Shown: positions 1 to 64,000 of the stretch, one piece after another
Layout of the letters: every line of letters begins with the position of its first letter
Position numbering within the stretch: the stretch's first letter is position 1
Source: Protoeuglena noctilucae
Taxonomy: Eukaryota
DNA length: 64,000 nt
Assembly (NCBI GenBank): GCA_958009085.1
Contig: OY253688.1
Location: 310,001 to 374,000 of the forward strand
Direction of reading: 5' to 3'
The notes under the pieces: model-generated
Told to the model about the DNA's origin: nothing
Databases searched by the model: none
The model's input: only the letters and a program-made list of their open reading frames with translations
Program-made: the position numbers and the translations under genes

Positions 1-226
1 CGCTGGCCCTGTGCAGGGCGCCGCGGGGGGCCTAGGAGGGTCTCAGTGCCAGTATAGCAAGGGAGGGGGATGTCGAGGGCGTGCGGCACGACTGCCGTGA
101 TTGAACGACCTGGCGTGCACGTGCCTCGCGCTGCGATTAGCTGCAAATCAATCACAGCAACGCTACCCTAGCCGTTTGCTGCCGGCAACTGCCACGTCAG
201 TGCCAGAGCACGTGCATGGTACGGTG

Positions 227-3056
227 TCACAGAGCCCCATTTCCCTCTCCTGCCCTGCCCCCCCGCAAGCGCTCAAGCTCGCCTCTCTCCAGAGGCGCCC
301 AGCGCCCCGTCTTTTGCAAATCCAGCGACTCGCCGGGCTCGTCTCTCGCAGACCCATCCCCCATCTCCGCTCCGACCCCCTGCCCACCGCCTGCAGCCTT
401 CTGGCCCTTCTTCCTGGCCCTCTTCGGCTGCCCCTTATCAAATGTGGTCGATCCAGAAAGCCCCTGATTGAGGACCTCTGTCAACTCCAGGCCGATCTCG
501 TGGCCCAGAGACACCAGCGCCTCAGCTGTCCTCACCCGCAGCCAATGCGCCTGTGCCTCCGGACTGCGCCGACCCCGCCTTGCTCGACCCCGCGCCGCCC
601 CCTGCTTTCCCGCGCGCAGCTCCTCGCTCGCAGAGGCAGTGGCGGCGCCGGGGGCCTGCAGCAGATCCCCGTCTGCGGCAGGCGCTGCAGCCGCGCCCTC
701 CTTCGCAACCCCCTGCGTCAGGGCCGACCGCGTGCCAGAGACCACGCGCGCCTCCACGGCCGCCAGCTCAGAAGGGAGGAAGGCCTCGCGGGGTAGGAGG
801 TGCTTGGAGAAGGCCTGGAGCACTGCGGACATATAGGAGCAGGCTTTGACTGCTAATCGTGGCAGTACAATATGTGAGACGTTCATTGACTCCACTTGCC
901 TGGCACGAGCTCTTCGGGCCTGAAAGCCTCCAGGTTGGTCACGACGTGCTTTGCCCACAGATCCCTCGCCAGTGACTCGGACGGTTTGTAGCCCATGACG
1001 TGCCAGGAAGTCCTGCGAGTGGCAACGACATCGGGGCCTTATTGCGTGGCCAAGCTAGGCAAGGGCGCGCGGCAGAGGTGACGTGGAAGGTAGCGGCAGA
1101 GCAGGGCGCAGCGCACGTGATGCGGCGGACGGTGGTGACGTCCAGGGTCCCTCTGTGCGTGCCCAGTACCTCGGTGAGCCTAGCTTCTGCGGGGTATGAG
1201 CAGGGACGGAAGTGGGCAGGACGCGCACCAGCTGCCAGGCACCTCTACCCCATGCACCCGCGCCTCGCACCCATCTGCAGGAGCATGTCCTCCGGCACTC
1301 GGACCTTGAAGCTGTTGAGGAGGGCCAGGTGGCCCGCGATGGTCCCAGGCTGACCCACGCTGGACAGCTGGACGTGGAGGGCGGTCCAAGCCGCACGGAG
1401 GGACTCTTTGTCCGGGCTGTGCGACCAGTGCTGCCACAGACCCATGACGAGGTTGGCGGCCCCTGGGAACTGGTGGCAGGCACGGACCAAGACGGGCTCC
1501 GTGGCAGCCAGCACGGCGGGGGGCGCCTGGTGCCCAGAGACCCGCAGAGAGTTGAGCAGCGTCGCGACGGCCCGGGGCCCCAGGGCCGGGAGCGCCGGGC
1601 CCTTCAGCAAGCGCGTCGCGGCAGCCGCTGCTTGGGTCGACAGCGCGTGCCCCTGCCGAGAGAGGAACACGAGGGCACGTGCACACTCCGCCACCTCGAC
1701 CAGCGCCGCCTCCGCATCGATCTTCGACTGCCCTCGGAGCCTCGCGACCCACCCCAGCCCCCCCTGTGCGGCGCCGGTTGCCGTCCCCTTGCGCCCATGC
1801 TCGTCTGTCACTACTCTTGCACCCGCCTCCTCCTCCTCCTCCGCTGTGCTCTCCATTGCGGTCCCAGCTGGCATAGAGGCAGAAGCTTCCTCGTCACGCC
1901 GTGTCATACCACCCTGCTCCCCCACCCCCCGCCCCTGCCCTCTCAAGCCCTCCAGCTCCCCCACGCCACGCTCCAGATGCTGCAGCACCGCAAACTCGAG
2001 CCCCCGGAGCGTCCCCCCGGGGAGCCTGGGCCCCTTGGCTTTGCGGACCCCATCGGCGGATGCCAGAACGCGCATCACGTCCACAGTGGAGAGATCGTCC
2101 ATGGCCCGACGCAAGAGAGCCACCAGCGCCGACCAGATCTCCTCTGACGGCGAATGGGACGTCCTCGCCACCGCCTCGAACAGAGCAGCGACGGGCGCGG
2201 GGGCGAGGGCAAAGGCTGCGCCACGGGACCCACGACGGGAGGCCAGGTGGCCTGCGCAGGCGCAGAGGGCCCGGTGGAGGTCTGGAAGAACACTCTGAGG
2301 CAAGCTCTGCGTGGCTGACCCGTCATAGTCACTGGCGCGACCCGCAGCGCCCTGCGATGCAGCACGCACGGGGAGCGCCCTCTCGCCCACAACCCCAGAG
2401 CCCACCGCTGCCTCCCAGGCAGCAGCGATGACCGGCAGAGCAGCCTCGGGCGTCTGAGGCCAGCAGCCAACTCGCACACCCTCGACCAGAGCTTGCCACA
2501 GGGCCTCGGGCACTGGCAGGCGGAGTGAGACCAGCGCGGACGCCGCCCCCGCCGCGGCCGTCAGCGAGAGCTCCGTGCCAGGGACGCCCCGCGCGAAGTC
2601 CGCAGCGACGCGGGCCAGCTGCAGTGCGGCGTCGCGGCTCGCCGTCGCCAGCGTGGGGAACCGCCGGTCCCGTGGCCGCTGGGCCTCCACGTCTGCCACG
2701 GCACGCAGCAGGTGCGCAGCTGAAAGACCCCCGAGGTGCGCGGCGGAGCCAGCGGCCTCGAGGGCGACGCGCATCGCCACGGCACTGCGCCGGTGACGTC
2801 CTGGCCCGGCGGCCCAGGCCGCGACTGCCGAGGCCAGGGCAGACACGTCTCCCTCTCGCACCGACGGGCCAAAGAGAACCCGCGCCTGCTCCCATGGCCC
2901 TTGTTCCCTGCCATGTCTTTTACCCGGCGACTCAAAAGTACTGGAACTGTCTTTCGATGCGGGGTTCGCCCGGATCGGCGGCCCCGCGCGCGCGTGCGGG
3001 TCCACCTGCATGGCTGGTACGCCTGCGTAAGCTCTCCGCAGGATGCCTGGAGCCAA
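227..3056 (-). CDS. Hypothetical spliced protein, Ala/Leu-rich helical (possibly OPR/FAST-like); boundaries uncertain
   Basis: 603-aa ORF 1245-3056 with coding-like composition, a GT donor near 1270 and further coding-like segments down to 227. No diagnostic motif recognised. Confidence 0.45.
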
Positions 3057-3821
3057 GGACCTGCGTCGTACAGAGAGGAGACATGCTCACGTACAAATCT
3101 CAGGCGCTTTCTACCGACAGCGCCCAGGCATCGCGACCGCGAGGCCGAGACGCAGGCACGCCAAGAACCATCCTCCTTGCGCATGCCTTGCGTGAGTTCC
3201 ACACCTGCTCGACCTCGGCGCTTCATTAACTCCAGTGTCGCCTATTCCACATCCACATTGCGCCTGCATCGAAGCATGCGAGACGCTGTCGCGATGTGCG
3301 GCACGCGTGGCAGCCGGGCCTCTCGTGGCGGACCAACGCACGCAATTGTCACAGCGAGTGACGAGGACGATTGCGTGAACTAAGCATGTGGTCGAAGCAG
3401 AGCCTGCACGGGCATTGGACGCGAGAGCATCACCTGGTTCCTCCATATGTCTGCGAACGTCCCCCCGCCAGGCAGGCCAGCACTGCTAGAGCGCAGGAGC
3501 TTCAGCAAGGACCGTCTCCGAACCCTCAACATCTCGCGGCGTGTAAATCAAGTGCCCCATCGCATGCTCATCGAAGAAAAGCCCCGTGCCCGGCGTGCCT
3601 GTTCCCGCCGTCCCTTGATTGAGCACGACTCGCTTGAGATACCCTAACGTCGACGATCTGATGACCAAGTCTTGCAGGACTCTGCTGGATTCAGCAGCCC
3701 CTTGATGAGATGGAGCCAGAGCCACGCATACACATACCTGCAGGGGCAATCCCCAGCCAGAGCCCACCCCGTCTAAACTGAAATGTCAATGCCATGTTCA
3801 AACACCTAACTCGTTCCTATC

Positions 3822-6800
3822 CTAGCCCGTAGCACAAGACCACGCACCCCCGCACAACGAGCATCCCCCGGTTCCCAGCCCGTGCAACTGGGGCGGGATG
3901 AAGGGACCCAGCTCCGACTGTAGCAACGCCCCGTCCTCGGGGACGCGCGCCACGGAGCCGCACCACGGGCAGAAGAGCAGCCGGCCAGGGCCGGACGAGA
4001 ACTCCCCGCCGTCGCGCTGGATGGCGGTGCCGACCGCGGGGAGGGCAAACGCCTGCCGGACCCCCGGCCCCTGCGCCCCCACAGCCCCGGCGGCCCATGC
4101 ACCCGGGGCGCCGTCCGCGCCGACGCCCGCCGCTGCGACCAGCTGCGCCTGGCGCGCCCGGGTCAACTCCACCGGCACCCCACCAGCGTGCGCGGGCGTG
4201 GGTCCCAGGGCCCGGCGCTTGGCAGCTCTTGCGCTGGCCCACGGGTGCACCCTCCGCCTCGTGAACGCGTCGAGGGGCGCAGATACAGCCCCAACGGCCT
4301 CCCCGGTCCCCGACGCCGTCGCCAAACACAGAGGCCCCTCCCGGGCCGCCAGGGGACCTGATTCTGACGCCGGGAGCGACTCTGCCAGAATGGAGAGGTC
4401 CAGCTTCCCGAGGCAGATGGGCGTCTGCTGTGCGCCGCGCTGGGAGGTACCTGCGGGCAGGACGTGACTGCGATGGTGAGCGTCGCTCGTGCCACACCTC
4501 GCAGGCGCCCAGGCAATCCCTATGCGCCCCTCACCTGCCCCAGCCCCCATCATCACTGCGGCCCCCTCCACCCCCGCCAGCTCCAAGGGCCTCCCCAGCA
4601 CCTCCTTCGCCTTCACCCACACCTCCTCCGCCAATGCCCGGGCAGATGCCGGCGTCGCCTCCGGCAGCCTCTGCGATGCCGCTAGGAAGTCACGAAGGGC
4701 CGGCCAGTTGGGCGTGGCGAGCGCAACGCGCATCCGGTCGGACGGGAGCGGCGCGCCGTGGATGGCGAAGAACGTCGGGATCGCCGAGCGCCTCGTCGGC
4801 GCTGCCGCGGCCTGCGCCGGCGCCTGTGCGGGCGGCTGCGTTGGGGCCCCGTTGGCCGGGGTCGCTTGCCCTGTCCCTGCGCCCCTTCGGTCCATGCCAC
4901 CGTACGTGTAGTCGATGAAGACCTTCTCCCACACATCCAATGTCTCCTTGAGCCTGCAGCCGGGGACGAGCGGAGGTGGGGCGTCAGGGGCCGGGTGGCG
5001 TGGGCAGGCAGACAAGACGCACAGAAGATGGGGTGGGATAGGCACAAATGAGGATGAGGGCCTCAAGTCACGTGCACAGCAGACGTGGTACATATGACGC
5101 TGCACAGGGCCCTGCAGGACGACACTACCCACATGTCATCCTCGCTTGGCCAGCGCTCATCGCCCTCACCTGCTGTGCTGGGTTGTGAAGACGCTCAGGA
5201 CTTTGATCCCGTTGGCCTTCTGCCTCAGTTGGAAACGATCCTCCACGGCCTGCTGGAACTCTCCGGCCAAGAGGGCGTCCAGCTGATCCTCAGTCGCATC
5301 GGGCCGGTCTCCCGCAAGCACCTCACGCAGGATCTGCCGGCGGACCTGGGGAGGTGAGGGAGGCATGGAATGTGGCGGAAGGCATGGGGATGCGCTGATC
5401 GCGACGAAAAGGACTGCTGCGCTGGAACTGCTGCGCTGGGCCGTCGTGGAATGCAGCTGCGCGCGGGGCAGGGCGCGCCTGGAGGTTCAGCTGCAGCTAA
5501 CCTGCAGTTGCGTGGATCCCATCCAGGCAAGTCTCACGTCCTCACCTCCCTCTCGATGACTTTCATCGACTGCTCCGACAAGTGCACCATCGTCTTCCTG
5601 AGCCACCGGATGGTGACCATCGCGCCCATGTCGTGGATCAGCCGCACCCCGGGCAGGGCATCCGCAGCCACCAGGTCCTCACTCGTGCGCCTCTCCTGCG
5701 CAATGAAAACGACTGGCTAAGCATGCATCGCCTGCACATGTCATGGTAACTCCACCTCCCCTGGCTCCTTGCGACCAGCCCTGTTCATCCCAGCACCAAC
5801 GCGCTGTGCCTATGACCACCCACCTGCGCCTCCAGTGCCATGTGCCCCGCGACCCAGGCTCTCCCTGCCATGAACGTGAGCTCCATCATTTCCCGGAATC
5901 GCCTCAGCGCCGGGCTGAGCTTGTTGACCACATCGAGGGAGACCAGGGCAGGCCGGGGCAGGTCGCTGGCGTGGGCGATGGGCGTCGGGAGCGGGCCGGG
6001 AGCCTCGTACGGCGGGAAGAGGCCGCAGATAGACGAGACAGACGCCTCCAGGAGGGTCGCGAGGGTGCGGAATTGCAGGTCCATGCTGCGACCGACAGAC
6101 ACAAAAGACGAGATTCACGCCAAGGTGGCTCAGCACAATACGCACTCTGTTCTTGAGACCCCGCCCTGCCTTGGTGCAAAGTGCCGGCCCTGACGAAGCA
6201 TTGAGCGCATGAGACAGAGACTGGCCAGCACGCTGCGTCTCGCCTGAGCGCCACGGCCGATCGCACCAGGTAGCTGCTGTCGGCGCTGACTGGCTTCCAG
6301 GGCAGCACCGACAGGATCTTCGCCTTTTGCTGACTCAGCCAGGCCACGTCGTCGTTGTTCGTCCGAAACTTGGTGCCCTGAGGAACAATCGAGACACCGC
6401 GACAGTCAGCGCTTGCGAATGCAGCCACTGCAGCACAGGCGTGTTGGTCGTGGCTGCAGCCGGGCTTGCTTGCGTGACGGCGGGGCAGGCGCACCTGACT
6501 GCCGGTGGAAGGCTGCATGACCAGCATGTCCAGCCGCAGGAAGAGTTGACTGCATAAGGTGAACGCGTTCCTCATCTCCCGGCGAGACATGTCCCCGCTC
6601 GCTGCCACCGCCAGCAGCCGCCGCGCCACCACGGCCCAGTCGGGGCCCGACGTGCCGGCCACGGCAGACCAGAGGGCGCCGATCACGAGGTTATGAATAG
6701 CGATGCCGGCAGACGAGGACGGGCCGTCCTCCGAAAAGGCCGTCAGGAAGTCCGGAAGCATGGGCGCTGGCTGCTGAAGCGGGGTGGGCCTGTTATGGCC

Positions 6801-8749
6801 GTGGACGACAATGCGGACGGCCAGCTGCAGGGAGCCGTTGGCGCACGCGCCGTGGGCCATGAGGCAGGCAGCGCTCGACAGCGAGGCTGAGGTGCCAGGG
6901 GGAAGGGGCAAGGCGAAGAGCGCGACGGTGCTGTTGCGGCTCAGGTGCCAGACCACGGCGGCCGGCTCCGAGGAGCGGGGGAAGGAGGTCGCCAGGAACC
7001 GGCCGCAGGAGCTGTTTGACGTGGCGATGGGGGCGCAGGCCGTGGCGGGGGCGGGCGTGGTGAGGACCCTACCCCCGTTGGGCCGGAAGCTGGAGGCGGC
7101 CGACAACTGCGGGGGTGGCGAGGGGACGCGGACGCGTGAGATATCACATTCACAGGGGTGGCCAGCAGCGAGGAACGGCCCAACAGCTGTCCCAACCACG
7201 CCTCACCAAATAGGTGGCCAGGAATCGGGTCCCTCGGTCGCCATCATGGAGGCTCGTGACGGTGAAGGCAGGCGTCGCGTTGCCCCGCATCGGCGTCAGT
7301 GCCATGCCCATGCATGCGCCACGAACGTACTCGGCCGTGTCCCGTGTCAGCAGCGCCTGCGAGGGAGGGCGTTTGAGACTCATGGCCAAACTCTGTGTGC
7401 CCAACAGCACGTGTCACCATGCTAGTCATGATCGTATAGCTACCGAAGACGGGCAATACGACTACGAGGGAGGGGAGAGACAAGGGACGCTGGTCCGCCC
7501 CCACCCCTCCCAGCTCTCACCGTCGCCATCAGCCCGTGACTCTCGTCCCGAACGCCCAAGGTCTTCCCTTCTGGCAAAGCCGGGAGGCTCCCCGGACCAA
7601 ACGCGGCCATGCGAATGCGGGTGTCCGCGTCGTCCCCCGACCCCCACCACGCAAGCATCAGCTCCCCCGCGGGGCCCACGGAAGCAGCCGCCACGGCAAT
7701 CGTACCCCCGCATCCCGGACTCTGCTCCCCCAGCCACAGCGCCGTCTCCCTCCAGGGCCCCTCCCACCCCGCCACCGGCCGCAGCAACCGCGCATGACCC
7801 CCCGCATGCACCGCCAACACCCACGCGTCCCCATCCTCCATCCACCTCGTGCGTGGCGCCGACGCGGCCATGCCCCGGGGCGCCCCCGCGCCCGCTGCCA
7901 CCCCGCCCCCCGCCCTCTGCTCCACCGCCCGCATGTGCGCCAGGATCGCGGCCATTGGGCCCTCTTGCTCCTTCGGGCGTGCGTCCAGGGATGCCATGAC
8001 CTCCCATGTGTACTTGTACGTTTGAGAACTGTCGCCCTTCTTCAGCGGCCGCGCCTCCGCGAGCTCCTTCAGTTGACAGCCGGCCCAGCCGGACGGCTCT
8101 GCGGGCACGCGGTGGTCGAGGCCATGGGTCTTCCGCTGACTTGGCATGGGCTGCCGTGCGCAGTGCGTTAACATCTTTCAGCGCATTGTCAGTCTCTCAA
8201 CGTATCGGCAATGCTTCTGTGATTGCGGCGATGCGCGAGCGTGCTGCAGCGTGCTGCAGCCTCACTTGTGATGACCTCGCAGTAGACCAGCGGTCCCAGG
8301 GCGGGCGTGGCGTTGCGGATGCGTGTGCAAGTCCATGCGCCGGCCTTGAGCGACGACGTGGCGGCAGGGCGGCACACGCAGAGGCCCCCGTGGGTCTCGG
8401 CCACCAGCAGCGTGCGGGGCATCGCCACAGGGTCGGCCCACTGCAGACCGAGCAGCCACGGGCCGGCCGCGACGGATCCAGAGCGCGGTGCAGGCGGCAC
8501 GGCCACGCACGTGTGCCAGGCGGGCGCTTCCGGGTGCACAAAGTGTACCAAGCGCGACGGCACGACGGCATTCACCGCCGCAGCGACGCACGAGGTCGTC
8601 GGGCAGACCGCGCAGCACACGGCCGGTGCGCTTTCTGCATCCGCCAGAGCGCCTTGAGCTGCCGGGTCCCAGACCGCGACGCGCACGGTCGAGTCGGGCT
8701 TGGGGGCGTCTGACGCGCCCGCCACTCCAGCCGAGCTGCGTCTGGACAT
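3822..8749 (-). CDS. MED16: Mediator subunit 16 (SFR6-like), multi-exon
   Basis: N-terminal 'FVHPEAP...LQWADPVAMPRTLLVAETHG' resembles the plant SFR6 WD-like start. C-terminal zinc-ribbon 'CPWCG...CSLCGGAW' is typical of MED16. Several GT-AG introns lie in between. Confidence 0.7.
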
Positions 8750-9451
8750 GATGTGGGGGTCCTGATGGAGTCAACAAGATCGCGGAGGATATGGTCGACG
8801 ATTGAGCCCCACGACTTGCGCAGCGATCGCGGAGGGGGGCGGAGCGGCCTTACCTGGGTTGGCCATCGGCTCCCGTCACTTCTGGCACGTCAGAGATCCC
8901 GGATTCCTCTGGGACGATTCCAGAGGACATCCCGACATCGGACGCTGCGGCTGAGCCCGCGTGGCCCCCGTTCCGCGCCTGCCCACTCCTGCGCCCCGCA
9001 CTTGCCGGCCCCCCCGGCCCCAGGAGCCCCCCGATGCGTGCTGTGTCCGACCAGTCCGAGTCTCCTGTAACTCAATTACCGGCGTCAGCCGCAGGCGAGA
9101 GACAGGAGCCTTCCGGAGGGCGTCCTGGGCCAGAATGCTAGGCTCAGCACGGTCCCGTCCCAGTCGCTAGACGAAGGTTCTATTTCATTCGTTTGGAATG
9201 AAATGTGTCCGGTGGAGGGAAGGTCATTGCTTTGATGGCCGGCTCGCCACTTACGGGCGCGGGTTTTTGTCTCGTCAGACTCGGCAGGGGAACCGGCCCC
9301 TCGCAGGCCGCTGCCGCTGCATAGCGTGTTTTCTTGATTGAGGGCGGCCGTTTCGGTTGCAGGGCCCGCGGTGGCGTTTTGCGGGAGTCGTGCGGGGCTC
9401 TGCAGGGCAGGGGCGCAAAAAGCCCGTCCCCCGGGCGGCAGGGCCCGCCCC

Positions 9452-12015
9452 ATGTCGCGCATGGTGCGCCCGCGGCCCCTGGACCCCACAAGGAAGCTTT
9501 TGATCGTCCGGGACCCCTCGGAACTCGATGTGCTCGCCGCGGGGGAGCAAAATGGGCCTGCCGGAGTGCTCGGGGCTGATCAGACGAGCGTTCCGCAGGT
9601 GAGGCGCGCCGGGCGGCCATGCGCTTCGGCCAGTGGCGCGAGGAAGGCATGAAAGTTGCGCTCGTCGCCTCGTGCGCCGCCCCCGCCGGTCGGCCTGGGC
9701 GGGATCACCGCTTGGCTGCTGGTTCGAGTGGCACCGTGCCGACAGATTTTTGCGCTGGCTTTATTTCGGGACAGCGACGCGTCGCCGAGCCCTTTCCAGG
9801 GACGCATCGCCCGATGCCTCGGGTCAGCGCGCGCCATCGCGGGGATCTGGGCGCATCAGGGTTGGCATGGCGCGCCGACGCTCGAACAGTCACGGCCCCC
9901 ATCGCCGCGCATCCGCGGGGTTTTGCCGGCCCCCGCGCCGTGTGCAGTGCGTGTATTTGCTGTTTTGCGAGAATCGGGCACCGTACCGGCGCAGGGATGC
10001 TCCCTTGCGCTGGAGCAGCTCTCGGTCGCTGAGCCCCTGCTGCCGCCGCTGACCCTGCCTGGAGAGGTTTCTTGCGCCCACGAGCGTCCTGCACCCCGCG
10101 CTCGCCTCCGCGTCAAGTCCACGCTTTCCTCCGCTCGCGACCCCGCAGGCGGGGGGCGCTGGCATGGGAGGGCATGGGGCCATGTCGGCCGCTGCCCACG
10201 CGCCGCACCAGCCAAGCCACGTGTCTGGCCACGGCAAGCAGCAGGCCATCCCCATCCCGCAAGTCCTCACGGTCCCCACCTACGCCAAGGACTACCGACC
10301 AGACTTCAAACAGCCGTCGGTGTGCGAGCGGCGCGCGGGGGCTGTTGCGCGCCTGCGCCCCGTCTCAGGAGGATGGCGACGGGGCTGTTGCTGCGTGGTG
10401 GCAGCGGCCGGTTCGGGACCAGGGCCAGCGTGGCGTCGACCTGGGACCCTGGCTGCTCCCTCCCCTGCGTCGCAGACGTACGTGCGATGGCGTCACACGC
10501 AGCGGTCGGACTTCCACGTCGAGTACGACTTGGACAACGAGGACGTGCGTTTCTTGGAGAACTACAACAGGGGACAGCAGCGGCTGACGGCGGACAAGAT
10601 GGAGCTGATGATTTGGAAGGTGACAAAGCGGGCAGCTGACGGCCAGGCGCAGGCGGGCGGCCATTCATGACCATCGCGGCGCTCCATCAGGGTAGTCCTG
10701 CGCACCACGTGTGCCACGTGACCTGCGCGCGCAGTTGGAGTATCTGAACCGGGACGCGACGGACCGTGCGTTGGACAAGATGGGGGCGACGCCAACGGAC
10801 CGCAACGGCCCCGCGGCGGCGCGGACGGTGGAGCATCTGTCGGTGCACGAGGCGGTGGCGCACCTCGTGGCGGTCACGGGGCTGCGGGACAAGGTTTGCG
10901 ACGCGGTGTTCAAGTACTGGCGGGAGAAGGCGAGTGCTCAGGCGGGGTTACCCTGGCGACAGAACGGTTGTGGGTGGCGAGAGCGGCGTGTAGACGGGCG
11001 CTGTTGGGGTCGCGGTCGCGGCTGGCGAGAGCTGTCGACTCGGTGCGAAGTCTCCAGTAACAGTTCCCAAACCTGGCAACTCTTGGCAAGTGGTGACCTT
11101 GACCGCCCTCGCTCGCAGCGCAAGAAGCGCGACAAGCCTCTCTTGCGGCAGTTGGAGGCCGCCACCAATCCCCAGGACACGAACCCCTTCCACGTCTTCC
11201 GACCACGAGAGAAGCAGCACCGCCCTCAAACGCGGCGGCGGAGGTGCGAGCATGCAGCAGCCTCGATTCTCAGCCACCCCCCGCACCTCCACCCCGCCCA
11301 CCAAGCGACCCGCTTGTGCAGCTTCACCCCAGCGACTGCTCCAATTTTACCGTGTTTGCATCCCCGCCATGGCGTTTCTTGCAGGGAGAATGACCTCAAG
11401 TCCTACGAGCGCCTCCGGGAGCTCCGGGAGAATTTGGCGGCGGCGCTGAGCATCATGGAGCTGGTGGTGCAGCGGGAGACGAAGAAGCGGGAGCTGGCGG
11501 CGCACGAGGTGGACGAGCAGAGGCTCCAGCTGAGGCTACACCACGAGGAGGGGTCCCGTCACGACCAGGTGGCGGGGCAGATGCTGCAGGCACTCAAGGA
11601 CCGGGCCAGGAGGGCGCTGGAGGACGGGGGCGGGGTGCCGGCGCCGGTGCCGGACGTGCGGGGGGTCCGCACGGGGCGGGGCGTGGGCGGGCGGCGGGGG
11701 GGTCTGCGGGGTGCCAGGGGGGGGCGCAACCCCGCCAGCGCCATGGCCGAGCTGCCGCTGGCGCCGCTGCCCCCGGAGATCTACGCACCCTTCGACGAGA
11801 CGGAGCTGGACGTTTCCCGGTTCGAGAAGGCGCTGCTCTTCACGCTGCCGCGGGGCATCCGGTGCGAGGGCGTGCGTGCGCGGTTTGGGAGGGGGGGCCG
11901 GCTGGTGCTGGACCGGTGCAATCCACTCACGGTGGAGCTTTACTGGTCGCGTGACCAGCCAGACGGCAACGGCGTGGGTGAGCCCATGGATGTGGACGGA
12001 GCCCCGCCGCGGTGA
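9452..12015 (+). CDS. EPL1: Enhancer of polycomb-like protein (NuA4 subunit), multi-exon
   Basis: 'MSRMVRPRPLDPTRKLLIV', 'IPIPQV', 'VEYDLDNEDVRFL', 'YWREK|RKKRDKPLLRQL', 'DTNPFHVFRPRE' and the C-terminal 'RARFGRGGRLVLDR'. Confidence 0.92.
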
Positions 12016-12569
12016 GGCGGGGGTCGCTGGGGAGGCGAACAAGAAAAGGGGACGACAGGCCGTGCTCGTCGCTGAGGCGGGTCATTGATGTAAGCTGCCT
12101 TCGTGGGAGAGGGGATAAAGAGGGAGAAGGGCGTTGCGCCTCACGGCCTGGGCTCCGGATCGGCCTCGCTGTGCGTCACTTGTGAGTCGTTGGGCCCCAT
12201 CTGGTATCCTCAGATGCAGGCTCGTCGCTGAGCTGCGCCGGGGGCCTTGGGTTGCGGTCGAGCCCACTTGCAAAAGCCCCCAGCCGCTGCATGCCACGCC
12301 ATGCCGTCCTGTGTGTTGGCTGACAGCGGGCCGTGACGCCGTCGCCTCTCGGCATGTCGCTGCATCTGACGCGGCGTGTGAGTGTTTCAATCCGCGCCCC
12401 ACGTGAACCCCGTGGGTCGCCTTGAACCAAAGCCTATCGCGGGCGGCACAACAACGCCCCACCCAGGGCAGCTGCTTCCGTCCGTCTTCATCTAACCTAC
12501 ATCAGCACTAACATCCGCCCTGCTCATCCATGGAGCGACCCGCACAGTGCCCCTCTTCTCCAAATGTTC

Positions 12570-14597
12570 TCATGCCGTCCCCTTCCCACTCTTCCCCTTG
12601 GCTTCGCTCGGCTGGCGCTCAGCCTTCACCTGCGCCTCCTGCAGCTCCCTCTCCAGCCTCCGGTCTCCCTCCTCCTTCAGCTGCAGCAGCTCCTCCTCCC
12701 ACCCCAATTCTGCATCAATGGAACGCATCGCGCCTTCAGGCACCGACAGGCCATCCACTCGCTCGGTCATTTGACAGTGTTGGTACCGTGGCTGGGTGTA
12801 AGAGCATTCTCGAGCATGTAACAGATGAGCCACAGTCACACCTGAGCAAGCGCATTGAAACAAATAACCCCACCCACAGTCACCTCGGCACATCTCCCGC
12901 ACGCCCTCGTCGCAGTCTCCTAAGTACAGCGCGTCCCGGTAGTTGCCCTCTCCCCAGTAGAACGCGCCCCTGCGCGCCCCCTCCTCAAACGCCCGCTTTG
13001 GCATCTCGGCCACCTTCTCCTGGTTGATCAACAGACGCGGGCACTTGTCCTCCACCCTGCGGCGCCACGGACACAGGATGGGAGAGCGCGGTCGGGTATC
13101 TATCGGGTCCTACGATGTCCCGAGAGGTAGGCGAGGGTCATATCTGCAGCATCGCGGGTGATGGTAGCACCCACGTGTGACCCTCGCCGTGCACGGCCTG
13201 CTAGGTCACTGACCCGTCCCAAAGCCCGTCTCTCTCTTCTATGCTCGATTCTTGTTTCACGCAACTCCCATCCACGCCCACCCCAGGCCTCGCTCACCTC
13301 CCCACGAGCCCCGCAAAGGGGTAAACCACCAGGGACGTGCCCATGACGATAAGGAGGTCAGCCTTGGGCATGTCGACCGCCGCTAACTGGCTGAAGCGAT
13401 CGGGAAGGGACTCCCCAAAGAAGACGATCGTGGGCTTGACGAGGCCCTCGCACCGTCGGCACTTCATCGGCGTGCCCTCTCGCACTGCAGCCAGCATGTC
13501 CTCCCTTGGGTGCGCCCGGTCGCAGTCAATGCAGGCGGCACCGTCAAAATTGCCATGGGCTGCCACCAGACTGGAGGCCGGGAGGCCCGCCAAGACTTCC
13601 AAAGAGTCTGCATGGGTTAGGGTAAGACCCTGTCTGTTGCAAATAGGAATGAGGTGTGACCAGGTGGGTAAGTGTTGCATGGCGGAATGCATTTGCGCCG
13701 TCCATGGTGCATGGCAGGTAGCAATGGGGCGGCCAGGGCTGGGATGGATGCGGAAGGGAGCGTTAGAGCACAAGGCATGCGGGGCAGTGTGCGCAGGAAG
13801 CCATAAGTTTGCAAGGGCAGGGAGTCACCGATGTTCTGCGAGAAGCACCGCAGAAGGATCCCCTTGCGGTGCATCAGGCAGAGAAAGTAGTGCGACAGGG
13901 TGGGCTTGTAGCGCCCATCCGGCCACATCTCCTTGGCCAGATGGTAAAAGGCACCGGGTTTGGACCTGAAGTAGTCCAGCTCAAAGATAGCCTGGAGGTG
14001 ACGAGTTATGAAGGTCAGGGGTGATAGGCTGCTGCTCACACACAAGGTGACGACTCGCAGCCTCTATAATTGGCGCTCGCCTGGGGGTACGGCAAGTCGT
14101 ACTTCTGCAGATTATCATACAAACCCGTGCCCTTGGAGCAAAATTCGGGGATCCCCGCGTTCACGCTGATGCCCGCGCCAACCATGATCACGACCAGCTT
14201 CGCCCGGCCGTCACGTATTAACTGTGGCAGCTCAGGGTCCCCAGGTCGGTGGCCCGCTTTGCCCACGGACATGCACTCTGCAGCAAATGTGCAAGCATAT
14301 GATCACCTCCGCGATGCCCTTGACGTCGAAGCTCGACAGCAGCGGCTCAGGCGGGGGAACGCGGCCCTGCTGGTCGTCTCCAACCCTCAGGCCCCGCATG
14401 CGCGATTGCATGAGCTCCAGCGCGTGAGCCATCTCGCGTTGAAAGCCCTCGTCGTCATCCGACGACGACTCCCCCGATCCTTCGCCCCCTGGCGAGCGGC
14501 TCGCGGCACTCTGCGTTTCCGGGCCCCGGCTGCGGTCGTTGGGGACCGCAGCGACGACATCCTCGCCCGCACCGGCATCCTGCGAGTCCCTCTCCAT
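12570..14597 (-). CDS. NAD-dependent deacylase, class I sirtuin (SIRT2/Hst2-like)
   Basis: 'MVGAGISVNAGIPEFCS..TGLY', 'FSQNI|DSLE', catalytic 'AAHG', CxxC..CxxC, 'VKPTIVFFGE', 'MGTSLVVYPFAGL', 'LINQE' and 'GDCDEGV'. Confidence 0.93.
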
Positions 14598-15168
14598 CGC
14601 GGGTTTACGCCGATGTTCGCGAATAGCCGCAAGATTCCCAGCCTGCAGTGCGTTCGGCGCCACGCCCCACCAAAGGAGCCCTGCGCGTGGCAGCCTCGGA
14701 CCAGCTACCCGATGGATGGATGGTCCGATGGGCAGCGAGCCGACAACGGTGCTTTGGCTTAAAAAAAGTTTTCTCCTTTTTGGGGGCTGACACTGCTTGA
14801 CGTCAAGGAGAAAGTTTGTCCGAAATAAAGCACTTTGCGTTCACCATTTGTCAACATCAACGTTGGAAAGTGGATTGGGTCGTGCCCATCGCCATCCGCT
14901 AGCGAGCTTGTTAGGGATCGGCTAGGGATTCCGATTTCTTCGCGCTTGGAGTCCCTGTGCTGCGGATAGCGGCCTCAACGCAGCGATATCGAGCTTCTCC
15001 GCGCAAGTGACTGGGCTGGCGACGTCGCGGCTTGCGCTCTCGAGCTCTCCGAGCAGCTGGCACCCTAGCCACCCGGGCGCGCATCCCAAGCGGTCCGCGC
15101 TCGTGCCTTGATGCCGAAATGAACCTGGTATTGATCGTGCATCGACCGTCTCCGCAGGGCCGGAGAAC

Positions 15169-16679
15169 ATGGCCTGCGCGCCCGCGGTGGGGAGGGGCTG
15201 GCTCACGGCAGCGGATGGCCGGCAGGGAGTGCAGAGCCTCTTCCCTGCCCGGTGGACCCCTCGCCCGCATATATCGTGCCGGGATTGTGGCAGGGACCAG
15301 GGCCTGTCGAGCCGGGCTGGACAGGTGCGTTGCGACTCGTGCCCGAATGGTAGCCAACCTCCGCCCGTCTCGGACGCCGAGCCGCAGGCCACATGGCGCT
15401 CGTGATTGCGCGTTCCCGACTCGAAACTTACGAGGAACGCTCCCGTCGGCCTCGAGCTCCGCAGGCGCATCTGTGCGCGGCGCTGCCGGACAAGACGCTG
15501 CCGCGCATCTTGGAGATGGAGGCCCGCGACCGCATCGAGGCGCCCGTGACGCCGCGGCACGACCCCGGATGCAGTTTGGACGCGTACATGCGTCTGCCAG
15601 CCGAGATGTGAGGGAACAGACGTCTTGTATCCTCGCCCTGGAGCGACGGCCCGGGCCGCACTGCCGCCAGACGCCTGACCCCTGCCCCCACCGCAGGCTG
15701 TCGTTCATCAAGATGCCGGCCGGTGCGTCGCTGCGCCCCCTGGAAACCCCGGACCTGTTCGAACTGAAGGTGCCCGAACTGACGCTGTTCAGCATGTGGA
15801 TCCGGCCCGTGTGCACCGTGACCGTCACGCAAGAGCCCGGCCGCCTCGTCCTCGTGTCGCAAGGCGTGGACATCCGGGGATCGGATGAGCTGAACCAATT
15901 CGGGATCAACGAGAAGGTCGACTTAGACGTCAGGTGTGGGCCGCAGGGCACGCGAGGGGCGCGGGGGCGGGACCCTTGCCAATGCCTCCCTTGGTTCGAT
16001 TGGTGCTTCTCTGACGATGACAGGGTATCGAAGGGTTGCGAGTGCCTACCAAGGCTGCTTTGGGTGGCAACGCGTACCGCGTTGGCAACGTGCACCCTGC
16101 CACCCGCCCCTGGCAGGTGCGAGTTCATGTGGACAGACCCGGAGGCGCAGAGGGGAGGCAACGGGCACGGGAACGGGAAGGGGAGGAGCGGGACGCCGCC
16201 GCTGGCGTGCAACGCGCACATGCGCATGTGGCTGGATCCACCGGGCCCCTTTGCATTTCTGCCGCGTGCGGGGCTCAAGGCGGCGGGCGACGCCGCACTG
16301 TACGGGTCGCTGGTGAGCGCGCAACGCGACGCGTGTTTGATGGACGCCCGTTACTCGACCCTGAGTACTGTCACATTCGTCATGCGCTGCTCTGCCCTTT
16401 GGATGTCGTGACGCTACAGACTGGCACTGGGAGGCACCAAACGCAAAGAGGCTGGCATCTTAGTCATGTTCTCATTGTCAACCACTCTGTTTGCCCTCCC
16501 TCGCTCCGCAGAGCCTGCTGATGCGGTCGTTCGTGAACAACCTGGCGGACGATTACAGGCGGTGGGCCGTGGATGGGCACTTCCGGGACTTACGGGCCCT
16601 CGAGCTGCGCTCCATGGCCCATCCGATGCGGTCCGTGCCGGCTGGGGCAGTCGGGGTACAGTCTCAGGACTGGGACTAG
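15169..16679 (+). CDS. DUF1997-family protein (probably plastid-targeted)
   Basis: Spliced exons give 'LDAYMRLPAEM', 'FELKVPELTLFSMWIRPV', 'PPGPFAFLP..LKAAGDAAL' and 'FVNNLADDYRRWA'. Confidence 0.75.
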
Positions 16680-16915
16680 GCGAGGGCTCCCTATGATGAT
16701 ATCAGTATCCATATCATCAGCGCCACAGCCAATCCATGGCCAATGGATTGAATCGCCTGGGACAGAAAGCAACGTGTCAGACGTAGGCAATGGCACCCCA
16801 GTCGACGTCTGTTCCCTCATGACGAGGCACCCAGCTACTGTTGCAGGAAACTGAAGCAAAACGAAGCACCCCAAGTGTGAAGTAGAGCATAGTAGAGCAT
16901 ACCAAGCGATCGAGA

Positions 16916-19900
16916 TCAACAAGTGCCGACCAATGTCTCGGGAACGGCGCCTTGCTCAGCGTCCTTGAGGCCTTCGTCCTCGGGCCCTCGGCCCTCCCCA
17001 TCCACGTCGCTCCCTGCGCCCCCTTCGCCATGCCTCGCTTCCGCATAGCCCTCTTCCTCCGCATCCTGCTCCCACGTCACGTCCAGCGCAGCCGGGGCCT
17101 GCACCACCACCCCACCGTCCATGAACACCGTCGCTGCAACCGCATCCTCCACCATCTCATCAACCTCGCCATGAGGATTGACCTGGGAAGAACGCCAAGC
17201 GAGGCACAATTTAACCCAAGTGGGCATGACGAGGTACCTTAGCTGGCCTGGAGCTCTCTGCTATGGGCGTTCCGAACAAGCAAGCAGCCGCTGCACCCTC
17301 TGAGGGTGGGACGACACGAGGTGCTACCCAGGTGCTACCCACCCTCACCTGTGGCGCCCAGGGTCCCTGCGTGGCGAACTGGGGCAGGCTGCGGAGGTAC
17401 ATCTCCTCCCGCACCGCAGCTGCCTCCAGGCGCGCGGCCGAGGCGTCGTGCACGAAGCTCCCTGCCCCGGCAAAGCGCTTCGGAGACTGCGGGGGGCAGC
17501 GGGCAGCTCATGATGGCAACACCTCACCCAGCAATTGGCCAGCAATCATGCACCGTTTGGTCGTCTTTGAGGCATCGAGTCCCTTCCAGGGTGGTGAGGT
17601 AAAGGGTGACCCTGAAATCGGCTTAGCCCTCACATCTCCACCCCGGCACTCGCCTTGGACCGCACAGGCGCGACGTGTGCTTCCTCCATCGCTGCGGCAT
17701 CGGAGAAGTAAATGCCAGGAGATAGACGGTCGACGCGGACCTTAGCACGTTGCGACGACCCCGTCGCCTTGCTGCCACGGAAACGCTGATGGTCCGCAAA
17801 CGCGGCCCCGGAAGGAGCCGTCGTTGCAAACGCCCTGCCAGGCCCAGCCGCGGCCGAGAAGCCCACGTCCGGCACGCTATCGGGGAGCATGTCTAGGAGC
17901 GCCCGCGAAGGCTCCAGAGCCAATCCCAGGGGCCGGGCGTCCAGGGGAAGCCGTGGCTGCACGATGGCGACCACGACCCCGTCATGTGAGCCCGTAGCCC
18001 TGTGCCCGCCGGGCAGCAGGCCCGAGGAGTCCCGAAGTTCCCGTGGGGCGCTGCCGCTGGCGCCTTGGGTGTGGATGTGCCGTGGGGAGGGTGGCTGCCC
18101 GCCAGCGACCCCAGGCGCGTCGGGAGACGCCTGCCGCCTGCCGACGTGCAAGCTCGGCCGTGGGGGCATCGCTGTGTGCACGACCGTGGGTGCCAGCGCG
18201 TGCACTGCACCCTCCCGCCGGTCCCCATATGTCCCTGTGTCCCTACCCACACGACCCTCGCTCTGTGACTGAGGCAGCTGGTGCGGCCCAGGGCCACCCA
18301 CGGCACCCTCACTTGCGGATGCCACCAAAGCGGCCCGGCCCGGGCTGTCCAGAGCCCTGGGGCTCCCCGGGCTAGTAGGGCTGTCGCCGCCGGGAGAGGG
18401 ATGTCGGCGGAGGCTGTCGCGGGCGCGGGTGGCGACGGAGATCGGCGGGAGGGCCCCACTCGTCCATATGCTCCCCTTCACCTCGCCCACGACCGTCCCC
18501 TGCACTCGCACCTTCTCTGAGGGCTGCCGGGGAGGCAGGGGGGCCTGCCGGTCACCGGGGGACTGCGTCTGGCTATCCCACTGCACCTCCACCTCCAGCC
18601 AAGGCTTGCTGGGGGGCCCCCACAGCGCCGCCCTGGCCGCGGTCGCCTCGGCGCGTCCCATGTCGCTGGGCTTAGGCGCCCCGCCTGGGGAGCTGGCCTC
18701 TCCCGGCGCTCCGCTGGTGTTGGTAAAGGTCATGGGACTTGCGTTGGCCGGTCGGAACCCCCACGGCCACTCGGCTGGCGCGTGGGGGTTTGGGGCGCCT
18801 GACGCGGCGACCTCGCCGATGCGGCCCCTGCCGTCTTCCGGCACAGCCTCCAGGCCCTGCGTCAGCCGCTCGTAGAAACGCGAGGCCCGGGGGTCCGTGT
18901 CGAAGTCGAGGCTGTCTGTGCGCCGGTGCCTGCGAGACACGGATGCAGGGTCATCTTATGCTCTGACCATGCGCCATCACAGACGACAAGGAGTTATGCT
19001 TGGAAGACGACGTCTCGCCCAAGCAAACTGACATGACAGAGGACTAGATCATAGTTTACTGCTCAAAAAAGCGCAGTAAGATCATGCAAGGAGTAAGGCT
19101 GCGCTATGCGTGATGAAAGGGGCCACTCATTTCATAACGCACTCGTGTCCTTTCCGCACCTTTGCTTGGCGACCCTCCCGGCTGACGCAGGGGCGCTGGG
19201 CGGCGCTGCCGGTCCTGACGTGCCCCGCGCGTGTTTCGCTCCCTGCGCCGGCGAGCCCCTGTGAGGCGGCCCACGGTGCAGGGACACTGAGACGGGCGGA
19301 GCTCCGGTGACAAAGATGGGAGCGGCGGAGAGGACAGATGCCACACCGCCCCGGTTTGCCGTGGTTCCGAAGACAGGGCCATCCCCTTCCGCCTCCACTG
19401 CTGACCGCTCTCTCCCCGGTCGGCGTAGGGGACGAAACGAGGCTCGACGACTCTCCAGCCGCCTCCGGTTCCTTAGATTGCGCACTCAGATGCAGGGCCG
19501 CGCCCGCGCTGGCCTGAGAGCCCTGCTCAAGCCTCGTCAGCGTCGTGATGTGAAGCGCCCGCCGTCGCGGCGACGTTGCATGGCTGCCGTCCTCCGTGGT
19601 ACCCTCAGCGGCACCTGGTGACAGCCCAGGGGCCAGCAAAGGGGCCCGGCCCCGCACCGCCACGCCTGCGGCACGCTCGCCCGACATCCGCTCTGCGCAG
19701 TCGCCTCGCTCCGCTAAGCCCTCGCGGCCCGGCTCCCGCGCCCGCCCCGGCTTGGGAAGAAACGCCACTCGCTCGGCTGGCTCCCCTGGCAGCGAGGCCT
19801 CCCTGGATGAGCCCCCCTGCATCACTTCCGCCACCAGTGCTGAGTTGAAGCCGTGGTCCGTGATCACGGGCGGCAGGCTCGCCATGCGTCCTGGGCCATT

Positions 19901-22900
19901 CCTGCTTACAGGCCCCGCCACCACACCCTTGCCGCTGCCGCCCCCCGTGACGGTGACCCACCCGTCGGAGGCCTCCGTGGGCCTGGCAGACGGCGCTGCG
20001 AGGGACTTGGAGCCCCTCAGTGGCCCGGGTGCAGTGGCCTGCCCGGGGGGAGAGGCCCGCACCGGCTGGCCCCCACTCACAGCATGGCTCAATGCCTGAG
20101 CGCGGCCCGGACTGATCGCCGGGAGCGCGTCAGGCGGCTGCATGGACGTAGACACCTGCACCGGCGTCGCCACCGCGCCGTCCGCGCCAGACCCCGCCCT
20201 TTCTGCGTGGGCCGCGGCCTTGCTGCCAAACGTCAGCGTACGCACCAGGCCCGTCCGCGCACGGGCCTTAGGAGACCCCTGCGCGTGGTCGTCCACCCTC
20301 CCAGGCTGCCCCGGAGCCCTGCCCGGCTCCATCGCCGGCGACAGCACCAGCCCCGGACCCAGCCCCACCGCATGTGACGCCCGCGCCCGTGCCCCTTGCA
20401 CGCCCCCAGCACGTGCGCCCGACTCCTTGCCTGCAAGCGCGCTCGCCCTCGCCGTGCCTGCCAGACCCTGACCGAGCCCAGCTTCCCTGCCCTGCGGCCC
20501 AGGCCCTGCACCCGCCCCATCCTCCCCCACATCCCCAATGGACTGCGTCAGCCAGCCACCCAGAGGCTCATCCTCTCCCTCCACTACCGTCTCCATGCTA
20601 GCCTTGGTGCTCTCTCCACGCCTCCGGCTACGTGCGGTGGATGCAGCCCCGGCGTTGCGCCCGTGAGCCATTGGAGGCCCTATCGAGTGCCCCTGCAACA
20701 CGGACTCGTCCAAGTGCGCTGCATCGTCCGAACCGGATCCGTCGCCACGCCTGCGACTCTTTACCCTCTCCCGCGCAGTCCCCGACCCCCGCAGGCCACC
20801 ACCACCACTGTCCGCACCCTCCGCCCACGCCCCACCCGCCCCTTCTCCAGCCACCTCAGGTCCCCCAGTGCCCCTCGTATCGGGAGATGCGTCCTTCCCG
20901 CCTCGCTGCTGGCGGTAAGGCCCCGATATGATCACGCCACCGCCGGTGGAGGACGCGTGTGCGATGCCCAGGTCCCGGCCCACAGCGGCCCCCGGCATGG
21001 GCGCAGCGGCCGACGCTGCGTGCAGCAGGACGCGGCCGTCGCAGTCCGCGCCCCGGGCTGGCGCGCTGACGGCGCTGGGGATGCCCTGGGCGGCATGCGC
21101 GCCCGACATGCCCCGGGTGTGGGGATCCGTTCCTAATTCCCGTGGACGGTCCGGCGAAGCATCGCGCAAGCCGCCATCCCGTCTCCGGCCGTGCGTCGAC
21201 CGGGCGGCCCCCTGCCCAGCTGCTCGCCCCACAGCGTCGTCTGCAAAACCAATGGAAACGATCGCCACTGTGCCTGCCTCCCATTGTTGCTGATCTGAGC
21301 CCTCGCGGTCCACCGAAGGGCGGGTGGACATCACGTGGACCGCACGAGAGCGGGGGGCCTGCGCGCTTGGAGCATGTGCGGTCGGCGCGTGCGCGGTAGG
21401 TGCGTGCGCGGGGGTCATCTCAGGCGCCGGCTCAAAGTCGGGGTCGTCGGGACGCAGCCCAGAGCGCAGGATCTTGACCCCGTCGATCTGCGCGCAATGG
21501 CAGTTGCAGTTGACGGTCATGCTAAGCCTACCAATGCCATGACACAGGGCACGGTAGCAACGTATGACCCACTGCTGCCCAGCCATTGATTACGCCCTCA
21601 CCACGACGTAGTGCTTGTCGTTCATGTCTCGCCGCAGCGCTCCCGCCGCCCCCGCCACGTTCTTGACCAGCCGCGCACGGGGGAAGAACAGGTACATGTC
21701 TTTTTGACGCTGGCGCCAGTGCATCTCCTTGGACATGCGGTCCCGCCGCTCGGCGTCCATCTGAGCGCAGCAGGCGTCGATTAGCATCCGGCACAGTCCC
21801 TACTCGTGGCTAGCACGTTGAATGACACTCGCGTGCAGCCCGCTGGGATCCCAGAGACCGACGACCATGCAGACACCCTGCACCGTCTAGCTCAAAGACA
21901 TAACCCTCATGAGTCACGAGCATCCCCCGCTCTCACCATGGCCTTCATGTAAGCCTCCCGCTTGGCCGTCTCGATCGCCTGCAGTCGGTCCATCTCCCTC
22001 GTGCGAGCCAAGAGCTGGCGGAACCACTTGCGAGTGAGGTACCCCTTCCACGCTGCCTGGACGCGCGCTGCGGCGCGCTCCATCGCCAGCATCCGGAACA
22101 CCTGCTCCTTCGCCGTATTGTCCTCGATGTGACGAAGCTTCTCGCGAAGCATGCGCTGCGGGAAGGAAGGCGGATGAGGTCATGGATGGGGTGGCTGTGA
22201 GGTGTAGGTCTATAGCAGGCACCGCCACGTTTTACAGATGCGCTTGGCAACCGCCGGGCCCCCTCCCAGTGCCCTGCTTGCCACGCTCAACGCCCCCACA
22301 ACCCCAGCTGCACCGCCCACGACGTCGTATCCCACGGCACTGACAGCACTTACTTTGGCCTCTTTCTCCACTTGGCGCTTCTCCAGCATCCTCTTCTTCA
22401 TGAACGTCGTCGACTCGTCACCCATCACGTCGTCCGCAATCCTCAGAGGGGCGCGGGGGCGCAGGGCCGGGCCTGCAGCGGCTCAGGGACCCCGTTGATG
22501 CGACACGACCCGCGAGCTGGGCCTAAGATCCCTGCGCCGGCCACAGGCTACTCACTGGGCACGCCGAAGTCGAACGCCTCCTCGACCACCTCAAACCGCG
22601 ACATGTCGACCGTGACGCCCGGGGGAAGGCCCTCCACCCGACGCATGGACGGGGACAGGAAGACGCCGCGTTTGGGACTCGCGTCTTGTGCGCGCAGGTT
22701 CGGGGCCTCGGAGACGCCCTGGGCGGCGATGCTGGGCATGCGTGAGACGTGGGATCCGCCCGGTTGGGGCGCTTGCCGCTGGGAGGGCGACCGGGAAAGC
22801 GAGCCCGCGTCCGGCGCCTCCGCCACCCCGTCCTCGGCCTCGTCCTCCGCCGCGTGCGTCCCCGCGCGGCTCTGGGCGCGGCTCACTTCGTCCTCTGCGT

Positions 22901-23434
22901 TCGGCTCACAGGGCGGCGAGCTAGCTCAGGACTACGCAGCGCAGCAGCGTCCCGGCTCCATGGCCACACGCAAGCACCGCACCACTTGGTTCCGCCATGT
23001 TTACGTCGCTCGTCCGCCCACCCGGCGACCGCGGCAGGCGCGCGAGGGTGGAGGGCGACGTGGCCATCGACCGGTCGAAGCCATGACGCCGCGCTCCGCC
23101 GGCCTCGTACTTCTCTAGCATGGCCATCACCGGCTTGAAGTCCTCTAGTGCCGACTGGTCGATCATCTCTGCGACGCAGGGACGGCTCGGCTCGGCACGG
23201 GGACGATGAAGGGCGAAGTGCTGCTGAAACCCTGCAAAGCGCTTCAGCTCGCTCACCAAGCAGCGCCAGGGCTTCCAGCGTCTCGTGAAACTTTAGGCTG
23301 TCAATGAACATGCTGTTGATGGCCGCGTTCGTCGTCACGCGGCGTGTGGACGCGCTTTCAAGCGAAGCCATACTTGGCCCCGCGCCGCCGCGCGGGGGCC
23401 CCGGCCCGTCCAGCTCAACGTCCGTCTCCATCAT
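16916..23434 (-). CDS. Large IQ-motif protein with long low-complexity exons; gene model uncertain
   Basis: IQ motif 'AAARVQAAWKGYLTRKWF' (~22020-22075), many coding-like exons with GT-AG borders, and 819-aa and 436-aa ORFs. Confidence 0.55.
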
Positions 23435-23968
23435 CAGGACTGTACAGTCACGGCGAAGATGCTAGCCTGTAGCAGGAGGGGCCGAGATCGATAGGCATGT
23501 CTCGACAGCACGCGTGAAAGCTGTCTATGGCGACCAAAGGCGCGTGTTTCTCGCACCGCTCACCGTCCTTGCGACGAGCATCCGCTACACGCTGCGCATG
23601 TCCTCGAACCAATCTCCCTCAGCGACACACAGCGACAGCAAGGGGCGCGAGCCCTTGCTCACGCAGCAACGCACCAAGCGAGGCCTGGCGATGGATTTCA
23701 TGAGCCCATGTGACGACAGCTGCGAACGCATGGACATGTCAAGCTCTCTTGCGGGCATGACGTGCAGCGCGCGTCAGACATGCAGCTGTCAGGGCAACGC
23801 TCGCTCGTCCATTAATTGCTCGGGCGACGCTGCATGCCTCATTCGCCCCTCATTCGCGCAGCGGTCGCCGATACAAGCACCCATTCGTCCCCACCAGTTC
23901 GCGCTGTCAAGTTCGATCCATACAGGGCTGAGGACAGCGCCAGGGAGCACAAGAACTTTGTTTAGATC

Positions 23969-24604
23969 ATGGAGATGGCTGGGGAGCTGCCGCCTGGGGC
24001 CCAAGGTCGGTAGACGCGCGAGCAGCGCGCGCTCCAAAACAAGCAGGCGGTTCTCTGTGTCACGACGTCGCGCGGCATCGGGACGGCCGTGCGCCTTGCT
24101 ACACAGCTCCACATGTACATGAAAAATGTCATGATGCGGGGCGTGGGCCACTCTGCCGGCGAAGAACGACAGGGCCCATCATGTCGCGCAGGGGGGGGGC
24201 TCCCGACCCAGGAGCAGATGCGGGAGGAGGCGGAGAAGCGGCAGGCGGCGGAGGAGCAGAAGCAGAGTGTGCTGGCGGCGGTGATGGATCCGCAGGCGAA
24301 GGCGAGACGCCGTGCTTGGATCCGCCCCGTGCATTGATAAAATGCGTCCCTTTCCTGCCGACTACGCCCTCTCCGTTAGCCGCAGGAGCGCCTGAACCGC
24401 GTGGCGCTGGTGAAGCCGGACGTCGCGGCCAAGATCGAGGCTATGATCCTCGGGGCCGTGCAGCGGGGCGCGCTTCCGGGAAAGGTGTCGGAGCAGCAGG
24501 TCATCTCGATGCTGGAGAAGGTGGGCAGAGGCGGTGCTTCCTCGGGGCCTAAGATCACGTTTATGCGGCGGAAGGGGTTCGACGAGGAGGACGACGACTT
24601 GTAG
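23969..24604 (+). CDS. PDCD5: PDCD5-family DNA-binding protein, 3 exons
   Basis: 'EEQKQSVLAAVMDPQAK|ERLNRVALVKPDVAAKIEAMIL...KVSEQQVISMLE...ITFMRRKGFDEEDDDL'. Confidence 0.9.
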
Positions 24605-24665
24605 CATGCATGTCACGCGGCACAGGCACGGGCGGGCGTTGAAGGCTCCTCTGCTGACTAGGAAA

Positions 24666-27104
24666 TCAGAAGCATCCATCGACGCCACAGACGCCGTCAA
24701 TGTCGTCCCCGAAGGCCGGGATGACCCACTTGTCGCCCAGATGCGCCGTATAATTGAGGCACCGTACCACACCAGGACGGTCCACCCCGTCAGGGAACTC
24801 AATTATGGTGACGCCGCCGGTGTCGACTCTGCGGGGACAGGCGCCACGAAGCGTTGCAAATCTCTTCATCCCTTGCAGCCGACGCGTGAAAAGCGTCGGA
24901 CACTCCGCATGCGTCACAAAGCTCACCTGAGCTGGGCGATGCTCTCTGGGTTCAAACCGAGGCATCGGCATACGACGCCCGTGATGACGGGCGAGTGCGT
25001 GACCGCCACCACGTCCCGCCCCCCGTCCCGCCCCGCGCTCTCCAACAGCGCGTCCCAGGCCCGGCCCACGCGGGGCCAGAACTGCCACATGGGCTCCATA
25101 TCTGGTGCAGGGCCCTCGTCAGACACCTGCATCGCAACAGACACGATGTTGTACATGAGTCAGATGCCTGCAGCGGAGCCACACTAGTGGAGTGGGGTGA
25201 CGTGCCGCGACACAAGCACAGGCGCCCTGCCCATCTCGGCACGCGTGACGCCGACGGAACCCGCGCCATCTCGCCTGCGCCCACGGCCGCCCCTCCCATG
25301 ACCCCAGGCCTCGGTTGCGCAGCGTCTCTTCGTGCACCACCTCGATCTCGGCAGGCCCATGGTGGCCCTGCCCAGCCTGGATCGCAGCACTTGTCGAGAC
25401 GCACTGCTCCGAGTCGCACGTGTGAACCGCCCGCACCGGTAAGTCCGCCAGCAAAGCACGCACCCGGGCGGCCTGCGCGACGCCCGTCTGCAAAAGGGAC
25501 AAAGGACACCAACATTACATGACGACTGTTTCCGCCCTGTAGAGGCGCTTTCAACTATGTCTGGAATGCCAGGGGACACTCTCACCTCGGAGCACGGCTC
25601 AGTGCGGGTGCCCATGACGAGGCCGCGCTCGTTGCCGGCCGTCGCCGCGTGCCGTACCAGCACCACCCGCGCAATGGACTTGCGCCCCGCGCTCCCCGGC
25701 TTGAACGGCGGGTCGGGGGACTGATTCAGCCTCTGCAGCACGACGCTGGGCGGTGCGGACGGGTCCTCGCTCGGCGTGAACTCCAGCACTGGGGACGAAC
25801 GGGGCGTGTCTCTGAAAACGACTGTTTCTCATGCGCAGAGGTGGTTGCGCGACCGCTCTCCTCGCACACTCACCCGAATACGCGGCGTTGCTCTGCAGGA
25901 GTCTCCGGAACATGTGGGGCCCCATGCCCAGCGCCGTGCAGATGAGGGCCTGGTTGACGGCGTTGTGCGCCACGACGCCCACGTTCCGCTCCTCCGCGGG
26001 GCCTCCGAGCACGCGCTGCCACGCCAGCGACGCCCTGGTGAGCAGAGAATGGGAGGCGACACGTGTGCTGCCACAACAGCCACCGGAACCATTCGCACCC
26101 TTCCCATCGATGTTCTGCTCCCTCACCGGTACCACAGCTCCCTCACGGGCGCGCGGCCTCCCAGCATGAAGTCGTGTGGCGCCTTCTGCCATTGCAGATA
26201 CTCTGCCCCAAAGCGGTCCTTGCCCTCGGCCTTGACCAGGCCTTGGAAGTCATACAGGTCGATCTCGCGCAGCTGCGCCAGGGTCAAACGCGAGAGTGTT
26301 CGACTTCGACACAGAGCTACGCAAACAACTGGCCAGTGTCTCCGCACGGCGGGCAGCTCGCCTGGGGCAGCACCTCCGTGGGGTACGTGGCTCGCGCACC
26401 CAGGCTTTCGCGGATGATGTCGGCTGTCTCCCGCGCGCGCGCCAGCGGAGACACGAAGACACGATCGAAACGCTCGGTCCTGCGCGCACCGGGGGACGAG
26501 GTCCACGCCGCGCCTCGCTCCGGTCAAAAGCGAAGTTGCCATGCATTCCGCGCGCCTCACTGGAGCATCTCGCCGGAAACCGCTGCTTGCGTCTTGCCCT
26601 TCTCAGAAAGCACGGATATGTCGGAGCTCCCCTGGATGATCCCCGCCGCGTTCCACGTGCTCTGCCCGTGCCGGACCAGCACGACGCGCTTCGGGTGCTT
26701 GATCGCTGCGGAGAAAGCGCGAGGCCTTTCGTCAGCGCTGTGGGTCGCCCGATCCTATCCGTCGACATCGCAGCCGGAGGCGCACCTGGCAAAGGGATGG
26801 GCGGCCGGTCCTGGCGGTCCCCGAGTGCCTCGAACTCATCCGTGCCCGTCCAGGCGTAGGGCACCACTTCCGCGACGTCCGGCCGCGCCGTGCGTGCTAC
26901 CCACGATCGCCGACTCTTGGGCCGCTGGAAGTCGCAAAGGCACCGAGCAGCCTCTCGCGCGCCCTGCCTCCCAGCGCTGAGCCATGCATCGGCGTGACGC
27001 TGGAGGCGCGATGGAGCCCCAAAGCCCTCCACCCTCTCCTCACGACCACCCAGTCGCACTTCTGCCCCCGAGCGGCAGCAGCTGGGCCTGCTGAGCGCGG
27101 CCAT
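24666..27104 (-). CDS. Two-domain histidine phosphatase, 2-carboxy-D-arabinitol-1-phosphatase-like
   Basis: First PGM domain 'KRVVLVRHGQSTWNAAGIIQGSSD', 'LREIDLYDFQGL', 'VVAHNAVNQAL'. Second domain 'RVVLVRH...VAVTH'. Transit-peptide-like N-terminus. Confidence 0.85.
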
Positions 27105-27408
27105 AGCGTGGAAAGATGATCACAAGTCGAGTCAAATGAGCCTGCAGCACGACAGCTACGGTGCAAACGGCAGGGCTTGCTGGCCACTGAGCCTGTGAAC
27201 GTCGCACAAATCGCAGGTTACGAGGCCTTGCAGTGTAGGAGCTGGGGAAGAATCCCCGCAGTTTCCTTGCGGCGAGGGCATCCACCGCGCCGTCGCGTTT
27301 TGCCACGCTTGCGGATCCAGACTCGCAGAACCGGGCGACGGTTCTCTTGCAGACCGCCTGGTGGAGTCAGCCGGCGTGCGCAACGCGCTGGAGCGGCAAC
27401 CGGGCGCC

Positions 27409-30400
27409 ATGGTGGTTAGTGTGCAAGCATTTGCATGCCCGCCGGCGCCATGGTCTCCTTGCATCACGTCCTGCTTCGTATCGTTTGCATGTGTCATGCG
27501 TGGAGAGAATACACCCGTCACGCGTGCATATGAGCAATTTTCCCCGCAGGATGAGGAGAAAAGCAAGGGCACTCGCGCCGAGGCGGCCTCAACGCTCCGG
27601 GATTCCGTCAAGCCCGTCCCGTACTTCAAGATCTTCTCCTTTTGTACGGTGCGACGGCGAGGGCATGTCGGAGCGCTTAGTTGTTCACTGGGCCCAGTTG
27701 TCCTGCGTGCTGCTGTTGGGACAGCAGGGTTGTCCAGCCCAGGCTGCAGGCGACTGGCCAGGTACTCATGTGCCCGCAGCCGCTCGAGTGGGTGATGTTG
27801 CTCGTCTCTGCCGCCGGCTCGGCCGCCAGTGGCCTCACCATCATCGCGTTCGCCATCCTCATGGGACGGCTGCTGGACCAGCTGGGGCCTGGCACGAGCA
27901 ACGAGCAGCTGGCGAGCAAGGTCCTCATCCTCGTCTACGCATTCCTCATCGTGGCGGGCGTGGCGCTCGTCGCCTGCTACCTGGGCGTCGGTGGCTTCAT
28001 GACCCACGCCGTGCGCATTGCCAACTGCATGCGTACCGCCTACCTCAAGGCTATCCTTCGCCAGGACGCCGAGTTCTTTGACCTCGAGGGGTCCAGTGGT
28101 GGCCTGCTCTCCAGCCTCAACCAGGACACAGCGATGATCCAGGACGGCCTCGGGGAGAAAGCCAGGCGCGTTCGTTTGCATGCTCGCAGCCTGATTGACA
28201 CAGCGCACCCTCGCCGCGCATGCCGGCGACCGGACAGTGCCTCCCTCGCATGCCGCAGTGCCTTCATCCAGAACGGCGCCACCTTCGTGGGGGGGATCGT
28301 CGTGGCCTTCATCACCTCGTGGGACACGGCGCTGGTCGCTGTCGCGTGCTACCCCCTCCTGGGTACCATGGGTGCTCTCATCTCCACGCTGGTCTCCTCG
28401 AGTCAGACGCGGGGCTCCGCCGCGCACCGGAGCGCCGCCGCCCTGTCGCAGGAGGCTTTCGGGAACATCAAGTCAGGTGAAGGCTGTTGGGCTGGGTTCA
28501 AAGTGCAGTCCATCATGTCTTGCACAATCCCTTCCGTGATCCATCACACGCCGCCGTTCAAATGTTACGTACCATGCATGCACGGCATAGGATAGGTACT
28601 TGCGGCTCCCGACCTCGCATGCTTTATCCGCCCGCAGTCGCCGCCTTCAACGCCCAGGCGTCTCTGTCTGCCAAATACTCCTCCAAGCTGGCCGAGCCCC
28701 GTTCCTTCGAGCGCAAGCAGGCGTGGGCGCAGGGCACGGTCATGGGCCTCGGGAACGCGGCCTTCTTCTTCCTTTTCTCGGTCGTGCTGTGGTACGGAGC
28801 ACGAAAGGTCGCCCACGGGACCATGACCGGAGGGCAGGTCCTCACGACGCTCTTCTCCGCCGCCATGGCCGCCTTCAGTCTCGGTATGGCCCTCCCGAGC
28901 CTCCAGTACTTCCAAAAGGCATCTGCCGCAGGGGGCGTGCTCTTCCACGTGCTGGACATGAAGCCCAAGATCGACAACCTGGACCCGTCGGGCGTGATTC
29001 CAGATTCTTGCGCGGGGGCCATTCGCCTGAGGAACGTCACGTTCGCGTATCCATCCCGCCGGGACGTCGACGTCTTCCGGTCGTTGACCCTCGACATCCC
29101 CGCCGGGCACAGCGTGGCGCTCGTGGGGGAGAGCGGCTCCGGCAAGTCCACCACGATCGCGCTGCTGCTTCGCTTCTATGATCCCCAGGCGAGTTTGGTG
29201 ATGTCGAACGTACCACCTTGTCATGCTGCCTCTGTGCTTCCAGCAGGCGAGCCTCAAGCCATTGTAAGCAATGCACAGCTCGTTTGCTTGCTTGGCACAA
29301 GCTGCCACCACAACACAGCATCGCTGCTGCCTTCCTTCTGTCGCCCGACTGACATCGTCACTCAAGCCCCACAACGCAGGGTGGCAGCATCACGATGGAC
29401 GGGGTGGATCTGAAGGACCTGAATGTGAAGTGGCTCCGCAGCCGTATGGGGCTCGTGTCCCAGGAACCCACGCTGTTCGCGACCAGCATTCTCGAGAACG
29501 TACGCTACGGCAAGCCGGGCGCCACGGACGAGGAAGTGGTGAGTGAGCGAGGGGCGATTGGCGGATGAGGCGACGAGCGTGTAGGGGGTGGCTGGCAGGT
29601 TTCAAGAGCTTCTGAGCTAGTGTGAAGCACCGCAGTTACAGCTCCTGTCGCGCTCCATTGCTCGCAGATCGCCGCGCTCAAGTCGGCCAATGCCTGGAAG
29701 TTCATCAAGCTCCTGCCGGAGGGCGTGAACACGAACGTGGGTGAGAAGGGCCTGCAGATGTCCGGGGGCCAGAAGCAGCGCATCGCCATCGCCCGCGCCA
29801 TCATCAAGGCGCCCACCGTGCTGCTGCTGGACGAGGCGACGTCGGCGCTGGACGCTCAGTCCGAGAGAGTCGTGCAGGTGTGGTGCTGTCATGCTTATGC
29901 TATGCTATGCTATGCTATGCTCATGCTCATGCTTGCATGTCGCACCACTCGCGCCCGGCACGTCAGAGCTGTCTGGCTCACCCTATGCGCTGCTCGGGGT
30001 GTTGCGCATAACCTCGCCTTCCCTGCCATCCCAGGTGGCCCTGGACTCGGTCATGAAGGGCCGCACGACCGTGATCGTGGCACACCGGCTGAGCACCATC
30101 CGGGGCGCCGACAAGATCGCCGTCATGCGCAAGGGCGAGGTGATCGAGGAGGGAACCCACACGATGCTGAGCCTGCGTGGCGGGGCGTACGCGTCGCTCA
30201 TCCGCGCCCAGCACGGCTCCGTCATTGGCTCCGTGCTTGGGTCTGTCATGTCGGGGTCCTCGGCGGCGGCGGACGTGAAGGCCCTTGCGTGGGCGGAGGA
30301 GCAAGAGGAGCTGGCCGCGAAGGAGGAGGCGGCCAAGGCAGCGCTGGCCGCCAGCGAGAGCGAAGTGGTGGCTGACGGGGGCAGCGCGGAGGCGGAGGCG

Positions 30401-33400
30401 GCCGGCAAGGGCGGGCCCAAGGCAAGGGGTGCGGCGCTTGGTGGCTGCGAGGGCGAGCTGCGTTGCAGTAGCAAAGCAGGCTCCGGCAGCACGAGTGGGC
30501 AGCACAGCAAGCACGAGCTGTCTCATATGAGGTCCGGTCACGAGGTCTCACCCATAACAAGCGTGTTTGCAGGCCAAGAAGCCCAAGGGTCCTAAGGACA
30601 AGGTCCCCTTCGGCCGCATCTGGGCCCTCACCCGCCGCGAATGGCCCCTGCTGGTCGTGGCGGTCGTGTGCTCCACGGCCGTCGGATGCGTCATGCCCGT
30701 CTTCGGCCTCCTCTTCGCCCTCATCCTCAGCGCGCTCTACAAGCCGAGGGACCAGGTCCAAAGCGCTGTGCAGATCCTGGTGGACCTCTTCGTCGCGGGG
30801 GGGTTCGTGTCTCTCATCGTCACCACGCTCCAGGCAAGCGTTTGGGGCAGGGCGACTGGGCATGGCACACGGGGACAGGGCCGTGCTGACAAAGCCCTTG
30901 GTCGTGCAGCGTGTCGCGCTCGCTACCCTCGCGCCCGCAACTCACGACCTGCGCGTCCGCTCAGCTTCCCCACGCATGCACGCTGCTACCCCCAGTCTAC
31001 ATCACCTCGCTTCGCGCAGGGCGGCAGCCTGGGCATCATCGCCGCCAACCTGGCCATGCGTCTCCGTAGCCTCCTCTTCCGCGCCTTCCTGCGCCAGGAC
31101 CAGGCCTTCTTCGACGTCCCGGAGCACTCCACGGGGAACCTCAGCACGGCGCTGACCAAAGACGCCTTCTACGTCAAGGTGAGGGCCTGAGCACTGACCT
31201 GCTGTGCCAAAGGACGCCATGCAAAGTTGCGATGCCAAGCCATGAGCAAGGCTGCTGAGTAGAGCTGCGACGGGGGTGTCGAAGCGACCGTGGAGCTTGC
31301 ATGCAACCCTCCCCTCCTCGCAGGGTGTGATTGCCGACTCTGCGGCGGTCATCATCCAGAACATCTCGACGCTGGCGCTCGCGTACACACTGTCGCTCTA
31401 CTACTCCTGGCGCGTGGCCCTGGTCATCACCGCGGCTCTGCCGGGCCTGGTGCTGACGGGCGTGTTCCAAGCCAAGTTCGCGATGGGGTTCGACCAGGAG
31501 GCCAGCCTGCGATTCGGTGCAGCTAACAGCACTGCCTCCGACGCCATGGCCAACGTCAAGTGAGTTGCTGTTGACAGTACTGCCTCAGACACCTGTTGCC
31601 GACGTCAAGTGAGATGTAAGCATGCGCACAGGGGCGCCCGCCGATGGGTCTACGTAGCGATGCATGGCGCGTGGGAAAGTGTGTCCCTCACACTCACCCA
31701 CCCTCGGCGTGTCTCCCATCGCAGGGTCATCCAGGCCTTCTCCCTTGTCGAGGACGTGTCGGGCCTCTACCGCAAGCAGCTGGAGCGCCCCACGCGAGAC
31801 TCCATCCGCGCCGCCCAGATCAGGTGAGTCGTGCAACAGGGGTGGCGAGATCGTCGCAACTGACGTAGCGTTACGACATGAGACGACCCTTGTTGCTATT
31901 CCTTCATCACTGGTGAATTAGGGAAGTTAGCGCGTCTTGCCCTGCATCATCTGGTCTAGCCAGGTGATGGTCGTATGAGTTACAATCGCCCTCTCGCGTG
32001 GGCGCAGTGGCTTCGGCTTTGGCGTCTCCACGGCCTACCTCTTCTGCCTCTGGGGCCTGGGCTTCTGGTTCGGGTCCACGCAGATCCGCTCGGCCGGACT
32101 CAGCTTCAAGGACTTTATCAACAGCCTCATGGTGCTCATCATGGCGGGACAGGCGAGGGATGCGATGCGTGGGATGGCAGCTGGGCAGATGGGTGCAGGG
32201 AGCTAGGGATGGGTTGCTTACATACCTTAACTTTCTAAGTCAACTCAATTCATACGCGCATTACACGCAACACTAATTCTCTGTGCGCCTGACATACAAC
32301 CTCACGTGGACACGTGTTCACCTCGACTCCTCCAGCCAGTGCTTTCCATGAATCTCTCCATGACTATGCCTTGACTTGGCCTCAACTGCTCCTCACTGTG
32401 CCTCACTCGACCATGCCCTCTTGCATCCCCCAGGGCTTCCAGCAGGCCCAGATGACCTTCCCAGACCTCAGCAAGGGCGCCTCGGCTGCCATCAAGATCT
32501 TCAAGGCCATCGACCGAGTGCCGCCCATCGACCCAGAGAGCGAGGTGAGGGGCCAGGGATGCATAGCGTAAACGCGAACGCCTCATGCCTGCACAGTGGC
32601 TGCCCCGCCCTGCCTCCCAGCGCCATTTTCACCCACAACTCCCACGCCACCCTCACCCGCCATCCCCCATCCCCACGCCATTTACTCTCATGCACCCCTG
32701 CAGAGCGGCGACAAGCCGGCCTCGGTTGCGGGTCTGATCGAGTTCACCGACGTCCACTTCCGGTACCCCGCGCGCCCCACGGTGGAGGTGTTCCAAGGCC
32801 TCACGCTCACGATTCCCGCGGGCCGCACCGTCGCGCTGTGCGGCGAGTCGGGCAGCGGCAAGTCCACCGCCGTCGCCCTCATCCAGCGGTGGTATGACCC
32901 AGAGTCCGGGTCCGTAAGGCTGGATGGCCGCGACTTGCGGGACCTGTGCGTGCGCTGGCTGCGGTCGCACATGGCCCTTGTGCAGCAGGAGCCGGTGCTG
33001 TTCGCCGGCACCGTCGCGGACAACATCACGTTCGGGGGTGAGCAGTCGCGCAAGTATGACTCACAGGGACTTACGGGCGCATGTGCATGTGCGGACGGTA
33101 TCTCGTGACACCAGAGACCCTGAACGACGAGCGACGTTTGCCGCACCGTGGAGCATAGCACACTCCTCTCCCTGCATCAACCTGATGTCCTAGAGCATAT
33201 CATACTCCTCCCCTGTATTGCATCGTCCTCTGTCCTTTCGTGATGTGACCGTTCGTGCCGTGCCGCAGACGAGACGCTGACCCGGGAGCAAGTGGAGAAG
33301 GCGGCGGCCTTGGCAAACGCTTCCAAATTCATCGAGGCGTTGCCGGAGGGCTACGACACGCTCATCGGCGAGGGCGGCGGGGTGCAGCTGTCTGGGGGCC

Positions 33401-33910
33401 AGAAGCAGCGCGTGGCCATCGCCCGCGCCGTCATTCGGGACCCTCGCGTGCTGCTCTTGGACGAGGCGACGTCCGCGCTGGATGCGGAGTCGGAGAGGGC
33501 CGTGCAGGTGAGACCCGAGCACGTGCTTGGCTCTCGTGGCAGCGGCTCATGTTGCTGAGTGGGCCGTGCTTGCCTCTCGTGGCAGTGTGTCCAGTGGCAG
33601 GGGGTCATGTCGTGCAGGTTACACGAGCGTGCTGCCCTTCCTGCCTGTGCGGCTCGTCGCGTGGTGAGGGTACCTGGGCCAGTGATTGCTCCATCACCTG
33701 ACCGCATCCGCGTCGCCACAGGTGGCTTTGGACTCCGTCATGAAGGGCCGCACGACCGTGATCGTGGCGCACCGGCTGAGCACCATCCGGGGCGCCGACA
33801 AGATCGCCGTCATGCAGCAGGGAAGGGTGGTCGAGGAGGGAGGGCACACGATGCTGAGCCTGCGGGGCGGGGCGTACGCGAACCTCATCCGCTTGCAAAA
33901 TAAGGCATGA
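27409..33910 (+). CDS. Full-size ABCB (P-glycoprotein/MDR) transporter, ~17 exons
   Basis: TMD-NBD-TMD-NBD layout with Walker A 'GESGSGKST' x2, signature '(M/L)SGGQKQR' x2, '[11 protein letters not shown]' x2 and 'VAHRLSTI' x2. Confidence 0.96.
29892..29935 (+). repeat. Intronic (ATGCT)n/(ATGCTC)n microsatellite
   Basis: Sequence reads tgcttatgctatgctatgctatgctatgctcatgctcatgcttg. Confidence 0.85.
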
Positions 33911-33929
33911 TTGGCTCGATGGCCAACAC

Positions 33930-34004
33930 CCGTGCCTGGAGCATACCGGCAAGGTCCTACTTTCGTTGTTGCAGAGCAAACGCCCGTGCCTGGAGCATAC
34001 CAGC
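33930..34004 (+). repeat. Direct repeat (~22 bp x2) just 3' of the ABCB stop
   Basis: CCCGTGCCTGGAGCATACC(G/A)GCA occurs at ~33930 and ~33983. Confidence 0.8.
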
Positions 34005-34509
34005 ACGGGTGCTGAGCTCTGTCTTCGCATCTATGGCCGCTGAGGGCTGACTGACGCATCCTGAGCACTTTGATCCGACACTTTTTCAATTTTGACGAGA
34101 AGGCTCCGAACGAAACGCACTGTGCACGGATAAACACTGACCGCCTGGCACCTCGAGATCTGGCGCCTTTGAAACCCTCCTTCGGGCTTCTGATGCTCAC
34201 AATCTCTGCGCTCTGGCAACGTGTGGTAACGACCGCATCGCATCGGGCTGGAAATCGCGCTGTACGCAGGGGCTCGGGCCCCAGGGGCGGTACAGCAAAG
34301 AAACATCTTGAGTAGCTCCTCCACAGGGTTGCTGATACGCTCAACTTTGTATGCATTCCTGAGATCCGACACGCTATCAAGCGGGTGCGATCGCTGCCCC
34401 AAGCGCGGGGGCTGCATTCGTGGGCATTTGCACTCACTTCCTCGCGATTACTGCTCATAGCCGCCACAGACCGCCGACCCTACGCGCTGCAAATGCTGTG
34501 GCTGCAGAG

Positions 34510-37310
34510 ATGGCCTGGGCTGGTGGGTCGGGCGCCGCGACGGGCGCGCGGGGGCGGGCCGAGGGCGACTGGGCGATCGCAGTGGAGGAGCTGGAGTGGG
34601 GCAAGTCGCTGGGTCGAGGCGGGCAGGGCGAGGTGTTCCGGGGCCGGTGCCGACAGCGTGATGTGGCGATCAAGCGGCTGGACGCGGACCTGACCAGGGT
34701 GGCGGCGGGGTCCGTCGGGGCGGCGCTGGAGCGGGGGATAGAGGAGCTGCGGAGGATGGCGGCCGCGTGCGAGGGCAGCAAGCGCGTGTGCAGGTGAGGC
34801 AGCAACGCGGGGGCTGTCAGGGGCGCCGTCGGTGGTGCCAGCATGCATCATGGCTGGCTGGTGCAGCAAGCGCGTGTGTATTCGATGCTGTCTGTCCCGC
34901 AGGCTGCTGGGCTTCGCCGTGCGGGGCGCGCAGCTGCACGTGGTGATGCCGCTGTGCGAGCAAGGGTCGCTGGCGCGGCGCATTGCGGAGCGCGGGGCGG
35001 GGCTCCGGGCGGAGGAGGTAGCGGAGGTGGCGGTGCAGATGCTGGAGGGGCTGGTGGAGCTGCACGAGCGGGGCATTGTGCACCGGGACGTCAAGCCGAC
35101 GAACGTGCTGGTGGAGGACGGGGGCGGGCTGGTGCTGGCGGACTACGGGCTGGCGACGGTGGCGGAGAGGATGGGGGCACCGGTGAGCGAGCGTTGGTGG
35201 GGCTGGTGGCGGTGCGTGTGTGACGTTAGGCAGGTGTGGGCACAGCAGAGATTGCACGACATGGCAGTGAGGAGGCGGCTGACAGACGTTGTCGCACGCG
35301 TCGCCTGCAGTTGAGCGGGCGGGGTGGCAGCGCCGGGGCGGGCAGCGCGCCGTACCTGGCGCCCGAGGAGTGGGACTCGGAGCTGGGAGCGCCGACGGCG
35401 GCGGCGGACGCATACGCGGCGGCGGTGACGCTGTGCCACGCGGCGACGGGGCGGCGGCCGTTCGGGACCAAGAGCGTGATGCAGATCATGGCGGACGTGG
35501 TGACGCTGGGGCGGTTCCCGGAGGTGCCGGAGTCGGTGCCGGAGCCGCTGCGGTCGGCAGTGCGGCGGGCGCTGGTCAAGCAGCCGCAAGAGCGGACGAG
35601 CGTGGCGGACATGCTGCGGGCAGCGAGGGAGAGCAGGCGATGGCGAGGGCAGTTGATGTGGTGTCGATGAAGTGGGCTCAGACGATGCATAGAGGGCTAA
35701 TGCGCTGATTGCTTCACGCTGCTGTGCGCAGGGAGCGGTGCGCGAGCGTGGGGAGGGTAGCCAAGGACGCGGCGCCCGTGCCTGTGAGTGCGGCAGACGG
35801 TGGGGAGGGGGCGCGTGGGCGAAGCAGTGAGCAGGCTGAGCGGACGGAGGAGTGGTGGGTCGGGCTCATGTACGTGCTGGGGCAGCCGAGCGAGCTGCGG
35901 CGGAGGGCGGCATGGGAGGCGGTGGCGGGGATGCCGGAGATGCAGGGGGCGGGGCTGGAGTGGGCGGACGTCGAGGTGAAGTTGCGGGGTGACAATGTGG
36001 CGAATGAGACAAGAAAGGGAAACGCGGGGCGGGGGGCGAGGGCAGCACAGTCGGGGGGGTTATCGGGGTCTGAAGTGGTGAATGCCCTCGCTAGAGGGAC
36101 CGTGGTGGACCTGAAAGGGAGGGAGGTGGTGCTGACGCGAGTGGCGTCGGTGGTGGGGGTGGGGAGAACGGCAACGTTGCGGAATGGGACAGTGCGCGGG
36201 GCAAACGCAGCGATCGGCGACGGCTACGCGCTGCAGTGTGAGCAGCGAGCGCAGCTCCATCTGCAAGATGTGAGGGTGGTGGGGACGGGCATCGCGTGCA
36301 TGGGTCATGCGACCATGGCACTACTGGACGCGAGCGTAGAGGACAGTCCGGACTCGGGCATCTACTGCACGGGAAAGGGCTCCCTCGTGCGCGTGGAAGG
36401 GGGCCGCATCAAGGAGGCCAACGGACATTACGGGCTGCTTTGCGACCGAGGCGGGGAGGCGCAGGTGTGGGACGCGGAGGTCGCCGACTGCAGGGAGTGC
36501 TGCGTGTGCGTTATCGACCGGGGGAGCAAGGTGACGATGGGGAGGGGGCGCGTCGTGGGGTCCAGGGAGCACCATGGGGTGGCCTGCGACGCTGGTGGGC
36601 AGGCTGAGATGGAAGACGTAGATATTGTTGACTGCCAGGAAATGGGCGTGGCTTCCCTGGGAAGGGGCAGCAGGGTGGTCGTGCGGGGGGGTCGCATCAT
36701 GGGGTCTAAGGTCTTGCACGGGGTGGGCTGCGACGACGGCGGGCAGGCGGAGGTGCAGGGCGTGACAATCGCCGACTGCTATCGCTGCGGGGCGACGGCC
36801 CGCGGCGTGGGCAGCAAGGTGGTGGTGCACGGGGGTCGCATCCTGCGGACCAAAGATGGCCACGGGGTGTTGTGCGAAAGCGGCGGGGAGGCGGAGGTTT
36901 CGGGCGTGGAGATCGTCGACTGCGCGAAGGCTGGCGTGAGCTGCTGATACGAGGGCAGCAGCGTGGTCATGTCTGGGGGGAGCATCGTGGGGTCTTCGGC
37001 TCTGATCGGGGTGACCTGCATATCGGGGGGCCAGGCCCAGCTGCAGGACGTAGAGATCGCTGACTGCAGCCGGCAGGGCATCTTGAGCGTTGGGGCAGGG
37101 AGCAAGGTGGTGGTGCGCGGGGGGCGCATCCGCCCAGGGCCCGATGCCTTGTTCGGCGTCCTGAGCAGCGAAGGTGCGCACGCGGAGGTGCGGGATGTGG
37201 TGATTACTGGGGGCAAGTTTTATGGCCTCGCCGACGGCTTCTCAGGGACCCTGGTGCACAGCGGGTGCACCGTGACGGGGTGTTTGCTGGGCGCCTATGG
37301 CTCCACGTAA
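34510..37310 (+). CDS. TKL-like protein kinase fused to right-handed beta-helix repeats, with an in-frame TGA at 36945-36947 (truncated allele or pseudogene possible)
   Basis: 'LGRGGQGEVF', 'VAIKRL', 'HRDVKPTNVL', 'LADYGLA' and 'YLAPEEW', followed by ~49-aa double-coil repeats 'I.DC...GV....GS.VVV.GGRI...HGV.C..GG.AE'. Confidence 0.75.
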
Positions 37311-37974
37311 CAAAGAGCGGTGAGCAGAGTAACGGTGCGTGACGCCTGGCTGGGTGCGTGGAGGCCGGCAACGTTCGCATCCATCCCCTCCCACAGGCAC
37401 CTCGCGGCTGGACTGCGCAAGAGTTGAGACGTCAGGCCCAGCGACACCGACGTGTCACGACACGCCAGGCAGGGCCGTCGGGCTCTGGCCGTCGGGCTCT
37501 GGACCAACGCAGCGCATTCTGCGCAGCCAGGCGCGTGCGAGCAGGTGGAGCTGAGCAGACAGCGGGCAGACTGCAACAGCAGAAGTTGAGGGGACACGGC
37601 CCGCGCATCGGCGTCCGGGGCCCTCTGGGTCCGACCCGAACGTATCCACGACGCGTGAGTGAGCTTGTGGCCTTGATGCGCTGCCTTGCGGGCGTCGGGG
37701 CGTCAAGAGCCGCGGCCCAGCCCGCGTCTTCGTTTCCCGGGACGCGTGCAACCCACGACGGTGCGCGGAGGCCGTGTCCGCAGGTCGTCGTGCCATGGGA
37801 GGCGGACGCAAGGCCAAACGGGGGCCGGGGGCCAAGCACAAAGGGGCTTCGCGTGTCGGTGAGGCCAAAGGCCGAGAATTCAGGCCGCGCGAGAAGACGC
37901 CCCGTCGCTCGCTGTTCAGCGTTCCGCCAGGCCCGTCTCCGCAGATTGTGATTGTATTCATCATCAAGAAAACC

Positions 37975-39693
37975 ATGGAGGGCCTCGGCTATCGAAGGAC
38001 GCGCGCGTCGGTGAGAATCGTGCGTCCTTTGATGTTGGTTGCACCCTGGTTGCCTCGCAGCGACAATCAGCGCGGTCCGATCGCGCTCGCAGGGTGGAAC
38101 GACCTGCCTGGGGACCTGCATCGCGAGATCCTGCAGCTGGTGCCTCTGAGCGACGCGACGGCGGCGCGGCGGGTGTCGCGGGAGATGCGCGACGAGGTGG
38201 ACGAGGTGTGGAGGGAGTGGGGCATCCGGGCTGCCACGATGAAGGAAATGCTTGTCTCCGTCATCGAGCATTGGGGCCCCATGGACATCAGGTCCCTGAC
38301 CCGCGGCCCGGCCTTCAGTCCGCTGGTGGTGCATCTGTTCGGCGGGTCCCACGCGCACCACCTGGCGAGCCTGGGGCTGGCGAGGCAGGCCATGCGGGTG
38401 GCTAGGGCGCCTGACCTCAGGGGGACCACGTGGAGAGCAGGCATTCTGCGGGACGACCAGGAGCAATCGCCGCTTCAAGGGACCGGGCTGTTGGCGGTGG
38501 CTGTGAAGTCCCGCCAGCCGGTGGGGCGCGGAGAGGACAGCGAAGCTCGCTGTGTGCCCGTGCTGACGGACGGTGAAGCGGCTTGGCTGGTGCGGGCGGC
38601 GGCGGCGAGGGGGCTGGACATCAGCCGACGCTGCTGCAACGATCTGCCCGTCCTGTCGCACTGCGCGCTGGAGGGCTGGTTGGAGGCGGTGAAGGCGTGC
38701 CTGGCGGCAGGCGCCGAGGTGGATGCGCCTGGTGGCGTTTGGGGCTGGGAGACGGCGCTGGCGCATGCCAGTCGAAAGGGTCACGAGGCGGTGGTGGATG
38801 TGCTGCTGGAGGCGGGGGCGTCGACCCGGGCCGGGAGGGATGGTCGGGACGAGCTCGTGAGCGCCCTGTGCATGGGCCGTCCGACGCCGGGCATCGTGAG
38901 GCGGCTGGTGGAGGCGGGGGCAGACGTGAACGGGACCGGCGTCGACTCGATGCTGACGGCACTGGGATGGGCCGCGAAGGCTGGCGACCTCGCCGTGATG
39001 GAGGTCCTTGCGGAGGCGGGGGCGGACGTGAACAGCTTCGTCTGCGCTGTGTGCTCGCCCGTGCCGGCCCTGCACGTGGCGGCGGACGGGGCGGTGGTGC
39101 GGTGGCTGATGGCGCGCGGGGCCGACCCGGGAGTGTGCGGCCCCGGCGCGGCGCTCATGAGCGCAAGCTCGTTCGGCCACGTCGACGCCGTCCGCGCCCT
39201 GATCGATGCGGGCGAGCGGGTGACCGAAGTGGGCCCGGGCGACAGCACGGCGCTCCACTGCACGGTGGACTGCCCCGGGGGCGAGCAAGCGGCCGTGGAG
39301 ATCACGCGGCTGCTGCTGGCGGCGGGGGCGGACGTCCGGGCTGCCAACGATGTGGGCCACACGCCCCTGCACCGCGTCACGCACGCCGCCTGCGTGGCCG
39401 TGCTGCTGGCCGCCGGGGCGGACCTGGAGGCGCGCGATCGGGAGGGCCAGACGCCCATCTACCACGCAGCGTGCAGGAGTCTGCGATTCAAGGGGTGCGA
39501 CGAGGTGGTGCTGCGGATGGCCGACCGAGGCGCGAACCTGGTCCGCACGTGCGGGACGGCCGGGCTCGTGAAGCGCCGGGTGCGGCAGCTGCGGGCGCAG
39601 CGCCGCGTTGCTGCCTCGCCCGCCGCCGTCGCTGCTGCTAGGCTGCTGGTCCTGCTGCTGCTCCTGCTGCTCCCTAGGGGCATGGCATTATGA
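37975..39693 (+). CDS. F-box-like plus ankyrin-repeat protein
   Basis: 'WNDLPGDLHREILQLVPLSDATAARRVSREMR' (F-box-like) and multiple ankyrin repeats ('GHTPLH', 'LLAAGADLEARDREGQTPIYHA'). One short 5' intron. Confidence 0.85.
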   Translation: MEGLGYRRTRASVRIVRPLMLVAPWLPRSDNQRGPIALAGWNDLPGDLHREILQLVPLSDATAARRVSREMRDEVDEVWREWGIRAATMKEMLVSVIEHWGPMDIRSLTRGPAFSPLVVHLFGGSHAHHLASLGLARQAMRVARAPDLRGTTWRAGILRDDQEQSPLQGTGLLAVAVKSRQPVGRGEDSEARCVPVLTDGEAAWLVRAAAARGLDISRRCCNDLPVLSHCALEGWLEAVKACLAAGAEVDAPGGVWGWETALAHASRKGHEAVVDVLLEAGASTRAGRDGRDELVSALCMGRPTPGIVRRLVEAGADVNGTGVDSMLTALGWAAKAGDLAVMEVLAEAGADVNSFVCAVCSPVPALHVAADGAVVRWLMARGADPGVCGPGAALMSASSFGHVDAVRALIDAGERVTEVGPGDSTALHCTVDCPGGEQAAVEITRLLLAAGADVRAANDVGHTPLHRVTHAACVAVLLAAGADLEARDREGQTPIYHAACRSLRFKGCDEVVLRMADRGANLVRTCGTAGLVKRRVRQLRAQRRVAASPAAVAAARLLVLLLLLLLPRGMAL

Positions 39694-40436
39694 GCCCAGC
39701 CTCTTGGCACGCCCATGGGGCTTGAATGCGCCTTGAATGTCTTGGCTGTCGTCATCGTACCCCTGTATCGTGACCAATCGATGTGTTTCACCTCCTCTCA
39801 GTGAGCCCAGGGCGCCAACCCCGGTCATGTGGGTTCTACCCCCCGTCTACCACCCGTCTCTGGCGGGCGGCCCCACACCCGCTGGAGGGCGCCGGCGCCG
39901 CGTGCACATACACGCACGCAGCAGCGGATGCCGCCACGGCTATGGCCAGGTCCGAGGCCGGCTCAGCCATCCTGTCCAGCACGGTGCCTCGGAGTCCCCA
40001 CGCAGCGGACTCTCCGTGGCACCATGGCACGGCGGCAGACGACCCGATCGTCGCACCCGAGCCATGAGTAACGTCGAATTGTGACAGGGCTGGCCCGGCT
40101 GCGGACATCACCTCTAGGAGAGCAGTGGAGGGCGGGCCGGGGGCGCCGGCGGAGCGAGGGCTCGACTTGGCCTGGCCCCAAGCGCCCTCCGGCATGCCTG
40201 AACCGCCTTTGGACGTCTTTCCCCCTGTTCTTGTTTGGGAAGAGGTGAGATGCCCTCGCTGGATCCGTGACATCAGTGTGACCCCAGTGTGGCGGCGGGA
40301 GCGTTGCTGCGGTGGGCCGCGCCGGCGCGGAGGCTGGGGGGGTTGGCAGGCTCGCTGGGCGGGGCCGAGGGCGGTGGACGGGCGCCCGTGGACCGGCGGG
40401 GCGGACCGGGGTTGAGGTGCCGTGTTGACCACCTCG

Positions 40437-41185
40437 GGGCATCACATGGCGGGAAGCCTCGTAGGTTCGAATCCTACCGACGTCGTTGCCATGACGTCGT
40501 GGCCGATCCATTATGGCGCGTGACTCGAACTTTTTATGCTTCTGTTGGATGCGTAACAGACGAGAGACGCGCGCGGGACAGTCGGGGGACGCGCGCGGGA
40601 CCGGCGGGAGGCGGATTAGGCGCGCGGGCAGCAGCATGCCAGGTCAGGCGCGCAGGTGTGCGGGATGCCCCGGAGAGGCCGGAACGCGACGGAAGATGAT
40701 CATCGGGACGCGGAGACGGCGCGGCGCGAGCGCGGGCTGCGGTTTTGGGCGCGGGGGAGTGCCCACTGGCGCGCCGCTGCAGGGACGAGGTCGCGGCGGA
40801 AGGAGGGGCTCGGTGCGCGGGTGGGGCTGATTGATCGAGACGTCGATTGTGGAAAAGCGCATATGAGGGCCGGACGGGCGGCGCGCGGCCCGAGGGAAGC
40901 GGTTTTCGTATTGGCGCAGCAGCGGGCAGCCGCACCCGACGACAGAGATGGCGCCGGGCGCCGCGGGTCCCGCGGAGGGCCAGAAGGCGCTGAAGGCGAG
41001 CGCGCGGGTCCGGGGGCCGTGCGCGGGACGCCCTGCTGTTTCCGGAGCCCCTGTGCTAGGTGCTCCTGCGGGACGACGCCCGCAGGCGGCGGAGCGGGCG
41101 AGCTGGCGGTGGAGGTGGGCGCGCGAGCGCCTGCACGTGTCGCTGCATGACGCGGTGGTTGAGGTGGAGGAGGCCGAGGGGCCCA
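40437..41185 (+). repeat. Left arm of a ~745-bp inverted duplication
   Basis: Near-identical reverse complement of 44618-45360. Visible differences are a 5-bp indel near 40720 and a few substitutions concentrated in the tRNA part. Confidence 0.95.
40441..40529 (+). pseudogene. Degenerate copy of the permuted tRNA-Ser(CGA)
   Basis: 3' half 40441-40485, spacer TTGCCAT, 5' half 40493-40529, T5 at 40531-40535. The D-loop AGCGGTTA has become ATCCATTA (G18/G19 lost), there is a C27-A43 mismatch, and no TATA lies upstream. Confidence 0.8.
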
Positions 41186-42618
41186 GCCCGCTCCTCGCAG
41201 CGTCCGAGGCCAAGCATCTGGAGGTCGGTGCTTCCGACGCGGCTGCAGCCGCGCCCCGAATGAGTACGCGCTGCTCGTGGATCCATCGCGTACCTTATTC
41301 AATTTGCCGCTGCTTCGTGCCGTTCTCGCCACGCAGGTCCTTTGGACGCTCGTGTTTGGCTTCCCGGGCAGCCACGACTTCCGCCACTCTGAGACGCCGG
41401 TGCGCCTCCGTGGCAGCGCCGCAGAGTGATTGGCAGCTGTTACGACGCCGTCATCGCCTCCACCCTGCCGGAAGGGCATGCAGCTCGCGTGGCCGGATGC
41501 TTGTTGTCCACGCTGGTCCAACCTGCTCGCGCTCAGGGGTCGGGGCCTATTGCTCCCTTAAGCGCGCGGGCTCCGCGCGTTCACCTGCTCACGGTCCACC
41601 GTGAGCTGCCGGAGCTCCGTGGCCCCGCAGAACGGCCTGTTGCTCTCCGCGTCGTCGCTGCGGGTGGCGGGGTGGCAGATGACCGCGTGCGACACCTGCT
41701 CGCCGGCGGAAGATTCGAACGGCAAAGATTCCCGTTTCCCATTCAGATCTTGGCCGTCGAGCAGGTGTGTCACACGGTCATCTGCGACCCGGCCACCCGC
41801 AACGACGATGCCGAGGTCAACAGGCCGTTCTGCGGGGCCACGGAGCTCCGGCAGCTGACAGAGGACTAGGTGAATGCACGGAGCCCGTGCGCTTGTTGGG
41901 TGGTGCTCGGATGTGGCCTTTCAATGCGCGGGGGCGGCTTCCTCGACGCACGCCCGCACACACGCGGGCAGAGGTGGGTGCGGCCTTGTTTCTCCATGGC
42001 TCATGCGGGGCGGATGTGGCCCGCTTCAGGTTTCTGACGGTGGTGCCGCAGCAGGTGTTTGAGCTGATGTGCAAGGAGGTGGAGGGGTTCTCTGACCTGG
42101 TGGAGGGGATGGGCCCGGGCTACACGATCGGGTGCGTGTACAAGTGCGAGCCCGCCGGGCTGAAGTAAATGCTCGGCGCGGCTCCGCTCTCGCTAGCTCC
42201 GACCGAGCGAGCGCTCGCGCACGCGCGCATGCACTGCAACTGGGAAATGGCTTTCCCCCCCAACCTCCCCCGCTCCTAGGTGCTTCGGTTGGGGGCACCG
42301 CCTTTACACTTCGGCAGGGCTTGGCACTTCGTGCGGGACGAGGGCACCGGCCACGTCTCCCACGCACTCTGCGGGCCGTGCATGAGCGGAGGAGACGCCG
42401 ACCAAGTGCAGCATGGGACCGCAGCGGGCAGCAGGGCGAGGGGCACGCCGCAGTACATCCTCGACAAGGTCGTGACGATCCTTTGCTTGTCGTTCCCCTC
42501 GACGAGGCAGAGGATGGTCACGTGCTCGTCGAAGGTGTATAAGGGCGTGCCCCTCGCCCTGCGGCTCGCTGTCTCCCGCTGTGCTTCGTCAGCGTCCCCG
42601 CTGCCCCAGCTGACGTAA
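40948..42618 (+). pseudogene. Probable disrupted spliced gene of unknown function
   Basis: ATG at 40948 with plausible exons (41086-41223, 41337-41399, ~42055-42164 'VFELMCKEVEGF...', ~42318-42618), interrupted by a foldback. Its 5' part is duplicated in the right arm. Confidence 0.35.
41560..41894. repeat. Long foldback inverted repeat (pre-miRNA/MITE-like hairpin)
   Basis: 41560-41707 pairs with 41753-41894, including a long perfect core AGCTGCCGGAGCTCCGTGGCCCCGCAGAACGGCCTGTTG / CAACAGGCCGTTCTGCGGGGCCACGGAGCTCCGGCAGCT. Confidence 0.92.
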
Positions 42619-42994
42619 TCTAGGGGACGATGGAGCTTCAAATGCCCCAGGGCTAGGGTGTCACGGGCCTAGCCGGCTTGCTTTGAAGAAGTACTTATAA
42701 ATGCCTAGCGCCCTTTGCGCTCTGTCATCCCATGCTGACGCTTGGATTACCCTCAAACACCTGACACAGGGCACTAATCCACAACACGTGAGCTCACCTG
42801 GGCATCAGTTGTGGGCTGAGCCTTACCTGTGCGGCTAGGGGAGAGTGCGTGGGACAGGAGGGCATGAGAAGGGGCGAGTGTGGTTGGGCGTGTGTGCTAG
42901 AGTGCGTGGGAGCCTGGACCCGGCACGCGCAGCAAAAAGAGGGCCGACGGGCAGAGGGGCGCCCCCTGCGCCCCCCCGCTTCAACTGCCCCTAA

Positions 42995-43089
42995 GGGAGG
43001 CGCCCATGTTTCGTGGCCCTATCGCCCATCGGCGAGGATCCTGAGGGACCCTCTACGCGCCGTATGCTATTGAACTGCCCATCATCATC
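42995..43089 (+). mobile_element. 3' fragment of the (CAT)n-tailed retroposon-like family
   Basis: 'GGCGAGGATCCTGA.GGACC...GCTATTGAACTGCCCATCATCATC' matches the reverse complement of 43797-43890. Confidence 0.65.
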
Positions 43090-43524
43090 GCGGCTCAGGA
43101 CTGGGACCGAATGCTGGACCTGCCGCGCAAGCTGACGGTGCTAGAGCAGCAAGAGGTACAGTGCACGTGGCACAGCGAGCGGGCGCATGCAGGGTCTTCA
43201 AAAGGAGACAGCTGCGGTGGCGCGGACGGCATCTCCCCGGCGCTGCTAAAGGCGTGCCAGGGCACCGCGTGCCAGGGCACCGGGTCCGAGGCGGGCGTCG
43301 AGCGGGTGGTCGCCTGCTTCGCCAGCGAACTCATCCGCCTTGCCGATGCCACCATCGACCCCGTCGACGTCCCCCGGGACCGTCGCGGCTCCCGCCATCT
43401 CCGCCCTCCGGCACGTGTGCCTGGGCCCCAGCACGAGGCCTTGCAGCCCCCCCTCGGGAAGCCCCGCCTGCGCCTGGGCCGCACGGGCCTTGGACGCCGC
43501 GAGGAGCGGGCTGGGCCCCTCGGC

Positions 43525-44617
43525 GATAATGATGATGAGCAATTCAACAGTCGAGGGGTGCTATGACTCTCAGAGCCACGCCTTGCGGCAGAAGTGCCGT
43601 CCCCCGGAGCAGCTGACACCCCGGGGTTTCCATCGTTGCAGTGCATCGGCACTAAGACCCGCCCCCGCTAGGTTGCCCCACCCTAAGGCAAAGGGGTCGC
43701 CCACCCCGGGTTCTTGCACCCCTAGCCCCCTCGCTGCGCCCTAAGGCCGAATCGCCGTCCCAGAGTGGGACGTTGCAGCCGCGGGGCCCCTCCGTGGATG
43801 ATGATGTGCAGTTCAATAGCTGAGGGTGCTGAGGTCCATCAGGATCCTCGCCGCACGAGCTAGGCCCGCGCGACAGGGGCGCCTTCCCCCGGAGCTGCCG
43901 CACCCCGGGGGTTCCATTATCGCAGTGCATATGGCACTTGGCCCGCCCCCGCTAGGTCCCCCCACCCTAAGGCTATGGGGCCGCCGCCCCGGGCTCCAGC
44001 GCCCCTAGCCCCTTCGCCGAACCGCCGCCCCTGCCGGGACGAGCAACCGCAGGATGCCACGCAAGCGGGCCCCTGGGTACAAATACAACAGCAAAGCAAC
44101 GAAGCAGAGACAAGCCCCCATGCCGCGGCGCAGAGCACTTTCGCCCCATGCTAACAACGGACCCCACCCTGGTCCCACCGGCGCGGTCCCCGCGTCCCGC
44201 CGGTCGCTCTGCGTCCCCGTCACGAAAGCCTGCCGTCCCTCTGCACGCACACAGCGCGCAGCGCCCCGAAAGCCCCCCTAGACTCGGGGGCGCGGCTTGT
44301 CCCGACCAGCAGAACTCGAGCGCGTCGTGCTGCCGCCTGGCGCCTGCCAGGGGATATGCGACCGCCTCAGCCGTCGCGAATGCACGCAAAACACCCAACC
44401 GCACCCCCTCGCCAACTCGCCAGCCTCCACCTTGGCCAAACCACCGCCGAACCACCGCACTGCGCGCCACCGCGCCATTTTTTGTGAACCGGCTCTTCGT
44501 CACCGGCCATAAAGGCGCGGTGTCCAGAGGGCGCCACGAGGAGGCGGCCGGCGGATCGCGCCATCGCGCGTCCGAGTCCCCCCTCCGTGGAGACCCCCGG
44601 GCGTCTATTACAAAAGG
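43525..44617 (-). mobile_element. Outer (CAT)n-tailed non-LTR/SINE-like insertion with a 13-bp TSD
   Basis: TGGGCCCCTCGGC at 43512-43524 and 44618-44630. The 3' end reads CTGTTGAATTGCTCATCATCATTATC. Homology with the left arm resumes beyond it (43487-43524 vs 41173-41211). Confidence 0.7.
43799..44579 (-). mobile_element. Inner nested copy of the same family with a 12-bp TSD
   Basis: CCCCTCCGTGGA at 43787-43798 and 44580-44591. The 3' end reads CTATTGAACTGCACATCATCAT. 43800-44017 aligns with 43530-43733. Confidence 0.7.
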
Positions 44618-45262
44618 TGGGCCCCTCGGCCTCCTCCACCTCAACCACCGCGTCATGCAGCGACACGTGCAGGCGCTCGCGCGCCCACCTCCACCGCCAG
44701 CTCGCCCGCTCCGCCGCCTGCGGGCGTCGTCCCGCAGGAGCACCTAGCACAGGGGCTCCGGAAACAGCAGGGCGTCCCGCGCACGGCCCCCGGACCCGCG
44801 CGCTCGCCTTCAGCGCCTTCTGGCCCTCCGCGGGACCCGCGGCGCCCGGCGCCATCTCTGTCGTCGGGTGCGGCTGCCCGCTGCTGCGCCAATACGAAAA
44901 CCGCTTCCCTCGGGCCGCGCGCCGCCCGTCCGGCCCTCATATGCGCTTTTCCGCAATCGACGTCTCGATCAATCAGCCCCACCCGCGCACCGAGCCCCTC
45001 CTTCCGCCGCGACCTCGTCCCTGCAGCGGCGCGCCAGTGGGCACTCCCCCGCGCCCAAAACCGCAGCCCGCGCTCGCGCCGTCTCCGCGTCCCGATGATC
45101 ATCTTCCGTCGCGTTCCGGCCTCTCCGGGGCATCCCGCACACCTGCGCGCCTGACCTGGCATGCTGCTGCCCGCGCGCCTAATCCGCCTCCCGCCGGTCC
45201 CGCGCGCGTCCCCCGACTGTCCCGCGCGCGTCTCTCGTCTGTTACGCATCCAACAGAAGCAT

Positions 45263-45267
45263 AAAAA
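45263..45267 (-). terminator. Pol III T5 terminator of the permuted tRNA
   Basis: TTTTT begins one base after A37 of the 5' half. Confidence 0.75.
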
Positions 45268-45268
45268 G

Positions 45269-45356
45269 TTCGAGTCACGCGCCATAACCGCTCGGCCACG
45301 ACGTCATAGCAACGACGTCGGTAGGATTCGAACCTACGAGGCTTCCGCCACGTGAT
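45269..45356 (-). tRNA. Circularly permuted tRNA-Ser(CGA), split at 37/38
   Basis: Minus strand: 3' half ATCACG-T-GGCGGAAGCC-TC-GTAGG-TTCGAAT-CCTAC-CGACGTC-G (45356-45313), spacer TTGCTAT, 5' half GACGTCG-TG-GCCG-AGCGGTTA-TGGC-G-CGTGA-CTCGAA (45305-45269). Rejoined it gives an 81-nt cloverleaf with all stems paired, a long variable arm and G73. Confidence 0.95.
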
Positions 45357-45408
45357 GCCCGCAGAGAGGTGATTGACACTACTGCTAGCATTGCTATGCG
45401 AATCTTGG

Positions 45409-45415
45409 ATTTATA
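45409..45415 (-). promoter_or_regulatory. TATA box upstream of the permuted tRNA
   Basis: TATAAAT lies 53-59 nt upstream of the 3' half in an otherwise GC-rich context. CAA triplets at 45393 and 45375 lie downstream of it. Confidence 0.55.
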
Positions 45416-45813
45416 TTCCCGCAACGTGCCTCCGTGATGAATTATTCCTGGAAATCCCCGGCACGCACCCCTGAAGGCGTCCACCGCGGCCCGGTTGGTC
45501 TGGCTTGACATTGCAACCTTCGGAGCTACCGGCCGGCGGCACCCGGGCGGCCTACTGCGCTCCGCACGACGCGGAAGCCCTCTGAACCTGGCGCAGCGGG
45601 CACCTGACATGTGGGGCCACGTAGGTACGTTTTACGTGCGTGGGCGCTACCCGTCGATCCCCGGAACATCATGATATTTCCTTAAACCGCGTTTCCGCTG
45701 CATTTCGCCGCCGTTTAAGCGCGCACACCCCCGCACATTTGACCGAGCAGCCCACGGGCTTCATCGTGATTGCTCCCTCCCCGCGCCCATCCCCGACGAA
45801 CCAAGTGATTACC

Positions 45814-46014
45814 ATGGGCCACGCGGGCCGGAGGAGTTCGACCCGGTCGCACACCTACGCGCACCACTCGACGAGCGGGAACTACACGACGCACATCCAC
45901 TTCCCCAGCCTGTCGACCGTGTCTGGGCGCGCGATCGTCGCGTGCATCGCCGTGTTCGTCGTCCTCATGCTCATCATCGCCATCTTCCTCGCCTGCCGCC
46001 GTCGCAGGCGCTGA
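45814..46014 (+). CDS. Small (66 aa) single-pass membrane protein
   Basis: ACCATGG start context, C-rich third codon positions and the TM helix 'AIVACIAVFVVLMLIIAIFLAC' followed by RRRRR. Confidence 0.5.
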   Translation: MGHAGRRSSTRSHTYAHHSTSGNYTTHIHFPSLSTVSGRAIVACIAVFVVLMLIIAIFLACRRRRR

Positions 46015-46135
46015 GGGCCACCCCAGGTGATTGAATCCCGACGCGCGGCGCTTGCGTGGTCGCATGCTCGCCACCGAGACAAGATGACAACAACCCCACC
46101 CCCCCCGTTCTTGCAGAAACGCTTCAAACAGCTAG

Positions 46136-47674
46136 TCAGCAAAACAGCCGCACGCACGCGGCGGCCGACAGGGCGGCGGTGGCCGAGGCGCTGACGAGGT
46201 TGACGGCGTTGTTGTCGAGGAGGTGGGAGCCGGAGATGCGCACCACGTGGTCGCCGGGCCGGCTCGTGACCTTGCGCCGGCGGACGTCGTAGCCCGAGAA
46301 CTGCACCGTGGCCCCGAGCGCCGAGTCGACCAGGGACCCCGCCAGCCCGGACGCGAGGCCGACCCCGGCGACGCCGAGGGCCTGGGCGGCGACGGCCGGG
46401 CGCGAGGCCCCCGGCGCCAGGTACGAGGCGGCGGCGAAGAGGCCCCCGACGAAGAGGCCGCCCAGCGCGCTCATGGCCAGGCCCAGCGCCGTCACCCCGC
46501 CATTCGTGCCGCGCCGCACGGGACTGCGGCCGGGGGTGTGCCGCGGGGTCGGGCGCGCCCAACCCCATCCCCGCCACGGGGATGCCCCCCCACCCACCCG
46601 CAGCAGCGGCCCCTCACCGCAGGGTCGTGATGAGGCGGGGCTCGGCGGTGCTGAGGACGCCGACCTCGGACGCCCACGTGTCGCCGCAGCAGCAGGCGTA
46701 GTAGCCCAGGACGCCGCCCCAGAGCGCCGTGCTGACCGCGGGCGTCAGGCCGCCCGTGCCCGAGCCCAGGGGGACCTCCCCGGCGCCGAGGGCCCAGGCC
46801 GCCACCGCCAGCGCGGTGGGGACGGCCGAGTTGCAAAAGACCTGGACCCAGCTGCGCCCGCCCCCGGCGACGTACTCGTCGCCGACGTCCTGCTTGAACG
46901 TCTGCGCCATCTTGGTCAGGGCCGACGCGGACAGGTAAAAGCCGATCAGCGACCAGGCCGCGCGGGCCGAGGCGAACAGCGACAGCCCGCCGACCAGCAG
47001 GGCCGCGGCGGCGCCGGACGAGTCGAGGCTCCCCTTCCTGGCGCCGTCGACCGCCAGGCCCAGGGCGCCCGCCGCGCTGACCACGGCCCGCGCAGGCACG
47101 GGCAGGTACTGGATCGCCAGCAGCGCCGCGAGCGTGACCGCGAGCCGCGCGATCGTCGAGGCGGCTGCGGGGGCGCGGCCGGTCTCGCTCTCCTCGCGCG
47201 CCAAAGCCGACGCCTGCCATGCCTCCCCCCCCACCCCCCCCCCCCCCCCAACGCAAGCAGCACTCGCCTGCCATGGCGAGGACGATGAGGCGCTGGTGCC
47301 GGTGTAGGAACGGCTCCTTGCTCGCGCTCTCCAGCTGCGACAGCTCCTCCAGGTTCACCTCCGCCGCATCCACCGCGTCCTGCGGTGGTGGACCCCCCCA
47401 TGCGCGGTCGCCCTAACAACCCCCCCGGGAGCGGCCCGCCGGAGCCTCGACGGGACCTCACCTTCGCCCGCCGCAAAGCCTCATCGATGACTTGCTGCGG
47501 TGTCTTCTCCTCGGGCCCCGGTCCCCCGGGCCGGGGCGACACGAGGCTGGAATCCGCAGCTGCACGGGGGAGGGAGGGCGGACGGGGGCAGCGGAGGCCG
47601 CGAAGGAGCCCCCCGGACGGCTTGGAAGCGGACGCGAGGGTTTTGTTGCCGGAGACCCGCGCCGGAGCGAGCAT
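46136..47674 (-). CDS. TMEM19/DUF92 family membrane protein (PGR/VTE6 superfamily)
   Basis: 'RKGSLDSSGA', 'GGGRSWVQVFCN', 'YYACCCGDTWASEVGVLS', 'GTNGGVT', 'GSLVDSALGATVQ' and 'LDNNAVN'. Confidence 0.9.
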
Positions 47675-48158
47675 TTAGCCCCGCTCGACTCTGCGCGCAT
47701 TCGGGTGGGGTGGCGCCTGCTTCCTCGGGCCGTGCGCGGCAGGCGAGGCGCGAGACCTCCCCCCGGTCGGCCGAAACGCGCAAAGCGCTCCGGTTTCCCC
47801 GAACGCACGGCGGCCTCGTCACAAGAATTCCGCAGCGGGTGTTAGCCACGCGCGCGACTGACCCGCCCATGCGCAGCAGCGTTCGTCGAGGTCCCGGCGT
47901 CACGCGGACAGCGCAGCAATTCACGAGGAGCGGCTGGCTGCCGGTCGCGCCGTTCACTCGGGCCCGCTGGGCCAGCGGACACTCGCACCGGCCAAAGTCT
48001 CAGGGCCCCGCGCGCTCGAGGGGCGGGTGGGCCGATTGGAAAACGATCGGCTGCGACATGCGCGCGGGGGTCACGCGGGGCGCGGGAAACGCTCTCATCG
48101 GGGCAGGCTGGCTGCGCCAGTGCAAGTCACGAGCGCAAGCGGCGCGTGTCGCGCGAAT

Positions 48159-49818
48159 CTACAACAGCTCGGGGTTCTCCAGCGCGTCCATCTCCACCCG
48201 GTTGAGGTCGTCAAAGTACGGGTGCTCCAGGGCGTCCTGCGACGGCGTCACATGTTGTGTCGGTGCGGCCAAGGCCACGCGCTTCTGCGGGAGAAAGGTT
48301 CCCCCCGGCTGGCCCCGAACCGTCACCTTGGCCGAGATGCGCTTGGCCGGGTCGTAGTCGAACATCTTGGCCAGCAGGTCCAGGCCGGCCGGCTCGAGGT
48401 TGGGGAAGTACCGCGTCAGGTCGGCCGGCTTCCAGGAGGGGTACTCGTGCCAGTCCCGCAGCTGCGGGGGCGTCGCGGTGCGGGGACGTCAACTCAGCGT
48501 GCGGGCGGCCGGGGCCGGGGCGCCCCAGGTGAGGGGCGATGTGATCCACCCTCACACCTTGGAGACCCCGGGCCAGACGCGGTCGTCCGGGGTGCCCAGG
48601 AGCTTGAATACATGCAGGAGCTGCTGGAACTCGGAGTCCCCGGGGAAGAGCGGGGCCTTGCGGGCCAGCTCGGCGAAGATGCACCCCACGGACCACATGT
48701 CGACCGGGCAGCCATAGTGCGAGGCCCCCAGGAGCACCTCCGGGGCCCTGCGAGCGGGCCGCCGCCGGGAGCTGAGAGCTGTCGACGCGCAGCGGAGGCC
48801 GAGCTGCGGGCCGCGTGGGCGGGCGGGGCACTCGCACCTGTACCACAGCGTGACGATCTCGTGGGTGTACGACTTGATGGGGATGGAGAAGGCCCGACCC
48901 AGCCCGAGGTCGGCGACCTTCAGGATCGGGACGCGGCCCGAGTCGTCGATGAGCAGGTTCTGCGGCTTCAGGTCCCGGTGCATGACGCCGTGGCGGTGGC
49001 AGTGCGCGACCCCCCGGAGCAGCTGGAACATGAGCTGCTTGATGAGCAGCCGGTCCAGCGGATGCTGCGAGGGACGCGGAATCGATCGCCGCTTGTCGGG
49101 TCCCACAGCCCAGCGGCCCAGCAACCCCGCGCTGCCCCCCTCGCCCCACCTGGGGCCCCTTTCCGTTCCGGTCCATGTACTTCTTCAGGTCCGTCGTGAG
49201 GTACTCGAAGACCAGGTACAGCACGGGCTTGGCGTTCTCCTCGACGTGCTCGACGCACAGGAGCTTGACAACGTGGTTGGACTCGGACAACATCTGCAGC
49301 AGCGAGACCTCGCGCAGCGCCGTCGAAGGGACGCCCTCCTCCTCCATCTGCGGGGTGCGCGGGGGGCAGGCCGTCTCCCCGCCGGGCCCGGGCGCGCGAT
49401 GGCTGGGAGGCCGACCGCTGGGAGCGCGCGGAGGCCCGCGCTGGGCAGCCCAAGCGCTCTCAGCAAACGAAACCGTTGTTTTGAGCCGGCTCAACGCATG
49501 TCCCCGCTCTCGCGGCCCGGGACGCGCGCGCGGGCGGGCGCGACAGCTCCCGGGTGTTATTCAAACCCCGCGCCCGGGCCCGTCCTCCGCGCGGCCGCAG
49601 GGTCCGCGAAGGACGGCCGCTCCCGGCGTTCCTCGCGGCGGGGGCCAGCCAGCCCGCGGGCGAGGGCGCGGGCGGGGAGCGGGGCCCTGCCAAGCGCCGC
49701 GCACCTCGAGCCGGGTCTTCTTCAGCGCCACCAGGCGGCCGGTGCGCTTGCACCGCGCCTTGTAGACCTTTCCATACGTCCCCTCGCCGATCTTCTCCAG
49801 CTTCTCGTACTGATCCAT
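48159..49818 (-). CDS. CDKB1: Cyclin-dependent kinase B
   Basis: '[21 protein letters not shown]', '[19 protein letters not shown]', '[10 protein letters not shown]' and '[25 protein letters not shown]'. Confidence 0.97.
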
Positions 49819-49905
49819 CGTGGCGCGGCCGCGCGACGTGCACGCTAACACTGCGTGCCCCGCCGGCTCTGTCGCGCGCGAAGGATCGTTGGCGGCGGGC
49901 GCGGG

Positions 49906-50477
49906 CAACGGGAGTGAACACGAGCGCGCCTCTGCCGGCCGTGGAGCATCGCGCGCCGCTGAGCCCCGCTCACAAGTCCTGGCAAGCCCTGACGTCAGCC
50001 CTAACGGTGGAGCCCGAGGCTCTTCGACCCCCCCGGCCGACCTCCCTGGCGCAATTTGGGTCGCACGCGTCCGCTCGCAAGCCTCCGCTCCGCAACATCG
50101 CCCCACCATGGCAGGGCAGGGCGTCGCCCTCCGCCGAGCCCCCTGCTCGGGGCTGACCGAGCGCGCGAGTTCCTCGCCGCGGACTCTCGGTGAGGAGCGC
50201 CTGCACGCGCGCTCCGACGCCTCGCCGGCCCGCCGAGTCGCCCCGGGAGCCCCACCTAGGTCGCGGGCGTCGCGCCGGGCCCCTGCGCGTCGCGCCGAGC
50301 CGATCGATGGCCGCGTCGCTTCGTCTTCGTCCCCGCTCGATTCCGGGGGCTTCGGGCGGCGCGTCGTCGCCCGGATTTCCGGGTGGACCGTTAGGGCGCC
50401 CGCGGTCGGCTCGCCGGCGCTTCCCCGCGCTCGGCCTTGCGTCCCCGCCACCGCGCACGTCCCACCGCGACCGTTGG
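49906..50477. promoter_or_regulatory. MSA-like (AACGG) elements upstream of CDKB1
   Basis: CAACGG at 49906, CCTAACGGT at 50000-50008 (+), CCTAACGGTC at 50386-50395 (-) and CCAACGGTC at 50469-50477 (-). Confidence 0.5.
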
Positions 50478-51074
50478 CGGGCGCCGCGACCCCTTGCCTG
50501 CGCCCCCTCGACGCAGGAGCTCTCGCGAGGCCTTGCTGCAGCGTCCCGGCGTCTCGCGGGCGCGATGCGACGCGCAGCCAGTGCCCGGGACACTTCGTCG
50601 TCAAGCGCGTCGACGGGCAGAGGGGCCGGGGGGCGGTGGTGTGCCGGGCCGGAGGTGAGCGCAACGAACCCGTCTGCGGGCGCGAGGGGGTCCCTGGCCG
50701 TCTCGTCGGGTGTCACACCGCCGGTTCCTGACTCCGCACTGCCGTCTGGACCCGTCGCCGGCGCTCCCGGCCCCGCGAGACGCGGCCCGGGACGCTTTGA
50801 CGGGGCCGCCTCGCCTCGCCGGCGGGGGCATCGCGCGGGGCCCCTCGCAGGCGATTCGGCGTCCTACCCTGCGATGCTTTCCGCGGTCATTGCGTTCGCC
50901 GGGCCGGACGCGGCCACGAGCGCGGGGGGGGCCGTTGAGAGCTGGGGCCGCTCGGTTCCACGCGCTGCGCCCTCCCCGCGGGGCGCTCGCTGCTGTGCCC
51001 GCGCCGCCGATGTTGGCAAGTTCCGGTCGTCTTGTCGCGGGGGCGCGCGGAAGCACGCCTCGGCGGATTTCCCC

Positions 51075-52678
51075 ATGGCTCGCCTTCCGGAACGGCCCCT
51101 GGGCGTTCCAGAGCCTCTTCGAATGCGCTGTTGTCGCGGCGGCCTTTTTGCCGATTCAACGCGTCAGGGGGCGCTGTTTGCGCGCCGGGAATTGCTGGCG
51201 GGGGGGCCAGTAACCTTGCATGGCCTGTGTCCCCTGCGCGGCGCGCGTTCTCCCGCGCGGGACCGGAGTGGGTCCGGAGGGGCGCGCCGCGCGGGTGGTT
51301 CCTGCAGTCTCTCGCGCTGGATGTCGCTCTCGCGCGTGCAAGCGCGCGGCGGAGTGCGTCCTGACCGCCCCCTCGTTCCGCGCTCCCAGAGGGCTCCTCG
51401 GATGGGACCTACCCCTGGAACGCGGCGGACTACGTCCGGGTGAAGCTGCACCTCGTCCAGACTGCGGGAGACATGGGCCGGGCGGACGGCAACTTGGTGC
51501 TGACGCGCGTGGCGTCGCCCCTGGGTGCGTGCGCCGGGGCACCCGCGGCCGCACCGTCGTCCGCTGCCGCCCCGGCGATCGCAAGCCCCTCTCTCCCCGC
51601 GTCCGTGCAGATTCTGGCGAGGCGCAGGACGACCGCGGCCTGGTCCTGGGAGTGTCGGGCGACACGCTCATCTCGCTCGCCCTCCTGCTGGAGGACCGCA
51701 GGTCCGCGCGGCCCCTGGCCCTCGATCTCATGATGAAGCTCATCGAGCGCGGGCAGCTCGTCAGCAAGCGCGACTGGAAGGTCCTCCGCGTCGCCATCGT
51801 GGCGCTCAAGGACGCCGTCTACATTGGGCGGCTTTTCTTCGGGGACGCGCAGACGGGGCAGGTGGTGTTCGACTGCGACTGCCGCCCCTCGGACGCCTGC
51901 TGGCTGGCCATCCGCACGGGCGCGGCCATCCACGTGAACAAGAGCGTTTGGGAGTCGGCGGCCGTCAACATCGGGGACCTCAAGGGCCTGCGCCCGGGCT
52001 CCGTGCAGCAGCTCTCCGCCGCCTACCCCGACTCGGCGATGATGGCCGAGTCGCGACGCGCGCGCCAGGCAAGCGACGGGGGGGGGGGGGGGGGGGTTCG
52101 GGGCGCCATACCGGCATGGCACGCGCACCGCATGGATGTGCCGCGGATATGGCTCCACCTGTGCCTGCGCATGCACGACCGGCCCGCCTTTTTCCCTTCA
52201 CGCAGCAGCAGCAGGTGCAGAGTCCCTTCGAGATGCAGTTCAAGGAGATCAGCGAGTCGGACGCGGAGTACAACCCACTCACGTCCGTCAAGGCGAGCGA
52301 CCACGAGATCATCAAGCGCCTCAAGCGGGAGATGGCCGTGGCGCTCGCGGAGGAGGACTACGCCAACTGCAGGAGGATCAAGTGAGGCGCGGCCTGACAC
52401 GTATGCCTGTGTCGTTGCATGTCGCGCGAGAGCGCATCTGTGCGTACTGTGCGCCGCATGCGCATGTGCCCGGACCTGCCCCTCTCGGACTCGGCCGCAG
52501 GGAGCACCCGTTCATGAAGACGTACGTGACCATCCACCAGTGCAAGAAAGAGGGGCGCCTGGTGGAGGCGATGGAGCTGGAGGACGAGCTGCTGCTGCGG
52601 ATCGAGTCGTGCGACGCCATGCCCCCGACCGGGTCCATGGACTCCAGCACGTCCAACTCGGGGCCCAAGGTCACGTAA
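51075..52678 (+). CDS. Bifunctional nuclease (DUF151/BBD) with UVR motif; start uncertain
   Basis: 'RPLALDLM...VLRVAIVALKDAVYIGRLFF...DCRPSDACWLAIRTGAAIHVNKSVWE' and the UVR-like 'LKREMAVALAEEDYANC'. Confidence 0.8.
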
Positions 52679-53174
52679 CGGGCCCTCCCATGGATGCATC
52701 AGTCGATGTCCTGGGCCCCGAGTCGCCGGGGAGGCGGCTGCAGGGACCGGATGCGCGCACATGCGGGGTTGCGACCAGGGCGTCCCCGCCCAACCCACCC
52801 CGCACAGTTGCCGCTGCTCCGGCCTGCACCCGCCCACGGGCCTTGCCAAGCCCGCAACTCCGTCCCCGTTTCGCCAGCCTCTTGCTCGCACGCCACGGTA
52901 GTCGCAGCCGCCCCTTTCTCGTCATGGCATCCCCGGTGCGGCCCTTGTCGCCCATCCCGAACCACGCCCATTGCCCCCTTTCTCATCGCCAGGTCGTGGG
53001 TGAGGGTGATGCACTCCGCCGCTCCCAACACATGCACGTTCCTAGCCACTATCGAGCTTGAAATTCGCATCAGGAACATGTGATACATACAAGAGACAGG
53101 GATATAAAGTGGGAAAGCAAGAGGGGCACGCATCTAGGCCCACGCACAGGGGGAGAGGGTCAGCAAGGGCGGCG

Positions 53175-54037
53175 TCAGCAGAACACGAGGTTGTACACCG
53201 GCCTCCGATGCGTCCTCTGATAGAACGCGTCCATGATCGACTCTAGTTTGTCGAGCCACTCGTCACCGGCAGCTTCCAACGCCTGCGTGGGCGCGGAGAA
53301 TGGCTGGGAGATGGGTGCTGGACATGTCTGGGAGGGTGGGAGTCAACACCAAAAGGGTTGCGAACATGCAGGCTTGGCACCTGGCACAGCTGCAGGGCCT
53401 CCTGTCCGGCCTTCTTGGCCTCGGTCGGGCTGTCCTTGACGTCGATGTTGATGACCAGCAGCGGACGGTTGGTCGCCGGGGCCCGGGAGGCCATGTTGTC
53501 CAGCAGCACGTCCATCAGCCACTGCTCGAACGTCATGACCACGTCGAACGTGATGACGGGGAGGAGCTGCCAGCGCTGGGGTGCAGGTTTGATGCTCTTG
53601 TTCCTGCGACGGCGGCCGAGTGGGTGGGTGAGCGGAAGGCCCGTTGCAAGTGCAGAGGCGCTGTCCAGCGTGCCCACCTGCTGAGAATCTCCAGGATGCC
53701 GTTGTTGGTATACAGCTGATAGTCCTTCGCCATCAAGTCCCTCTCCATCGTCTCATACGGGGTCCCGAACTCGTAGACGTTGGGCTTGTCCGCCGCGGGG
53801 CCTGCAAGCGTGCGGAGGCCGTCGCGCGCCTCGCATGCTGCTGTTCGCAACGACGGGTCGGATGAAGCGGCTCATGCGCGCATCGCAGACGCGCACGCGC
53901 GTCGCACCGGGCAGCTTGACGTGCCTCCCCAGCCCGAACGAGCTCACGGTGAGGCCCGCCTGATGCAGCACATTGTGCGCCTCCATCGACCTGTTCATGT
54001 TCGACGCGCACACCATCGCGAAGCGCAGCCTTCCCAT
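53175..54037 (-). CDS. SSU72: RNA Pol II CTD phosphatase Ssu72
   Basis: '[16 protein letters not shown]', '[16 protein letters not shown]', 'LYTNNGIL', 'FDVVMTFE' and '[12 protein letters not shown]'. Confidence 0.95.
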
Positions 54038-54539
54038 CGCATCAGGGCCGCCCAGAGGCCCCGCCCAGGAGGCCCCGCCAGCGATCCACGCCGGAGGCGC
54101 CTGGAGGTCTTACTGCGTTCGCAGTCGTCTGGTTGGCGGGGACCGCTGCCGAGGCAGCGCTCAGGTGTGGGCACGCAGCGTGCTGAGTCGCGCCCGAGGC
54201 ACAAAAGCCGACGAACCCGCTTGTGCTGCGCTCCTGACGTTGTAATGGATGCGTGTTGGGCCATTCGCGACCTGGTTGCCCCGGAATCCTCTATGTCGTG
54301 CGGGCGACATCCGGACTGGCACGAGCGCGCCCGGCGCCAGAGCGGGGAGCCAAACTGCGCCGTGGGAAGCGCGGCGTCGCAGTTTTGGCCTCCCCTCGTG
54401 TAGCGAGTGGAGGCATGGGTGCATAGGGCACCCGCCGGCGTTGGAATCGCAGATCTCGAGGCCACGCTTCGTGCACTGCCGCACCGCCCCGTGTGCCGAC
54501 CCTGCCCTCTCCGGGGCTCCAGGCTGTACACGCCCGGGC

Positions 54540-57500
54540 ATGGCGGAGGACCAGGCACTGACGGGCAAAGAGGCCATGCGCCTCGCGGGCCAGAAGAAGG
54601 TGCTGCGCTTTGCAGAGACACGTTTTGAATGCCGCCGCGCCGGGGGCGCTCCAAGGCGTCTGGGTAGGCCCGCGATATCATCTCCTCGATCGCTCTTTCG
54701 TCTCCGTATGCCGCTGGATTCGCGCGCGCCGTCAGGGGCGATCGATTGGATTCGCGAGCAGACTGCGTCTGGGATCTGCGAGCGGTAGCGATGGAATTTA
54801 AGCCGTCACGCCCGCCTCACGCGTTCCATGCAGCTTGAGGAATTCCAGCGGAGGCGCGCAGAGGCGAGGCGAAGGAGCAGCGCGTCGCCGGCGCCTCCCC
54901 TCCAGCCAAGGCACGCAAACGCCAATGCCGGCTCGGACGCGGGGAGCAGGGCGCCGTCCATTGCTTCATCCACGCCAGAGAAGCCGCCAAGACCTTCTCC
55001 TCTCAAGGCACGGCCTCGCCCGCACGCCTCGCGAGGGGCCAGCCCCGGCACCGCTGCCCACGCTCCTCGCTGCACCGCGTTTGCGCTCCCCCCATCCCAT
55101 GTATCGCGCCGCCTTCCCGCAGTCGGGACGGCCGGCGTCTCAGTTTACATCGCCGGTGGTGATGAAGGACAACGCTTTGTTCGGGTCCATGGACAGCCCG
55201 GTGAGAGCCACTGCTGTGACTGCTCTGTTCCCTGACACCCGACACGTCATGTACATGGCTGCAACGCTATCCTCGTGTTTCGGTTGTCCCCAGGACCACG
55301 GCTCTTCGCACCTGGACGGCGCGGCGTTCGCACCTGCGCACCCACCGCCGGGCCTTCTGAAGGCCGACCCAAGGGTCACCTGGCACGCAGCCGGCGCATC
55401 GCACGTCGACGCATCGGGCCGTTACAGCGGTTCCGAGAGCCCCGCAGTTCCCACGCAGCAGGGCCCAGCGGCGCCCGCACCGGGGGCTCACGATGGGCAC
55501 GCCGCTTCCATGTGGTCGCCGAATGCGGCACGCGCAGCCCCTCCCTCAGCTGCCTTTGCCGGCCCGCGACCTGCGGCGCCCCTTACTGATTCGACCGGCC
55601 ACGACAGCTCCCTCTGGGCCACCGTGCCCAACGAGGGGGCGCAGGCATATCACGGTGCCGCCCCGTCAGCGGCGGCTCGCTCCCGGGGCCCTAGTATGGA
55701 CCGCAGCTCCCGTGGCGACGCCTCCAGCGCCCACCACGACGCTCAGATGACCCCGGGCATGGCGGCCTCAGCCGTGGGCCGAGGTTCTGACGCGGGAGAC
55801 AGCGCGCACCCGCGCGACCACTCCCAGGTGCGTGTCTCTGGCAACCTGCAACCTGGCCTGCATATTCGCGCTGTGCGCAGTTGATGCCCCCGTTCCCAGC
55901 TTTCCTGCCAGTGAGAGCTGTTGCAATGATGCTCTCCATGCACATGTCCGACGGCCCTTGTGCAACGTGTCTGACGTTTGAAACCGCAGTGCGTCCGCCC
56001 CTGCAGGTCCACCCAGACGCGCAGGGGGAGCTCTTGCAGGCCAAGGCGGCCCTGAAGAGTGCGGTGAAGAGAGGGAAGGGACTTGAGAAGGAGAACGAGT
56101 CGCTTCGGGAGCAGTGCCAGGACGCGATTGCTGCAATCGAGGGTCTCAAGGCGAGGCAATGGGAGCGGGCGGTGGGAGAGTAAGAACATGCAGTGAATTG
56201 GTTTTGGCGCGTCTGAATTGGAGTTTGAGACGTGGAGAGGCGGGCGAGGGATGCAGGAGTAATACATGCGGTCATGGGTGTCGATCGCTGTCTTCACGAC
56301 GTCGAATGCAGGGTCAGCTAGCTGAGGCAGAGGCGGCAAGGGGCCGTGCGGAGGGCGAGGCCTCAGCTGCGGAAGAGGCGCGGGCGAAAGCGGAGGCGGG
56401 CCGGGAGACACTGGCGGCGCAACTGGCGGCTGCGGAGCAAGGCCACGCGGCGCTGGTTGCCAGCCAGGTGCGTCTGAGATGCGGGACGATATGTGGCAGC
56501 CACTGCCACCTGTAGCCAGGAGCTCCTTGGGTGCTGGCGTCTCCAAGGAGGTTATCCCTGTGACACCACCCGTGCAACTCTGCAGGAGTCGTTGCGTGGG
56601 GAGGTGGAGGCTCTCCGGGCCCAGGTGCGAAGTCTCGAGGCGGAGAACGCTGAGCTGGCAGCAGGAGGTTCCAAGGCTGCCGAGGATGCGAGGCAGGCAG
56701 CGGCAGCTGAGGCGGAGGAGCTGCGAGCCGCGATGAGGGCGGCAGAGGCGGCGTGGGCAGACAAGGCTCACGGCTTGGAGGCGGACACGGCGCAGTGGCG
56801 AGGGCAGGCGGAGGAGAGGGCGTCGCAGCTGGCGGCTCTGGAGGCGGAGGTGGCGCGGTGGAGGGAGCAGGCCGAAGGGAAAGCTCCGCAGTGGGCGGCA
56901 CTCGAGGCCGACGCTGCGCAGTGGCGACAGCAGGCGGAAGAGAGGGCCTCGCAGCTGGCGGCTGCAGAGGCCGACGCTGCGCAGTGGCGGCAGCAGGTGG
57001 AAGCGCTGGGCCAGGCCGTGCAGGACGAGCGTGACAGGGCAGCGGCGCTTGAGCGTGACGTCTCTGAGAGCCGAGCGATGCTGGAGGAGGCGGATAAGGT
57101 CGGGGCGACGCTGGCCGAGCTGCAGGGGAAGCTAGGGGAGGTTCTTCAGGTTCTGGAGGACCGGGAGCGGCAGGTGGCGGAGCTAGAGCAGAGCAAGGGC
57201 CAGGCGGAGGGAGAGGCGAATGGGGCCAGGCAGCGGGTGCAGGTGAGGGCATGGATGGTTTGCTGAGCAGGTTAAGGGGGCTGAGAATGCGCGGGGGCGA
57301 TGACGGAGTTACTGGTGGTGCGGGGCCGACCGCAGCTGTGCTAGCCTGGCTCATCTCGATGCTTTCTGTGTAATTGCAGGAGTTGGAGCGGCTGCTGGCC
57401 GAGGCAGAGAGGCAGCGGGGGGCGGCGGCCGAGGCTGGCGGGGAGGTGGAGCGGCTGCGGGCAGAGGCCGCGCAGCTCCAAGAGGCCCTTGACAAGGTGC

Positions 57501-60500
57501 GTGTGGCTTTGTAATACTTGCACAGGGGTGCGTGTCGCTAAGCCACTTGCACGGTGGCACATGGGCCACGCTGGCAAGTGCTTATGATGGCGACTGTGCA
57601 TATATATGGACAGGCATGGGCATGTCAGGAGTCGCTTGCACGCCAGCAAACGTGGCAACGCAACGCCCTCTCCTGCAGAAATCGGAGGACATGGTCCGTC
57701 TTCAGAAGGCCGCCAAGAAGGCCAAGGCCCTGGCGGAGCGGGTGCATGCGCTGGAAGAGGAGAAGGCGAGAGTTGAGTCCCTGGGTGCGGACGCCGAGGC
57801 ACTGCGTGGGCAGGTAACCGCACTCGAGTCGCAACTGGCGGATGCTGCGGGGCTGCGTGAGGAGCTGAGGAGGGCCGAGGAGCGCGCGGCGGGGGCGGAG
57901 GCGGAGCGGGAGGAGTTGGCTGCGTCACTGGGCGCGATGGGCGCCAAGCTGGGAGAGGTGACGGAGCGAGTCGGGGAGCAGAGGGCGCGACTGGAAGCAG
58001 CAGAGGGGCGTCTGCGGGAGGCCGAGGAGGCCCGGGAAGCGCAGGAAGCGGAGCTGCGGGACGTGCAGGAGCGGTGCGAGGGGCTGGAGGAGCAGCTGGC
58101 GTCGCTCAAGCAGGAGCGCGATGCGTGGGCGGCCGAGCGGGCGCGGGCGGCGGAGCTGGAGGCTCAGGTGGCGGAGCTGCGGGGCGTGGCGGCGCAGCGG
58201 GACGAGGCGATGGCACGGGAGCTGGCGGAGGCACGGGCGGAGGCCCAGGCGCGGTTCGAGGCGGTGGCGGAGGAGGCGCGGGCGCATGGGGATCGTGCCG
58301 ACCTGGCGGAGAGGGCCCTCGCAGCCGCTGAGGTGAGGGGTGCGACGGTATGGGAGCGAGCGATGGCATGGTGGGTGGCGGTAGGAGCGCTTTTAAGTAC
58401 CTGCGGTCGTTGGGACGGTGGGGTTACGCTGAGGGTGTTGAGATTGGGCGGGTAGGCTGGTGTTAATAGTTGCCGTTGTTTCTGGTCTGCAGGCGGAGAA
58501 GGCGGCCCTAGAAAGCAAGCTGAAGCGCTTGCAAGAGGAGCGTGCACTCGCTACGGGGGCAGAGGCCGAGGCGGCGCAGAGGGAGCTGGAGTCGCTGCGT
58601 GGGGCGCACGCGCTCGTGACAGAGGAGTGCGTGCGCTTGCGGGAGGAAATGGAGGTCGCGCAGAGGGAGTCGCAGTCGCTGCGAGACTCGCACGCGCGTC
58701 TGGCCGAGGAGGGCGCGAGGCTGCGGGAGGAAGCGGCGGCAGCAGCGGCGGCGGTGCATGAGAGGGAGGAGCAGGTGCGGATGCTCCAACGGAGCGCGAA
58801 GAAGGTCAAGGCCGTGACTGACCGACTCCACGAGGTGGAGGCGGCGCTGGAGGCGCGGACGGGGGAGCTGGCAGCGGCGCGGGGGGCGGCGGAGGAGGGC
58901 CGGGTGGAGGCGGAGCGGCTGCGGGCGGAGGTGGAGGCGGCAACGGGGCGGCTGGGTGCTGCGGAGGCGGAGGTGGAGCAGCTGCGTGCGGAGCTGAGGG
59001 CAGCGCAGGACGCGGCGTCCGGGGCGGCGGGTGCCGCAGAGCGAGTGGCTGCGTTGGAGGCGGGGATCTCCGAGCGTGACGCGTTGCTGCTTCAGTGGCA
59101 GGCGGCCGTGGGGGAGCGGGACGCGGAGCTCGTGCGTCTGCGGCAGGTGGTGGAGGGCCTTGAGGCGGCGGTGGCGGCGGCCGAGGCGGCGGTGGGGACG
59201 GAGCGCGGAGAGCGGGAGGCGGATCGCGAGGCGGCGGCTGGGACGCTGGCGCAGATGCGCGCAGAGGTGGAGGCCGCGGTGGCTGCGGCCGAGGCAGCGG
59301 AGGGGCGCGCGGGGGCGTTGGAGGCGCAGCTGGTGGAGCTGGAGGGGCTGCGTGCTGAGAAAGACCGAGCGGCAGCGGAGGTGAGGGGGCGAGGGGTGAT
59401 TGTGTGGGAGGGGTGTGCGTGGTATGGGTGAGTGTGCATGGGCGAGCAGAGCGGTGATGGAGACTGGAGGGAAGGCATGGATGCTTGCAGCCAGTGATTG
59501 TCCGCTAGATTGCAAGCGTGCGGCTCTCTGCTGATCGACAGGTCGCGTCGTTGCGCGAGGAGGCGACAGCGGCTGTCGCGCTGCGCGAGTCCCTGCGCCA
59601 AGCAGAGGCTCAGCTGCAGCAGATGGCGGCAGAGGCGTCTCAGCGGGAAGGCGCGGGCGTGGCAGCTGTGCGGGTGGCGGAGGAGGAGCGGGATGCGTTG
59701 CGGGCGCAAGTGGACGAACTGCAGGGCTTGCAGAGGGCTCTCGACGAGCGGCTGGCGGCGGCCGAGGCGGAGATGGCGCAGCTTGCGGAGGTGAGAAGTC
59801 GCTGTTGTTCTATCGGAGTGAGTACGTCCACTGCAGTGCACCCTTGATGCATGGAACGATCGCCTTTGTCGGTTAGAGGATCTGTGCAACTCGTTTGTGT
59901 CTCTCGTGACGCACCATGCCACGCGTTGCACCACGCAGGTCCAGAGCCGGGCATCGGCGTTGGAGTCGGAGTTGGCGAGGGTCTCTGCTGAGCGTGATGC
60001 AGCACAGCGGGTCGCTGAGGAAGCACGGCAGGCAGCTGAGGAGGCACAGCGTGGTGCTGAGGAGGCGCAGCGGGCCCTACAACTCGCCCAGGAGTCGGCG
60101 GGGCAGTCGGCGGCAGCTCAGGGCGAGGTGGAGGCACTGCGAGCCTCAGAGGCTCAGGCGCGCGGGGAGCTCATCGAGGCCCTCGCGGTGGCCGAGGAGA
60201 TGGAGAGGGCCCTGGGTGATGCGCGGGGGCAGTTGGAGCGCGCCCAGGCGGAGGTGGCGGAGCTGCGGGGGCGCGTGGGGCAGATGGCAGAGGAGGCTGG
60301 TACAGCGCAGGCGGACGCAGAGGCAGCGGTGGAGGCGCTGCGGGGCCGCCTGGCGCGCGCGGAGGAAGAGGCGGAGCGGCTGCGCGCGGATGCAGACGAC
60401 GCGGAGACTGCCCGGGACGAGGCGACGTTCCTGCGCAGCGAGTTGGAGCGGTTGCGGGAGGGGCAGAAGGCGGAGGCCGAGCGGCTGGGGGCTGCGCTGC

Positions 60501-61430
60501 GGGAGGAGGCGGAGCGCCGGGAGCGCGAGGTGGCAGCGGCGGCGGAGGCGGCGGAGGCGGCGCGCAGGCGTCTGCGGGAGGTGGAGGCGGTGACGGCGGG
60601 GGCGGCGGCGGGCGACGCGCACCTGCGGAGCGAGGTGGACGAGCTGCGGGCGGCGGTGGCGAGCTTCCAGGCGCAGCTGCAGGAGCGCGTGCGGGAGTCG
60701 GAGTCGCTTTTGGAGGAGCAGCGGCGGCTCAAGGTGCAGCTGCAAGTGGCGACCGAGGCTGCCAAGAAGGGCGGGGAGGCCGCGGGGCACCTGGCGCAGG
60801 CCCAGGGTCAGCTCGCGGAGGCGCGGAAGCGCATTGAGGAGGTGCGGGGCCGGCGGAGGCGGTGTTGTCATGATGCATGTTGGCCAGCACCTGGGGCCCA
60901 TGGCATGACGTGGGCGGCTTAGCAGCTGTGCATGGTTGCCAGGGTTACAACAACAGTGAGAGTGAGAGAGAAAGAAGGCAACCTCCCTTCTGCGCCCGCA
61001 GTTGGAGGGCAACAAGCGGGCCAAGGAGGGCTCCAGCGGGGTGCAAGTGGCTGTGCTGGAAGAGGAGGTTGCGACGCTCACTGCACAGCTAGAGCAGGCG
61101 CGTGCACGTGCGGCTGCCTCAGACCGACCGGCAGCGCGGGGACCTGGGGCGGGCGCGGGTGCGGGTGCGGGCGGGTGGGGCAACAAGAAGGACGAGGACA
61201 ACAGTGGAGACGTGGAGGCGGCGATTATGACGGGGGGCGACGCCAGTGGGTTCCAACCCGTGTCCTCGGTGCTGAGGCGCGTCCCGGGCGTCGCGCACCC
61301 CAAGCTCGTGGAGATCACGGATGAGATGGATCGTGCTGTGATCCGGGTCATCCGCGTGCCGGCCTACCGCGCTGGGATCGTCAGCTACCTCGCCGCCCTC
61401 CACATCTTCCTCCTCGTGCGCCTGCTCTGA
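54540..61430 (+). CDS. Very long coiled-coil golgin-like protein with a C-terminal membrane anchor
   Basis: Many E/A/R-rich coiled-coil exons. The C-terminal 'RAGIVSYLAALHIFLL' fits the golgin-84/CASP-type Y...LH transmembrane motif. Confidence 0.7.
56776..56996 (+). repeat. Coding tandem repeat, 63 bp / 21 aa, ~3.5 copies
   Basis: LEADTAQWRGQAEERASQLAA / LEAEVARWREQAEGKAPQWAA / LEADAAQWRQQAEERASQLAA / AEADAAQWRQQ. Confidence 0.85.
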
Positions 61431-61598
61431 TGAGCCCAGGGTTTGCATGTTTCCCAGTGTGTGTTTATGTTTGCCTGCTCAGTATATCTCTTTTGATAGA
61501 CAGTCAATCCCCTCTCGATGCCTCTCCTGCATGTTGACAAGCAGTGCATCGGACTTCGTGTGTTGTGGTCTTGATTCCTTTCAAAGAAAACCAGCGGA

Positions 61599-62961
61599 TC
61601 ACGCCTGCACGACCCCCTGCGCCTTGAGCATGCGCGTGTGGGTGGGGAACGGGTCCGGCCGCCCTGCCGCCATCTCGCGTTGCGAGATCTGCCAGAACCA
61701 CCCGTTCCGCCAGGGGAACTCCTTGACGGCAGTGGGGAAGTGAGCCACGGACTGACTGTAGGCGCACAGCCGCTCCACCGTCCCCGGGGCGAGCTTGGCT
61801 CCCAGCTCTGCCGCCCCACCCATCGCCAGCTGCGGGCAGGCGAGGCGGTGGTCAGGCTTGCAGGTAAGGTGCACTGAGATCATCGTATGGATGTATCTTA
61901 CATCTTTGGCGTGCTGTACACGTGCCAGAGCATCGATCTAGCCGTGAGCAGCCAGGATTGAGGCAAGGCTGGTGGTGACAGTTCGATGCTGCAAGGTCAT
62001 CTAGACCACCCTAGCCAAACGCAAGTTGCGCCACTTTTCGCCGTCACTCCGCATCCGCATCCACCTCACCTCCAAAAGCATATCAGCAACCTGCGCTCGG
62101 TGCTTGCTATCCACCTCCCCCACCGTGCACTTGTGCTCCGCGCCCACGAGCATGACGCCTGAGATCCACACGAGCTTCTCCAGCATGGCCGCCTTGTAGT
62201 CCTCTGTGGGAGACAAACGAAGAGGGCAGTCAGCAGCTAGCAATGGAGCACTCACATGCAGCGCCTGCAGTGCCACGTGAGGCACTTCCAATACGCATCG
62301 CAGCGTAAGAAAGGACTGCTGGGCAAGAGACCAAGTCTAGAAAGTACACACACGTGGGAAACGTCTTATGCAACGGCAGGGCGCACGGCTCACCGGCGCC
62401 AAGCACCCTGCAGGAGAGGCCGCCCGACCGCAGCCGCTCTGCGAAGGACTCGGCGTGGGGGCCCGTCACGGCCGTCAGCCCCTCCGGGTTCATCGCCGTC
62501 TTCCCGTCCGTGGGCGCGTCGCCCATCTTGGCCACCGCGAAGTAGATGAGCGCCTGGGTGTTGGAGCCGAGCCCCTTGGCGTCCAGCCAGGGCTGCAGCA
62601 TGCCGTTCTGGATGAAGAGCAGGTCCTTGCGCCGGGACTCGGGCGTGCGGTTGACGACGTCGTCGAGCGTGTCGTTGCGCGTGCATACGACGATCGGACC
62701 CGCGGGGCTCGTCGGGATGGGATCGCTCCGGCCCACCATCACGTCGGTCCCGGGGCCCATCTTCATGAGCGCTGAGCCCACCCGCCCCTTCCCGACGATC
62801 ACGAATGGCTGTTTTGCGGCCATCGCGACCACTCTGCGAGCCGATAGACAAGCCCGGGGCGTCATACGCGCGGGTATCTGAGCCCCATGGTTTCGTCGCC
62901 CTCCGTCGTCGATGGGGCTCCCAGGGACCGATGCCGGCAGCCAGCGGACAGGCATGGTCAT
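61599..62961 (-). CDS. At1g16080-like Rossmann-fold (ketopantoate-reductase-like) protein; start uncertain
   Basis: 'FVIVGKGRVGSAL', 'GPIVVCTRNDTL', 'DLLFIQNGML', 'MLEKLVWI' and 'YSQSVAHFPTAVKEFPWRNGWF'. Confidence 0.8.
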
Positions 62962-63365
62962 CGCGTCAACACTGCACCCCAGCGCCATGCTCCAGCGACC
63001 TCGTGGGAACACACAACCAGTTACCCCGCACTCTGATGCTCACCCCGATCTCCTGGCAGTCGGGCACGCTTTGCTAAGCGCTCCTGATCGGACGAGGGGC
63101 GATGGCTGCATGGGGGCGCGCACTGATAATGGATGGGGCAGGCGGTGCTGGTACAGGGCACGCCCTTTCTAGAAGACAAGGATCAAATGGTGATGCGCAG
63201 ACCTGCTAGGTTTGGCGTGCCTCACGATCATTTTCAGCTCCTTTCTCTTGAGAGCCAGAGCCAGATTTGAGGGCTCCGACATTGCGCAAGAACCGCTGCG
63301 AGCCTGAACAGGTCGGGGACGAGGCGCAGCTGCGGCCAGATCTGGTTGCTGTCGCAGGGACTGTG

Positions 63366-64000
63366 ATGCAGCACGGACGGGTGCTCTCCCACGCCGCGGC
63401 TGCCGCGCGGGTGGAGGTGCCCACGGCAGCGCGCCATGCAGAGCGGCAGAGGTGCAGGGACTTTGCGCCATGCCGCGTCTGGCCGCGTCGCGTGAACCTT
63501 CGAGCCGACAGGAAACGCGCCGGGGTGGCGCTTGCGGCATCGCTGAACGGGGAGCCCGTCGATCTCAACAAGCTCCACTCCGCACTGAGCCGAGCCGTCG
63601 AGGCAGAGGACTACTCGCTCGCCGCAAGCATCCGCGACAGCATCAACAAGGCCATGAAAGCTCAAGGCATCGAGGACGGCCCCTCGGACTGGAAATCCAT
63701 TGGGATCCTGCCGTGGCTTGCAGACCGGTGCGGGGCAGCGCAGGCGCAGGGGAAGGACGGTGAAATCGGTGCGGCAGTGCAAGCAACGTAACTGTGGTTT
63801 CCGCTCGCAGGGTCGAGCAGCTGGGCTTCCGCCTCCCGACGCCCATCCAGAGGAGGTGATGACGAGGACAGTTGGGCCGGCCAGCTCTGCGCGCGACGCG
63901 ACCCATTTTGGATCCCTATGTTCCAGTGCAAAGCTCGTTTGTCCATGTCGTCGCGCCATCCTCCACGAAGACGTAGGCGGCGCGGGGGCGCACGGAGAGG
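63366..64000 (+). CDS. 5' part of a probable DEAD-box RNA helicase with an N-terminal UVR motif (runs off the window)
   Basis: 'LSRAVEAEDYSLAASIRD' (UVR) followed by the Q-motif-like 'WKSIGILPWLADR|VEQLGFRLPTPIQ'. Confidence 0.65.

Follow-up and report, generated by a model that had tools for sequence, protein, structure and literature searches.

A probably working, circularly permuted nuclear tRNA-Ser(CGA) gene and its inverted, apparently decaying twin in a green alga

Circularly permuted tRNA genes are rare. In the red alga Cyanidioschyzon merolae, their maturation through a circular RNA has been shown (Soma et al. 2007, as reported in PMC3978253), and spacers between 1 and 74 nt are on record for published permuted tRNA genes (PMC3978253, Table 1). 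A permuted trnS(CGA) split between positions 37 and 38 is already described for Ostreococcus, Micromonas and the chlorarachniophyte nucleomorphs. The nucleomorphs of Bigelowiella natans and Amorphochlora amoebiformis carry a permuted trnS(AGA) in addition to the permuted trnS(CGA) (PMC3978253, Table 1; PMC4494063), and PMC4494063 argues that the latter was already present in the green alga from which the plastids of chlorarachniophytes descend. Permutation extends beyond Ostreococcus and Micromonas in green algae and their viruses: permuted tRNA genes are reported from Auxenochlorella (PMC12633428), and Bathycoccus prasinos has seven, with further cases in the prasinoviruses BpV1 and BpV2 (PMC3673656). 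The available portion of a 2026 review (PMC13578239) names permuted nuclear genes only from O. tauri, C. merolae and the B. natans nucleomorph, besides some archaea. An earlier note on the DNA studied here had named permuted tRNAs from Ostreococcus, Micromonas, the Bigelowiella nucleomorph and C. merolae, in agreement with PMC3978253, and the literature matches listed for "permuted tRNA" contained no lineage beyond those mentioned above.

Here, we describe a locus on the minus strand of a 64-kb window (the whole stretch of DNA analysed) that we consider, with a probability of about 85% on the sequence evidence, to be a working circularly permuted nuclear tRNA-Ser(CGA) gene of type II with its junction at 37/38 (45415..45263; hereafter copy 1). 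The earlier note had described a 3' half followed by a 7-nt spacer, a 5' half and CTTTTT on this strand, and both layout and coordinates are borne out. Read in the direction of the gene, a TATA-like element, TATAAAT (45409..45415), stands 53-59 nt upstream of the first coding base and is followed by an upstream region (45357..45408) that would include the transcription start and a 5' leader ending in ...GGGC. The 44-nt 3' half (45313..45356, tRNA positions 38-73) provides the 3' strand of the anticodon stem, a 13-nt variable arm, the T arm with the B box (GGTTCGAATCC), the 3' strand of the acceptor stem and G73, after which CCA is not encoded. The spacer TTGCTAT (45306..45312, 7 nt) lies between G73 and G1. 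The 37-nt 5' half (45269..45305, positions 1-37) supplies the 5' strand of the acceptor stem, the D arm with the A box (TGGCCGAGCGG), G18 and G19, the 5' strand of the anticodon stem and the loop CU-CGA-A. The order of the halves confirms that the B box precedes the A box, as had been claimed. CTTTTT (45263..45268) comes directly after A37 and comprises a very short trailer and the likely RNA polymerase III terminator; runs of T are the termination signal of this polymerase.

The two strands of the acceptor stem are adjacent across the 7-nt spacer on the same DNA strand, the arrangement by which a permuted tRNA gene is recognized. When counted by tRNA position, every stem that the earlier note had listed does pair: the acceptor stem with seven of seven pairs, the anticodon and T stems with five of five each, and the variable arm as GGC/GCC, while the D stem consists of three Watson-Crick pairs and G13-U22. 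In its anatomy, the locus corresponds to a circularly permuted tRNA-Ser(CGA) gene of type II, split at 37/38.

In its native order, the locus goes unrecognized by standard tools, as had been predicted. ARAGORN called no gene in the 64-kb window, no Rfam model matched the locus at its gathering score, and the tRNA model RF00005 (gathering score 29 bits) gave no match to 45200-45480 even at E ≤ 10, so that the locus does not qualify as a conventional tRNA gene. After the halves were swapped in silico, ARAGORN called an 81-nt tRNA-Ser(cga) over [1,81], whose cloverleaf is complete and includes G73 as well as a long variable arm, and it maintained this call up to 124% of its default threshold. The energy of the rejoined cloverleaf (-30.4 kcal/mol) compares with a minimum free energy of -32.5. 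A canonical cloverleaf that is recognized by ARAGORN only upon rejoining is the behaviour of a permuted gene.

Chance does not account for this result. A search of the entire window for sites at which a T loop precedes a closed acceptor hairpin of 7 bp, with spacers of 0-80 nt and every split point tried, yielded 30 candidates, and ARAGORN made calls at only two loci, namely copy 1 (475 length combinations called) and a second copy described below (46 combinations). Among 597 candidates from 30 dinucleotide shuffles, eight loci received any call and none was called in more than six combinations; shuffled windows thus yield nothing comparable to copy 1. Thermodynamic folding was non-discriminating and thus lends copy 1 no support: the 122-nt putative precursor folded no better than its shuffles (z=-0.81), with only the T arm and the acceptor hairpin recovered, and another putative precursor gave z=-0.94.

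As described in the literature, the trnS(CGA) genes of Ostreococcus and Micromonas share with copy 1 the isoacceptor, the 37/38 junction, the lack of an intron, a short spacer, an AT-rich or TATA-like upstream region and a downstream T run. Their spacers, given in Table 1 of PMC3978253 as 12 nt in O. lucimarinus, 28 nt in O. tauri, 19 nt in M. pusilla and 16 nt in Micromonas RCC299, contrast with 7 nt in copy 1. Copy 1 further differs from these genes in having an inverted, decayed twin 4.7 kb away and in residing in a host whose B-type cyclin-dependent kinase (CDKB) stands apart from those of Bathycoccus and Mantoniella. The nucleomorph trnS(CGA), with its spacer of 5 nt in B. natans (PMC3978253, Table 1), is likewise similar to copy 1 in isoacceptor, 37/38 junction and a very short spacer. 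However, the nucleomorph genes belong to tiny, AT-rich relic nuclei, whereas copy 1 is located in an intron-rich nuclear region of ~67% GC. The permuted C. merolae genes resemble copy 1 in the upstream TATA-like element, the downstream T stretch and the position of the B box before the A box, and the Gly(CCC) genes of this alga also have 7-nt spacers (PMC3978253). Yet C. merolae is a red alga, its permuted genes are split at 20/21, 37/38, 50/51 or 59/60, some of them contain introns, and PMC3978253 lists no permuted Ser gene for it.

Relatives of copy 1 are present in environmental DNA. A scan of JGI metagenome contigs for a T loop, an 18-48-nt gap, a class II D arm and a CUCGAA loop retrieved three loci (L001, L002 and L003), all of them permuted Ser(CGA) genes with a 37/38 junction and with spacers of 27, 13 and 24 nt, respectively. 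As for copy 1, ARAGORN called no gene in native order and an 81-nt tRNA-Ser(cga) once the halves were rejoined, here up to 120% of the default threshold. Compared with copy 1, nine of 21 stem pairs are doubly compensated (four of seven in the acceptor stem, four of five in the anticodon stem and one of five in the T stem), two pairs show single G-U changes and no pair is broken except the usual 13:22, although the three tRNAs are nearly identical to each other and therefore amount to essentially one independent comparison. Pairs were counted by tRNA position since MAFFT alignments had shifted the anticodon-stem strand by one base. Isoacceptor, junction, long variable arm, G73 and covariation all match the green-algal permuted trnS(CGA), of which copy 1 appears to be an orthologue, a relationship that leaves common descent and repeated origin undistinguished. 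In L001-L003, a T run follows ~25 nt further on, whereas the terminator of copy 1 comes directly after A37. The same pattern of T loop, D arm and CUCGAA loop had no match in 596 Gb of prokaryote genomes. A more general pattern ("T loop ... D arm") applied to viral contigs proved unspecific, as in 107 of 121 loci both motifs were parts of ordinary tandem tRNA genes.

Promoter-like and terminator-like motifs flank copy 1. The upstream TATAAAT is found where the earlier note had placed it (45415..45409, minus strand). TATAAA occurs at three sites on both strands of the 64-kb window as compared to 0.45 expected, a number reached in none of 100 shuffles, and one of the three is the site 53-59 nt upstream of copy 1, on the correct strand. 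The 60-nt bins upstream of copy 1 have 42-43% GC and are the most AT-rich nearby, against ~67% for the window. TATAAAT, AT-rich upstream DNA and downstream CTTTTT together make up the promoter and terminator configuration of a permuted tRNA gene. Because the order of A and B boxes is unsuitable for TFIIIC, transcription would depend on the upstream TATA-like element. Since the leader ends in ...GGGC, G(-3) faces C32, and the A-I pair that had been suggested between these two bases can indeed form; G(-3) and C32 are kept in all five permuted Ser(CGA) sequences (copy 1, the second copy and L001-L003). The pair that follows is U33-G in the window and U33-A in the other sequences. As the helix next to the A-I pair comprises only 2 bp in copy 1 (C32-G and U33-G), compared with 3 bp in L001-L003, a full bulge-helix-bulge (hBH) motif is not evident.

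Maturation of the copy 1 transcript could proceed analogous to the pathway via circular RNA that is outlined in sections 5 and 8 of PMC3978253. The model derives from what has been published for Cyanidioschyzon and green algae, and copy 1 itself contributes its anatomy, its covariation and its promoter and terminator motifs. Briefly, RNA polymerase III would start downstream of the TATA-like element and stop at the T5 run after A37. In the folded transcript, the acceptor stem would be a closed hairpin over the 7-nt spacer and the two ends of the RNA would form the anticodon stem. The tRNA splicing endonuclease might then trim the leader before A38, with the G(-3):C32 pair helping, as well as the short trailer after A37, and a ligase would join A37 to A38, producing an 88-nt circle (81+7). 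RNase P and tRNase Z would then open the acceptor stem and thereby release the 7-nt spacer, and addition of CCA would complete an 81-nt tRNA that reads UCG.

A second permuted copy (copy 2), overlooked in the earlier note, is located on the plus strand at 40441..40529, 4.7 kb from copy 1. It consists of a 45-nt 3' half (40441-40485), a spacer (40486-40492) and a 5' half (40493-40529), and is followed by CTTTTT (40530-40535). The two copies contain the outer ends of an inverted repeat, with the left arm (40452..41185) ending inside copy 2 and the right arm (44618..45346) ending inside copy 1. The arms are ~0.73 kb long, 99-100% identical (complementary) and separated by 3432 nt. Copy 2 differs from copy 1 at six sites, all within the 88-nt gene: G43A, which breaks the 27-43 pair of the anticodon stem by creating a C27-A43 mismatch, an additional G in the variable loop, a T>C change in the spacer, and G15T, G18C and G19A in the D loop, which thereby loses G18 and G19. 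Over the 651 nt downstream of the gene, the arms differ by two events, i.e., a 5-nt indel and one substitution (six gene sites versus two downstream events, Fisher p=5.6e-5), and upstream of the gene the similarity of the copies fades within ~25 nt. No TATA was found upstream of copy 2, and its ARAGORN call holds to 104% of the default threshold at most, versus 124% for copy 1. Lacking G18/G19 and a TATA and having the C27-A43 mismatch, copy 2 is therefore probably a pseudogene, and the contrast between the copies is consistent with constraint acting on copy 1 alone. That the inner parts of the repeat arms are nearly identical may result from recent duplication or from gene conversion.

Public sequence matches comprised 12 rows from three studies, which cover marine metagenomes, metatranscriptomes and a coded "organism A". 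Contigs of four public runs over 44300-46300 showed no joints, and the RNA contigs leave 45305-45986 uncovered. The end of one RNA contig (X9 record 21) at 45287 could be mistaken for a transcript end; it falls one base before the first site that differs between the copies, and we read it as an assembly-graph branch instead. Two contigs of X2 confirm the order of the halves, as record 15 (44686-45346) runs uninterrupted from the 5' half through the spacer into the T arm and record 16 (45321-46300) reaches from the T arm across the leader into the DNA upstream, although X2 may be the source data of the window and hence not independent. X2 also contains a 2442-nt contig (record 17) that shares 45321-45359 with two differences and no gap. 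A script-based comparison showed that a contiguous tRNA-Ser gene gives this pattern (GAA before A38, two mismatches, then unlike sequence), while copy 2 does not (11 mismatches when ungapped). Because the shared part of record 17 starts at 45321, its acceptor stem is different, which points to another Ser-type gene and not to a conventional twin of copy 1.

This further Ser-like locus in X2 would be in line with an alternative in which both permuted copies are dead relics, either remnants left when a tRNA-Ser gene with an intron was duplicated in tandem or permuted genes that have been retired, with UCG being read by another tRNA. The location of copy 1 in a duplicated and apparently unstable region and the clear decay of copy 2 point in the same direction. 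However, copy 1 has all of its stems intact, retains G18/G19 and U33 as well as the T loop and G73, scores at least as high in ARAGORN as its environmental orthologues, and combines a terminator exactly at A37+1 with an upstream TATA, a rare element in this window, whereas copy 2 displays the decay to be expected over the same period; we thus consider it unlikely that copy 1 is dead. An error of assembly, by which a conventional tRNA-Ser gene was mis-joined or falsely inverted as a duplicate, might be suspected from the position of copy 1 at one edge of an inverted repeat whose arms are 99-100% identical and from the breaks of X2 contigs inside it, at 45321-45346. It is hardly credible given that records 15 and 16 of X2 (possibly the window's own source data) span the parts, that six differing sites between the copies are unexpected from false duplication, and that three unrelated contigs from metagenomes share this architecture.

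When 45200-45480 was compared with Rfam at a permissive cut-off (E ≤ 10), the search returned YrlA (RF02553), a 17-nt T-arm look-alike and nothing else, and YrlA was the only Rfam model to align across the locus. YrlA RNAs have been described as resembling permuted tRNAs (bioRxiv 10.1101/312249), and they have in common with copy 1 the succession of T arm, closed acceptor-like stem and D arm. The match (20.5 bits, E=0.046, model positions 1-114, end to end) is informative because no other Rfam model has this order, and it could be taken to mean that the locus encodes a tRNA-like RNA with another job, e.g., a Y-RNA-like one, in which the acceptor stem stays closed and processing to a tRNA never occurs. 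However, its score is far below the gathering score of 69, and YrlA, a bacterial RNA that binds Ro60, lacks an anticodon loop that could be rebuilt, whereas in copy 1 the anticodon loop is proper, contains CGA and is split precisely at 37/38, and copy 1 also has serine identity elements and orthologues of the published permuted trnS(CGA) design. The match is not evidence for a Y RNA, and a function of this kind is very improbable. Transcription of the two halves as separate RNAs and their joining in trans without a circular intermediate, as in the split tRNAs known from some archaea (PMC3218864), is similarly far-fetched: the halves are only 7 nt apart, G73 is followed by no terminator and G1 preceded by no promoter-like element, and a single transcript is formed in all known eukaryotic cases according to PMC3978253.

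The host of this presumably working permuted gene is, judging from sequence comparison, a marine green alga that probably lies outside the Mamiellophyceae. The window, at ~67% GC, contains intron-split genes for Sir2, an ABC transporter, two kinase fragments and Ssu72. Its CDK carries the motif PSTALRE, which we take to be a hallmark of green-algal B-type CDKs. The best non-self relatives of this CDK are environmental proteins with 68-69% identity, while all named relatives have 57-65%, including Tetraselmis (62-65%), Bathycoccus (61%), Mantoniella (62%), a Picocystis cluster (61%), Chlamydomonas (62%), Chlorella (61%) and Chara (62%). Members of its protein cluster come from ENA and Logan assemblies only, and none from NCBI, EukProt or MMETSP. 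This composition leaves Prasinoderma coloniale unsupported as the host, a candidate suggested solely by its GC content (69.8% according to PMC7455551, compared with ~67% in the window). In a CDKB tree (30 rows, IQ-TREE, LG+C20), the window sequence and two environmental sequences form a clade of their own (support 100/92) that falls outside all named groups, a placement drawn from one gene with 49% of the columns filled for the window and a long branch. An AU test rejects a clade of the window CDKB with the Mamiellophyceae rows (Bathycoccus and Mantoniella; p=0.002), the tested group having been named after a first tree had been viewed. The CDKB phylogeny, which the earlier note had proposed for identifying the taxon, thus placed the host outside the Mamiellophyceae but joined it to no named group; the suggestion that permuted tRNAs extend to a further algal lineage is favoured by this single-gene tree and test. 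An open reading frame with a BFN domain (one match, Coccomyxa, 53% identity over 24% of the query) and an ABC-transporter exon (three distant matches) were uninformative for lineage.

Copy 1 is new in that it probably comes from a different lineage, combines a 7-nt spacer with a terminator immediately following A37, and has an inverted, decayed twin. It is tempting to propose, and we do so tentatively, that the host belongs to a clade without a named genome or transcriptome in the searched collections, which lies outside Mamiellophyceae, Trebouxiophyceae, Chlorophyceae, Chlorodendrophyceae, Picocystis and streptophytes on the CDKB tree, and that the permuted trnS(CGA) is old and vertically kept in a large part of the green lineage. 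If so, this gene would be no quirk of Mamiellophyceae and nucleomorphs, and an intact gene next to a freshly decaying twin would provide a rare snapshot of copying and loss. A further lineage with the same isoacceptor and split site would also render a single ancient ancestry in green algae likelier than repeated invention. Provided that it represents another lineage, the host would be a new organism for testing the circular-intermediate pathway, and the intact and decayed copies, which differ at known sites, offer a built-in control for expression studies. As permuted tRNA genes escape routine annotation, the genome would seem to have no UCG decoder. In 12 Pfam-supported open frames, which include some non-exon sequence, UCG accounts for 43 of 186 serine codons (about a quarter), a frequency that implies need for a decoder, though Ser(UGA) could cover UCG by wobble.

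The two permuted tRNA-Ser(CGA) genes of the window, the minus-strand copy 1 and the degenerate plus-strand copy 2, each form one outer end of a large inverted repeat. Its arms of about 0.73 kb (left arm, 40452-41185; right arm, 44618-45346) are 99-100% identical and are separated by 3432 nt. Outside the tRNA genes, the arms are distinguished by a 5-nt indel of the CGCGC type, located near 45081/40717, and by a single substitution at 44953/40850. The variants of the second arm and the adjoining tRNA sequence of copy 1 are present together on one assembled contig of the public sequencing run X2 (record 15). The region between the arms harbors two close-spaced inverted repeats, one of 114 nt with 88% identity (41594-41707/41753-41866) and one of 65 nt with 80% identity (42422-42486/42507-42571), and no Pfam domain was found in its ORFs. 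A short segment on the inner margin of the right arm (44581-44619) reached a contig depth of 363-779 in X2 as compared to about 21-32 nearby, and in all four compared runs many of the contigs at this position had loose ends on both sides. The segment resembles a short repeat that is dispersed in the Protoeuglena noctilucae genome.

A further X2 contig (record 17, 2442 nt) has 39 nt in common with 45321-45359, with two differences and no gap, and its similarity to the window ends on both sides of this stretch. This match suggests an additional Ser-tRNA-like locus whose acceptor stem is a different one. The match agrees with a contiguous gene, in which GAA precedes A38, the first tRNA base of the 3' half. 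Copy 2 was also considered as the source of this match, and the pattern does not fit it.

The window also encodes an intron-split B-type cyclin-dependent kinase (48555-49800, minus strand) with the motifs GEGTYG, PSTALRE, and HRDLKP, whose closest relatives are environmental sequences with 68-77% identity. Permuted tRNA-Ser(CGA) genes occur in three JGI metagenome contigs, i.e., L001 (1979-2086, 27-nt spacer), L002 (2094-2001, minus strand, 13-nt spacer), and L003 (1979-2083, 24-nt spacer). All three genes have the 37/38 junction, share about 80 nt of conserved upstream sequence, and are followed by a T run about 25 nt 3' of A37, the last base of the 5' half.

Among 121 viral loci from IMG/VR contigs, four carried an element that was recognized by neither ARAGORN nor the Rfam tRNA model (L017, 248-379; L019, 256-379; L034, 240-379; L063, 241-377). 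These contigs have a GC content of 34-42%, two of them are giant-virus MAGs, and the elements are surrounded by dense tRNA clusters. In each element, a T arm is accompanied by a closed hairpin of the acceptor stem (6-7 of 7 pairs, 3-5-nt spacer), a D arm of the class II type, and a closing helix of 8 bp in which two pairs are compensated. A permuted tRNA in BpV1/BpV2 had been published previously (PMC3673656). In L063, the upstream hairpin can be read as the anticodon arm of a Leu(UAA) tRNA; the junction would then lie near 26/27.
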